In this document: positions 1 to 64,000 of the stretch, one piece after another | How positions within the stretch are numbered: the stretch's first letter is position 1 | Layout: every line of letters begins with the position of its first letter | From: Carcharhinus longimanus | Taxonomy: Eukaryota | DNA: 64,000 nt | Assembly: GCA_030264375.1 (NCBI GenBank) | Contig: JASCQW010000162.1 | Location: 82,428,347-82,492,346, forward strand | Direction: 5' to 3' | Made by a program: the position numbers and the translations under genes | Notes under the pieces: generated by a model | What the model was told of the DNA's origin: nothing | Databases searched by the model: none | Seen by the model: only the letters and a program-made list of their open reading frames with translations

Positions 1-535
1 TTAGTGACATGAAACGGTGGCTTTGGGAAGTACATTGAGATACTGTAGTCCCTGTTAAAGTGCCACGTTTATTGAAAACAGCTTTTCAATTTGGAAACAT
101 ATTTGTTTTGCTAAAATGACCTCATTTGTCTAATGCCAATGATTAACAGCCCACCCAACCCTCTTGATTTATAATTGTAGGGAATAAACTGTTAGCCCTC
201 GGATTGCCAGTCTATAATCTCCACTTGCAACCTTCCCTGCATGTGGTATTTCTTCATGGTCGTGTGTACAAGCAAATCTAAAGCCTGGCTCTATTTAGTT
301 TCTGGTGTTTAATGAGGTGGTGCACTTGTGTGGCAGTAGAGGGAAAGCTGACCCAATTCCAGTCACCCATGAATTTTTCTACAGTTGATGCGGTGGGAGA
401 TGGATGGGACCTCGTACACTGTTTCTGTGGCACTGCATTGGATGTCGGACTTTACCCACCCGGGCACTGAGCATACATTAGGAAAAACGTCCAGAGAGCC
501 CTATTGGATGTGTGTGTGTTTGTGAATTTGTCAAT

Positions 536-750
536 TGTAATTACATCTACAGTGGAAGGAACATGTCGAGAGGATCATGTGACCCAATGGGGAATGAGCA
601 TGGGGTCCTTGTGTCTGCATGCGGGCTTTTGCAGCCAGAGTGATCCTCGTGCTGTGGAATTAAGACATTATAGTTTGCTCTGTGTAAATGGTAATAAAAC
701 CATTCTTGTTCATTGCTCACTGGTGGTCACCAATCATTGCATTTACTACA
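536..750 (+). repeat. Possible short solo LTR (~215 bp)
   Basis: TGTAA...CTACA termini and AATAAA near 693. Flanks (caat, acat) are not a clean TSD. Confidence 0.4.
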
Positions 751-1392
751 ACATCCTTTTGAAATGAACAGTTATGGGGTGACAGTCATGTTTGGGAAAT
801 TTTACACTGAGCTATGGTGACGAGTAATGCAAATTAATTATATTTAAATACATCTGTGGTCAGAGAAACAGCAGTTGATGATCTAATATCAAATTTAAAG
901 CAATTTTGTCGCTCAAAGAATAGCTGACCACTTTTATCAAATGTTTGACCAGCAGAAGTTGAAGTGATACAGGTTGTGTTCTGCACATAAGAGGACAATA
1001 GGAAGCATTTACACTATTGGGCAAGAGATGCAGGGGGCATGTTAGTGAGACAGAACTTTTATTATACCATGAGTGGTGATGACTTGGACCAGCTGTCTGG
1101 GAGAGTGCTGGAAGTGAAGAATTGATGGACGCATGAAGGAATTAAACTTGCAGCGCTACAGAGATGCAGTATCGAAATGAGATGAACTGCTCCACGGAGA
1201 ACCAACACAGATTTGATGGCTGAAAGGGCTCCCTGTGGCATTGTGATACTCATGGTACCTTAAACCAACTTTGGAGTTCTCTCTATAGTTTCTGAACTAT
1301 CTATTTCTGGCATATTCTGAATTTCTTTCAAGTTTCCAATATTCTGAATTTTATGTCCCTGAAATAGAGGGGAATGCAGTCACCTAGTAGAA

Positions 1393-1868
1393 TTATCACT
1401 GGACTAGTAAAATAGAAACTTAGCGTAATGGTCTGGGGACCTGGATTCGAATCCCACCATGGCAGATAATGAAATTTTGAATTCAATAAAAATAAGTCTG
1501 GAACTAAACATTTAGTGACCATGAAACCATTGTTGTAAAAACCCATGTAGTTCACCTATGTCCTTTGGTTTCAAGAAGGAGATTTTTAAAAAAAAAATAA
1601 CAGGATATGGGGAATAGGTGGGGAGGTGGATTTGATACCAGGGAGAGATCAGCCATGATCTAATTGAATGGCGGAGCAGGCTCGAAGGGCTGAATCTGCC
1701 TACTTCTCCTAATTCTATGCTGGGGAAGGAAATATTCTGGCCTTACCTGGTCTGATCTACATATAGTTCCACGTCCACAGCAATGCCATTGACTCTTAAC
1801 AGCTCCCTCAAGGGCAATTACGGATGGGCAATAAATGCTGGCCCAGCCAGCAATGCCCACCTCCCATT
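1393..1868 (+). mobile_element. tRNA-derived SINE (family B) interrupted by a CR1 3' fragment (~1566-1720)
   Basis: B-box ggattcgaatccc; body and tail gggcaattacggatgggcaataaatgctggcc shared with 17885-18245 and 11595-11905. Confidence 0.75.
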
Positions 1869-2839
1869 GAAACCCAGTCCGAGTCGGGGTGCTCCATCCC
1901 TTTCCTATTGCCAGCATTTGGTACAAACGGCCCACCGGAAATTTGCAATCACAGGCATTTCCTCACTAGAAGCATTGAAATGTTGGTTGTGTCTTTCTGG
2001 TTCGAGATCTATTTAATGGGATTACGTCTGGGGATTGCACAGTTGGAATGAAGAAGTTGCAAAAGAATTATATTCAGCAGTCACTGGTCTAGTTTTAGGA
2101 CTCTTGTTTTTCTGAATGCAATACACCACTGTTGGTGATATTTTTCTTTTTCTTAAATATGCAGGAATAGATCACAGTAATGAGGCATTAGAGCAGAAAA
2201 AAAATTTCAGTAGGCTTTGTTTTCAGCTGTGCTTTATCACGTTTTCATCAATGCTTGTTTCTGATTAATATTTTATGTAAATGGTGCAGATGAATCTAAT
2301 TCGGGGACAGGAAATGCACAGGTGGAAGATGATGCGTGAACCAGTTCATCACTTTTTTAATATCCAGCCAACAAAGGCTCAGGAAGTGAGGATTGTTCAT
2401 GGTGTATTTCACTTCCACAAAAAGACGACGTAAAATCTCTTCTCTTATGCACCTATTTCCTGTCTGATTTAGCAAAATCAATATCGTGTTGACCTGCTAC
2501 CAGAATGCTAAACATTTAAGTTAACATTATAAATTGCTTGATTTTAGATTCATTTTCTCATTGGTTTGGGTGTCGGAGCACTGTACTGTTGTTGCCCAGC
2601 TTGGACTAGTCATGCTATTTGGTGAAACAGAAAAAATATTATTTTACTCTATGCTCAGTCCTATTTTTTGATTTCTTGATATGAATGGGTAAATTATCTG
2701 CTTGCTTTAAATTTATGTGGCTGGGTAATGGATTCTTGGTGACCCTTGAACATATTTTTGTTGCCAATTGGAATAAATGGAGTTATTTTTGAGAGATTGT
2801 GAACTGGGTCTATTTGACAATTAGTTTTCTAATCCAAAG

Positions 2840-3390
2840 AACAATACAGCACAGGACCAGGCCCTGCAGTCCACCAAGCCTGTGCTGATGCATGATTTCT
2901 ATCCCCCTGTTTCCTGTTCAAGTGTTTATTAAGATACACCTTGCCCATTGCTAACATGCCTGGTTCAACCACTTGCACTGGCAATGTGCTCCAGGCACCC
3001 ACCACCTCTGTGGGGAAAAACTTTGCCAGTACATCTCCCCAAATTTGCCACCTCTCACCTTAAACCGGTGCCCTCTTGCAGTCGACCCTTTCATCCTAAG
3101 AAAAAGCCTCTGATTTTCCACCATTATCTCTGCCTTTCATCATTTTTGTAGACTTCTGTTAGGTTGCCCCTCAGCCTCTGTCTTTCCAGTGAAAACAATC
3201 CAAGTTTATCCAACCTCTCCATATATGTAAAACCCTCCAGCCCAAGCAACATCTTGGCAAACCTTCTTTACGTCCTCTCCAAAGCATCCATGTCCTTCTG
3301 GTAGTGCAGTAACTAGAACTGCACACAATATTCCAAATGCAGCCTAACTAAATGTTTTAAACAGCTGTAACATAACTTGTTAACTTTTAT
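2840..3390 (-). mobile_element. CR1/HER1 LINE 3' fragment
   Basis: aagaacaatacagcacagg tail and cacaatattccaaatg ORF2 C-terminal motif shared with other copies. Confidence 0.75.
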
Positions 3391-3704
3391 TTTGGCTACG
3401 CACTTTTCAGAGGTTGTATGTTCCAACTTGGGGCCCCAAATCTGTCTTTTGCTAATTTATCTTGCCACCTAGTTGTTGGGTCTGAATATTCAAAGCTCAA
3501 TTGAGTCAATTTGATTTTTGCCAGTAGCAACTTTCTGCTTGTTCAACATCAATAAATCACGATTTTTCTTTTGCTTATCCACGTAAGGGGGGGTCCCTTT
3601 GATATAACCATTTGAAGCAGTCATTTATAAAATGGTTTTTCAGTGCAAAAGTATGCCACATGACAATGTTAGTAATTGTAAAACTAGATGGGGTAACCAG
3701 AATC

Positions 3705-4825
3705 TGTAATACCTATCAATAGAATAACGGCATCCCTATTAATGACTTTGAAGGGATTGAGTGTACTGTGGCCAAATTTGCTGATGATACAAAGATAGGT
3801 AGGAGGCAAGTTGTGAGGAGAATACAGTGTCTTTTTAGGGATTGATTGTAAGTAGACAAGCAATTTGGCTGATGGGATGCAATGTGGGGAAAATGTGGGG
3901 TTGTCCACTTTGGTAGGGAAAAAAAGCAAAATATTAGTTAAATGGAAAGAGATGGCAGAATGCTATGGTGTAGAGGGATTTGGGTATCCTTGTAAATGAA
4001 TCACAAAATGTTGGTATGCAGGTATGATAATTTGGAAAGCAAATGGAATGTTTCCTGGTGGTGGTGAAGTGTAGAAGTAGTGAAATCTTGCTACAGCTGC
4101 AACAGGACATTGGTGAGACCACATCTGGAGTACTTTATACAGTTTTGATCTCCTTATTTAAGAGGGATATACTTGTATTGGAGGTAAATGAGGTTGATTA
4201 TGTTGGTTCCTGGTGAAGGGGTACTCCTTCAAGGAAATGTTAAGTATTTTGGGTGGGTCTTTACTCATTGGGGTTTAGAGATGATAGCATGAGAGATGAT
4301 CTTACTAAATGTACATGATTCCAAAAGGGTTTGATGGGGTAGTTGCTGAGTGGCTGTTCCTTATCATGGGGGAATGTAGGGCCAGAGAGCACAGTTTCAC
4401 AATAATGTTTCCCATTTAAGACAGGGATGAGAAGGATTGAAGAGGACCCTCTTAGAGGATGATTAGTCTTTGGAATTCTCTTCCATTGAGAGCTGTGGAG
4501 ACTAGGTCATTGAATATATTCAAGGCTGAAGTAAATGAGATTTTTGATCTACGAGGGAGTCGAGAGTTATGGGGAGCAAGTAGAGGAATCATAGAATCCT
4601 TACAGTACAGAAAGAGGCCACTCAGCCCATCAATTCTGCACTGACCACAATCCCACCCAGATCCCCACGCTTTTACCAACCAATCCCTCTAACATACGCA
4701 TTTCAGGACACTAAGGGCAATTTTTAGCTTGGACAAAAGTGGAGCTAAGGGTGCAATCAGATCGGCCATGACAGAATTGTGGAGCAGACTCAAGAGGCTA
4801 AATGGCCTACTCCTCCTGTATGTTC
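3705..4825 (+). mobile_element. Decayed CR1 LINE (RT to 3' UTR) with an HE1-like SINE tail inserted at ~4586-4730
   Basis: INDF...KFADDT motif (aaatttgctgatgatac at 3774), LVRPHLEY-like sequence and CR1 3' UTR. Confidence 0.8.
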
Positions 4826-5081
4826 TAGTGTTTTCAATGATATCGGTTATACACTCAGTTGTCCATGAACTGACTGCCTGGGCTTCCTGCCATGATGGAG
4901 TAGCTACATAAATTATCTCCCAAAGTGAAAACACTAAAAATTAATACTGAATTAATCCCAGCCACAAAGAGGAAAACTACCCCAACTACAGTTGTTGTTG
5001 AGCCTAATAAAAATGAGACAGGTTTTGTGACACATTCAGCTATGTTAAGTTAAACACTGGCCTTGTTCATCTGCCTTAAGT

Positions 5082-5178
5082 AAAAAGGAAATCCTGTAAA
5101 CACTCAGCAGGCCAGGCAGCATCTGTGGACAGAGAAACTGAGTTAACATTTCAGATCAATGGTGACCCTTAATCAGAA
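5082..5178 (-). mobile_element. Penelope-type terminal repeat fragment with degenerate hammerhead core
   Basis: Minus strand reads CTGATTA-AGGGTC-accatt-GATCT-GAAATGTTAAC, then tctgtccacagatgctgcc; same family as 37103-37240. Confidence 0.55.
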
Positions 5179-5283
5179 TAGAATCATTGAAAGAATGTTT
5201 ACAATAAAAAATAAAGAAGCCAGCAAAATCCTACATTGGATCTCTGACTTGTTGATTTCATGTAAGATTTCCTCAGAGACCAT

Positions 5284-5410
5284 GGGTGAGATTTTCTGGC
5301 TGTGCTCACCCCAAAACCAGAAAATCCTGCCCAAGGGCAATACAGTTTTGCATGGTCTGCCCTCTGCCTGGTACGATTCCCATGGTGGGCAAGCTGGGAA
5401 AATTCCCCTC
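5284..5410. mobile_element. Short MITE-like element (~125 bp)
   Basis: Imperfect terminal inverted repeats gggtgagattttc and gaaaattcccctc; homologous to 14042-14168. Confidence 0.65.
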
Positions 5411-5595
5411 AACTTCGGATGAATGTTTGGCAATAAAATAGGGATTGATAAATCCAATTTATCTGTCAGACTTCTCGTGGTTGACTTCCTTGGAATAGAG
5501 GAAGATGAGGGATGACAATTACGGCGTGTAAAATTGGGTGGCCTAGATAGTGAAAAAGGTATGGCTTATATAACTTGGTTCAAAAACCAAGGGGC

Positions 5596-6073
5596 ATCAT
5601 AAAGTCAGAGGTTTATAGCATGGAAACAGACCCAACCTTGTCCTTGCTGCCAGTTTATACCATTAATCAATTGTCTGCATTTGATCCATACCCTCTATAC
5701 CAATCTTACCCACATAACTGTCTAAATACTACTTAAAAGACAATTGTACCCGTCACTACTACTGCTTCTGACAGCTCATTCCAGACACTCCCCATCCTCT
5801 GAAAAAATTGCCCCTCTCTGGACCTTTTTGTGTATCTCCCCTTTCACCTTAAACCTATGCCCTCTAGTTTTAGACTCCCCACCTTTGGGAAAGGATATTA
5901 ACTATCTACCTTATCTTTTATAAACCTCTGATAGATCATCCCTTAGCCTCCTATTCTCCAGGGGAAAAAAGTCCCATCTATCCAGCCTCTCTAACTTAAG
6001 TCATCAAGTTCTGGTAGCTTCTAGTAAATCTTCTCTGCAGGCTTTCTAGTTTAATATCCTTCCTATAATAGGC

Positions 6074-6104
<31 letters not shown>

Positions 6105-7740
6105 AGCTTTACTAATGTTTTGTGCAACTTCGACTCCCGTGTTCAATGTTCTGACCAATGAAACTAAGCATGCCAGATGATTTCTTCATTATCCTGTCCA
6201 CCTGTAACTCCACTTTCAAGGAGCTATGAACTGGTATCCCTAGATCCCTTTGTTCCATAACTCTTCCCAATGCCCTACCATTAACTGAGTAAGTCCTGCC
6301 CTAGTTCAATCTACCAAAATGCAATACCTCTCATTTATCTAAATGAAACTTCATTAGCCCACTAGCTCCATTGATCAAGATCCTGTTGCAATCCTAGACA
6401 ACCACCTTCATTGTCCACTGTCACTATGCCTCTTAAATTCTCATCCATTATCATTAATGTAAATAAGTGACCAGCACTGATCCCTGAGGCACACCACTGG
6501 TCACAAGCCACAGTTTGGAAAAACAACCCTTTACAACCATCCTCTGGCTTCTGTCATCAAGCCAATTTTGTATCCAATTGGCTGCCTCATTCTGGATCCC
6601 ATGAGATTTAACCTTATGCAACAATCTACCATGCGGTACCTTGTCAAAGGTCTTGCTAAAGTCCATGTAGACAACATTGACTGCACTGCCCTCGTCTACC
6701 TTGGTTATCTCTTCAAAAAACTCAATCAAGTTTGTGAGACATGATTTGCCACTCTCAAAGCTATGCTAACTGTCCCTAATCAGTCCTTACCCCTCTAAAT
6801 GCCTGAAGATCCTGTCTCTCAGAATACCTTCGAACGACTTACCCACTTACAGATGTTAGTAGTTCCCAGGCTTTCCCCTACAGCCCTCCTTAAACAAGGC
6901 ACAATATTTTCCACCCTCCGATCTTCAAGCACCTCACTGTGGCTGTTGATAATTCAAATATCTCTGCTAGGGGACCCGTTTTATCCTCCCTAGATTCCCC
7001 ACAACATCCTCAGATACACTTCATCACGACCTGCGGATTTACCTACATTTGTGCTTTAAGCTTCCAGTAATATGTACATTCCTCAAGACATCCCTATTCC
7101 CCAAGTTCCCTAACACCCATGCCTTTCTCGACAGTAAATACTGATGAGAAATGTTCATTTAGGATCTTGTCCATCTCTTGTGGATCTGCCCATAGATGAC
7201 ATCGTTGCTCCATAAGAGGCTGTACTCTCTCCCTTGTTACTCTTTTGCCACTTATGAATTTGTAGAAGCCCTTTGGATTTTCCATTGCCTTATCTGCCAG
7301 AGCAATCTTGTGTCCCTTTTTTGCCCTCCTGATTTATCTTTTAACTCTACTCTGACACCCTCTATACTTCCAAGGGATCCACTTGATCCCAGTTGCCCAT
7401 ACATCTCTTGTGCTGCCTCCTTCTTCTTGATCATGGCCTCAATATCTGAGTCAGACAAGTTTTCCTACTTCTACCAGCCTTGCTCTTCTCTCTGAAGAAT
7501 GTGCTTATCCTGAACCCTGGTTAACATACTTTTTTGAAAGTCTCCCATTTACCACACATCCCTTTGCCTGCCAACAGACTCCCCCAATTAACTTTTCCTG
7601 TCTAATATCATCAAAATTGGCCTTGCTCCAATTTAGAATTTTAACTTTTGGGCCAGACCTATCATTATAGTTGTTTTAAAACCAATGGGATTATACTCAC
7701 TGGTCCTAAAGTTATCCCTCACAAACACTTGTCATCTGCC
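5596..7740 (-). mobile_element. CR1/HER1 LINE, ~2.1 kb ORF2 remnant
   Basis: ORF 6454-6729 gives LIEFFEE...VYMDFSKTFDKVPHGRLL...GVPQGSVL (RT). ORF 7094-7285 gives ENPKGFYKFI...LNEHFSSVFT. Confidence 0.92.
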
Positions 7741-8179
7741 CGCCCTTATTTCACAAAAGGGGATCAAATTTTGCCCTCCATTCTGGATACGTGAACTTTA
7801 TTTCATTGCCAGGAACATGCTTTGGAATGTTAATGGTCATAAAAATATTACGTTGAATGATTGTTTTGATTAAACCTCTTGTTGAGGAGCCAATTCATTT
7901 TTTTTCTCCAAGGATTTACTTGAAATTGCACTGCAAGGAATATGCCTCTGCAAATATTTGAAAATGGCAATTTTTTTACTGAATACTGCTGGATAATGCT
8001 CAAAATTAATATATTCTTGAGTTATAATAGGCACACCAATGATGCCAATACTAGCAAATGATTACCTGCAAGTGAAATATTATTTTATCATTATCTTTCT
8101 ATTTATTAAAAGGTTATAAAAAGAATTCTAACATTTTCAGTTGCTGCCAGCTTTTGCTTAAAATCCTGTTAACTTTTCC

Positions 8180-8570
8180 CATGACATGCTTGCTAGCAAC
8201 AATGAGGGTGATCATCTTGGCTCCCATGTCCAACCAGCATTGAAAGGATGCTGCTCTCCTCCTAATGTCAAAGGCAATGATTAAAAATAAAAACAATGGC
8301 ATTATTTGAAGAGGAGCAAAGAGTTTCCCCAGTGTCCTTTTGATCTTCCTCTTCAATCAACTCGATCGAACAAGATGGACTGCTTTCTCAAATCAGTGTC
8401 ATTTCTGAGAACTAGCTACCTGCAAACTGGCTACTGCACTTGCTCACAAAGCCAAAACAACATTGATTGTTTCATAATTAATATAGCTATCTCAATGATT
8501 GGCCATATGCATGGAAGAGGTTTTAATTGTATGTTCACAAAGCTTAGATGGACAAGAGCTCATCTATAAA
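8180..8570 (+). mobile_element. Old DeuSINE-like (SacSINE1/AmnSINE-type) fragment
   Basis: gaagaggagcaaagagtttccccagtgtcc...ttcctcttcaatcaac...caaactggct matches the central domain seen at 61640-62140. Confidence 0.5.
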
Positions 8571-8599
8571 ATTCTTTTGATGTCTCAAGGAGCCTCAAC

Positions 8600-9420
8600 A
8601 AACAAATTTGGAACCAAGCCTTGCAAAGGTGATATTAGTAGAGAGGACCAAAGGCTTGTTTTAAGGAACTTTTTTTGAGGGGGGGGGGCAGTGGTGGGGT
8701 TAGGGATGGAATTCCTGGTAGCTGATGCCACAATCACTAATGATGGAGTATCTAATGTTAAGATTTAGTATTGCTCAGGATGGCAATTTTGGAGGACACA
8801 GATATTGGAGGGTTGAAACAAATTGAAAGGAAGGAGCAAATCCATGGAGAACTTTGAAAACGAATGAGAATTTTAAAATCAAAATGTTGCTTTAATTGAA
8901 AATCAGTATGGTCAGTGAGCGCAGGGTGATGGGGTGAATACGTGGTGGCGTGAGCTGCAGCAAATGCAGCAGAGTTTAGGATGACCCTGAGCTTACGGGG
9001 ATAGAATTTGGGCCAGCCAGGGGATACAATGAAATAGTCAATTCCAGATATAACAAAGGCACAGACAAGAACAAGGGTGGGTTGGAGTTGGGCCAAGTTA
9101 GAACGAGAGCTGTGTGGATTTAGTGATGGAGTGGATATGTTATCAACCGGTCGGTTCAGGGCACCAAGGTTGTGAACAGTTTGGTTCAATGTCAGACAGT
9201 TACCAGGGATAGAGATGGAATCTGTAGCTAGAAAAGGTTTGTGGTCCAGTTTTCAGAAAATGTTGGTGAAGGCTAGTGAGTGGATGAGAAATAGGAGGGG
9301 GCCAAAGATGGATCCTTTTGGCACCAGAGGTAATGCTGCACTAGTGGGAAGAGAAACCATTGCTACAACTGGATAGATAAAAATGGAGCCAAATCACTGA
9401 AATCTTACCCAGCTGGTAAC
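8600..9420 (-). mobile_element. Decayed L2-like LINE fragment
   Basis: ORF 8758-9189 gives NQTVHNLG...LVCAFVISGIDY...LNSAA...HFDFKILI, the L2 ORF2 C-terminal signature. Confidence 0.75.
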
Positions 9421-9666
9421 AGCAGAGAGATGATAAAGATGCTGCAGTTAAACTTGGCAAGTAGGGGAGCAGTTGAAAACTGTTAAATAGAAAACTGTTC
9501 CATTCAGAGAGAAGCTGGCTTATTTTCTCTCTTTCCACTTTTTGTTTTCCGAAATGCCAATGAGAAAACACAATTTGACCCAACACTATTGCATTGAGCT
9601 AGCTGTTTGCTATTTGCTGCTTAGCTGTTCATCCCCAAGCCAACCTTGGGACACATGGGCATTTCA

Positions 9667-9970
9667 CAGAATCATGGAATCCTACAGTGCAGGAGGATGC
9701 CATTCAGCCCATCGAGTCTGCACCGACCACAATCCCTCCCAGGCCCTGTCCCCACAACCTGATGCATTTCACCTAGCTAGTCCCTCTGACACTAAGGGGC
9801 AATTTAGCGTGGCCAATCCACCTAACCCGCATATGTTTGGACTGTGGGAGGAAACCAGACCACCTGGAGGAAACCCATGCAAAGACACAGAATGTGAAAA
9901 CTTTGCACACTGTGACCCAACCCAGGTCCCTGGAGTTGTGATGCAACAGTGCTGACCGCTGTGCTGCCCG
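9667..9970 (-). mobile_element. HE1-like V-SINE (family A, HER1-type tail)
   Basis: tRNA-like head, V-domain (ggtttcctcccacagtccaaa...ggttaggtggattggcc) and gattccatgattct tail. Confidence 0.9.
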
Positions 9971-10779
9971 TTTCTTGCAACCTATCATAGTTGGGAAGCC
10001 AATTAACTCTGAGAATACTCCCAGTTGACACTGGTCTTAAAAGGGACATTGCACAAAAAGAAAATAGGATTTTGCCAAAGCACAGCTTTTCCAAAATAAC
10101 CTTGGTTATTGCAGGATGAAGTAAGGTAAATGGTAACAAGATATGAAGCCATTTTTGAGGTTAATGGAGTTGAGATGTGTTTTTCAACCTTGATCTAATT
10201 AAATAGGAGAACAGAGATGTTCTGCAGATAGACTGAATGGTACACTTCTGGAAACATCAAAAATAGAAGCAGGAGTAGGCCCCTCAGTCCCTCTAGCCTG
10301 TTCCACCATTCAATATGATCATAACTGATCCTAATTTCCTGTGGTATGAGGAGAATCTGAATGTGAAATGGACAAAACTTAGACTGCTGATTAATTAAAA
10401 GTTAAGAGAACAAGCTGTTTTTGTCTGCTTTGACTAGAGTGCTCACCTTTCCATGTTCTGGAAGATACATGGGCTGCATACCCCATTCTCATAATGAGCA
10501 GTTTAATGGTAACTAATGTACTGCTAGAGATTTTGACTATCCCTTCTAGATGAGGTATACAGTATATGGTTTTGCAAACTCTGGCATGGGCCACTGTCCT
10601 TGGAGGGCTTGAAGTTTTCCTAGGCATTTGGCATTGTTATACTGCCACATTTACAGTTTTCCCTTCTAAATTGATACGAAAGTGGCATTGCAAATACTGC
10701 ACGAATTTCTCATCTCCAGAATGATTTCTCCTGCTTGGCTGAATGATGGGGAGGCTCAGAATGTAAGTGCAAATAAAAA

Positions 10780-12240
10780 AGCAAGGTTGAACCATATGCA
10801 ACCATCTTCAGCCAGTGTTAAATGAATAGTTTATCTTCGCCTCTTCCTGAAATCCATGCGTAATAACTGCTGATCCTCAGCCGATTCAGTTCACGCCACA
10901 CAATATTAAGAAATGGCTAAATGCAATGGATATAACAAAGTTTGTGAGGCTTAACTTCACATTTGTAGCATTAAAAACTTTGTGCTCCAAACCTGAGTCC
11001 AGCTGTTCTAGTACAGTTATTGGCTCAGGCAGATGCCAATACAATCTATCCATCAGTGTATACAAGTCTACTCTCCAGTCACCAATGAAGTGATGAAAGG
11101 GGTCCTTGACAGTGCTAACAAGTGGCATTTACTCGATAATAGCTTGCTCACCATTATTCAGTTTCAGTTCCTCCACATACACTCTGCTCTAGACCTCTTT
11201 CAACCTTGGTCCAAAAAAGCTGAATGCTAGAGATATGGTGAGAATGACTGCCCTTGTCATTCGAACACTTCAGTGTGGCACCAAGGAGCCCTAGTATGAC
11301 TGAAGTCAACAGGAATTGATGGGAAAATTCTCCTCTGGTTGGAGTTAAACCTAACCCAAGGGAAGGTGGTCATGGTTGTTGGTGACTAGTCATCTCTGCT
11401 ATGGGATATTGCTGGAGTTTCTCAAGATAGTGTCTTGAATCCAACCATCTTCAGCTGCTTCGTCAATGACCTTCCCTCCATTGTAAGATCAGAAGTAGGC
11501 ATTATAGCACGATGTTCAGTGTCATCTACCACTTCTTCGCAATTGAAGTGTTCTGCCCATTCGCACCTGGGCAACATTCAGACTTGAGCTAATTTTAAAA
11601 AAATAAATTGGCAATGTTTACATTACCGGCAGGACCAGCATTTATATAGCCTTTAAACAGAGTGGTATTTAAGTCGCAAATAGGCCAGACCAGATAAGGA
11701 TGGCAGATTTCCTTTCCTAATAGACAATAGTGAAGCAGATGGGTTTTTACAACAATCAACAATGGTTTCATGGTCACCATCGGACTTTAATTCCAGATCT
11801 CTTATTTCACTATCTGCCATGGTGGGATTTCAACCCCAGTCCCCAGAGCCATCTGTGTTTCTGGATTACTAGTCCAGTGACAAAGCCTCTATGCCATCGC
11901 CTCTCCATGGCAAACAATATGTAGCAAGTAAGCCAGGTAATAACCATCTCTAGCAGGAGAGAGAATCTAGCCATCTCCCCTTGATGTTCCAAGTATTTCC
12001 ATCACTGAATCTCTCCCCATCAACATCCTGGGAGTCACCGCTGACCAGCAACTATACAAGGCAAACCATATTAAGAGTGTGGCTGCAAGCACAGATGAGA
12101 GGCTGGGAATTCTGTGGTGGATAACTCCCTTCCTTATTCCCAAAACCTGTCCACCAAATCAGGAGCGGGACAGAACATATCCACTTGCCTGGAAGAATGC
12201 AGCTCAAATAACCTTTTAAGGCCACAATCCAGATCAACAC
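10780..12240 (+). mobile_element. Decayed CR1-group LINE (family B) RT region, interrupted by an inverted family-B SINE at ~11595-11905
   Basis: gcccttgtcatt...gtgtggcaccaaggagccct and ccaaccatcttcagctgcttcgtcaatgaccttccc (PTIFSCFVNDLP); homologous to 31600-31890. Confidence 0.75.
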
Positions 12241-13039
12241 TTAATGCCTCAAAATATCCCTCCAAATATGGGTCAACTTGTATAACCCAAGTATATGTGA
12301 ACTGCTGGCATGGGTGGTTGCCATATTGAAATGTCATCAGCATCCAGTACAAACAATGGGTGTGTCAGAAATTCTGGTGCACCTTTGCACCATAATCCAC
12401 CTGTATCTTCTGCTTTCTTCCATCCAGCTACAACATACTGCTAAGTAAAACATTCATTTATGGTGTGAAACACTGAGGCTGACCATTTCTAATGCAAGTA
12501 TAGTGGTGATTTAAAACAAAAGCCTAGGCTAGTGAGTGGCTCTCCTCCATCTCAGTGGGCTGCAGGAGTGAAATCGGGCTTGTTTGCTAACCATGACCAT
12601 ATGCATAAAATTCAATACATGCCAAATTTTTCATAAGTTGGAGAAAATGATTATTTGTACATGAATAAAACTATCAATTTCAAATGGTAAAAGTATTTGT
12701 ACTTTGAGTGCAGAGGGAGTGCATGGTTCTCACAGTCTATGTTGTGTGCAATTAACATGCTCTTCACTTCACTTGCCTTTCTTTTATGTGCATACCACTT
12801 CAGTTATACTGATGGAGAATGAAACTGTGGTTTGAATCTAGCGAAATGTCTCCTGGGCTGCACTCAGAATCCAGATGAGGCCCTGGGCCACAGATTGCCT
12901 GCCTCTAGAGAACAGCTGAAAAGAAGTGTTGAGTTGTATGCTGAGTGTGCAAAAACATGACTTTTGGGGGCATAAAAAATGGCTGTCATATACACTAGGT
13001 CGATTTAAATACCACAATTTATGATGAGCGTTGCATGGG

Positions 13040-13375
13040 GAGGCACAGTGATTAGCACTGCTGTCTCATAGCACCAGGGGCCCAGGTTTCATTCCAGCCT
13101 TGGGTGGCTGGGTGGAGATTGCATGTTCTCCTCAATTCTGTGTGGGTGTCCTCTGGCTGCTCCAGTTTCCTCCCATATTTCCCCATACTCCCATATAAAG
13201 ATATGCCCGTTAGGTGGATTGGCCGTGCTAAATTGCCCCTTAGCATCCCAAGATGTGTAGGTTATGGGGATTGGCAGGGTAAATATGTGGGGTTATGGTG
13301 ATAGGGCCTGGGCAAGATGCTCTGGAGCAGTGGTGTAGACGCGATGAATCCTCCTGTTCTATCGGGGTTCAATGA
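13040..13375 (+). mobile_element. HE1-like V-SINE
   Basis: ggcacagtgattagcactgctg head, V-domain and tail. Confidence 0.85.
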
Positions 13376-14041
13376 CTTGATTGTGATTTCATAACTGGAA
13401 CACTAAGGGACAATTTAGCACAGCCAATCTGCCTAACTGGCATATCTTTGAAGTATGGGAGGAGACTGGAGTTTTCCTCAGTTACACATAGCATTCTGCA
13501 CCTATTAGCATTAAAGTAATTATGCCTCATTTAACTTTTGTTCAGCTAGACATATAAAGGGACCAACGTTAATTACACAAGGTGAAAATGTGATTACACT
13601 TGATTATTAATACACAACAAATCACTTTGAAGTTGGTTAATGAAAAAAGAATTCACAATCACCGCACTCCCCATGATTTCTCCAGCACAAATTACTTTCT
13701 CGAGTTTTTCTTAAGTGATTTGCAATATCAATATTTTTTGAACTTTAATTAGGCACACTCAGATGGTTGTGATAATTACTTGCTTTGTCAGCCATGAGGT
13801 CACAATTACCATGAAGAAACCACAACTAACAAAAGAATTCTAAAATTACATAAGCCTAATATTCATTCAATGTCCATGCTTTATTCAGCCCTGCTGCACT
13901 GATGAGCACTGAGAACTTAAACTCCTCCTCAGTGTCGCTCTTGTCAAAATGGCAATGCCATTTTAAAAAAAAATTGAATTTCACTGGGTTTTTTGGGTAC
14001 TGTAACTCATGGTGTACAAGTCGACCAGTATATAAGGCAAT

Positions 14042-14168
14042 GGGTGGGATTCTCTGGCTGTGCTCCCCTCAAAACCAGAGAATCCCGCCAGAGGTCAATG
14101 GACCTCTGAATGGTCCGCTTCCCGAACGCTACAGTTCCCATGGTGAGTGGGACGGGAGAATTCAGGCC
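14042..14168. mobile_element. Short MITE-like element
   Basis: Termini gggtgggattctc and gagaattcaggcc, with an internal inverted repeat gagaatcccgcc. Confidence 0.7.
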
Positions 14169-16331
14169 AACTCTTTTCTGGACTCAAAAAAAATCATGTT
14201 TTTGCATATATTCAACATTTCAGACAGCACCCCTGCCCTCCTCACCTTTCAGGTATGACCTGCTACACTTGCATTATAAATCAGCCTCAATTTTTTTCAC
14301 TCTACAAACGTGTGCTTCACTTATCAGTATCTTATAAGTGGGCACAAGAGTCCAAGCAGATGATATGGGCTGTATTTCAAAGACATGGGAGTTAAGGCAC
14401 AGGCATTCTTTGCATTAGATGCCAATGAGACTTCAAAATGGTGACCAGCCCAACCTATGCCCATAGTTCACGTTTGGGCTTGTAAGTTGATTCCCATTTT
14501 TTTTGGAAGGAATTTCTTGAGGCTTCAAATGTTGACTTGCACTTTTGACATCTATGGTCATTGGTAGAACAAGGGGATTTGTAATTATCATTAAATTAAT
14601 AACCCCCACGGCTTAGCAGTCAATGAACTTACTGTTAGAAGTGTCGTTACTGTTGTTTCGTATACGAACAGGACTGTACTTTAGCAGACAGCAAGCGCTC
14701 TCATACAACTAATAACATGAATGGTGACTTCATCTGCTTCATTGGCCCATAGTGTGGGAGTAATGTTGGTCAGGGCAGGGAGAGAACAGCCACTCCTGGA
14801 TGCATACTGCTTCTCCAGCTGAACATTCTTTATCTCCAAGCTTTTATTACTGTCTGCCACACCCTTCTCACTCACTACCACTGTAGAAATTAAAATTAAT
14901 TACACTGTTGCTCTTTTCAAGATATTAAAATTTTTTGAACCATTTACCTCACTATTTATTTACTTGCAATGTGCCAGCTTTTAAAACACAAGCTCAATGT
15001 CATCAAATCACCACTACTTCATTAATCTTTTTATTTAAAAAAAAAATATATTGGGTGCATGCTACACTGTAGACTTTGGCACTTACTGGCTTTCCAATAA
15101 GCGTTAACTCTCAGAATGCACACAAGTAGGACCTCTAATCAATATAATGCTCTGGTTCCCATTCAAAAATGATGAGACCATAAAACTTTATTGTCTGATT
15201 CATACAATTGAGGCCAAGGTGCTTTTGAGATTCTAAAGTAAACGAAGCAGTTTCTGAAAATATAACACTGTGATGGCTCCCAGGGCTCCATTACTGAAAA
15301 CTAATTAAGAATGAATGGCATGGCCATGAAATACTTCTCACCATCACCAGCTGCCATTTACATAAGAGATTGAAAGAGTCGCAGATGAAGTGCTGATTTC
15401 TTAAAACTGTGATATAAGGCATTAATAAGTGAGTTATGTCATTTTAGATTATGCTGTCACTGTGTAGTGAAGATATTTGCCTGCAATTGCCAAACTTCCT
15501 ATCCCTAGTTACCAACATAATTGAATGGATGGTGGGAAGACAAAGAACTTGCCTTATGATATGCCCCATTTCTAAATATAAAGATGATAAATGCTTCATA
15601 AAATCAAAGTTTATTACATAGAGTTTCTGCCTGTAATTGCTGAGTTCCTTTTCCTGCTTTCACCTAGTCCCAATCTAAGTATGCAGTAGTTTTGGGTCCG
15701 ATTCAGCAGTAACTCAGAATCATTGGGAGCAACAATCCTTAGATACCACAGTTGTAGACAGTGCAGGAGCTCTGGAATAAAACTGAAATGTGTATTTTTC
15801 ATGCATCCCAATGGGTTAAACTTTCATCTCGGTCAGAACACACCCAGCCTGATTGAGATGAGTAGGGGCCCTGTCTCATTGAGTCTGGGCCATACCAATT
15901 CAGATCTGTGTGCCATGTACTGTCCCAGAATATACATTAATGGGAACAAATTGAGTATTTTGTTTCGAGGGTCACGATTCTAGAAGAAGCATTTCACTGT
16001 GCATCAAACTTGCAATTTACAAAATGACAGAATCAGATGTTCAAGTGCACAGGTGACTAACATTTTAACATGAAGGGCAGACAAATGCAAAGTATTGCAA
16101 GTAGTGAGGGAAAAGTAGACTATGAGTGGTATTGAAGCATAGCATGAAAAGACGTCTCGAGGTTTTAGTGAGCTCGATACCAGTATTTACCTGTGACAAG
16201 AGGATTGGAGGTTCTTTCTAAAAGGTTTCAGCTAAGGTGGGCCCAATGGACTTCCCTGCTCTTATTTAATAATCTTATTTGGTTAGTATGGGAATTGGAA
16301 CATTTACACAAATAAATTGATTGCTTTCCAG

Positions 16332-16997
16332 NNNNNNNNNNNNNNNNNNNNNNNNNNNNNNNNNNNNNNNNNNNNNNNNNNNNNNNNNNNNNNNNNNNNN
16401 NNNNNNNNNNNNNNNNNNNNNNNNNNNNNNNNNNNNNNNNNNNNNNNNNNNNNNNNNNNNNNNNNNNNNNNNNNNNNNNNNNNNNNNNNNNNNNNNNNNN
16501 NNNNNNNNNNNNNNNNNNNNNNNNNNNNNNNNNNNNNNNNNNNNNNNNNNNNNNNNNNNNNNNNNNNNNNNNNNNNNNNNNNNNNNNNNNNNNNNNNNNN
16601 NNNNNNNNNNNNNNNNNNNNNNNNNNNNNNNNNNNNNNNNNNNNNNNNNNNNNNNNNNNNNNNNNNNNNNNNNNNNNNNNNNNNNNNNNNNNNNNNNNNN
16701 NNNNNNNNNNNNNNNNNNNNNNNNNNNNNNNNNNNNNNNNNNNNNNNNNNNNNNNNNNNNNNNNNNNNNNNNNNNNNNNNNNNNNNNNNNNNNNNNNNNN
16801 NNNNNNNNNNNNNNNNNNNNNNNNNNNNNNNNNNNNNNNNNNNNNNNNNNNNNNNNNNNNNNNNNNNNNNNNNNNNNNNNNNNNNNNNNNNNNNNNNNNN
16901 NNNNNNNNNNNNNNNNNNNNNNNNNNNNNNNNNNNNNNNNNNNNNNNNNNNNNNNNNNNNNNNNNNNNNNNNNNNNNNNNNNNNNNNNNNNNNNNNN
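16332..16997. other. Assembly gap (666 N)
   Basis: Run of N; the largest of several gaps. Confidence 0.99.
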
Positions 16998-17057
16998 GAG
17001 TTGACCTGTCTGTTATAGCTTTTCAGTTGGAGCGAGAGGTCAGTCAGCTCTTAGCAT

Positions 17058-17400
17058 TATAGAATCCCTACAGTGCAGAATGAGGCCATTTGACGCATTG
17101 ACTCTCGTAGCGTATCTTACCCTGATTCTCTACGCTGCCTAATCCCCGTAACCCAACACATTTGCCATGACTAATCCCCGCCCTCTCCAATTTACTCATC
17201 TTGGGACACTTAAGGGGCAGTTAAGCATGGCCAAGTCACCTAACCTGCATGTCATCTGACTGTGGGAGGAGTCAGCAGCATCTGGAAGAAACCCAATGCA
17301 GACACAGAAAAAAGGTGCAAACTCCACACACTAACCCAAGGCCTAAATTGAAACTAGGTTCCCGGCACGGTGAGACAGCAGTGCTAACCATCATGCCACT
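17058..17400 (-). mobile_element. HE1-like V-SINE
   Basis: tagaatccctacagtgcaga tail through gcagtgctaacca head. Confidence 0.85.
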
Positions 17401-17884
17401 TCCTGTGGGTAATTCCCCCGTATATGCTTGATGTGGACCAAATGAAACAAATCATTTTGTATCGCAGCGAAGCCTTTCACCATCGTGATGAGCATAAGAA
17501 TTCAATCTCTCCCCTCCCCAGTGTAGGGCATGCAAATTGGCACTGATGCAGAAGTCCTGGTTCTTTGACGTTAACAATGAATACAATGAGCTGTGGGGCC
17601 AAGGAGAAATATTGCTAATCCTGCTTATTAAACTCGCAAACATGCACCGGTGTGCAGGACAATTTGAAACTAAACAAGGTCAGTTCCACCCTCCCTGCCT
17701 CAATGATTAAAAACTGAGCTTTGAAATATCACACTCTTTAGGAAATATTTATTTCTCATTGTGTGAAAGCAGGGTTATTACACTTTAATTAAAATCAGCT
17801 AATTAAAATAGCATGCAGTGAAAGACCTGTTGTCCATCAAACTCATCCTACGTTCCTAATACTTGTAGCGTGGGCTTAGGTGCT

Positions 17885-18245
17885 GGTGTAGTGGCATTGT
17901 CACTGAGCTAGTAATGCAGAAATTCAAGGTCATGCTCTGGGGACCCAGGGTTCAAATCCCATCATTGGAGTTCACAAAACTTGAATTCAGTTTAAAAAAA
18001 ATCTGGAATTAAGTCCACTGATGACCAAGAAACTGTTGTTGACCATCATAAAAACCCATTGGTTCACTAATGCACTTTAGGAAAGGAAATATGTCATCCT
18101 TAATTGGTCTGGCCTACATGTGATTCAGACCCACAGCAATGTGGTTGCCTCTTAGTATGCCTAGCAAGTCGTTCCATTCCAGGGCAATTAGAATGGGCAA
18201 TAAAGACTGGCCCAGCTAGCAACACCCACATCTCATCAAAGAAGT
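17885..18245 (+). mobile_element. tRNA-derived SINE (family B), near full length
   Basis: A-box-like tggtgtagtgg, B-box ggttcaaatccc, conserved body and tail. Confidence 0.85.
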
Positions 18246-18669
18246 TTTAAAAAAGCTCATGCCCCGATGATTCTTTTCCATGTGCACCTTGCTCAACTCT
18301 CCACCCATTCCCAGAAGCAATCATCTCCTGGAAGAGACAGAAAGCTAGGCAAAGAATCCCCAGGGTTAACAAGAAAACACAAGTTTTGAAAAACTAAAGT
18401 TAAAAATGGATAAACAATGGACAATTTCCACTTTATTCTGCCTCCTCAGCCAATATTTAAGTTTTTTTGCTTTTAGAAGAGATTTACGCTAAGATTAAGG
18501 AGATAATAGCTTTTGTGGCTGTGTTTCAATTGTTTTTCATGGCATTGCGACATGACTCTAAATGATTTTGCTATAGTTCTAAGCATATTTTATTTCCTAA
18601 TCAAACCAGCTGTTTGCAAGAGGGGTAAGGCAAGAGAGCGGGTTGAATGTTCCCTCAGACAGCCAGTGC

Positions 18670-19870
18670 AGATTTGATTGATATGATTTATTTAGATTTC
18701 CAGAAGGCCTTTCACAAGATGCCACATAGGAGACTGTTAAATAAATTNNNNGTGCCCATGGTGTTAAGAGCAAGATCCTGGCATGGATAAGGGATTGGCT
18801 CACAGACAGAGAGTGGATAAAGGGGTCTTTTTCAGGATGGCAGTTGGTGACTTATGTGTGCCTCAGGGGTCAGTGCTAGGACCATAACTTTTCAAAATAC
18901 ACATTAACAGTTTGGAGGAAGGAACTGAAAGCGCTGTTGCTAAGTTTGCAGATAATACAAAGATATGTAGAGGGGCAGGTAGTATTGAGAATACAGGGGG
19001 CTGCAGAAGGACTTGAACAGGTTAGGAGAGTGGGCAAAAAAGTGGCAGATGGAGTACAATGTGGAAAAATGTAAGGTAATGCACTTTGGAAGGAGGAATG
19101 GAGGCAGAGATTATTTTCTAAATGGGAAAATACTTAGGAAATCAGAAACACAAAGGGACTTGAGAGTTCAAGATTCTCTTAAGGTTAACATGCAAGTTCA
19201 GTTGGCAGTTGGGAAGGCAAATTCAATGTTAGTTTTCATGTTGAGAGGCACACATGGGTAGGGATGTACTTCTGAGGGCTGTATAAGGGTCTGGTTAGAA
19301 GCCTGGAGTATTGTGAACAGTTTTGGGTCCCATATCTAAGGAAGGATGTGCTGGCCTTGGAAAGAGTCCAGAAAAGCTTCATGAGAATGATCCCTGAAAT
19401 GAAAAGCTTGTCATTATGAGGAATGGTTGAGGACTTTGGGTCTGTATTCATTGGAGTTGAGAAGGACAATGGAGGGGGGATCTTATTGAAACTTACAGGA
19501 TACTGTGAGGCCTGGATACAACAGACATGGAGAGGAGTTTCCACTAGTAGGAAAAACTAGAACTAGAGGGCATAACCTCAGGCTAAATGGACAATCCTCC
19601 AAAACAGAGATGAGGAATTTTTTTCAGCCAGAGAGTGGTGAATCTGTGGAACTCGTTGCCATAGAAAGTTGTGGCGGTCAGGTCATTGAGTGTCTTTAGG
19701 ACAGAGATTGGTTCTTGATTAATAAGGGGATCAGGGATTATGGGGAAAAATCAGGAGAATGGGGTGAGAAAATTATCAGCCATGATTGAATGACAGAGTG
19801 GACTCGATGGGCTGAGTGGCCTAATTCTGCCCCTATGCCTTATGGTCTTATGGGCTGAATGGCCTCAATC
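18670..19870 (+). mobile_element. CR1/HER1 LINE 3' 1.2 kb
   Basis: YLDFQKAF, KFADNT and EWAKKWQMEYNVEKCKVMHFG motifs; tail ttatggtcttatgg. Confidence 0.92.
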
Positions 19871-19968
19871 TACATTGAGCAAATGGTTGCACACAGACCA
19901 ACATATTGAAGAATGCTTTTTAGAATAAGTTTGCCACATAAACAGAATTGGTGATTTATAGGGCCATG

Positions 19969-20656
19969 TGGGTTGATACTGTGGTATTGATATATTTTAT
20001 GCTTAAGGGGGACTACTTTAAATTTTTGTTTATAGGTAGTCAATGTGTCTGGAAAATTTTATACAGCTCCGATTCTGGGAAAATGCAACACTTGTTTTAA
20101 CCATGTAGTATTTATTGAGCAAAAGATTAATGGATTATTGTTTACAAATGGAGGTTTCCCCTGGGGCTTTTTACTTAAAGATAAACAGCTTTGATTCCTT
20201 TAAATTAAAGAAATAGGTGGAGTTCGGTTTGTAGCAGAGAAACAAATTTCTGTTGAAGTTGCTGCCTGAAGTTATTTAAAGGCAGTAGTATGCTTTGTCT
20301 CTCCATAAGATCTCTCTGGAACCTTCAAGGCTGTTAAATCAAGTTAAAGCAGGTACATCTGTGATTGTTAACTATATTTAAAGTCAGTTTTGAGTCCAGG
20401 GCAAGAATGTTGCTTATTTGGAACTGAAATAGTGATTAAATTAGAAATTGAGTTGTTTCTTTTTAAGTATAAAGATTGTTCTTATACTTAAGCTATATTA
20501 TAAATAAAATGTGTTTAGTTTTGATAAAAGATCCCTCATTTGTCAGTGAAATCACTCCTGGAGTGAAGCATCCTTTCTTTGCAGTTATGCCAAAATAGAA
20601 AAATTATTGGGGTCCGGTCCATCAGAATCTTGGGGTTCTGATTCAGGATCCTAGCA
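19969..20656 (+). repeat. Probable solo LTR (688 bp)
   Basis: TG...CA termini with CATG at 19965-19968 and 20657-20660; AATAAA near 20503. Confidence 0.6.
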
Positions 20657-21589
20657 CATGAATTCGAGTCAATAAAAAATTTATAGCCAGGTAGCTACAG
20701 ATTGGAAAGGACCAGGGCACATGAGTTTGAACTATGCTGGACTGGTGATTTGGTTCAGTAGTCAGCCTCTGGAATGTATTGGTGTATTAGCCGCTGACCA
20801 GGGGGGTGCAGGACAGTTTGTGATTGTGATAGAAGAAAATGTAACTCTTGGTCTGTTTGATGTTTTGGATTGATTTTGATTGTCTAAGGGGTTCCAAGAG
20901 GCTTTTCCTGTATGATTTTGCCCTCTCCCATCAACCCTGCATTTATTCTGTCAGAAGCTGGTAACCTCCTGGACACGCATTGACCAAAATCATCCATCAT
21001 TTGTTTGTGGCTGGAATTTTCCAGTGCTGCCGAAAGTGAATGAAGTTTTGACTGGAATGCCAAAAGTTCCATTCCCGTTTGCAACTGGTCCCGCCATGGA
21101 GTTGATCAGCGATCCCCGTTTTCAATATGGCGTGTGGGGCAGGTTTGATGGATCAGCTGATCCTTTGTTCCCTGCTGACTCTGTTTTGTGGCTATCATCA
21201 ACATCGATGTGGAACTTTAATTTGAAAATGAAAATAAATGTTTGACTCAAGGTAGTGATTAAAAGGGAAAACAATTGTAAATGCAACTCCCCTGCAAACC
21301 CATTTTTCTATTGTCCCTGACTCGATTGACCTGATACATTGCAGTTAGCTTTGTCAGAACAAGTTGAATGCACTTTATCTAAAATCTTCAGACCCGATAA
21401 TATTTTGGATTTCTGATCATTTTGGCTTTCGGATACCACACACCATCCGAAGCTTGGTCAAGACAATCTATTGTCTAGCCAATAAAATGGCTAGAAAAGT
21501 AAAGATGCGGAAGAATAAATGCAGGTAAGCTGTAATAGATTCCTATCCATGGTACCATCTGAGAGTTTCCTTGTAGAAAAGGGTTCAGG

Positions 21590-21837
21590 AGGTAAGACCA
21601 TAAGGCCAAAGGCATAGGAGCTGAATTTGGCCACTTGGCCCCTCGAGTCTGCTCTGCCATTCAATCATGGCTGATATTTTTCTCATCCCCACTCTCCTAC
21701 CTTTTCCCCATAACCCCTGATCCATAATTAATAAAGAACCTATCTATCTCTGTCTTAAAGACGCTCAATGATCTGGCCTCCACAGCCTTCTGCAGCAAAG
21801 AGTTCCACACAGTCACCACCCTCTGGTGGAAGAAATT
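21590..21837 (-). mobile_element. CR1/HER1 LINE 3' end (left half of the host of the Gypsy insertion)
   Basis: Tail gaccataaggcc...ataggagctgaatttggccac...catggctgat; reverse complement of the tail at 19750-19850. Confidence 0.85.
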
Positions 21838-22067
21838 TGTAAAATAACTCCACGGAGGCGAAAGTCCCATGACCAAGTTATTTTGTTTACACCATACATC
21901 AGTACACAGCCAGCTGTCGCATTGCTCCCTGCTGAATGCAAGCTGGGAGTCTCTGCTTTAAATAGGGAGCACGAGGCTCCCTGACTTAACCATCAATTAG
22001 GACTCACCAGGTAGTTCTTTTCATACTCTAGCAAGCCAACCTCATTTGCCTAGCTGAAGTCATCACA
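21838..22067 (-). repeat. 3' LTR (230 bp) of the Gypsy element
   Basis: Starts TGT and ends ACA. Abuts ctcctttcccccctc (22068-22082), the PPT on the - strand. Homologous to 24112-24243 plus 24731-24793. Confidence 0.9.
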
Positions 22068-22082
22068 CTCCTTTCCCCCCTC

Positions 22083-22960
22083 AAAAGTCCAAGGAATCCC
22101 CTTGGTTTGCTTCCCTCAGGTCTTTTCCTCCACTTGAGCGCCAGGTCAGGATCCTCCAACTTGGCCTCTGATGTCAGCGGTGTGTAACATTTGGGTGCTT
22201 TCCTCTTCTGCTGCGACTGCCAGAGGTCTGGTTCTTTGTCCACTTCAGGTGGTAGGAGAATTGTTACAGCTTCATCCCCTGTATCCATTTCGGACCCTGG
22301 GGTCCCCATCGAGGGTGCAGGGGAGACGATACTGGCTTGTTGAGGGGATTTCTGCTCATCCCTAAGGCTGCAGGGTGGACTCCGCTCCGGAATGGGTGGG
22401 GAGCTTAAGGCCCGGACCTGGTCCAGGTGTTTCCTTATCACTGCCTCGCCTATGCGTACTCGGTAGGATACTGGTCCGGTCCTGGACTGGGGCGCAGTTC
22501 CTGTGGTGGCATATGGAGTTGTCCTATAGTCAAATAACCACTTTGAGAGTGTTGTCTCTAATGAGGCCGCTGGCTGTTTTTTTTCAACCCAGCCTTTTAA
22601 CATCTGGACTGCTCTCTCCGCTAGCCCATTTGTCGCCTGGTGATAAGGTGCTGTCATTTGATTTCATAAATTTTGTGAACTCTAGACTGGTGAACACTGA
22701 ACCATTATTGGAAGCTAATACCTCTGGGATCCTGTGTATTGTGAAAAAGGTGCGCAGTTTCTCGACGGTTGCCGCCGTGTTTGCTGCGTTTAGTTCCGAC
22801 GTCTAACTGCTTGGAATGGGCATTATCACCAGAAACATGGACCCCATAAATGGGCCTACAAAATTGCCATGGAGTCGTGACCATGGTCTGCCTGGCCATT
22901 CCGAGTTCAACAGGGTTGCCGGTGGTGCCTTCTGTTCCTGTTGGCATTTCTGGCACTGTC
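22083..22960 (-). pseudogene. Gypsy integrase remnant
   Basis: Minus-strand frames give CQKCQ...WPGRPWSRLH...GPF (zinc-finger end and core start), TAPYHQATNGLAERAVQ and LFDYRTTPYATTG. Frameshifted and internally deleted. Confidence 0.9.
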
Positions 22961-22991
22961 TTACTAGAGAGTGTAAGGAATTAATAATACG

Positions 22992-23665
22992 AATATACAG
23001 AAAGGCCTCTTGGCAGATGCCCAGCTGATCTGCAAACAGGCATTCCGGTTGGTGTTGTTATTAGAAAAAGCGACAAGTGGAGCGCATGAGCTCCAAGGTA
23101 TCCCGATGGAGGTAGAGGCTAACATCAGGGAGACTGGGTTAGGGGATTACCGTTATGGGGCAGGCCACTACATTGCAGCTCTCTGGAAGGATTTGGATAC
23201 GAGGGAGTCCATGTCCATATCCAGACAAGGTCAGGTTAAACCCAGAGTGACAGCAGTTCCTGTAGAGCCCTGCCCAATGTTACATTGCCAGTGTCAGGAT
23301 GCACAGTCATAGCAGAGGAAAAGCAAGCCTCCTAAACCAACATGGCTGAAAAGAACACGTAGGCCGAGGGATAGGAGAATGCACAACCTGGAAGCTCCCC
23401 CTACTTCTGACGAGGAGCAGCTATTGTGCGTAGCGGTGACAAAATCAAAACCCATCAAATTGTCAGTGAGACTGAATGGATGTCCAATTTTACTGGAGGT
23501 CAACACAGGCGCAGCTGGATCGGTCATAGGGGAGACCGTGTTTAACAAGATACGCATTGGACTCCAACCCTTAACCCTGACCAAAACTTCAGCAAGGCTG
23601 AGGACCTATACAGGGGAACCACTGAAAGTGATGGGTACAACCCACGTGCCAGTTGCTTACAGGAA
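22992..23665 (+). pseudogene. Gypsy gag C-terminal part and aspartic protease remnant, inverted relative to the LTRs
   Basis: ORF 23379 gives VRLNGCPILLEVNTGAAGSVIG (DTGA active-site motif, D to N) and LRTYTGEPLKVMG. The upstream frame (LLADAQL.CKQA) is gag-like. Confidence 0.85.
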
Positions 23666-23912
23666 NNNNNNNNNNNNNNNNNNNNNNNNNNNNNNNNNNN
23701 NNNNNNNNNNNNNNNNNNNNNNNNNNNNNNNNNNNNNNNNNNNNNNNNNNNNNNNNNNNNNNNNNATGCCCATTCCAAGCGGTTAGACGTCTAAACTAAA
23801 CGCGGCAAACATGACGGCAACCATTGAGAAACTGCGCACCTTTTTCACAATATACAGGATCCCAGAGGTATTAGTTTCCAATAATGGTTCAGTGTTCACC
23901 AGTCTAGAGTTC

Positions 23913-24113
23913 TACGGTGTAAATAAAGTAACTTGGTGATGGGACTTCTGTCTCCATGGAGTTATTACACAGGCGATGAGGAAAAAAATCAATGACATGA
24001 AGGAACTTGCTGAACCATTGCACATATTGAGGGTAAACCATTGTTGAGAAAAATGCCACTGTTTGGGAAATTGGACTCTTTTGATCCTGCAGTGGAGGAT
24101 TGGACCCAATATA
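23913..24113 (+). mobile_element. Inverted U5 end of the 5' LTR, PBS and gag start
   Basis: 23916-23969 is the reverse complement of the LTR terminus at 21838-21893. It is followed by aggcgatgagga (23971-23982), two mismatches from TGGCGACGAGGA, a tRNA-Ser-type PBS. ATG at 24053 gives MPLFGKLDSFDPAVEDWTQY. Confidence 0.85.
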
Positions 24114-24313
24114 CCATACATCAGTACACAGCCAGCTCTCCAGTTGCTCCCTGCTGAATGCAAGCTGGGAGTCTGATACACCTGCTTTAAATAGAGAGCA
24201 TGAGGCACCCTAATTTAACCATCAGTTAGAACTCATCAGGTACCCCTTTTTGTGTGCTAACCAAATAAAATCAAATTAACTCAGGAACAACTCGAGAAGG
24301 ATTCATCAGGTAC

Positions 24314-24730
24314 ATCTTTTCTGGACCAACCCAGTAAACTAACTCAAACTAACTGAGGGACAAGTTAAAAGAGGCAGATTCCCAAAAGGAGGGGGAAAAG
24401 CCCGAACCAAAAATCAAAGTGGAAAGAAAACTTAAAATAAAGATCATTGTTGGGGTCGATAATACATCCCAGCCCCCGCAGTGCCCAGTGGGTGTGGAAG
24501 ACATCAACTGCGCCCGTGGACACCGCATGCTCCCTCTCCAGGGACACCTGGTTGCGAATGTAGCCGCGGTACAGGGGCAGACAGTTGGGATGGACAACCC
24601 AGTCGATTGCCCGCTGCCTGAACCTATTGATAGTGTGCCTCACCAGGCCCAGGAGCAGGTTCACGAGGAGGTCGCCATCCTGACCTGCCCCTCTCAGCAC
24701 CAAGTGCCCACAGATCAAGAGCGTGGGAGG
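24314..24730 (-). mobile_element. 5'-truncated Tx1-like (L1 group) non-LTR retrotransposon: ORF2 C-terminus and 3' UTR, inserted in the 5' LTR
   Basis: ORF 24365-24760(-) contains DLLVNLLLGLVRHTINRFRQ...CLPLYRGYIRNQVSLEREHAVSTG...W, which resembles the C-terminus of Tx1-type ORF2. T-rich 3' UTR ends in AAAAG. Flanked by imperfect direct repeats ggattcatcaggtac and ggattcattagctat. Confidence 0.78.
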
Positions 24731-24793
24731 GGATTCATTAGCTATTTCACACTCTAGCAAGCCAACCTCATTAGCCTGGCTGAAGTCATCACA

Positions 24794-25110
24794 AAATTCC
24801 TCCTCATCTCTGTTTTAAAGGAATGTCCCTTTAGCCTGAGGTTGTGCCCTTTGGCTCTAGTTTTTTCTACTAGTGGGAACATTCTCTCCATGTCCACTCT
24901 ATCCAGGCCTCATAGTATCCTGTAAGTTTCAATAAGATCCCCCCTCATCCTTCTAAACGCCAACGAGTGCAGATCCAGAGTCCTCAACCATTCCTCATTC
25001 AACAAGCTCTTCATTCCAGGAATCATTCTTGTGAACCTCCTCTGGACTCTTCCCAAGGCCAGCCCATCCTTCCTTAGATATGGAGTCTAAAACTACTCAC
25101 AATACTCCAA
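24794..25110 (-). mobile_element. CR1/HER1 LINE ORF2 C-terminal fragment (right half of the host)
   Basis: Continues 21590-21837 across the TSD. Minus strand encodes the CR1-type VQRRFTRMIPG...RGDLIETY motif. Confidence 0.85.
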
Positions 25111-25309
25111 AGGTAAACAGTGCATTCAAACATTGCAAGCTAAACAGTGCACAGAAACCACCATTCCTCCTGTGCTGAAGGTGCAGTTGGTGAGGCCCGT
25201 ATTTGCTCAATTCAGACTTCCTGTGCTAAAGATTCAATATAGTTAGTGAGGTTCATGTTGGTCTGGGTTTTTGTGCCATTGGGGGAGCGCAATGAAAGTT
25301 TACCAGTCT

Positions 25310-25915
25310 TGTTCTGGGGATGGCAGGGCTTTGTGAAGAGAGAGAGATTGGGTAAACAGGGTCTGTACTCTCCAGGGGTTCAAAGAATGAGAGGAGATCT
25401 CATTGAAACTGACAAAATACTTATGGGAATCAGTAGGGTAGATTCTGGTTAGATGTTCCCCTTGGTAGGAGAGTCTAGAACCAGGGGCACAATTTTGAAA
25501 TAAGGACCGAGATGAGAGGAATTTCTTTACACAAATGGCTATGAATCTTTTAAAATTCTCTACTCCATAAGCTCATAACATATAGGAGCAGAATTAGGCC
25601 ATTCGGCCCATTGAGTCTGTTCTCCCATTCGATCATGGCTGATGGGCTCCTCATTTCCCATTTTCCTCCCTTCTCCTCATAACCCTTCAACCCAATCTGT
25701 TGAACTCCTCCTAAAATTTACTCACTGTCCCAGCATCCACTGTTCCAGAGGGTTGGGTACCTCAGATTATGTTTAAGGTAGAGGTGATAAATTTTTGATT
25801 AACAATAACGTAAGGCATTATAGAGATAGTGGGTGTAAAAGGCATCAAAATGCCTGATCAGCCATGATCGTAATGATGGAACAGACTCAACAGGCTGGAT
25901 GGCCTAGGTCCTATC
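25310..25915 (+). mobile_element. CR1 3' fragment with an inverted CR1 tail inserted at ~25570-25745
   Basis: RMRGDLIET motif; the inserted piece is the reverse complement of the CR1 3' UTR. Confidence 0.75.
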
Positions 25916-26769
25916 GGACAGATTTCTGCCATTAGAGGGTGTAAGGTTTTTTAAAAAAAGCATGGTTTTGGCTGTGCTGGGTTTCTTAGATTTGTGGATA
26001 AAGGATATTCACTCAGCCTGTACATCCATTTGGTCTGTGATCTGACCTTTTCTGACAAACAGATTTACAAGATGTTCAGAACGATAAAATAGAGGTGTAA
26101 AAGTAACTGCTATCATCTGTTGAATCCAATGATGATGGCACTCAATTTAACTGTAGGATAAGACAGAAAAGAACAATGAACAAAAGATATTATCTAGCTC
26201 CAGCTTTGTCTAAACTTTGTTTTATAACTAGTGTTTAGATTCGTCTGGTTTAAGTCATGTTCTTGCTGCCTAAAGATTTAATTTGATATTACCTGTCAGC
26301 ATCTGAGGCCATTTAAACATTCAGCGAGATGACTTATAACAAACAGCCAGTTCTTGTTTGTTTTGTTCATTTTTGCACAAAGCTACACTAGTATGACTCA
26401 GTAATTGGGCATGAGGGAATGGGTAACAAAGGCTGTCACCACTGTGGGTTCAGGAATATTTGTCCTGGCAGAAAGCTAAGGGCTATTTTAAATGTGACAG
26501 CTTGGAAAAAGCCAAGTTGTACAATATTGTACAACTGATGTTGGAAACTGTTCCAGGTGCTGGGTTTGCATCTCATTGAACCAAACAATTTGGCACTTTG
26601 TCCAAAATGTCTGATGCAGACTGAAATTGCAGTTGTCGCACTGGTTTTCCAGGTCATAGCTTTTCCCCCTCAGTTGAAATCAAATAGTATAAGAAGATGT
26701 TGCATAGACATCCAGTTAGTAAATGATTAGGTAACTCTCATTCCCAAAGCTTTGCATTTCAAATTGCAC

Positions 26770-27575
26770 TAACATAGAAAATAGGAGCAAGAGTAGGCCA
26801 TCCGGCCCCTCAAGTCTGCTCCGCTATTCGACATGATCTTGGCTGATCGTCTACCTCAATGACGTACTCTCGCGCCCTCCCTGTATCCTTTAACATCTTT
26901 TACAGTTTAAAAATGTATCTATTTCCTCTTTCATTATAATCAGTGACCTGCCATCCATAGCCTTCTTTGGTAGATAATTTCACTGGTCCACCACCCTCTG
27001 TGAGGATGTTTCTCCGTGTCTCAGTCTCAAGATACATGGTAGGCTATTTAGGGCAGTATGGTGGTTAGCATTATTGCCTCAGAGTGCCAGGGATCTGGGT
27101 TCGATTTCTGGCTTGGGTCACTGACTGTGTGGAGTCTGCATGTTCTCCCTGTTTCTGCGTGGGTTTCCTATGGGTGCTCCGACTTCCTCCCACAATCCAA
27201 AAGATGTGCTGGTTAGGTGGATTGGCCATGCTAAATTCTCCTTCAGTGTACGCAAACAGGCACTGGAATGTGGAGACTCGGGGACTTTCATAGTAACTTC
27301 GTTGCAGTATGAATGTAAGCCCTACTTGTGACTAATTATTAAATAAAAGGACTGTGATTCCTTGTTCTAGATACCCTAGCAGAGGAAACGACATCCCTGC
27401 ATCCATTCTGTCCAATCCTGTCAGAATTTTATGCATTTCAATTGGATCCTCCTCTTATTTTTCTAAATTTTAGTGAATTCAGGCCCAGTCTACCCAATCT
27501 CTCTTCATACGACAATCCTGCCATTCCAGAAATCAGTAGTGAATCTTCACTCTATGGCAAGTATTTATTTTCTTA
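26770..27575 (-). mobile_element. CR1 3' fragment interrupted by a V-SINE
   Basis: aacatagaaaataggagc tail; the LINE resumes at ~27350 after the SINE. Confidence 0.75.
27051..27347 (+). mobile_element. V-SINE with alternative tail (family A2)
   Basis: HE1-like head and V-domain, but tail gtaacttc..tgcagt..taagcc.tacttgtgac..aataaa. Confidence 0.85.
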
Positions 27576-28029
27576 GATTTTTCTCTCGGTTTGAATCCAG
27601 TGTTGTGTGATGCTTATAACCATAGAATACAATGAACTAATCCAAGAGAAAAGAATTTTAAAGCAGCAGAGTGCTACCATTAAACAGTTGTGGTTGGAGA
27701 AAGAAAGTTGCTTGATTATGCTAAAGAAATCCAGAAAAACTATGCAACTTGTGGAGTTGCTACTTCCCATTCCAGAGGAGGTGGGGATTGGTTTCTCCAC
27801 TCATGAATTTATAAGTTATTCCACAAGGCAGTCTGGCTCCAAGTCATTGACTTATTTCCATAGCAATTAAGTGTGTGCTACCAATGGTTACATGCGTAGC
27901 TAGTAATTGCTAATAATAAATACAAATGAGACATTTACACTAAGGTACTGGAGGGTTAATAGGTTTAAGAGTTGGAAAGGATCAGCTGAAGAAACCTTAC
28001 TAATTCTGAAAAGTCTAATCGAATAAAAA

Positions 28030-28320
28030 AGTTATAGTACAGGAGGAGACCATTCTCTTCATCTTATCTATGTCAGCTCGAGGATCCCCAGGTGCCCTTT
28101 CTAATCCCACCTTTCTGCAACTGGTCCATAGCCTTGTAGCTTACAGCACTTAAGGTGCAGATCCAAGTACTTATTAAAAAAGAGTTTATGGTCTCTGCCT
28201 CTACCACCAACTCAGGCCGCAAATTCTAGACACCCACTACCCTCCATGTAAAAAAAAAAAAAAATTCCTCCCCATGTTGCCTCTACACCTTCTGCCACTT
28301 ACTTTGAATCCATGTCCTCT
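28030..28320 (-). mobile_element. CR1-type LINE 3' UTR fragment
   Basis: Reverse complement of 40460-40760 (gcagatccaagtac vs gtacttggatctg). Confidence 0.6.
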
Positions 28321-28679
28321 ATAGCTCTGATTTATATCTTTATTCGCTCTGGCTACCTGAGAATACACATTTTTCGAAATATTACTTCATCTGATTAGTT
28401 ACGATGATTTGACTCATTTCTGAATTTTCCAGGTCTAAAGGATGTGGTTTTTCAAGGTTGGAGCGGAAAGTGACTACTATGAGGCCTCTCCTTCCCAGCT
28501 AAAACACTGAGTAGAATTCCTTTCACTATCTAAACTTTGTCCACAGAAACTCACTTGAAAATGAAGGATAATGTGAAGAATTTATTCATCACATTAGACT
28601 GGAACGCACGGAATCAGTTAACACTGTAGCAGATCGTTGGAATATTCTGCAATGTTCCTATTGTAGCCTGGCATAATAC

Positions 28680-28950
28680 TATGTTGTCAAAGGCACTGCA
28701 CTTGGAATGAGACATTTAATCATTCTGTTTTCTTGCTTTGGATCCCTGGAATAAGGGGAAGTGCTTTCAAAGCTTGGAGATGCCTCTTTCGAATCATACT
28801 AACTGATTATTCACCTCATTGCTATTTGTGGTAATTTGTTGACTCTTTTCCTTAGATGACAACACTTGGGTGCATCAAAGAGCAATTCTCCGAGGTGCTT
28901 TTGAGAAGTTCTGATTTGAAAAGACATTATATAATTGCGAGCATTATTAT
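28680..28950 (+). mobile_element. Old DeuSINE-like fragment
   Basis: atgagacattta...ttattcacctcattgctatttgtgg...aagacattatataa matches the DeuSINE body and tail. Confidence 0.45.
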
Positions 28951-29439
28951 GTACTGTGATTATATAGATTGGTACCTCAACATCACTTTGAAAAATCTGT
29001 TATTCTCTGTGTTGGCTTTAGACATTCTAATATTTTGGCAAATAATGAAAACTTAAGCTATTTCTTTAATTGGATAATAATGTGCCTCTACCACTTCTAG
29101 CCAACAGTCTCTGGAATTGTGTTGCAGTTTTCTTGTTTACACTTGATTGATGTTATGATTTTCAGTATGCCTCAGAAATTGTCTTGTTCCATCATCGTTC
29201 CAATGTGCACATTTGCACCCACCCCAACCCCCAACTTTCCGCACTCTTCCTATTCTCACACTAAGGAGTGCGTCAGTGGTATACTACGAGGTGACGTTAT
29301 GTGTCACGTGTGGTTGCATGATTCACTGTCACTGGCCAGTTTACCATTGCAACACCAAGAGCCTCTGTAGTTCCTCCTTGTGGGGACATGTGACACCTTA
29401 CTGCAGAATCCATACTGTTTGCTCACATTTAGTCCTCCA

Positions 29440-29680
29440 TAAAATTGAGTTGATCCAAAATGCCTCTACTCACAACAAATCCCATTCACTCACTGCCTGT
29501 ATATCAACAGATCTACTTTAGCTTCCGGTTACGCCACAACTTGATTTAAAATTCTCACCCTTGATTTCAAATCCCTCCAAAGGGGCCTCACCCCCTCCCT
29601 ACACCAGTAAACTCCTCTTGTGCTGCAACCCTCTGAGAAATCCTCGTTCATCTAATTTTGGCCTTGAGAGCATTTCCAGC
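29440..29680 (+). mobile_element. L2-like fragment
   Basis: IQNA...SHS...FKILTLDFKSL-type motif (tttaaaattctcacccttgatttcaaatccctcc). Confidence 0.6.
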
Positions 29681-29684
29681 TTTC

Positions 29685-30020
29685 ATAGAATCTTTACAGT
29701 GCAGGAGGAGACCATTTGACCCATTGAGTCGACACTGACTCTCCGACAGAGCATCTTATCCAGGCCCTATCCCCCTAACCCCACACATTTATCTCGCTAA
29801 TCCCCCTAACCTACAAATTTTAGGATGGTAAGGGTTGATTTTGCATGGCCAATCAAATTAATCTGCGCATCTTTGGACTGTGGGAGGAAACTGGAGCGCC
29901 CGGAGGAAACCCATGCAGACATGAGGTGAACTGCAGTCAAGCAATCAGCCATGGCTGGAATTGAACCTGGGTCCCTGGTGCTGAGGCAGCAGTGCTAACC
30001 AGTGTGCTACCGTGCTGCCG
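29685..30020 (-). mobile_element. HE1-like V-SINE
   Basis: Tail, V-domain and head all present. Confidence 0.88.
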
Positions 30021-30900
30021 ATTAGTTTGTTCCAGTGTTGGAGATATGGACTGTTTGATTATCTGAGGAATTGCAAATGGACGTAGAGAAATCGTGCTGC
30101 TGCTTAAGTGAATAAGTTTGGTATGGTAATAAGCCAAGAAAATGGATAAAATGAGGTTAAATAAATGATCGCTGAAGTTATAAGTTCAATACCAATAATG
30201 AACTGAAGGCTATTTTTCCAAATTTGAGAACCTCAAATCGGTGCCTGAATTACAGGAGAATATGAAGGGTGAAAAGACTAGTAATATATTAGTGAGCAGC
30301 AAATGACACCACACTTGGGTTGAACAGTCCTGCAGCAATAGAGCACAAAGGAAAATATGTTTGGATCACGAAGTATGCAATGAGTTTTTGCTATCACAAG
30401 GCAAGGATGGGAGAAGCTTTAGGTGTATTAGGTGCTTACAAAAATAAATGAAAAATGCGGTTTTAGGCCAAGATAATGGATGTACAAATCAATGCTTTTT
30501 AATTGATTGTGACCACGTAGATTAAAATCTATCTAATCCACATGTCAAGTGGAGAGATCTCGAGACCCAGGTGTATTATTAATATATGTAAAGTTGCAAA
30601 ATAAGTGCATAATAGCAGATGTTAGTTACAAAGAAGGTAACCTAGGGGCTAAGAAGAGCCAGGAACTGAAAGCAATTAATATCAGCAGAGTGAAAGTACT
30701 GGAGAAACTCAAAGGACTAAAATCCAACCAATCCTCGGGACCTCATGGTATTATGTGGTCTTACAAAAAGGAAATCTGTTTTGACAAATGAGGTCATTGG
30801 GATGTAACTGATAGAAGAGATAAAGGGGAATAGTAGTTGCAACACATTTGGATTTTTCAAGGGCATTTTTTTAAGGTGATTTGCAGAAGGTTTAACAGAT

Positions 30901-31890
30901 GGGGTGGTGGATGTAGTGGACTATTAATCCTGAGACCCAAGCTAATGCTGTAGCTACATGGCAACTGATAGAACTTAAATTCAATTCATCAATCTGGAAT
31001 TAAAAAAACTAGCCTTAAGAATAACGCTCATGAAACATTTATCGTTTCTCAAAACACTTATCCGGTTCACTGGTGTTCTTTAGGGAAGGAAATCTGCCAC
31101 CCATACCTGGTCTAGCCTACGTGTGACTCCAGATCCACAGCAATGTGGTTGACTTAAATGTCCTAGCAAGTCACTCTGCTATGAAACCCACAAGAAGGAA
31201 TAAAATTGGACAGACCACCTGACATTGACTGAGGCACTTGAAACAACAATGTCGACCCTGCAAAGACCACCTTACCAACACCATGGGACTTGTGCCAAAA
31301 TTGGGAGAGCTGTCCCACATACTAGTCAAGCAACAGCCTATCATTATCTGTAAGATATAATTCCATGAGCGTGACAATGTCCCAGGTATCACCATCACCA
31401 GCATTGGGCAAGTTCTGTCCCACTGACAGGACAGACCCACCAGAGATGGAGACACAGTAATATGCTGTCTGGAGGGAGTTGCGCTGGGTGTTCTCAACAT
31501 GGACTCCAAACCCAAGTTTCATGACATCAGGTCAAACATAGAAAAGAAAATCGGCTGGTTAACCAGGGTGACTCAGTTCCTGACCTCATTACAGCCTTAG
31601 TCCAAATGTAGACAAAAGAGGTTGAACGCCCGATGTGAGATAAGAGTGACGGCCCTTGACATCAATGTGGCAGTTAACTAAATGCAGCATCAAAAAGCCT
31701 GAGAAAAATGGAGTCAATGGGAATTGGAGTTGTACCTAGCACAAAAGGAAGATAGTTGTGGTTGTTAGAGGTCAAGCATCTCAGTCCCATGACATCAATG
31801 TAGGAGTTCCTCAGTGGACGAGGCCCAACCATCTTCAACTATGTCATTAGTAAACTTTCTTGCATGATGAGGTCAAAAGTGGAGCTGTTT
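30901..31890 (+). mobile_element. Family-B SINE head and body joined directly to CR1-group LINE endonuclease and RT remnants
   Basis: SINE body to ctagcaagtcactc (~31176), then GLVPKLGELSHILVKQQP (endonuclease N-terminus), QDRP, ALDI and PTIF motifs. Confidence 0.75.
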
Positions 31891-33411
31891 TCTGTTTTCA
31901 GTTTCATTTTGATCAGGTGCAATGAATCTTTACTCCCTGACCCGGAAACAAACCCAGGCCGCGATGGTGAGAGCAATGAATCCTGACCACCAGGGAAGAT
32001 CCCACTCCTATTTCTTGTGTTCATTCTGTTCCTTTAAATCATCACCCACTTGTAGTGCAGCGAATAGCTGGAAGGTATGTGTGTCAAGCTTAGCAGAGCC
32101 AAGGAGCATCACTGTATATCAGATCTCATTATATTGAGTTGCATTAAAGTTAAATGCTCCAAATGTAATGACTTCATTAAATACTAAAAATGACAATGAG
32201 AACTGTGTGCTTGATACTCGCAAATTATGGGAGTTCACATGTGTAGCCCAGGAGCAAATATTTTAATTGAGAAATTGTCAGAAAAAGCAATTATTGAAAC
32301 CAATATTTGTTAGGCATGTGCAAATGTGCAAATACAGTGTGCTTGTCTATCTGATATATATGTTGACCTAGAGCTTCCACGAGACTGGGGCAGGAAATGC
32401 ATTGAAACTTGATGATTCACCCTAGTTTCATGAAAGGAGAGAACCTAGACTTTAGAACAAACTTGCATTTTAGATGCCATAATTCAGCGTCAGAAGTATT
32501 TTTTGAAAGGTGGTCATTTTAGAATGGTGTGTTATTCCTCTCCAGGAATTAGAAATTTATAAACAAGTTGCCATTGAAAGACTTGACTCGTCATTGACAT
32601 TTTAAAATAATCTTGGGCTGCATTTATCGATAGTACAGAATATAGTGTGTGTATATATTGCCATGATCTGTGCACAGGAAATGACATGCTGGTAGCTTGG
32701 GAGTTTTCACTAGTGTGGCTACAGACTTGGATTGTGGCTGAAGATCTTGCAGTACACCATTTTTACTATAAGTTGTAATCTTTTTATCATTCCTACACAA
32801 TCCAGCAACTTTACATATAGCAATTAGAATGTTTGGCCTTTGAGTTAGGATAACGTAAGCGTTCAAATTGAGCAACAGAATGTACATATTGCTTTGTATA
32901 GGAGAATGTTCCTTTGGTCTAAAGCAGTGTACTACTCAACTTGCCATTATCAACTTCCATGGGAAAGCTATTAATACATGTTCTGCCTATAAAACAACAA
33001 TGACTGACTCTTCATTGCCATTCGATATATGGATTAGCAGTTGAAGACATCGCTAATGAGATGAGTCTTATGCCCCTTTTTAAAAATGTTTACAACATGG
33101 AATAAAGATTGCACGAAAACCCCAGAGGTATAGAACTACTTTTTATTACGTTTTTTGATTTCAATTCTTTAGGACTAAGTGACTCTGGATAAATTAGCTG
33201 CTTAATCGTTTTGATTCAAGGATATCTTTTACCTCTTCGCATTGTTTTGCGAAAGATTGGAAGTGGGAGTCTGCATAGCAGTTCTTTCATTTGGGAATGT
33301 AGCTAAATATTTGAACTGAGTTGTTTGGATAAATATAGGCTCTGAGGAGTTGGTCTGTCAGCTTGCATCCAAATCATGGCTTAGAGTAGAGATTTTCTAC
33401 TAAATTCGATA

Positions 33412-33710
33412 GTTTAAGTTTATTTATTAGACTCATGTAGGTTATGTTTAACATTACAATGGAGTTACTGTGTGAAAATCCCCTCATCACCACATTCTAC
33501 TTGGGTATACTGAGGGAAAATTTAGCATGGCCAATGCACCTAACCAGCGCATTTTTTGGACTGTGGGAGGAAGGAAGAGCACCCAGAAGAAACCCACACA
33601 GACACGAAGAGAATGCACAGACTCTACACAGTCATCCAAGCCACGAATCAAACCTAGATCCCTGGCACTGTTGAGGCAGCAGTGCTTGCCACCATGTACC
33701 CCATGTGCCA
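33412..33710 (-). mobile_element. V-SINE family A2
   Basis: tttaagtttatttattag tail; V-domain; head. Confidence 0.82.
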
Positions 33711-33712
33711 GA

Positions 33713-33912
33713 TAGAATCACTACAGTGACAAAGGAGGCAATTTAGCCCATTGATTCTGCATGAACTCTCTGAAAGGGTATCTGACCCAGGCCCTATCCC
33801 CGTAACCTTGTTCATTAATCATGTCCAAACCACCTAATCACATCTTTGGACTGGGAGGAAACCCATGCAGACACTGGGAAAGCATGCAAACTCCACACTG
33901 ACAATTACCCAA
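33713..33912 (-). mobile_element. HE1-like V-SINE fragment
   Basis: tagaatcactacagtg tail and V-domain. Confidence 0.75.
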
Positions 33913-33924
33913 GGATGTGCTGGT

Positions 33925-34420
33925 GAAGATTAGGGATAACGAGTCAAAAACCACTGATGGTACTAGTTTATAGACTCTTCTATTAGATTTGGTTGGAGAG
34001 AGTATTAATCAAAGCAGAAGGTGAGCTTGTAAAAAAGGCACTGCAACAATTGTATGGGACTTTAATCTTCAGATACAATGAACAACAAAAGGAGTTTGTG
34101 GAATACATTCAAGAGAGCTTCCTAGAACAATACACCATGGACCCAATCAGGGAAAAGGCTATTTTAATTTTTTAGCTTTTGTAATTAAAAAGGATTGATT
34201 AATGATCTCATTGCAATGGATTCACTGGGGATAAGTGATCAGAATGTGACAGCATTTCACACCGAGTGCAAGATTGACGTATATTGGTTGAAACTTAAGG
34301 CTAATTATATAGATATGGGGGGGGATTAGCTAACCTACTTTGAAAAATTAATTCGGATGATATGCTAGCAGATGAAAAATGGTGAACATTTAAAGANNNN
34401 NNNNNNGAAATATTTCATAA
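33925..34420 (+). mobile_element. CR1 endonuclease-region remnant
   Basis: GDFN, EFVEYIQESFLEQY..PIREKAIL and SDQN motifs. Confidence 0.7.
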
Positions 34421-34854
34421 TTCTCTGCGTGCCATTGAGAAATTTCCCATAAATTGGGACTATCTGACCTGTGTGTTTCTTTCTAACACTCGGAGCTGTT
34501 GGGGCTCTTAATAATTAAATTAATAAAATATTTTTCCACAACATGCCAAACAACTTATATCCTACCAAGCCCCTTGAGGTTGTAGGTAAGAATTTTTACC
34601 CCATTTATAAAGAAAGCTTATTCACATCTGGCAGCACTATCTTTGGAATTTTCCAGATCAAATTTTCCTTGCATACAGTTTTTAAGGCAGTCTGTCAACT
34701 TTTTGCTTGCTTGTTTGTTAAACTGAAGACTTTATTGAATCAGCTCCCAATGAAACTGCAGAAAAAATCTGTCCCTACCTTAACAGTGAGTGGAGCTAAA
34801 TTAGCTGGCTTACTGGGAGATGCTGTAAATGGCTGAAGTTATAGTTTTTTTTAA

Positions 34855-35133
34855 AAGCTTATCTATTAGTCATAAGTAAGGCTTAAATTAACATTGCAAT
34901 GAAGTTACTGTGAAATTCCCCTAGTTGCCACAGTCTGTCGCTTGTTTGAGTCAATGCACCTAACTAGCCTGTCTTTCAGAATGTGGGAGGAAACCAGAGC
35001 ACCTGGTGGAAACCCACATAGACATGGAGAGAGCGTGCAAACTCCACACAGACAGCGACCAAACCCGGGAATTGAACCTGTGATCTTGGTGCTGTGAAGC
35101 AGCAGTGATGACCACTGTAATACTGTGCTGCCC
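34855..35133 (-). mobile_element. V-SINE family A2
   Basis: attaacattgcaatgaagttactgtgaa tail; V-domain; head. Confidence 0.85.
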
Positions 35134-36339
35134 TATGCCTCTAGGTGGGAGCTGGAAAGTCTGGTGTACTGGAAGGTTGTTTGAAATTGGAACAAAGTTT
35201 GGTAAGTTCTAAATTTAATCTTCTCTTAATGTATGTGGNNNNNNNNNNNNNNNNNNNNNNNNNNNNNNNNNNNNNNNNNNNNNNNNNNNNNNNNNNNNNN
35301 NNNNNNNNNNNNNNNNNNNNNNNNNNNNNNNNNNNNNNNNNNNNNNNNNNNNNNNNNNNNNNTGTATTATCTGTAAATATCTGTAAAGAGCAGAGAGCTA
35401 ATTAGCTCGGAACTAATTATGTGTAAGTGTTTCAGGGAGCCACATTTCAGGCAGGACTAGGGTCAAACAATGTGTAGCACAACCAGTTCAACTCCCTCCC
35501 CCTCCCCATTGTAAAAGGTAGAATGACAGCCTGAAACATGAAAACACTTATCTTTCCAAGTTGAAGTGTGTTTGTTACCAACACCAAGGATCCAACTAGC
35601 ACACACAATAATGCTTACAGGTTTAAATGTACAACAGATAAAAAGAAAAATGGACAAGAAAGCGGTGGTTCAGGGAGGTATTTGCCCATTATATTTTCTG
35701 GATATTTAAAGTGCAAGTATCTGTTGCATTAATGCTATTTGTCATTGCAATTACAACATTAAAAGAGAAAATGTTGCTGCTTTTGTTACATGTTTGCTTC
35801 ATAGCAGCAGTAAAGCAGAAAATATTAAATCTGAAAGTGAAAGCTTGAGCTTTCAAATGAAATATCATGCTGTTTCTATTTATTGTCAAACAGATCTGCA
35901 TTTTCCTCTGAGCTGTTGGTTGTGCTTGGGCAGTTCAGCAAATGGAAGAGAGAATGGCCTTTGCAGTGTTAATGCCGTACTTACCTTGCAGTAGGGATAC
36001 TGTCACACACTGAATTGCCAGTTTTCATTCTAAGCTCTGAAAAAGCCACAAATGTCAATCACTATGTTGATTTGTGCTTTGCCCATTAATGGCAGCATTA
36101 ATGTAAATTACGACCGTATATAAATATGACATCAAAGAGATTGTACATCGTATGGCGCAAGATAATCAGTTTGACGGAGTGCACAGAATTGATTTCAGTG
36201 AATGAATGTATTCATTTATTATCTTAAAAACATCACATAAGTGTGCATGTTTTAGGAGGATGTATCCCAGCATTGCAAAGCATGTTCAAAGCGGCTACTT
36301 GCTCTGGCACATCTTCGCCCACAGTTGGTAAGTTGAGGC

Positions 36340-36665
36340 TGGGGTGGCCTGGTAGCACAGTGCCTCACAGTGCCAAGGACCCGGATTCAATTCCAGCCAT
36401 GGGTCACTGTCTGTGTAGAGAGATTGCACATTTTCCCTGTGTCTGCATGGGTTTCCTCCTCGTTTTTTCCCACAGCCTAGGTTCCTCCCACAGTCCAAAG
36501 ATGTGTGGGTTAGGTGGATTGGCCATGTTAAATTGCCCTTAATGTCCCAGAATGTTAGGTTAGATGGATTAGCCCTGGGAAATGTGTAGAGTCACAGGGA
36601 TGGGGGTGGGTGCGTGTGGGTGCTATGAGCCAAATGGCCTCCTTCTGCACTGCAGGGATTATACT
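36340..36665 (+). mobile_element. HE1-like V-SINE
   Basis: Head, V-domain and ggcctccttctgcactg tail. Confidence 0.85.
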
Positions 36666-36896
36666 GTTAGTTCCTTCTCTCTTGTCATGAAGAAATTAGT
36701 TTGATTTGCCATTCTTGGACCCAATGTAGATTACCTCACTCTTCTTTGCATTGATTCATTGAAAAGCAAGGATTCTTTCGTTGAGCATGGTTCCTTAACT
36801 GTATCAGTGCAGATTTTGTCTCTTAGAGTTATTTGTTACTTTTGTGTTGTACCAAAAACCTCAAGTTCCTGATGTTCCATACTTAGTTATTCTGAG

Positions 36897-37300
36897 CAGG
36901 GTAGCACAGTGTTTAGCGCTGCTATTCACAGCTCTGGCGACCTGGGTGCAATTCCCAGCTTGGGTCACCATCTGTGCAGAGTGTGCACATTCTCCCTGTG
37001 CCTGTATGGGTTTCCTTCCACAGTTCAAAAGACGTGCTGGTTAAGTACATTGGCCATGCTGAGTTCTCCCTCAGTGTACTTGAACAGGCGCCAGAGTGTG
37101 GCCTTGACAAAGTGTCATCTGGACTCGAAACATCAGCTCATTTCTCTCTTTACAGATGCTGCCAGACCTCCTGAGATTTTCCAGCATTTTCTCTTTTGGT
37201 TTCAGATTCCAGCATCTGCAATAATTTGCTTTTATTTACATGTGGTGACTTGGAGATTTTCACAGTAAGTTCATTGCAGTGTTAATGTAAGCCTGTTAAT
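36897..37300 (+). mobile_element. V-SINE family A2 carrying a Penelope-type insert
   Basis: The SINE breaks after gagtgtggc (37102) and resumes at atgtggtgacttgg (~37240). Confidence 0.85.
37103..37240 (+). mobile_element. Penelope-type terminal repeat with degenerate hammerhead core
   Basis: TTGACAA-agtgtc-atctg-gactc-GAAAC then acagatgctgccagacct...ttccagcatttt...cagattccagcatctgca; tgtgg is duplicated on both sides. Confidence 0.6.
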
Positions 37301-37642
37301 GTAAACCCTGAAAGCTCCAAAGAGACAGTATAATGTCTGTCTGAAAACCTTATTTAATACACTGCTATAAATGGCAAAAACTACGTATCCCTGAGGAAGA
37401 TGATGTGTTATCTTCTTCCAATCAAAGTATGTCCCATGCTCCCTATCCTGTCTCCTACATCCCAGAGTCCCTCCATTTCAATCTGCCTTTGTTTTTCTAG
37501 TAACTGCACATGAAGGAATCTATTAAATGCCTTCAGGAAGTTTGTATAGATCATTTTATAGACATTGCCCTGCCAAACATTTCATTGGCCTCCTCTTAAA
37601 AACTCAATTGGATTAGTCAGAAGTGAACTACTCTTTTTGCAC

Positions 37643-37948
37643 AGAATCCCAGCAGTGCAGAAGGAGGCCATTTGGCCCATCGAGTCTACACCAACCACAA
37701 TCCCATCCAGACCCTATTCTCATGCATTTACCCCAGGTAGTCTTCCTGATACTAAGGGGCAATTTAGTATGGCCAATCCACCTAATCCACACATCTTTAG
37801 ACTGTGGGAGGAAACCAGAGCATCCGAGGTGACCCACGCAGACACGGGGGGGAGAGTGCAAACTCCATACAGACAGTGACCCGAGAAAGGAATCGAACCT
37901 GGGCCCTTGGCGCTGTGAGGCAGCAGTGCCAACCACTGTGCCACCCTG
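37643..37948 (-). mobile_element. HE1-like V-SINE, well preserved
   Basis: Full head, V-domain and tail. Confidence 0.92.
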
Positions 37949-39509
37949 TCCTTTGATCTTGGTATTGTAACCTTTTTGTTCTTTAACCGCATCAGTATGG
38001 ATTTTGCCTTTTATAAGTATTTGATAGTTTTGTGTTCTACCAAAAACATCTTCGTTTTTGTTATTACGTATTTAGTTATTCTGAGCCCAGAAAGCTTCAA
38101 AGACACAGCAAAATGTTAATTAAACTCATCCATCATATCTATTATGTCCGGTCTGCCCTCTGTATAGGATCATGATACAAAAATTTCCACTGAAAATACA
38201 GATTACAGTAAAAGGGGAGCTAAGTTCAAACCCCACTCCAGTCATTGACCATTATAATGCAAGCCGATATTTCAGTGTCTTGTTGACTATTTCAGTACTC
38301 TCAAGGCTATCCTTCTATGCTTTGAAAAGATGTGTTCATTCTAAGTTTGCTTCCCATGCCAAATTCTGCTTGTCCATTCCTCACCATCTCAAAGGCCTCA
38401 AATTTTCAATTATTGTCCGAGTATTTAAATTCTTTCTTGCCCTTGAGCTGTAGTATCATTGTAGTAACACCTTCTGAATTATCTATCCTCTGCACCTAGT
38501 GCATCAACCTCTTTCATTCCATCATTGGCAGATGTGCCTGTTTAGGCCCCATTCTAGAATTATTTCCTCCAATTCCTCCAGCTTCCTATCTCTTTTTCTC
38601 TTTGACTATCCTGGCTAAAATATACCTCCTCATCAAGCTTCTGGTAATCCCTCCTAAAATGTCTTTCTTTGGCTAGTGCTCCATTTTTCTCTGCTGTGAA
38701 GCACTTTGTTCCTCTAGTATGTAGAAAGTCCAATGTAAATGATGTTGCTATTGTTAAGTTGATGCTGAATTGTCAGATATTCCATTCTTACGATGGGATG
38801 TTAAATTAAGAACCTTTTGCTCTTCAGTTGAAGATTAAAGATCCTCTCATGCTATTTTTAGCAGCTAAGCACACCCAACGAAGAGAGATTAACTGGCACT
38901 TAATTCATTGATCTCTCTGAGACTTGACTCTCTCTAAAGTGTCGGCTCTATTTACTTACATCACCATCAATAAATAAAAGTAAGGCATTTTACTTGATGT
39001 TTGTGAGGGGTGTACCAAAACCCTTTGTAAACACAGGCTTCTTTAATACAACATCTAAACGATCAATTCTCATTCCAGGACAGCAAGGTGATTAGCTCTG
39101 CTTTTCTGACGAGGGTGGTCCTGGATAAAATGAAACTAGGTCGTGATCCTAATGGCCCGTTGAACACAAATATATTCATAGATTTGGTCTTGCTGTCACT
39201 GCTCTGATATGGCCACTCTGCTAAGTCATCCATTAGAGTTGAACACAAGAAATACGGAAAATACACTGGGGCCCCAATGGCAGCGAGTGTATCATTTCAG
39301 GTCAATGTGTAGAAAAATATTGAAATAATGTGGTGATATTAGATCTACGCTGTGATGTACCCCTTCCTTGCCTGCCCACACACTCACACACTTCTGCAGT
39401 AAATTCCCTTTAGTTAGGCCAAGAAAATTAGCAGTCTTGATATTTATGTCTGTCAGTTATTAACATTTTTCTATCCTATTTGGAATATCATTATCTGGGC
39501 TTTTTCCGG

Positions 39510-39747
39510 GTCCCTGGAATTTTCTCTGTCTGCATGGGTTTCCTCTGGTTGCTCCGATTTCCTCCCATAGTCTTAGGATGTGCGGGATAGGTAAGTTGGC
39601 CTTGCTGAATTCTCCCTTAGGGTCAGGGGAACTAGCTACGGTTGATGCATAGGGTTATGAGGATAGGGCCTGGGTGGGATTGTGTTCGGTGCAAACTCAA
39701 TGGGCTGATTGGCCGCCTTCTGCACTATAGGATTCTATGATTCTATG
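39510..39747 (+). mobile_element. HE1-like V-SINE, 5'-truncated
   Basis: V-domain and gattctatgattctatg tail. Confidence 0.85.
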
Positions 39748-40182
39748 GTCCATAACTTCATGCCACACACATCAGCCTGCTAGACAGTGTGCTGAACATT
39801 TGCAATGTATTTCAAAGTGACGTTTAGTCATTTGGAGATGTATGTACAGTAACTATGTGCATTCAGAAACGCTAACCATTTGTTCTGGCACAATGCTAAT
39901 CCTGTGGCAACTGTTGTGTAAAAGGTATAAAATTAATATTGTTACCAGTAAATGCATAGAGATATCTATTTTGGATTGCTTTGCAAGAGAAGTTACTAGA
40001 AACAAGTGGCAGTGAAGTCAATTTTATCAAGTCTCCTTATCACTTGACATGACTAGTTTGTTTTGTTTGTATGGCATTTTCACAAAATAAAATGTTTCAA
40101 GGCAATTCCCAGGAACATTATAAAATCAAATGTGATATCAAGCTACAAAGCTGAGAGGTCCATTATTAGGAGGCGTAGATTC

Positions 40183-40460
40183 AAGTTTATTTTATTTATT
40201 AGTGTCACAAGTAGGCTTACATGCAGTGAAAATCCCCTAGTCGTGCCACACTGGTGCCTGTTCAGGTACACTGTGGGAGGATTTAGCACGGCCAATGTAC
40301 CTAACCTGAATGTTTGTCGGACTGTGGGAGGAACCGGAGCACCCAGAGGAAACCCATGCAGACACGTGACCATGTAGATTCTGCACAGGCAGTGACCCAA
40401 CTAGGAATCGGACCTGGGTCCCTGGCACTGTGAGGAAGCAGTGCTAACCACTGTGCCACC
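40183..40460 (-). mobile_element. V-SINE family A2
   Basis: tttattagtgtcacaagtaggcttac tail; head gcagtgctaaccactgtgccacc. Confidence 0.88.
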
Positions 40461-40960
40461 TGATTGCGAGAAGGTGATTGGCAGAAGAATTAGAGGGGAC
40501 GTGAAGATAAGCACTTATACTCAGAAGGCGATGGGTGTCTGGAATTCGCTGCCTAAGTCGGCACTTGAAGCTGAAACACCCAACTTGTTTAAAAGGTACT
40601 TGGATCTGGATATGAATTGCTGTAAACTGCAAGGTTAAGGACCAAGTGCTGGAAAATGGGATGAAACTTGAGTAGTTTGTTTTTTCTCATTTCTTTAGCT
40701 AGGGCAGACACAATGGGCTGAATGCCCTCTCTCTGCATCGTAACTATTCTATGGTTCTACAGTATGGAGATAGTAAGTCAAATGACCAAAAGCTCGGTTA
40801 AAGAGTTGGATTTCAAGGAGAGTCTTAAAAGAGGAAAGCAAGGTGTGGGGAGTTTTATGTAGGGAGTTCCAGAGCTTAGGACCTATAAACTGAACACATG
40901 GCCATCAATGGTAGGGTGCTTAAAACCTGCAATGCTCAAGAATTAGAGGACTGCAGATTA
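40460..40960. mobile_element. CR1-type 3' UTR fragment (+) followed by an L2 3' fragment (-)
   Basis: ctggaattcgctgcct...gggctgaatg...ttctatggttct, then tgaccaaaagct.ggttaaagag...agggagttccagagcttagg. Confidence 0.6.
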
Positions 40961-41039
40961 CTCGGATACTCGGATATTAAAGGCACAGAATCCAATGAAT
41001 AATGATATCAATTGGGCTTGTAGATAAGAAAGCGCTTGT

Positions 41040-41255
41040 CCCAAGCAAAGAAGGATTACAAGAGTTAACAGACTAATAACACTAGACATTCCGAACTTTT
41101 GTTCCAATCCAAAGTAAAGCACCAAAATCACCAAGAAATATTCATACAAGAATGAAAACTAGAACAAGTGCAAGAATTCAAGTATTTAGGAAACCCATCT
41201 GCTGAAGGAAGATGCAACAAAGTAGGGAGAACAAGAGTAGCAATGGGAAAGGTTA
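41040..41255 (+). mobile_element. RTE-like LINE RT C-terminal fragment
   Basis: Translates to KLEQVQEFKYLG..EGRCNKVGRTRVAMGK, an RTE-type thumb motif. Confidence 0.6.
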
Positions 41256-42029
41256 TCGGAGCACAAATTGAATTGAAAATTGTGCCAGTTTTGATAATTT
41301 GTTTTCCCCTCGCACTTGTATCTGACTCGTATGCATATCAATGAACATAAAATCTGCCATGAGTAGGTCTTCAGTCTGTCTTTTTAAACAAATATTCCTT
41401 ATTATTCTTGAGAGAGGTTAATTGATACAGTTTATTAATATAATCGGAAATGGATTTATCACAAAACATGAGGATTGTTAATCAGTCTAGTTCACAATCT
41501 GATGAGTACTTCAACATTTAGTAACTGAAAGCAAGTGTAAAACACCATACACAGTCACTTGATAGATATATTTATGTATTCAGTTTCTTAATACATTTTT
41601 TAAAATTAAAAGCTTTCAAAATGTATCCCTGTGCCCAGAAGATCATCTGAGGGCCCCAAACAAATGCAATTAGTGGGAGCAGCTAGTGGTGATTAGCTTA
41701 GTGGCATTCACTGTAGGGGTACGGCCTGTTTTGTAGAATGGGTCGGATTTCAGACTTTTTAATTCAACATAAAAAACTGCAGAAACTCGATTTATGCTGG
41801 CTGTATAAAATATATGCTTGAAATTCCTCCAACTTTTGCATTGGATTTAGCTGATTTGAAGAAAATTACACTGGAAAAATAATTGAGTGGAATCTCCAAG
41901 CCCCTATGTCAGTGGAGGATAAAATGAATGTTTTAGCTCGCTCGGTTTTGACTAACTAGCTGTGGAGGTTGGTTGCTTTTGTTCTAAGCAGTTCACAACT
42001 GTTGCCAAAGCCCTCTGAATCATAACCTT

Positions 42030-43655
42030 GAGTGCTCTGTGACAAGGATTGAAAATCCCAAACGTTGTGTTGCCTGCCTGGTGTCGTGTTCAGGATATCT
42101 CATCTGGGCTGCGGAGGAACTCGGAGTGGGAGGGCAAAGATCTAGTTGTCATGGTCCACGTAGCTACCAATGTCATAGGTAGAACGGGAACAAAGGGAGT
42201 ATGAACAGCTAGGAGCTAAATTAGAAAGCAGAACCAAGAATAATGCCTGGATCACTATCTGAGCCACAAGCGAATTGGCACAGGATCAATAAGATGAAGG
42301 AGGGAATTGCATGGCTCAAAGATTGGGGTGGGAGGATTGGGTTTGAATTCATGGGATGTTGGCACCAGTATTGGGGAAGATTCCTCGCTGGGGAAGATGG
42401 GACATTCTTCATCTGAATCATGCTGGGACCAGAGACCGGGTGAATCATATAACTAGGGCTTTAGATAATGCTTTAAACTAAATAGTGGGGAGGAGGGTTC
42501 AGTTGTCTGGAGAATTAGAAAATCANNNNNNNNNNNNNNNNNNNNNNNNNNNNNNNNNNNNNNNNNNNNNNNNNNNNNNNNNNNNNNNNNNNNNNNNNNN
42601 NNNNNNNNNNNNNNNNNNNNNNNNNAATAGTGGGGAGGAGGGTTCAGTTGTCTGGAGAATTAGAAAATCAAAGTGAAAGGAGAGGGTAGAAGTGCATGTC
42701 AATAATGATAATTAAAGGAGCCGAGGGTTCAGGGGGGGTTGATAAAATTTCCTGACCACGAAATAGAACAGAGAGTATAAAAGATGGCAGGAATCTAACC
42801 TCAGACACAGCAAAAAAGATGACAAGTATGAGACAGGAGGTGGTCAATGCAGGACTCAGGGTGTTGTACTTAATTGAGCGCAGTAAATGGAACAAGGTGA
42901 ATGAGCTTGTTGCGCATGTTGAAATTGGCTGGTACGATGTCGTGGGCATCGCAGAGACATGGCAGCAAGGGGATCAGGACTGGGATTTAAATACCCAAGA
43001 ATGTGTGTCCTAGAGAAAGGATAGGCAAATGGGCAAAGTGGGTGGGGTTGCATTGTTTGTAAGAAATGAAGTTAAATCGATAGCCAGAAGCGATATAGGA
43101 TCAGAAAGCATAGGATCTCTCTGGGTAGATTTGAGGAATCGCAAAGGTGAAAAGACCATAATGGGAGTTATGTACAGGTCCCCTGGCAGTAGTCAGAATG
43201 TGGGGCAGAAAATAAATCAGGAGATAGGAAAGGCACATAAAAAAGGCGATATTACAATAATTATGGGGACTTCAATATGCAGGTGGACTGGGGAAATCAG
43301 GTAGGTAGTGGATCCCAAGAAAAGGAATTTGTGGAATTCCTAAAAGAGGTGTTTTGGAGCAGCTTCTGACAGAGTCTACTGGGGAACAGACAGTTCTGGA
43401 TTTGGTGATTTGTAATGAGGCAGATTTGATTAGGAAACTTAAGTGGTGAACCAATGGAACTCTTTGGTAGAAGGCTGTGGAGGCTAGGTCATTGAGTATC
43501 TTTAAGACAGAGATAGGTTCTTGATTAACAAGAGGATTGGGGTTATGGGGAAAAGACAGGAAAGTGGGGATGAGAGAAATATCAGCCATGATTGAATGGC
43601 GGAGCAGATTTGATGGGCCGAGTTGTCTAATTCAGCTCCTCGGTCTTATAGTCTA
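42030..43655 (+). mobile_element. CR1/HER1 LINE with ORF1 esterase and endonuclease remnants; most of ORF2 deleted; 3' UTR retained
   Basis: VCCLPG and VHVATN (SGNH-like ORF1), YDVVGIAETW and GGVALFV (endonuclease). Jumps at ~43443 to the 3' end with a ggtcttatagtct tail. Confidence 0.88.
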
Positions 43656-43775
43656 ATCACTTCTGCTTTATGCAAAAGATACACAATCATTTCTTCATGA
43701 ACAAAATACTGCAGATGTTAGAAATCAAAAAAATGAACAGAAATAGCTAGAAAACATATAGCAGGTGAGGTAGCA

Positions 43776-45051
43776 CGTCAAGAAGCAAAGGAGCTTTTAA
43801 GTAATTGATACTTGCATTTTTGAGTATTAGAAACAAGTTACAGGTTTAAGTGAGTTTAATTTTTTATGTTTTTGCGTAAGAAAGGGTTAAAATTTAGTTG
43901 GATTTTTTATGTTTTTGCGTAAGAAAGGGTTAAAATTTAGTTGGATGTTAGACAAAAGTGATTGCCTGTCTGTATGTTTGAGTTTCATTTCAAACCATGC
44001 CTATATTGTGATTGCAGAGTTTATGACATGAAAGCAAACATGTCTTAAAAAGCAACTGCGGGCCACATTTAGGTTAGAAAGATTTTTTTGAGTTTGGTTT
44101 TGAGCTGGACCCAGTAGCACTTGGATTTGGCAGCTGGAGAGGAAGCAGCTCTCACAGAAACTGTCAGAAGAAAAGCAGGACAATGGAGTAAGGGCATTAA
44201 AGCAAGTCCCAGAAGTTAAAGAACAGATTGTTCTAGAAGCCAGAGAATGAAAAGAGAAGTCCCAGGCAGACTGAAGTCAAAGGGACAAAAAGAACTGGAA
44301 ATTGAACAAGTTACTGTTCACTTAAGGTAACGAAAAGGACAGAGTCTTCCAGTTACAGATAGGGCTAAAAGGTGCAGACCTGATTAAGTCGGCTGGTGAG
44401 AAGCCAGATTGCTGAAGTAATTCTAAGCCTGGTGACAACTTCACACAGCCTGAGAAGCAGTGGTGTTTTAGTGGCATGATTGGATACCTGAGAGATTATT
44501 TAGAAACGTGAATGCATATGATGATCCAGGGCAGAGGAAGATTAAAAGGAGAGGTTGAGATCCTGGAAGTAGATCCATGGTGAAGGCATCTGAAAGAGAG
44601 CTTTGGCTGGGAGAAGATTCCAAGGCGTGTCTTTTTGAGAGTAGAGTCTAGAAACACTCATGTGGAAGTCAGAGTTCCAGTGAAACCAATTGGCTCACAG
44701 TGTGACCTGGGGGGATCTGATGAGAAATCCACATAAGTTGTACTGTGTGGCAGCTGTCAGATATAAGACGTATCTGACCCAGTTGGTTTATGCAGACTGT
44801 GAACTTAGAACATTATAGTACAGTGTACAAATCTGTGTAGATTTGTGAAGATGTAAGTGGCGTGAAGGAGTACAGTATTATAGTCAATATCTTCATTTTA
44901 ATAAAGGTTTTTTTTTGTTCAAAGTTAATTGGCAGTGCTGTAACTCTATTCATCCACGCATCTAAACAAATCTAAAAGTTATGCACTATTGAGACAGTGT
45001 TCAGTTTTGGAACCTCACTGTCTCATAGTAACATCAGCTGGGATTGTAACA
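43776..45051 (+). repeat. Probable solo LTR (~1.28 kb) inserted in a Penelope-type repeat
   Basis: Ends GTAACA and starts CGTCA (degenerate TG). AGCA is duplicated at 43772-43775 and 45052-45055. Removal restores the host (caggtgaggtagca-tttttggagagagaa). AATAAA near 44900. Confidence 0.65.
43859..43946. repeat. Perfect 43-bp tandem duplication
   Basis: attttttatgtttttgcgtaagaaagggttaaaatttagttgg occurs twice. Confidence 0.9.
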
Positions 45052-45364
45052 AGCATTTTTGGAGAGAGAAGCAAGTTTGTGTCAAGTCACTGACTGTTCA
45101 CCAAAACAGATGATTCATTGATCTGAAGCATTAATTCTGCACAGCCTGCAGTGTTTTCCAGTATTTTCTGTTTTTACTTCAGAATTTTTATAATCGCACG
45201 ATCCATGAAGAATCCAAGTGTTACAACTGATACTTTGGTGACTTGTATCAGAAGTGCTAATCTTGGCGTTTGCAGAGCTGAATAGTTACGCCATCCCACA
45301 ACTGCCTCTTTACAATGTTTTACAGTGTAGTTGTGCGCTGGGGCAATGTTATTCACCTCCTGTT

Positions 45365-46140
45365 GGTGAGCTGTCTTATGAGGAAAGGTTGGACAGGCTA
45401 CATTTGCATCTGCTGGAGTTTAGAAGAGCAAGAGACAACTGGATTGAAACAGATGAGATCCTGAGAGGCATTGACAGGGTGATGCGAAGAGAATGTTTCC
45501 TCTTGTGGGAGAATCTAAAAACTAGAGGGTCACTGTTTTAAAATAAATAGTTGCTCATTTAAAGCAAAAAAAAACTCTGAGGGTCTTGAGTCTTGAAAAA
45601 TTTGTGCAAGTAGAGTCTTTGAATATTTTTAAGATGTGGACATGCTGGCGTTGGACTGGGGTGGGCACAGTAAGAAGTCTCACAATACCAGGCTAAAGTC
45701 CAACAGGTTTATTTGGTAGCATGAGCTTTCAGAGGCNNNNNNNNNNNNNNNNNNNNNNNNNNNNNNNNNNNNNNNNNNNNNNNNNNNNNNNNNNNNNNNN
45801 NNNNNNNNNNNNNNNNNNNNNNNNNNNNNNNNNNNNGGTGGGCACAGTAAGAAGTCTCACAATACCAGGCTAAAGTCCAACAGGTTTATTTGGTAGCATG
45901 AGCTTTCAGAGGCAGCGCTCCAAAAGCTCGTGCTACCAAATAAACATGTTGGACTTTAATCTGGTGTTGTACGGCTTCTTACTGTGAATATTTTTAAGGC
46001 AGAAGTGTTTAGATTCTTCACAAGCAAGGTTAATGGGCGTAGCCGGGATGCAGATTTGGGGTTACTGTCAGATCAAACGTGATCTTATTAAATGGCAGGC
46101 TCGAGGGGCTGAATGGCCTACTCCCTGCTTGTTTGTATGC
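45365..46140 (+). mobile_element. CR1 3' fragment hosting a Penelope-like insert
   Basis: LSYEERLDRL..LEFRR motif and 3' UTR. Confidence 0.8.
45634..45984. mobile_element. Penelope-like fold-back (inverted terminal) remnant
   Basis: cacagtaagaagtctcacaataccaggctaaagtccaacaggtttatttggtagca followed by its reverse complement. 14-bp TSD tgaatatttttaag at 45620-45633 and 45985-45998. Confidence 0.7.
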
Positions 46141-46619
46141 TCCTGGTTTATTAAGTATAATGAGAGGATAGTTAATTAGTGCATGTCCTGACCTTTCAAA
46201 CTTAGCTCCTGCACCCTAACCAGTCCCCTCTTTTTCTTTCCACTTCCTTTCCTGATGCTGACTACTCCTGCTGGGGGATGATTCACTTTTGGCAGTTAAG
46301 TTTAGAGGTAAGGCAGGTCAATTCAGCCGAGGTAAGATCAGCTGTAATCTAATAGAATAGCAGAGCAGCGCGGGGGTTGAATTGTTAATCATGTTTCACT
46401 GATAATAGCGCAGTTCTGTGATCCCTTGTTGCTAATCATTCTTCAAGTGAGGATTCTAAGCAGGGATCACTGGGAGGCTGATCACAACTTAATCCAATTC
46501 AATTTGTGTGCATTTTCCTGCTAAGGTAGTTAGCATGCAGTTGGGAACCCAGATGATTTCTTGCCCTTCCCTGTCCTATGGTTTTGCAGTAAGCTTGTGA
46601 TCTCTTTCTTCGAAGTACA

Positions 46620-47220
46620 GCAAATAGAAGCAGCAAACTCCTCTCTTCCAAAGCCCCATGGCATCTTTAGAGACTATATCCTCTCTCTCTCTCTCTTTCC
46701 TCCTTAAATATATTCAGTGAGTTAGCCTCCACAGTCTTTTGTGTAGGGAATTCCACAGGTTCACCAACCTCCTGAATGAAGAAATTTCTCCTCACCTCAG
46801 CCCTAAAATGGCCTACCCCATATCCTGAGCCTGTAACCCTGCATTCTGTATCTTCCTTCCCCCATCCCTCCCACCCCCCCACTAGAGGGAACAGCATCTC
46901 TGCATCCAGTCCGTCCAGCCCCGTAAGAATTTTATACGCTTCAATTAGATCCCCTCTCGTTCTTCTAAATTCCAGTGAATACAGGCCCAGTCGACCCAAT
47001 CTCTTCTCACCCAACAATCCTGTCATCCCAGGAATCAGCCTGGTGAATCTCCGCTGCACTCCCTCTATGGCAAGTATATCCTTTTTGTGGCAATGGAGAC
47101 CAAAACAGCGCACAAAATTCCAAGTGTGGTATCACGAAGGCCCTGTATAACTGCAGTAAGACATCCTTGCTTCTGTACTCAAGTCCTCTTGCAATGAAGG
47201 CTAACGTACAATTTGCCTTC
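46620..47220 (-). mobile_element. CR1/HER1 LINE 3' fragment
   Basis: ORF 46667-47113 gives KKDILAIEGVQRRFTRLIPG...LYSLEFRRTRGDLIEAYKILTG. Confidence 0.9.
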
Positions 47221-47974
47221 CCTCTACACTACTAAAATCAGCACAGGTCTGGCGCTGAACCCAAGAGCTTCATTATCTATGGCTTAGTTCAGTGATACAG
47301 GCGTTCCTGTAACTTTCACAAGTTAAATTGTAAGGCTCGGACTGTCACTCCTCAAATCTTTCAGTTGAGCAGGAGCCTAGTGCTTATGTAACTGTTAAAT
47401 CTGTCAGAAATATCTTAAGTGCTTCACATACGGCACACTTCTTTGAAGTCCAACAATTGTGATGGAGATTAATGTGACTGATGGGTAGTGCACAGCATGA
47501 CCCTATAAACTTTAAGGACATGAAGGGCTGGGAAAATGTAGGCCAGTACACCAGGAGAATTTTCTGTTCATCTTTGAATTGTGCCGAGGGATCATTAACA
47601 TCCCCTTTAAACCACTACAACAGGTAGGAGAGATCGTGGATTGATGTCTTATTCAAATAGCGGTATATCAAACATTCTCTCTATATTGTAATGCAGTGTG
47701 AGTGATCCTGAAAAGCAAACCAAATACTAGGTTATTTCTTTTTCACTTTCCCCCCCCTCTGATTTGTATAACATGAAGGCATTTATTACTGCCGTTGCTA
47801 AGTTTTTCGAGATTTCATCAACAAAGCGAACTTCGTGTTTCATAGGCACAAATTCTGGTGTCATTTTGTGTCCTTTCTGGTTTGGGGTTTGAAAAGGCAG
47901 ATTGCTGAATCAATGAGGCCACCATCTTTGTGAGCACAGGGTTTCAGATCTCTATCCCTCTCAAAATGTTTAAA

Positions 47975-48490
47975 ATTTATTTATTAGTGTCACAAGTGGG
48001 CTTACATTAACACTGCAGTGAAGTTACTNNNNNNNNNNNNNNNNNNNNNNNNNNNNNNNNNNNNNNNNNNNNNNNNNNNNNNNNNNNNNNNNNNNNNNNN
48101 NNNNNNNNNNNNNNNNNNNNNNNNNNNNNNNNNNNNNNNNNNNNNNNNNNNNNNNNNNNNNNNNNNNNNNNNNNNNNNNNNNNNNNNNNNCTATCCCTCT
48201 CAAAATGTTTAAAATTTATTTATTAGTGTCACAAGTGGGCTTACATTAACACTGCAGTGAAGTTACTGTGAAAATTCCCCAGTTGCCACATTCTGGCACC
48301 TGTTCAGGTGCACTGAGGGAGAATTTGGCATGGTCAATGCATGTAACCAGCACATCTTTCAGACTGTAGGAAGAAACTGGAGCACCTGGAGGAAACTGAG
48401 CCTCTGCACAGACAGAGACCCAAGCCCGGAATTGAACTTGGGTCCCTGGCGCTGTGAGGCAGCAGTGCTAACCACTCTATGCCGCCATGC
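47975..48490 (-). mobile_element. V-SINE family A2 (tail duplicated across an N gap)
   Basis: Tail, V-domain and head present. Confidence 0.85.
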
Positions 48491-48985
48491 CCATGCCAAG
48501 TTTGTGGGGATTAGATTTCCAGTTACACAGTAACGCTATGTTAATGAGTGTGGCTCTAAATGTCAATCAATCATTTGAAGTGCCACTCCTTCATTGTACT
48601 TGGAAATGCAATTTATTTCAATGCATTTCACTCTTGAAAGAAACATAGCTTTGTATGTTCAAACCCGTTTACTATCAGTCACACTATTGCCACTGATTAA
48701 ATGTCGCTTTTCACATTTCCCTGCTGCTGTGTTTCCGAAAAGCAAAAGATCTTGCTGTCAATAGGCAGCTTTTATACAGTGTTCACTCAAATAAAGAAAT
48801 CAATCACATCAAACACCCTAACGCAATTATCAAAACTGACTTCAACTTCTGCCTTCAGTACTTATTTATCTTGTGTGAAATTGAAGCTTCCTAAAATTGA
48901 GGTGTGCGCAGAACTGCATAAGATTGCCTGTGTTTTCCATGCTGAATGGAAGATTTAAAACTTCTTTCCTCTTCTGTCCATTTAG

Positions 48986-49318
<333 letters not shown>

Positions 49319-50557
49319 TAACAGCATGAAAGTACTGTGACTTATTCAGATTTGTTCAGACTGAACTGAGCTGCAAGGTTAAGTAGATATAAAAAAAAGC
49401 ACAAATGATCAAATTCTGAAATTCCAAAACAAATGAACAGAAGTTATTTTGACAGAAACCAGACAAATAGAAAGATGATGATTCTGAGTGAAGAGCTGGG
49501 AAAATATTTGCCCAAATTTGAGGGGAGAGGATACTGTAATTAAGGGCACATTCCCTTTTTCATTTACTTGTGTCCCTCCCATGCAGAATCTTGGATTCTG
49601 ATGTATCCATTGGAGCTACAACTGTACTCGCACGGCCAAGTAATGGTAATAGTGGTAGTTTTTGTTTTTGCGTGTGTCTGACTTTTGTCAAGGTTGCCTT
49701 GACAAAATCAAAAAATTGAGGCTTGAGATTTAATGAAAAAAAAGATGAAAATGATGAAAAGACACATCAGTGTCTCAACAAAGACCACTAGAGAGAAGCA
49801 TGTCTGCTGCTCCTGGCCCACAAACGGTGCGAGCAAAACACACACCTGCTGGATTTGCCAGCTTCCACCCCTCCCCCCTCCTTCCAGCTGTTGGGGTTTC
49901 TCAGACCCCTGGAAGACCAGACCTGCAACCATTAAATTCAAATGAGTCCCCAAATTGGAGTGGGTTGTTGGGGAATCCCCCAAACCCACTAATGGCAGAT
50001 TGGGGTGAGGTTTCACCTTTTCCTTTACCCTTTCAAACCATACCATTCAGTGTAAACTCACCTCAATTCTCTCACCTTTTCATTATTGGCGGAGGATGAG
50101 GTTTGCAATTACTGCTATGAATGTCTTATATAAACCTAACCCTTTGAATGTGACTGAGGAAGGTGAGATGTAAGATTTCTATTTTTATCCCAATGGATGG
50201 CATATGACTATTATTGGCCCAAAAGTTATTGGAGTCCTCTGAGAATAAGCATCAATCTTGGGGCTTTTCTGAGTTGGCTCTAAGGCGCGAATGTTTTGCT
50301 GTCTTATTTAGATTGTGTTCTCGAGGCATTTAACTAGAGGGTTTGAACATGATTTCCTCTTGTTTACATTCTGCAGTTTTGACTTTAAAAATATGATGTT
50401 CTATTCACTCTGCTGATCTGCAATGTTTGGATATATTGAACTCTGAATTTACTAAAGACATGGTGGGTTGCACTTGAAGCAGGCTATTTGATTCATTGTG
50501 TTTGTGTTACCGCTAATTGACAGTAGTTCAAAAGTGTTCCAATTCTCTATTGCTGGT

Positions 50558-50905
50558 CATAGAATCCTACAATGCAGAAGAGGCTATTTGGCCCACTGAG
50601 TCTGTACCGACTCTCTGAACAATTATTTTATCTAGGCCCTCTACCCCACCCTATCCCTGTAACCCCACATTTTCTCATGGCTAATCCATCTAACGTGCAC
50701 ATTTGGGACACCAAGGGGCAATTTAGCATGGCCAATCCACTTGGCCTGCACATCTTTGGATTGTGAGAGGAAACCAGAGCACCAAGGGGAAACTACGCAG
50801 ACATGGAGGAAATGTGCAAACTCCGCACATATCTGAGGCTGGAATTGAACCTGGGTCCCTGAAGCTGTGAGGCAGCAGTGCTAACCACTGTGTCACCACG
50901 CCGCC
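50558..50905 (-). mobile_element. HE1-like V-SINE
   Basis: Full tail to head. Confidence 0.9.
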
Positions 50906-52929
50906 CAGGATATAGTCCTGTATCTTTCTCGGCTTCAAATGCTTACCCACTTTTCCCTTAAAGATGCAATTGCCTAAGCCATGAAGTGTCAGGACCTGAA
51001 TACAGGTACTGTTTGGATGGACATTGAGGTTGAGGTAGACAGTTGTTTGTTAACACTGTTAGCATGTTGATGAGTAGAATTAACTCAGACACAGGTCTGT
51101 GGTGAAGATGGAGGAACAGGCAAAGAATGTGGTTTGTTAGGCAGGTGACATGCCTGTGTGGGTGAGATCAGAATGTGGAGGCTACCAGCTCATCGTCATG
51201 GCAGCAGAATAATAAATAAGGTGTTTTTAAATGAGAACATCACAGGAAGTAAGCCTCGATTGCTGAAAGATACTAAGCCAACAAAACGTGGGTTGGTCCT
51301 AGGGTTAACCTTGGTGGTGGGAAGATTGATAGACCAAAATAATTTTATTTGGCATTAGTGTTAAAGGTAATTGAATAGGCAATATTTCAGACATTCCTGT
51401 CACCTGCACAGCAAAATTAAAGTGTAGGAAGTAAATGACAGGAAGTGTTTGCAGCCACTGGACATTTAATATGATACCAGAATGCAGCTTATAAATATAT
51501 CTCAGTGCCAGATTGCAGACAGATCCAAATAGGATTTGCTGTATTTGTTAAGAAGATTTATTTATTCTCTCCATGACATAATTGAAATGCATTCTTTCTG
51601 ATTAGGACAAATGATTTGTTGTGGCAATTGATTTATTGCTGAGATTTTTGCCACTGCCTCTTGAGAGTTTTCACACAACATTTGTAGCACCCAGACAGCG
51701 TCTGGATAGATATAATTAGTTGAGAAATCTTTCCATCACAGCCTTTTCAATCGTTCAGTAATTCAGTCCGAGCAATAATTTACACGTAGACTCTCCCTGT
51801 GATTGGTACTATGTTCTATAGCAATGTGCATTCAGAAATGTGCTCTGAAGTGGTATTTCACATTGAATTAATCGTACAGTGTGTGCAGTTAATAACTATT
51901 TTAAGTCAGGGTTTTGTATTTGAGGAATTCAAGGCAAAACTCTCAAATTTCCTTTTTGCTGAACAAATTGAATAAAATGGTCATTTTTATTGACTAATTG
52001 TTTTTCAATTAAATGGTGCTGCCTTCATACAAAAGTAGTCAGCAAATTAATTTTTTGTTCATCAACAGCACAGGGGCGTAAATTCTATCACCATGTATGT
52101 CACTACTGTTTTGTGAGAAAACTAACAGACGCTAGTGCTTCCTCCTCTGGTTAACATTTTGCTTGCCAATCACATTTTATTGAAGGCGACACTGTTTTGA
52201 TTTCCGTGTCTAAAGGGTGCAAGACGGTTTAGAGATTCACCCATAACAGGGTCTCCTAAGCTTTTCCAGCAGTGATCCTTTTGACCTCCCAAGAATATCG
52301 AAGGAACGCCGGAAAACATTCTCATTGTGTTGAAGAGCAAAACCAAGAAAAAATTGTTTTTATGCAAACGTACAAACACCTAATTTTTGGAAGGAGTGGT
52401 TCTGCTTCTTTATTACGCACGTGCCCACACGTGTGTGCACACATGCACATGGACACACACAAGCATAGACACCCCTGGCACATCCCACTCTTCTTTCAGC
52501 ACAATATTTAAATAGTATTGCTCTGCCTAGTCTGGCACAGAACCCCTTGATTCTACAGAACTCAGTTTAGGAACTCCTGACAAATATATTTCCTCCATAG
52601 CTTATGGTGGACTGAAAGGTCATTTGTGTCAAATGCAAGCATCACCCCAGACGGATGCTTGAAGGAGATTTATAAGTGGTCAAGGAAATTTCAACAATGT
52701 TTCATTTTCTGCAATTGTCCTTCGAAATCTCTTATTTAAAAATGTGTAATAATATAAACATATAACAGAAGTTAAGAAGAAATCGTTTTATTGTCAAATT
52801 AGATAACATGGCTAAATATTCAGTCTAGAGCAGACATTCCCAAACTGTGGGACACATTCCCTTCCAGTTTGGGAAGTAGGCCTGTGGATTTTGTTTCTAT
52901 TTAACCATTTTTTTCTCTTTTTAATTCAA

Positions 52930-53078
52930 TCAACCTAATCTTTGGACTGTGGGAGGAAACCCACTCCAACACCGGGAGAACATGCAAACTCCACATAGAT
53001 AATGACCCAAAGCCGGAACTGAACCCGGGTTCCTGAGTTGTGAGGCAGCTGTGCTGTCCATTGTGCCACTGTACTGCC
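52930..53078 (-). mobile_element. V-SINE head and V-domain fragment
   Basis: tctttggactgtgggaggaaacc...tgaacccgggt..ctg..tgtgaggcagc. Confidence 0.8.
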
Positions 53079-53679
53079 CATGTAGCACCTTTAGTGAAAA
53101 TAAAAACATCCCAAGGGTTTTCACAAATGTTAAGTTGTCAGTGAAAGGAATGTAAGCTCGGAGAGATTGGGCAATGATTGTCAAGCCCCTGGCAAAAAAA
53201 AGATGACTTTGAAGATTTTTAAAGGAGCAGAGATTGGGGGATATGCAGGGCAGTTTGGGAGTGAGTGGAGTTAATGTGAAGAAAGCAATTTATGACATAA
53301 ACCATCGCCTCGCATTCAAAAAGTACATCAATGCTTGAACAACCAATTTAATTAATCACATTAATAAGTATTTAAGATATGATTTAACTTGTTATAATGT
53401 GTGTTATAGTTTTTTGCACAATTCTTGGGCATTGAAGAGATTAAAATATAAAAAGTGTGCCAGGAAAGGTCAGATCTGGATGTGGGTATGCAATAAGTAA
53501 AGTGTGCAAAAGACTGGCCCAAAATATTCCTGTAATTTCAAGGCTATGGGAGCGGATAGGCCATGTCCATTGAGGTCCACTTAAAGAAGAGATTAATCCA
53601 TTGAAATGCCATAAATTGAGAATGAATGAGAAGAGGTCAATTGTATACCAATGTCACAGTAAGGAAGGAGATGCTAGAG

Positions 53680-54750
53680 AAATTGAATAGGATCTCAATA
53701 GTTAAAGAAAGTGGACTTCAAAGGTTGGCAGTGCTCAAGGCAGAAAAGTCAACCGGAATGGATGAAATGCATCCTCGGTTCCTTAGGGAAGTGTGGAAAT
53801 TGAGGTGGCTCTGGCCATAGTCTTCCATTTCTATATTAAAATGACAGCAGTTGTTTAGATACTGACCAAGAGATGGAAAGCCAGAATTAGACGTGAATGG
53901 TTGCTTTTTGGACTAGAGAGAAGTATTGGAATGGTGGTTGGGGTGAGAAACACAAAAGACACTTGCTGGTATTAATGATAAAAGACTAAAGTTGTGACTA
54001 AAGTAGTGACTTGAGCAACTGGAGTTGTTCTTCTAGAGCAGAGAAGGTTAAGGGGGGATTTAATTGAGGTGTTTGAAGCATGAAAGATTTTGTCGTCTTA
54101 AGGTGAAGAGAAAAACCTGTTTCCAGTGGCTGTAGTATTTGAGGATCAGATTGTTACAATGTAACCGGTGACGACTTTGTATTGGATGTAATGTGATCAA
54201 TGATAACAAGCTGTAAGGGTCCACTAATGTGGACCTGGTGTTGTCAGACTTTTTACAGGGTTCACTGAACCAGTAAACCATGGAACCAATTACGGAATGA
54301 TTGGTCAGCTGACTCACGGTAACTAAGAATCTGTTGGGAATTGTGGGGAGCTTGGATTAACCCAGGGCAAGGCCCCAAGTTTGGAGTAATGACGTTTCTT
54401 TATTTAAACCCTTTCTTCGATCTAAAAGTTTGAAGTAAATGTTTTTTTTTATTGTCTGCATTGGAAGAGTTACTTCCTGAAGAAATACAGATGACACATT
54501 TAAGGTAATTGGCCAAAGAGCTGGAGACAACTTGAGGAAAAACCTTTTTCACAGCACAATGATTGGGACGTGATGATAGGGTGGTGGAAGCAGATTGAAT
54601 AATAAACTTCAGAAAGTACTTGGGTAATAGCTGAAGTGGGAAAATTTGATGGGCTATAGAGGAAGAATAGAGATTTGAGAGTAATTGGAAAGTCATTAAT
54701 AACAGCTAGCACAGATATGATGGATTGAATGGCCACCCTTTTCATTCTGT
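53680..54750 (+). mobile_element. Old CR1 fragments
   Basis: KAEKSTGMDEMHPRFLRE; ttgttcttctagagcagagaaggttaagggggg; 3' UTR at 54470-54750. Confidence 0.65.
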
Positions 54751-55629
54751 TAATTTACTGGAATTTCCCAAGTCACTTTTATTTTGTTGCTTTCATTTCT
54801 TTGCAATCCTGTTTAATGTGCTGTTAATTAAAAGTGATTTTGATCATAAATTAGGATGCTTTCCATGGTACTTTGATACTCGCAACTCCTCGGTACCTCA
54901 ATCATATAGTCATCTCTCATGTATGGGCCTATAGAGTTAATGTTGACAGACTGTTGGGAGGACAAGTGTATCACTGCTGAATACAGACAGCTGCAATAAT
55001 TGTGTACCTTGATGTTATCAGTGGGTTTGTTTTCTCTCAGTGCAGAGAGAACAAGTGAATGCTGAATATTGTTCATGTTGTCATCAGCTAATTCAGGAAT
55101 GTGGTCCACATCTTTATTTGTACTGGCTGTGATGTTTTAGTATAACATTGGGCAGTGTTTATGCACTGAAACAGCTCCAGTTATGGTTTTGAACATGCGT
55201 CAGTGAATGATTTCAGGTCCATTCTTTTTCAAAACAGTTTGGAAATATTACTATAAAAATTGCGACCCGCCTAGTGGCCGTATTAATCAGCTTCCCATTT
55301 AACGCTAACCCTTTTGCCTTGATTTGTAAGATGATGCTCCATAAAAATAGAACAAATGACACTGATTTCTGATGCATGTAACAATCTCATGCCAGTGTGG
55401 ACAATGTTCAAAGATTCAACTTTTTTAGCGGTTCAACAAGATTTCTGATTTGTAGCATATATAAAATTGATTTAGGAGTAGTGAGGTTTGTTCAGTGAAC
55501 TGTTTTATTTTGTATTAATTATTTTTCCATCAATTTTGAGCTATTCAGTGCTTCCAGAATACTATTTAAACAAAATGGAGTGGGGACCTTAAGCAGGCTA
55601 TCACAGTCGTCTGATTTTAAAAAAAGGAA

Positions 55630-55920
55630 TCCCTCTTGGGATATGGATGATCACTTGTAAGGCTGACTTTTTTATCGATCTCTTGATTATCTTGAGAAAG
55701 TAAAGATGAGCAGCCTTTTTAACCCATTGCATTCTTTCTGCTGAAAATACTTGCACAGTGCTGTTGGTTAGAGCCATGGCAGGGGTTTTGACTATAATGA
55801 TGAAAGAATAGGGGTCAGATGTCCGAGCCACATTGGTGTGTCACCTGGTGAGGAGCTCTGGAGTGGCGGGGTTTCCATGTCCTTATTTTCCTCGTCCTGC
55901 TGGATAATGGAGGTATGTAT
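55630..55920 (-). mobile_element. 3' end of a family-B CR1-group LINE, degenerate
   Basis: Minus strand reads ggctgctcatc...ttctcaagataatcaagagat...aaaaagtcagcctt...ccatatcc, resembling the family-B SINE tail. Confidence 0.5.
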
Positions 55921-57716
55921 CCTGGTGATGTGGCCGTTTTAGTGTGATTCGTCAATAACGGTATAATTTCAACAGATCCTGAATCTAGCTTATCCATTGC
56001 TATGTTGGTGTATCAAATTTGATAGATGGCAAGATAGCATCTTATTTCAATTCCCATTTTGAGTGCTGTTTGCTGTGGAGCAAAACTCCTACACTGTGCA
56101 ACTGTGGAGAAATATTGGCAATGTCAGTACCATGTTTGTGGGAGTGTATCACAATGAACCAATCACATTTATCACAGAAATGGGGTCAGCTGCTATTGGT
56201 GCGACCTCAAACTTGAAGTCAATTCAAATTCAACATGGCACATCCTGATTTGTCTTCCGTATGAATGCTAAAATCAATGCAAATAATTGTATTTGGATTG
56301 ATTAATCTGGATTTGCTGATCATCATTTTGATACAAGTTTGATCCTGCGATCAATGTTTGGTTTCATAATACCACTGGTCTTCAGTGTGCAATGGAAAAG
56401 TATGGAATACATAATCTTGAATTTTTAAAGCACTTGCCCTAACCTCTGCCTGCCATTCATTGAAAGTTAATTTCAACTCAACACTCCATGCTCCTTTGAA
56501 CTGCTGTATGCCGTTGTGAGCAAATAACATGTTATATGCTCTCTATCTTAGAAGTATAGAATCATAGCTTGGTTTCAGCACAGAATGAGACCATTCAGTC
56601 CTTTGAGTGCTTGCCAGCTCTCTGAAGACAGTTCCCTGTGGAAGTATACTGACTGTTTGCCTGTCAGTAAGTGGTGAACTGGAAACCAGGATGTGTTACT
56701 CCCGGTGGCCATAATTCTGTTTCTTCAGCTTTCTGTCAAAAGACCAGAACTAACCCCATGAACCTTTCAAATATGACCAAACTCATGTGAGAAGAACAAC
56801 ATTTTCAACTGTAAGCCTCCTACTTCAAACAAAGGAAGGTAGAGTTATAAATGGAGAGAGCACGGCGTTAATTCTTCTGATGAGAGGTGAGCAGAAAGGG
56901 CCCTCAAAATGCTATTGACACCATTGATCATAATGGGTAGAAATGTAATTTGGTCTATTCGGTTACCTGCAGAGGGAAGAGCTAGAGATGAGAAATACTG
57001 TTGAAATAAAAAGAAATAAAATTTACATTCTAATACATTTTCTGATGAGGTACCATTGGTAAAAGGGAGTTTAAGAACACACTTGATGTGCTATGAGGGT
57101 CTGGTCATTTGCGAGATATGTGTACATTGTAGGGCAGAGTTAATATCGTGTGATACAAATCACTACATTTCTCACAGACCAGTCAAGACATTTAATGCAC
57201 TGAGGCCTCCCTCTGGGTAATTGGATTGCTGATAGAATTGTATCTGAGAAAGAAATTCCCATTACCTTCCAGACTAGGAGCTTCTATTAGGGAGAAGTGA
57301 AAAAGGCATTGATATTTCTTTAACCATTTTCAAGTTCACTTTTCCCCCTAGAACACAATACTATTTCTCCCCAGCTTTGGCAATATAGTTGAAACTTAAT
57401 CTTTGAATGAAATTACACTCAATGAGGATCCATTATGATAGCATTTTGTTTTTATTTTATGTCACCTGGACACGAAGCATTTTCTTTCTGGTGTTCAGAG
57501 AGGGAAAGCTGGGCAGGTCAGAACCTGAATAATTTCCCCACCATTTAAACTATCAGATGAGAAATCCTTCCTGCCTCATTTCCCCCTTCTGCTTTAGGGC
57601 CAGGCCACACTTCACTCTCGGACTGTAAAGGCGAGAACATTCATTGTTCTTTCTGTACATAACAATTCCATTATCTGCACAAGCCCATCAGAGACTAGCT
57701 CACCTAACAGGGAGCT

Positions 57717-57835
57717 GGGTGACATGGTGGCACAGTTAGCACTGCTGCCCCACAGAACCAGGAACTCGGGATTGATTCCCAGCTTGGGTCACTGTTTGTG
57801 TAAGCCTGCTTGTGACACTAACAAATAAACTTTAA
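57717..57835 (+). mobile_element. Internally deleted V-SINE A2 (head joined to tail)
   Basis: Head ending gggtcactgtttgtg is joined to taagcctgcttgtgacactaacaaataaacttt. Confidence 0.75.
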
Positions 57836-58119
57836 GCGTTAAGCTTTGCTCTCCACCAAGCTCGTGGCATTCACTTTGCCAAGTGCTCTTTTGTTCTGCC
57901 TCTGGTGGTAAGTTCCAGTTACTTCACCACAGTTGGTGTTAAACTGACAGCTCTGTGGTTACCCAATTTCTCCCACCCTCCACTGATCTAATCGAGTGAC
58001 ATTTGCAATTTTCTAGTTCACAATACAATTTGTTCATCCAGAGAATTTTGTAAAATTATGACATGGAATTTCTTTTCCTTCAATACTCTGCAGTGTAAAT
58101 TCTGGATATGTGACAAAAT

Positions 58120-59400
58120 GTAACAAGTGATGTGCCACAGAGATCAGTGCTGGGGCCTCAACTTTTTAAAACTTCTATGAAGAACTTGGATGAAGGGACC
58201 GACGGTATGATTGTTCAATTTGCTGAAGACACATGGGTTGGAAAGTAAGTCGTGAAGAAGATGTAAGGAGGCTACAAAAAATATAGATGGGTTAGACAGT
58301 TAGGCAAAGATTGTGCAAGAGGAGTATAATGCGGAAAACTGTGAGGTCATCCATTTTAGCAGAGTGAATTGAAAAGAGATTTTAATGGTGAAAAATTGCA
58401 GAGCTCTGAGATGCAGATGGATCCGGGTGCTCAGGTGAATGAATTGCAAAAGGTTTGCCTGCAGGTACATTAAATAATAAGGAAGGCTAGTAGAATATTC
58501 TTGCTTACTGCAAGGAGAATTGAATACAAGTATAAGGAGGGTGTGCTTCAGTTGTAAGGGCATTAGTGAGACTACAGATGCAATTTGATGGCTTGAGCGA
58601 GACTGGAAATTCCCACCCGAGGTGAGCGGATATTTCCATTGTCCGCCATTCGCCCACCCCAATTCCATGGCGGACGAGGTGGTAGAATTCCAGTGAACGT
58701 TTGGGGTGCTGTGTACAGTACTGAACTCTTTATTTATGGAAGGATGTAAATGCATTAGAAATAGTTCAGGGAAGATTTACTAGGCGAATACCAGGATTGG
58801 GCGGATTATTTTGAGAGAAGGTTAGGCAGGTTAGACTTGTATCCAGTGGAGTTTAGGAGTGCAAGAGGTGACTTGATTGAAAGATACAAGATCCTGAGGG
58901 GTCTTGACAGGGTGGATGTGGAGAGGATATTTTCTCTTGTGGGAGAATTGATAACTCAGGATTGCTATTTAAAAAATAAGGGGTCACCCAGTTAACATGG
59001 AGATGCGGAAAAATAAAATGTTGAGCGTTGAGTGTCNNNNNNNNNNNNNNNNNNNNNNNNNNNNNNNNNNNNNNNNNNNNNNNNNNNNNNNNNNNNNNNN
59101 NNNNNNNNNNNNNNNNNNNNNNNNNNNNNNNNNNNNGGTCACCCAGTTAAAATGGAGATGCGGAAAAATAAAATGTTGAGCGTTGATTGTCTTTGGAATT
59201 CTAATCCTCAATAAGTGGTTGAGGCGCAATCTTGAAATATCTTTTGAGGCAGAAGTAGATAGATTCTTGATGAGCAAGGGGGGGTGGTTCAAAGGTTATT
59301 GGCGGTGGGCAGGGAAATGGAATTGAGTTTAAAGTGAGACCTTATTGAATGGTGGAGCAGACTCAAAGGGCTGAGTGGCCAACTGCCATTAAGTTGTGTA
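58120..59400 (+). mobile_element. CR1 LINE RT to 3' UTR with a MITE-like insert at ~58590-58693
   Basis: VPQRSVLGPQLF, FAEDT and RGDLIERYKILRG motifs; the insert resembles 14080-14168. Confidence 0.85.
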
Positions 59401-60316
59401 TTCGCATCTCTTTAAATAGTGCAGCTTTGCGGCTGAGCTGGTGGTGGGGAGGTCGAGTCTTTCCTACGTTTGTTCAGCTGTAAGTGTTTGAAAGAGGACT
59501 TTCAGTGGAGTAGCAAGGTTGAAAATGGCTCTGTCAGGATCAAATCAATGTTACATGCTGACTAACATCAAGAGCTGCCTATTCTGAAAACTTGCCATTA
59601 CCCCTGCGACTGCCTCATGAAAATGGCACCCAGTACAGGTTACACTGGAATTGTGCAAATGCAGCCTGGCCACTATTCTGGTACCAAAACAGTACCCATG
59701 GCACTAAAGCTATCGTTGCTATGGAGTCTAATTTTGTAGCCTTTGCATCTTTGAGTTACCTTCTGATTTTGTATCAGACAAAATACTATTTTTCTACCAG
59801 TTTATTTATTTAAAAAATCAACTCTATTTGGTCTACTCATGTCTGAAACCTTGGCTTCTGACTTGCCCTTTTTCCACTCTCAGACCTTATCTCAAATTCA
59901 ATTCTGTTCCAGTTCCTCTTGGTAAGATTCTCCTTTCTACCATGTTTTGTTCAGTAGTTGTAGTTCTTTACTTAGCATGAAATCCTGTGTCGCCTGTTCT
60001 CTTGTCAGTTCTGAATACATTTGTTCGAGAAAAGTCCTATAACCATTCTAGAGGTCCAGGGCCTTTTAAGGTTTGAACAGTTCCACCTCAATATACATGA
60101 AGATTAAAATCTTCCAATATAACCACTTTTTATGAATTTAGTATGAAGTGTTCTTCACAGTGGAACAAAGCATGCACCATCTGAGCACTAAGATGGCAAT
60201 TTGCTTTGATGCCCGTCTCACTTTTCATGCTCACTTGCTAGAATTTCTCATTAATATATCAAGCATAAACTTTTGTAATTTTTCTCAATTTTAATAAAAG
60301 CCACACCAGATTTTTA

Positions 60317-61387
60317 GGCCGGAATTCTCCTGAAAAAATTCTAAGTGTCGAATTTGTTGGAGTTTTCAGTTGGAGTTCAGAGAAGACTCTCCCATACTGT
60401 GGACTACGGAGGTCACTGGTGTGTATATGTGGGCGGGGGCCTATTCTCACCTGGGAAGCTGGCAGCATAGCGCTGGGCAGCCACTGTGCATACATTGATC
60501 TGTCAGTGCCGAGATCGATGCATGTGCAGTGGCCCCACACTGCCAGCCCTCCCAATTGCTGGTCAGCTCAATCGCTGGCCAGCCCTGCATTGCTGATTCT
60601 CCTGAGTCCTCCCATGGCCCGATTGCTGGCCTCCTGCCGCACCCCCCCCCCGCCCCCAAACCCCACCCAACCATTCCCAGGCCAATCCCAAACCCCTACA
60701 CCCCCAACAGCCCATCCCGATCGCTGCNNNNNNNNNNNNNNNNNNNNNNNNNNNNNNNNNNNNNNNNNNNNNNNNNNNNNNNNNNNNNNNNNNNNNNNNN
60801 NNNNNNNNNNNNNNNNNNNNNNNNNNNCCCACACCCCTACACCCCCACCAGCCCATCCCGATCGCTGCCTTCCCTCCTCCGGTCTGCAGAATGGCGGTGG
60901 GAACCCCCAACACACCAGTCTCCCCATCAAGGCCCACCCTTCCATAGGCCCTGCCCCCTTTGCCCATTTTGTGCCCAGGTGCTTCCTGGGCATTGGCACT
61001 TTGTCCCTCGGCACTGTTGGGATGCGAATGCCCAGGGGGTACCTGCCACCTGACCCTCTGGGGAGGCACTCTTTGCCACCCCCCCCCTTAACTACAGCAG
61101 GATCGTACTGCTTATTCCCTACGTGTGGGGAGCTACTATAATCCCTGTTGGAGTGAACCACTCTGGTGGAATGAGAGATGCTAGTGGGCCCAGAGAATTC
61201 AGTCCTAGGCCCGCTAATCCTATTTAAATAACATTCGAATGGATAGGTTAGTGATTTCCTCACCGATTTCCAGCGTTGGGCTGATGCCACTGAAAATCTG
61301 GCTCTGGGAGATGCTATTGCGGTGAGAATGCAAATGCAAACCCTGCGAATAGACCGACGCGAGAATTTCCCGGGAGAATCACGGCCC
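60317..61387. mobile_element. GC-rich non-autonomous DNA transposon (possibly PIF/Harbinger-type)
   Basis: Terminal inverted repeats GGCCGGAATTCTCC and GGAGAATCACGGCC, related to the termini of the 125-bp MITEs. C-rich interior; no transposase visible. Confidence 0.65.
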
Positions 61388-61639
61388 GGATTGTTTGATC
61401 ACTGAGGTCAGGAGGAGTCATTTCCTTCTCAAAGCTACATCGTTTAAATTCAAAATGTACTCGGGCTTTGTTGACACTCCATCCCTTCATGGAGGAGCAG
61501 GAAGTACAACCTTATAATAATGGTAAGAACAATAGTTTGGGGCTGCTATGAATATTCATCTCTGTTCGATACATAAAACTGTGTGGGAGGAGAGGGCAAA
61601 GAATAGGCCAATACATTTGGATTGAGACCTAACTATCAT

Positions 61640-62140
61640 TTGCTGCAATATCCTTGGCTCATTGTAACACACTCTTGCCTCTGTGTAAGCAGGTTGTCAG
61701 TTCAAACCCAACTCCAGAGGCATGAATGCATAATCTAGGCTGGCACTTCAGCTTAGTACCTAGGGAAAACTGCACTGTCGAAAGTGTGGCCATTCAGATG
61801 GGTTTTCTGGCTTCTCAAGTCAATGCAGAAGTACAAATTAAGCTTTTAAAACAACGTCCAAGCTTATACTTATTTCTCAAACAGCATAATTGAAACAGAT
61901 ATATGGCCATCACCTGCTGAAGAAGTCATAAAATTCGAAACATTAACTGTTCTCTGTTCACAGCTAGACCTGTTGACTTTATTTAGCACTTATTGTTTTC
62001 TATTTGATTTCCAACATGTGTTTATTTCATAATTTTTGTGGAATTTTTCTGTACGCAAATTGACTGCTGCATGAATTATATTGCAGCAGTGACCATAATT
62101 CAGAGGTGCAGCATTTGCTGTAAAGTTCTTTGCATTATTT
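61640..62140 (+). mobile_element. DeuSINE-like (SacSINE1-type) tRNA-derived SINE with a Penelope-type insert at ~61915-62030
   Basis: Head tggctca...ctcttgcctctg...gttcaaacccaactccagag, then cataatctaggctg and gcaaattgactgc...cagtgac. Confidence 0.65.
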
Positions 62141-63669
62141 CTATAATGGGGCAGGGTGTTAGTGTTTTAAATGACTGAGGAATTGATTTAAAGAAGTCTC
62201 TCTTTGTGCTGGGGCTTATGACCTAAGTCGTGGTCTCTGTCAGCTTTTCTTTGGGCTCCCACAAGCGAGTGATCAGCTGCTGGTGAAAAGTTCCTTGCTT
62301 TTGTCACATGTACCTTCAGAGCAACAGAAGATGGAAAGATCTAAACAGTGTGATCTTCCATTACGCTGCAAGCTCTATGATCCGAAAAGCCTTGCATTAG
62401 TTTCTACTGACCTTAAGACTGTCACCCAGTGCAGATTTCTCCATGTAAAGAAGGGATTAAAAATGATTCCATTCACAATGTAGAAAAAATAAAGCCATTC
62501 ACAGATGCGCTGCCTCTCCGCAACTTATAAAAGCACAACGTTTTACAAAACTCCCAAGTGGAGGAGCTTGGCATGTACAATAATTGCTCTGTTAAGCTGC
62601 ACGGTGTTGCCTAGTGTGACAATCTTTAGTTAAGAAGTCAAAAGTTGCATCAGGCTTTTCAGCCTCTCCTCGACAGCTCTGTTCTCTAATACTAATTCCC
62701 AACGAGTCAATGATATCAAATAAAGGGATGAGTTCTCTTCCCTTTGTAGATACTGATATTTGAAGCTAGCTTATGGAAAGGTGAGGAAGGTCTCCTTTCA
62801 CTGATAGCTGCTTTTATCTCCGACGTGCACGGTACATCATCTTATTGTGTATGTACTTCTGAAAGTACGGTGCCCAAAGAACCACAAGGTAGGCTTCTTA
62901 ACTTAAGCACTGGAAACACATTATGGGTGTGCACTGCCCCACAATCAGGACCTAAACTACCTTAATTGATTCCCCTGTGGTCACCTCACCCATACTCTTA
63001 AAGGGGCAATACGGACCCCAAACCCCAATATATATTATAAACACATATTATGCATCTCCTCTGGACTCACACCAGGGCACCATCTACATGAATCCAAAGT
63101 GACCTCTACAACCAGCTCAAAAATTGATTGTGGCCCCGTCTCAGGAAACTGAGGTGAAAAGAGTGTGCAAGCCTGTACGTTGTCAAGTATTGACATTCAC
63201 AGTAATTTAGTTGCAATGTTGATGTAAGCCTACTTGTGACACTAATAAATAAACTTTTAAAAACTCCTTGGTAAAGTGGAGAGTTCCCAAATGGAGTCAT
63301 CATCTGGGTGTAGCCCATCAGATCTACAGATTGTTTCTAAAATAGTATATCAAAAATGGTATAGGAGCCAAGGGCTGCATTACTTCAGCAGAGTTCAGCC
63401 AGCCTGCTTTTGAACTGTACATGATAATGGAAGTGAGGCGTTATAGTGGATAATTGTGCAGGGCAGAAACGGTTGATAATGAAACAAAGGATGATTATGC
63501 ACTTAAGCATTTTTGGACTTTGCGTTAAGTTTAACGTTTAGATCATAACCACTATCCTTATCTTTTGTACAGCAGCTCTTAGTAAGAATTTTGCTATTCT
63601 CCATTTATACCTCTTCAAGATTCGTCTTCTGTTTCTCCTTCCTTCCTTATCTCCTTTTTGCCTTCCACC

Positions 63670-63985
63670 TCATAGAATCCCTACCATGCAGCCCATTGAG
63701 TCTGCACCAACTCTCTGAAAGAGTACCTTAACCATGCACTATCCCTGTAACCCCACGTATTTATTAATTCCCCTAACCTATACATCTAGGGATAACAGAT
63801 AATTTAACGTGACCAATCAACTTAACCTGCGCGACTTTGGAGGAAACTGGAGCGTACAGAGGAAACCACGCAATTACTGGGAAAATGTGCAGACTCCATA
63901 TGGGCAGTCATCCAAGGCCGGAATCAAACCCAGGTCCTTGGTGCTGTGAGGCAGCAGTGCTAACCACTGTGCCACCACATTGCCT
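63670..63985 (-). mobile_element. HE1-like V-SINE
   Basis: catagaatccctac tail through gcagtgctaaccactgtgccacc head. Confidence 0.88.
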
Positions 63986-64000
63986 CTTTGGCATTTAATC

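Follow-up and report, generated by a model that had tools for sequence, protein, structure and literature searches.

Why does one LTR of a Gypsy retrotransposon carry three copies of a short motif that its partner LTR carries only once? In the 64,000-nucleotide stretch of Carcharhinus longimanus DNA analysed here (the window), the additional copies enclose two inserts that resemble the 3' ends of Tx1-type LINEs, and the original prediction was that the locus records a shark Tx1 lineage that parasitises a Gypsy LTR. This raises the question of whether a LINE returns to one site in these LTRs, and also that of how a target-specific LINE without an evident promoter would be transcribed.

Tx1 inserts in the window's Gypsy element

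The features of the locus are listed below by window coordinates, strand and description.

21833..21837, unstranded: 5-bp Gypsy target duplication AAATT, 3' side
21838..22067, minus: Gypsy 3' LTR, of the family here named LTR-A
22000..22013, minus: 14-bp target, lone copy, in the 3' LTR
about 22015..22019 (exact register ambiguous), minus: 5 bases more than in empty copies at the nick site, with no duplication
22068..22082, minus: polypurine tract of the Gypsy element
22083..22980, minus: Gypsy integrase region, broken, and 3' untranslated part (the integrase frame is intact in sister copy L186)
22971..24110, plus: inverted scrambled block
24110..24228, minus: portion of the 5' LTR that lies past the target and ends at 24110, where the inversion cuts it
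24193-24186, minus: TATA-like box TATTTAAA of the 5' LTR
24229..24242, minus: target duplication, 3'-most copy
24243..24298, minus: 56-bp Tx1 3' end, of a subfamily unlike its neighbour's
24299..24312, minus: target duplication, middle copy
24313..24730, minus: 418-bp 5'-truncated Tx1, with ORF2 C-terminus and 3' UTR, without a poly(A) tail
24731..24744, minus: target duplication, 5'-most copy
24745..24793, minus: first 49 bases of the 5' LTR
24794..24798, unstranded: 5-bp Gypsy target duplication AAATT, 5' side

The two LTRs (21838-22067, and 24793 back to 24110) belong to a single Gypsy insertion, because AAATT is duplicated at both outer sides. The target element has the TG...CA LTRs, primer-binding site, polypurine tract, short duplication and protease-RT-integrase order of Ty3/Gypsy elements, the relatives of the integrase from a Gypsy copy are Gypsy-type polyproteins, and we take the 5-bp duplication to suggest Mag within Gypsy. 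Sister copies have the order LTR, gag, protease, RT, integrase, LTR. In the window, the inverted block at 22971-24110 runs through the gag end, protease, an assembly gap, an integrase piece, the LTR end, the primer-binding site and the gag start, and the interior has been rearranged in more than one step. A 147-bp integrase piece occurs twice beside the assembly gap, inverted and at 93% identity (22677-22823 and 23766-23912). Long open frames that occur in several frames together at 16228-17062 and 60259-61398 are probably simple repeats, and outside the window an intronless frame of 346 amino acids at L191:1841-2878 resembles a G-protein-coupled receptor by eye.

Read along the minus strand, the 5' LTR consists of its first 49 bases, the target as TAGCTAATGAATCC, the 418-bp insert, the target as TACCTGATGAATCC, the 56-bp insert, the target as TACCTGATGAGTTC and the rest of the LTR. 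A check of the sequence found all four motif copies where they had been reported. The repeated motif, described as about 15 bp long, does occur three times here, but the duplication proper is 14 bp, and the inserts first delimited as 55 and 417 bp become 56 and 418 bp once that length is adopted. The view that two insertions struck one site holds as well, with two independent 5'-truncated Tx1-type ends among three target copies. Each element stops two bases past its A-run (AAAAGA-TG and AAAAGG-GG). Contigs of four public runs, each with a different organism as its label, cross both inner junctions (281-395 bp, 0-12 differences), and therefore the stack is not an assembly artefact; the source of the window may itself be among these runs.

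The reported homology of the short insert to the 3' end of the long one is borne out by a score of 37, against a maximum of 30 over 2000 shuffles. Its origin as a local duplication of its neighbour was considered and rejected, since it scores 76 against L069 and 68 against L176 but 38 against the neighbour, which is outscored as a match by 102 of 420 locus strands. Judged by its sequence, the short insert is of a subfamily other than that of the long insert. An A common to the 5' and middle duplications weakly suggests that the short insert came first, and 3 of 19 ordinary LTR copies have this A too.

The 3' LTR, which had been described as intact with a single motif copy, is not pristine. Ordinary empty copies have GTATGAAC and then the target, and the window's 3' LTR has 5 more bases, which complete the LINE end AAAAGA. 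Extra A-rich bases, differing in their last two positions, are present at the site in 8 of the 30 best-matching unbroken LTR copies, a query-biased set. The 5 extra bases at 22015-22019 are likely a minimal footprint of a Tx1 3' end, and Tx1 ends that similarly have no duplication occur at L073, L181 and L300. Either an aborted insertion or a later deletion across a short match between LINE end and LTR would fit such a footprint.

Genome-wide use of the LTR site

The assignment of the inserted ORF to the Tx1 group is confirmed, as the C-terminus encoded by the long insert matches Xenopus Tx1 ORF2 (E 2e-6). An RT phylogeny agrees, with the RT of a long copy grouping with Xenopus Tx1 at 100/100 in a clade that also joins turtle and sturgeon proteins (26 rows, midpoint root, without named Keno, Dewa, Kibi, Koshi, Mutsu or L1 rows). 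The best named relative of this RT, in which Pfam RVT_1 is found, is Xenopus Tx1 ORF2 (51% identity over 98% of a 308-aa stretch), and one ray protein and one shark protein are closer partial matches. The ORF2 match of long copies extends over residues 1 to 1292, in frames that are broken. Several of these copies match residues 1-233 of the Xenopus Tx1 protein, the N-terminal apurinic-type endonuclease, at 31-49% in translation, and the Pfam endonuclease family was not found in three broken natural frames. Upstream of ORF2 lies an ORF1 with a CCHC knuckle, C-x2-C-x4-H-x4-C, read directly from the broken frames of L216, L226 and L229. Pfam found no match in the ORF1 of L220, where the knuckle H is changed, and returned nothing useful for the window ORF or for the endonuclease and ORF1 fragments.

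The Tx1 copies are 5'-truncated, flanked by target duplications and without LTRs of their own. A first look at the 2.68-Gb genome yields 3288 candidates for the long insert, of which the best is about 80% identical to it, and all Tx1 copies are old and broken. Counted without a shuffled control, a duplication scoring at least 9 is present at the 5' junction in 36 of 71 ends (the junction is unreadable in 6); these are mostly 10-20 bp long and often start 2 bases past the A-run. A poly(A) signal is present in the last 48 bases of none of 70 element ends. Among L094-L163, 3'-end subfamilies differ in the dinucleotide that follows the terminal A-run (GC 28, GA 12, AC 6, CA 6; n=63), a few copies carry target-like bases unlike their 5' duplication, a hint of read-through RNA, and truncation lengths seem to cluster at about 145-155, 190-200 and 310-330 bases at unrelated sites.

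Targeting was counted from both the LTR and the LINE. On the LTR side, an exact 32-base pattern downstream of the site gave 100 matches and 0 reversed-control matches, and the first 72 of the 100 rows, a sample that favours well-preserved sites, were sorted by eye. A Tx1-type 3' end stands directly in front of the LTR-A target in 50 of the 72, while 19 are empty, 2 hold another insert and 1 is unreadable. At two of the occupied sites a gap leaves just the last bases visible, two hold chimeras of Tx1 with other RNA, and several hold inserts of 10-30 bp with a clean duplication. On the LINE side, an exact 34-base 3'-UTR pattern gave 125 matches, of which 70 loci were analysed; 3 rows left out of this set were all LTR-type, so the omission is conservative. 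A script whose reversed-sequence controls stayed under threshold assigned 27 of the 70 ends to the homologous position of LTR-A, -B or -C, and sorting by eye, which added L103 and L123, gave 29.

With 27 of 70 ends at a homologous LTR site, the 3' flanks are not heterogeneous in the manner of random insertion, and more than 20% of them are of one repeat type, the proportion used by Kojima (2015) to recognise targeting. The prediction of an LTR-targeting Tx1 thus stands as a preference spread over at least three LTR families and falls as strict sequence specificity, since 43 of the 70 ends were not called as LTR sites. The LTR has 1806 first-look candidates, and for 20,000 LTR copies (ten times 1806) and a five-base window, arithmetic gives a chance rate well under 1/10,000 random insertions. 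In the numbering of LTR copy L039, the Tx1 3' junction is fixed between positions 49 and 50 and is preceded by GTATGAAC or a close variant in all three LTR families; the short duplication covers 50-63, TATTTAAA 99-106 and AATAAA 183-188. The nick site is therefore 50 bp upstream of the TATA box, and the inserts lie in the LTR's own orientation. A Tx1-clade LINE has almost certainly inserted again and again at this one site in related Gypsy LTR families. A long copy ending in the U5 of LTR-A, near position 196 (L024 / L091), marks a second site in the same LTR. Contigs of runs X17-X20, labelled as other organisms, have Tx1-type ends at the same LTR position as L296 (with loose ends), and suggest that the targeting is common to genomes beyond this one.

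Other RNAs have been placed at the same target. A 7SK RNA copy (L314:892-1190, which is also the start of L328) matches the whole Rfam model at 169.5 bits, is flanked by duplications and has the closing bases of a Tx1 3' end as its own terminus; this chimera likely arose by template switching. Two more inserts at the target finish with Tx1-type last bases as well: one is vault-RNA-like (L286:793-893; 28.1 bits, where the gathering score is 34), the other, in L291, is tRNA-like, although ARAGORN made no call for it. An LTR-C target holds about 245 bases of Tx1 5' UTR on their own (L333:465-711), without a 3' end and with a 15-bp duplication, which suggests that the Tx1 machinery can place RNA that has no normal tail.

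LTR-derived heads and a candidate borrowed promoter

The 5' ends of full-length copies bear on how such an element could be transcribed. Using the Tx1 head as query, we scored all 27 candidates with a 5' UTR. In 12 of them (L296, L297, L298, L299, L300, L305, L308, L312, L314, L316, L319 and L321), LTR sequence that includes the TATA box lies directly upstream of the Tx1 5' UTR, and L280, from a separate search, is a thirteenth such copy. The point of switching from LTR to head varies from about 142 to 214 and in the LTR-C case is the LTR end. Five of the 27 begin without a TATA box, at about 120 (L306), 127 (L302 and L303), 134 (L310) and 136 (L324); one of these starts directly after a normal short duplication, and three abut other repeats, so that their starts are less sure. 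The other 10 are truncated, unreadable, at a contig edge, with another head, or probably chance matches. With the TATA box starting at 99 and what we take to be textbook spacing, transcription would be expected to begin (+1) near 129.

The head itself resembles a decayed R/U5, with at most 11 of 500 shuffles reaching the observed score in five of six copies (L241 is not significant), and a rough script found AATAAA absent from 13 of 17 heads and flagged it in 4. For headed copies, identity drops to 0.56 past position 171. Upstream, across positions 63-133, identity is 0.834 among six headed copies versus 0.874 to 27 ordinary LTRs, a comparison set biased towards alike copies. An inherited, Tx1-specific U3 is thus unsupported, as this stretch is no more alike among headed copies than to ordinary LTRs. 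The heads of L296, L314, L319 and L321 gave no match to a ribozyme family or to U1, U2 or other snRNA. Contigs from four runs guessed to be RNA cover the LTR part of L296 and leave the LTR-to-head junction uncovered, and carry no weight either way. L260 has a full-length 5' end with an LTR-C-like head end, and L250 and L246 (= L228) have a common head unlike all three LTR families, perhaps from a further host.

Some full-length copies also have LTR sequence on both sides. L330 has LTR positions 3-164 in front and 46-230 behind, so that 50-164 is present twice, a 115-bp duplication with 103 of 110 positions identical. Past the short duplication and as far as the TATA box, its two flanks have 4 rare variants in common, a number reached by 1 of 4950 random LTR pairs. 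In L225 (LTR-C) the LTR remainder lies on both sides with 156 of 184 positions identical, near the 87% of LTR pairs, and L328 has the same two-sided layout (142/162) with a single shared rare variant, which is not significant, as 1424 of 4950 random pairs do as well. An LTR remainder follows the copy in three of the five TATA-headed copies with a visible 3' end and was not seen at the visible 3' ends of L226 and L280, nor at those of L213 and of L218, a copy that begins at 134 behind a normal duplication. In the six head-bearing copies viewed at both ends an assembly gap lies between the ends, and joins may be wrong in either direction; L213 has no such gap. Two further long-copy 3' ends fall in unreadable stretches (L276/L277 and L326). 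The tally for the long duplication is one copy that shows it, two that are consistent with it and two in which it was not seen.

Target-primed reverse transcription combines an apurinic-type endonuclease with an RT. In the cycle that we propose, the ORF2 endonuclease would nick the LTR at 49/50 and prime reverse transcription there. A truncated cDNA would close with the 14-bp duplication, which restores the target site and would therefore allow further copies to stack. Full-length RNA would start at the LTR start site, at about 127-136, and therefore begin with captured R/U5 whose poly(A) signal has mostly been lost. The end of a complete cDNA could then pair with its counterpart in the target LTR, the R/U5 that lies 90-180 bp downstream of the nick. 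Because the homology is downstream, annealing would give the new copy a duplicated TATA-bearing stretch at its front, and the poly(A) signal absent from the element would come from the LTR remainder that follows the copy. For R2, annealing of target-derived RNA 5' sequence has been postulated (PMC3774820, the text as available to us). On the layout of these copies, full-length elements probably use the target LTR as a promoter that is re-duplicated at each jump; the supply of polyadenylation by the LTR remainder would be a somewhat less secure part of this reading. The fullest version, in which a promoter-less LINE would run its whole cycle on a foreign LTR, taking promoter, head and poly(A) signal from it and switching host by re-capture of the head, is one towards which we lean only slightly. 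An internal promoter in the Tx1 5' UTR may be the alternative to a borrowed one.

That alternative is part of the strongest competing explanation, which accepts the targeting and attributes the long LTR repeats to recombination or gene conversion after insertion, between Tx1 heads and other LTR copies, with the head as an old 5' transduction. The heads are homologous to R/U5 and the LTR copies number in the thousands, the switch points are variable, L226, L280, L218 and L213 have LTR on their 5' side only, and L328 has no private-variant signal, all of which speaks for such exchange. The flanks of L330, however, come from one LTR allele, unlike the outcome of exchange with a distant locus, even though local conversion could give both; five copies start near the predicted LTR +1; and most heads are without a poly(A) signal, as read-through would require. 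We consider recombination unlikely, while giving it real weight.

Considerably less probable is a loose endonuclease preference in which build-up in LTRs comes from open promoter chromatin or from a tethering promoter-binding factor, with sequence recognition secondary. The 38 scored non-LTR sites do agree only in T or A at +1 (35/38) and C at +3 (28/38). The target also forms one arm of an inverted repeat, CCTGAT ... ATCAGG (window 24229-24242 and 24209-24214; also in L142 and L225), whose far arm reads CCAATCAG in LTR-B and -C, a CCAAT-box-like word. Chromatin by itself would not produce a junction that is base-exact in three diverged LTR families and re-used within stacks. The idea that the junctions descend from a small set of founders, multiplied by the Gypsy element or through segmental duplication, can be practically set aside. 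A Tx1 lodged in 3' LTR U3 would indeed travel with the Gypsy RNA, an insert there being copied with the element RNA in LTR elements, but the diversity of junctions largely refutes descent from few founders: insert lengths, truncation points and 3'-end subfamilies vary between loci, the window element's two LTRs hold different inserts, and both LTRs are unbroken in two whole Gypsy copies.

If the target LTR does serve as a re-duplicated promoter, targeting and promoter supply would be a single step, performed by an RNA whose head is homologous to the DNA just downstream of the nick. Target choice would then be tied to a selective benefit beyond that of a safe harbour, homology-directed 5' joining would explain the long target duplications, and there would be a testable answer to how a target-specific LINE with no evident promoter gets transcribed, a question that PMC4494074, the one paper on LTR-preferring Tx1 families, leaves open. 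An occupancy of about two-thirds would weigh heavily on the Gypsy family. The system also presents an apurinic-type endonuclease whose site, inside a polymerase II promoter, is exact to the base, and an unusually dense case of one transposon parasitising another. Homing itself is ordinary for Tx1, and promoter re-borrowing is the part worth pursuing; that the copies are fossils limits the surprise.

Comparison with known target-specific LINEs

We found no literature account of a Tx1 that occupies LTRs in sharks, nor of any Tx1 that duplicates a promoter; one may exist in Repbase, Dfam, the supplements of PMC4494074, Kojima and Fujiwara 2004, Christensen 2000 or subscription papers. Tx1L of Xenopus laevis sits in the DNA transposon Tx1D (PMC4494074, PMC6719617, available text). 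Tx1L (ORF2 = UniRef YTX2, P0006), of the same clade at 100/100, is like shark Tx1 in targeting another transposon, and differs in that its target is a DNA transposon whereas that of shark Tx1 is an LTR promoter. Closer in habit are the crocodilian families Tx1-8_Crp and Tx1-4_AMi of the Tx1-Mar group, which prefer LTR retrotransposons as shark Tx1 does (Kojima 2015, PMC4494074, available text), although the available main text names no LTR family, site or promoter duplication for them. According to the same text, families of the Tx1-Mar group cluster with Keno, the head of Tx1-4_AMi is derived from U1, and the transcription of the related SINEU is left open, with flanking transcription suggested (PMC4494074). 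For shark Tx1, here compared with Tx1-Mar by description only, four head loci gave no U1/U2 match, and the one alligator protein in the RT tree falls outside the Xenopus-Tx1 clade.

Mutsu and Keno are Tx1-type elements of 5S and U2 genes (PMC5340908, PMC4640811, available text). Like shark Tx1, they have precise 3' junctions in a multicopy target and, as far as that text goes, subfamilies that match target variants, but their targets are host RNA genes whereas that of shark Tx1 is a transposon promoter. R2 carries 28S sequence at its RNA 5' end (PMC3774820, available text), where shark Tx1 has an LTR-derived head. R2 also differs in its restriction-like endonuclease, its ribozyme and the position of its homology, which is upstream of the nick and in shark Tx1 downstream. 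R9 of bdelloid rotifers, the element of Gladyshev and Arkhipova 2009, is said to make an exceptionally long target duplication. R9 is related to R2 and targets rDNA, whereas in shark Tx1 long duplications occur only with full-length copies and are variable in length. LTR-preferring Tx1 families were already known, and what appears to be new here is the proposed promoter re-borrowing, together with genome-wide counts.
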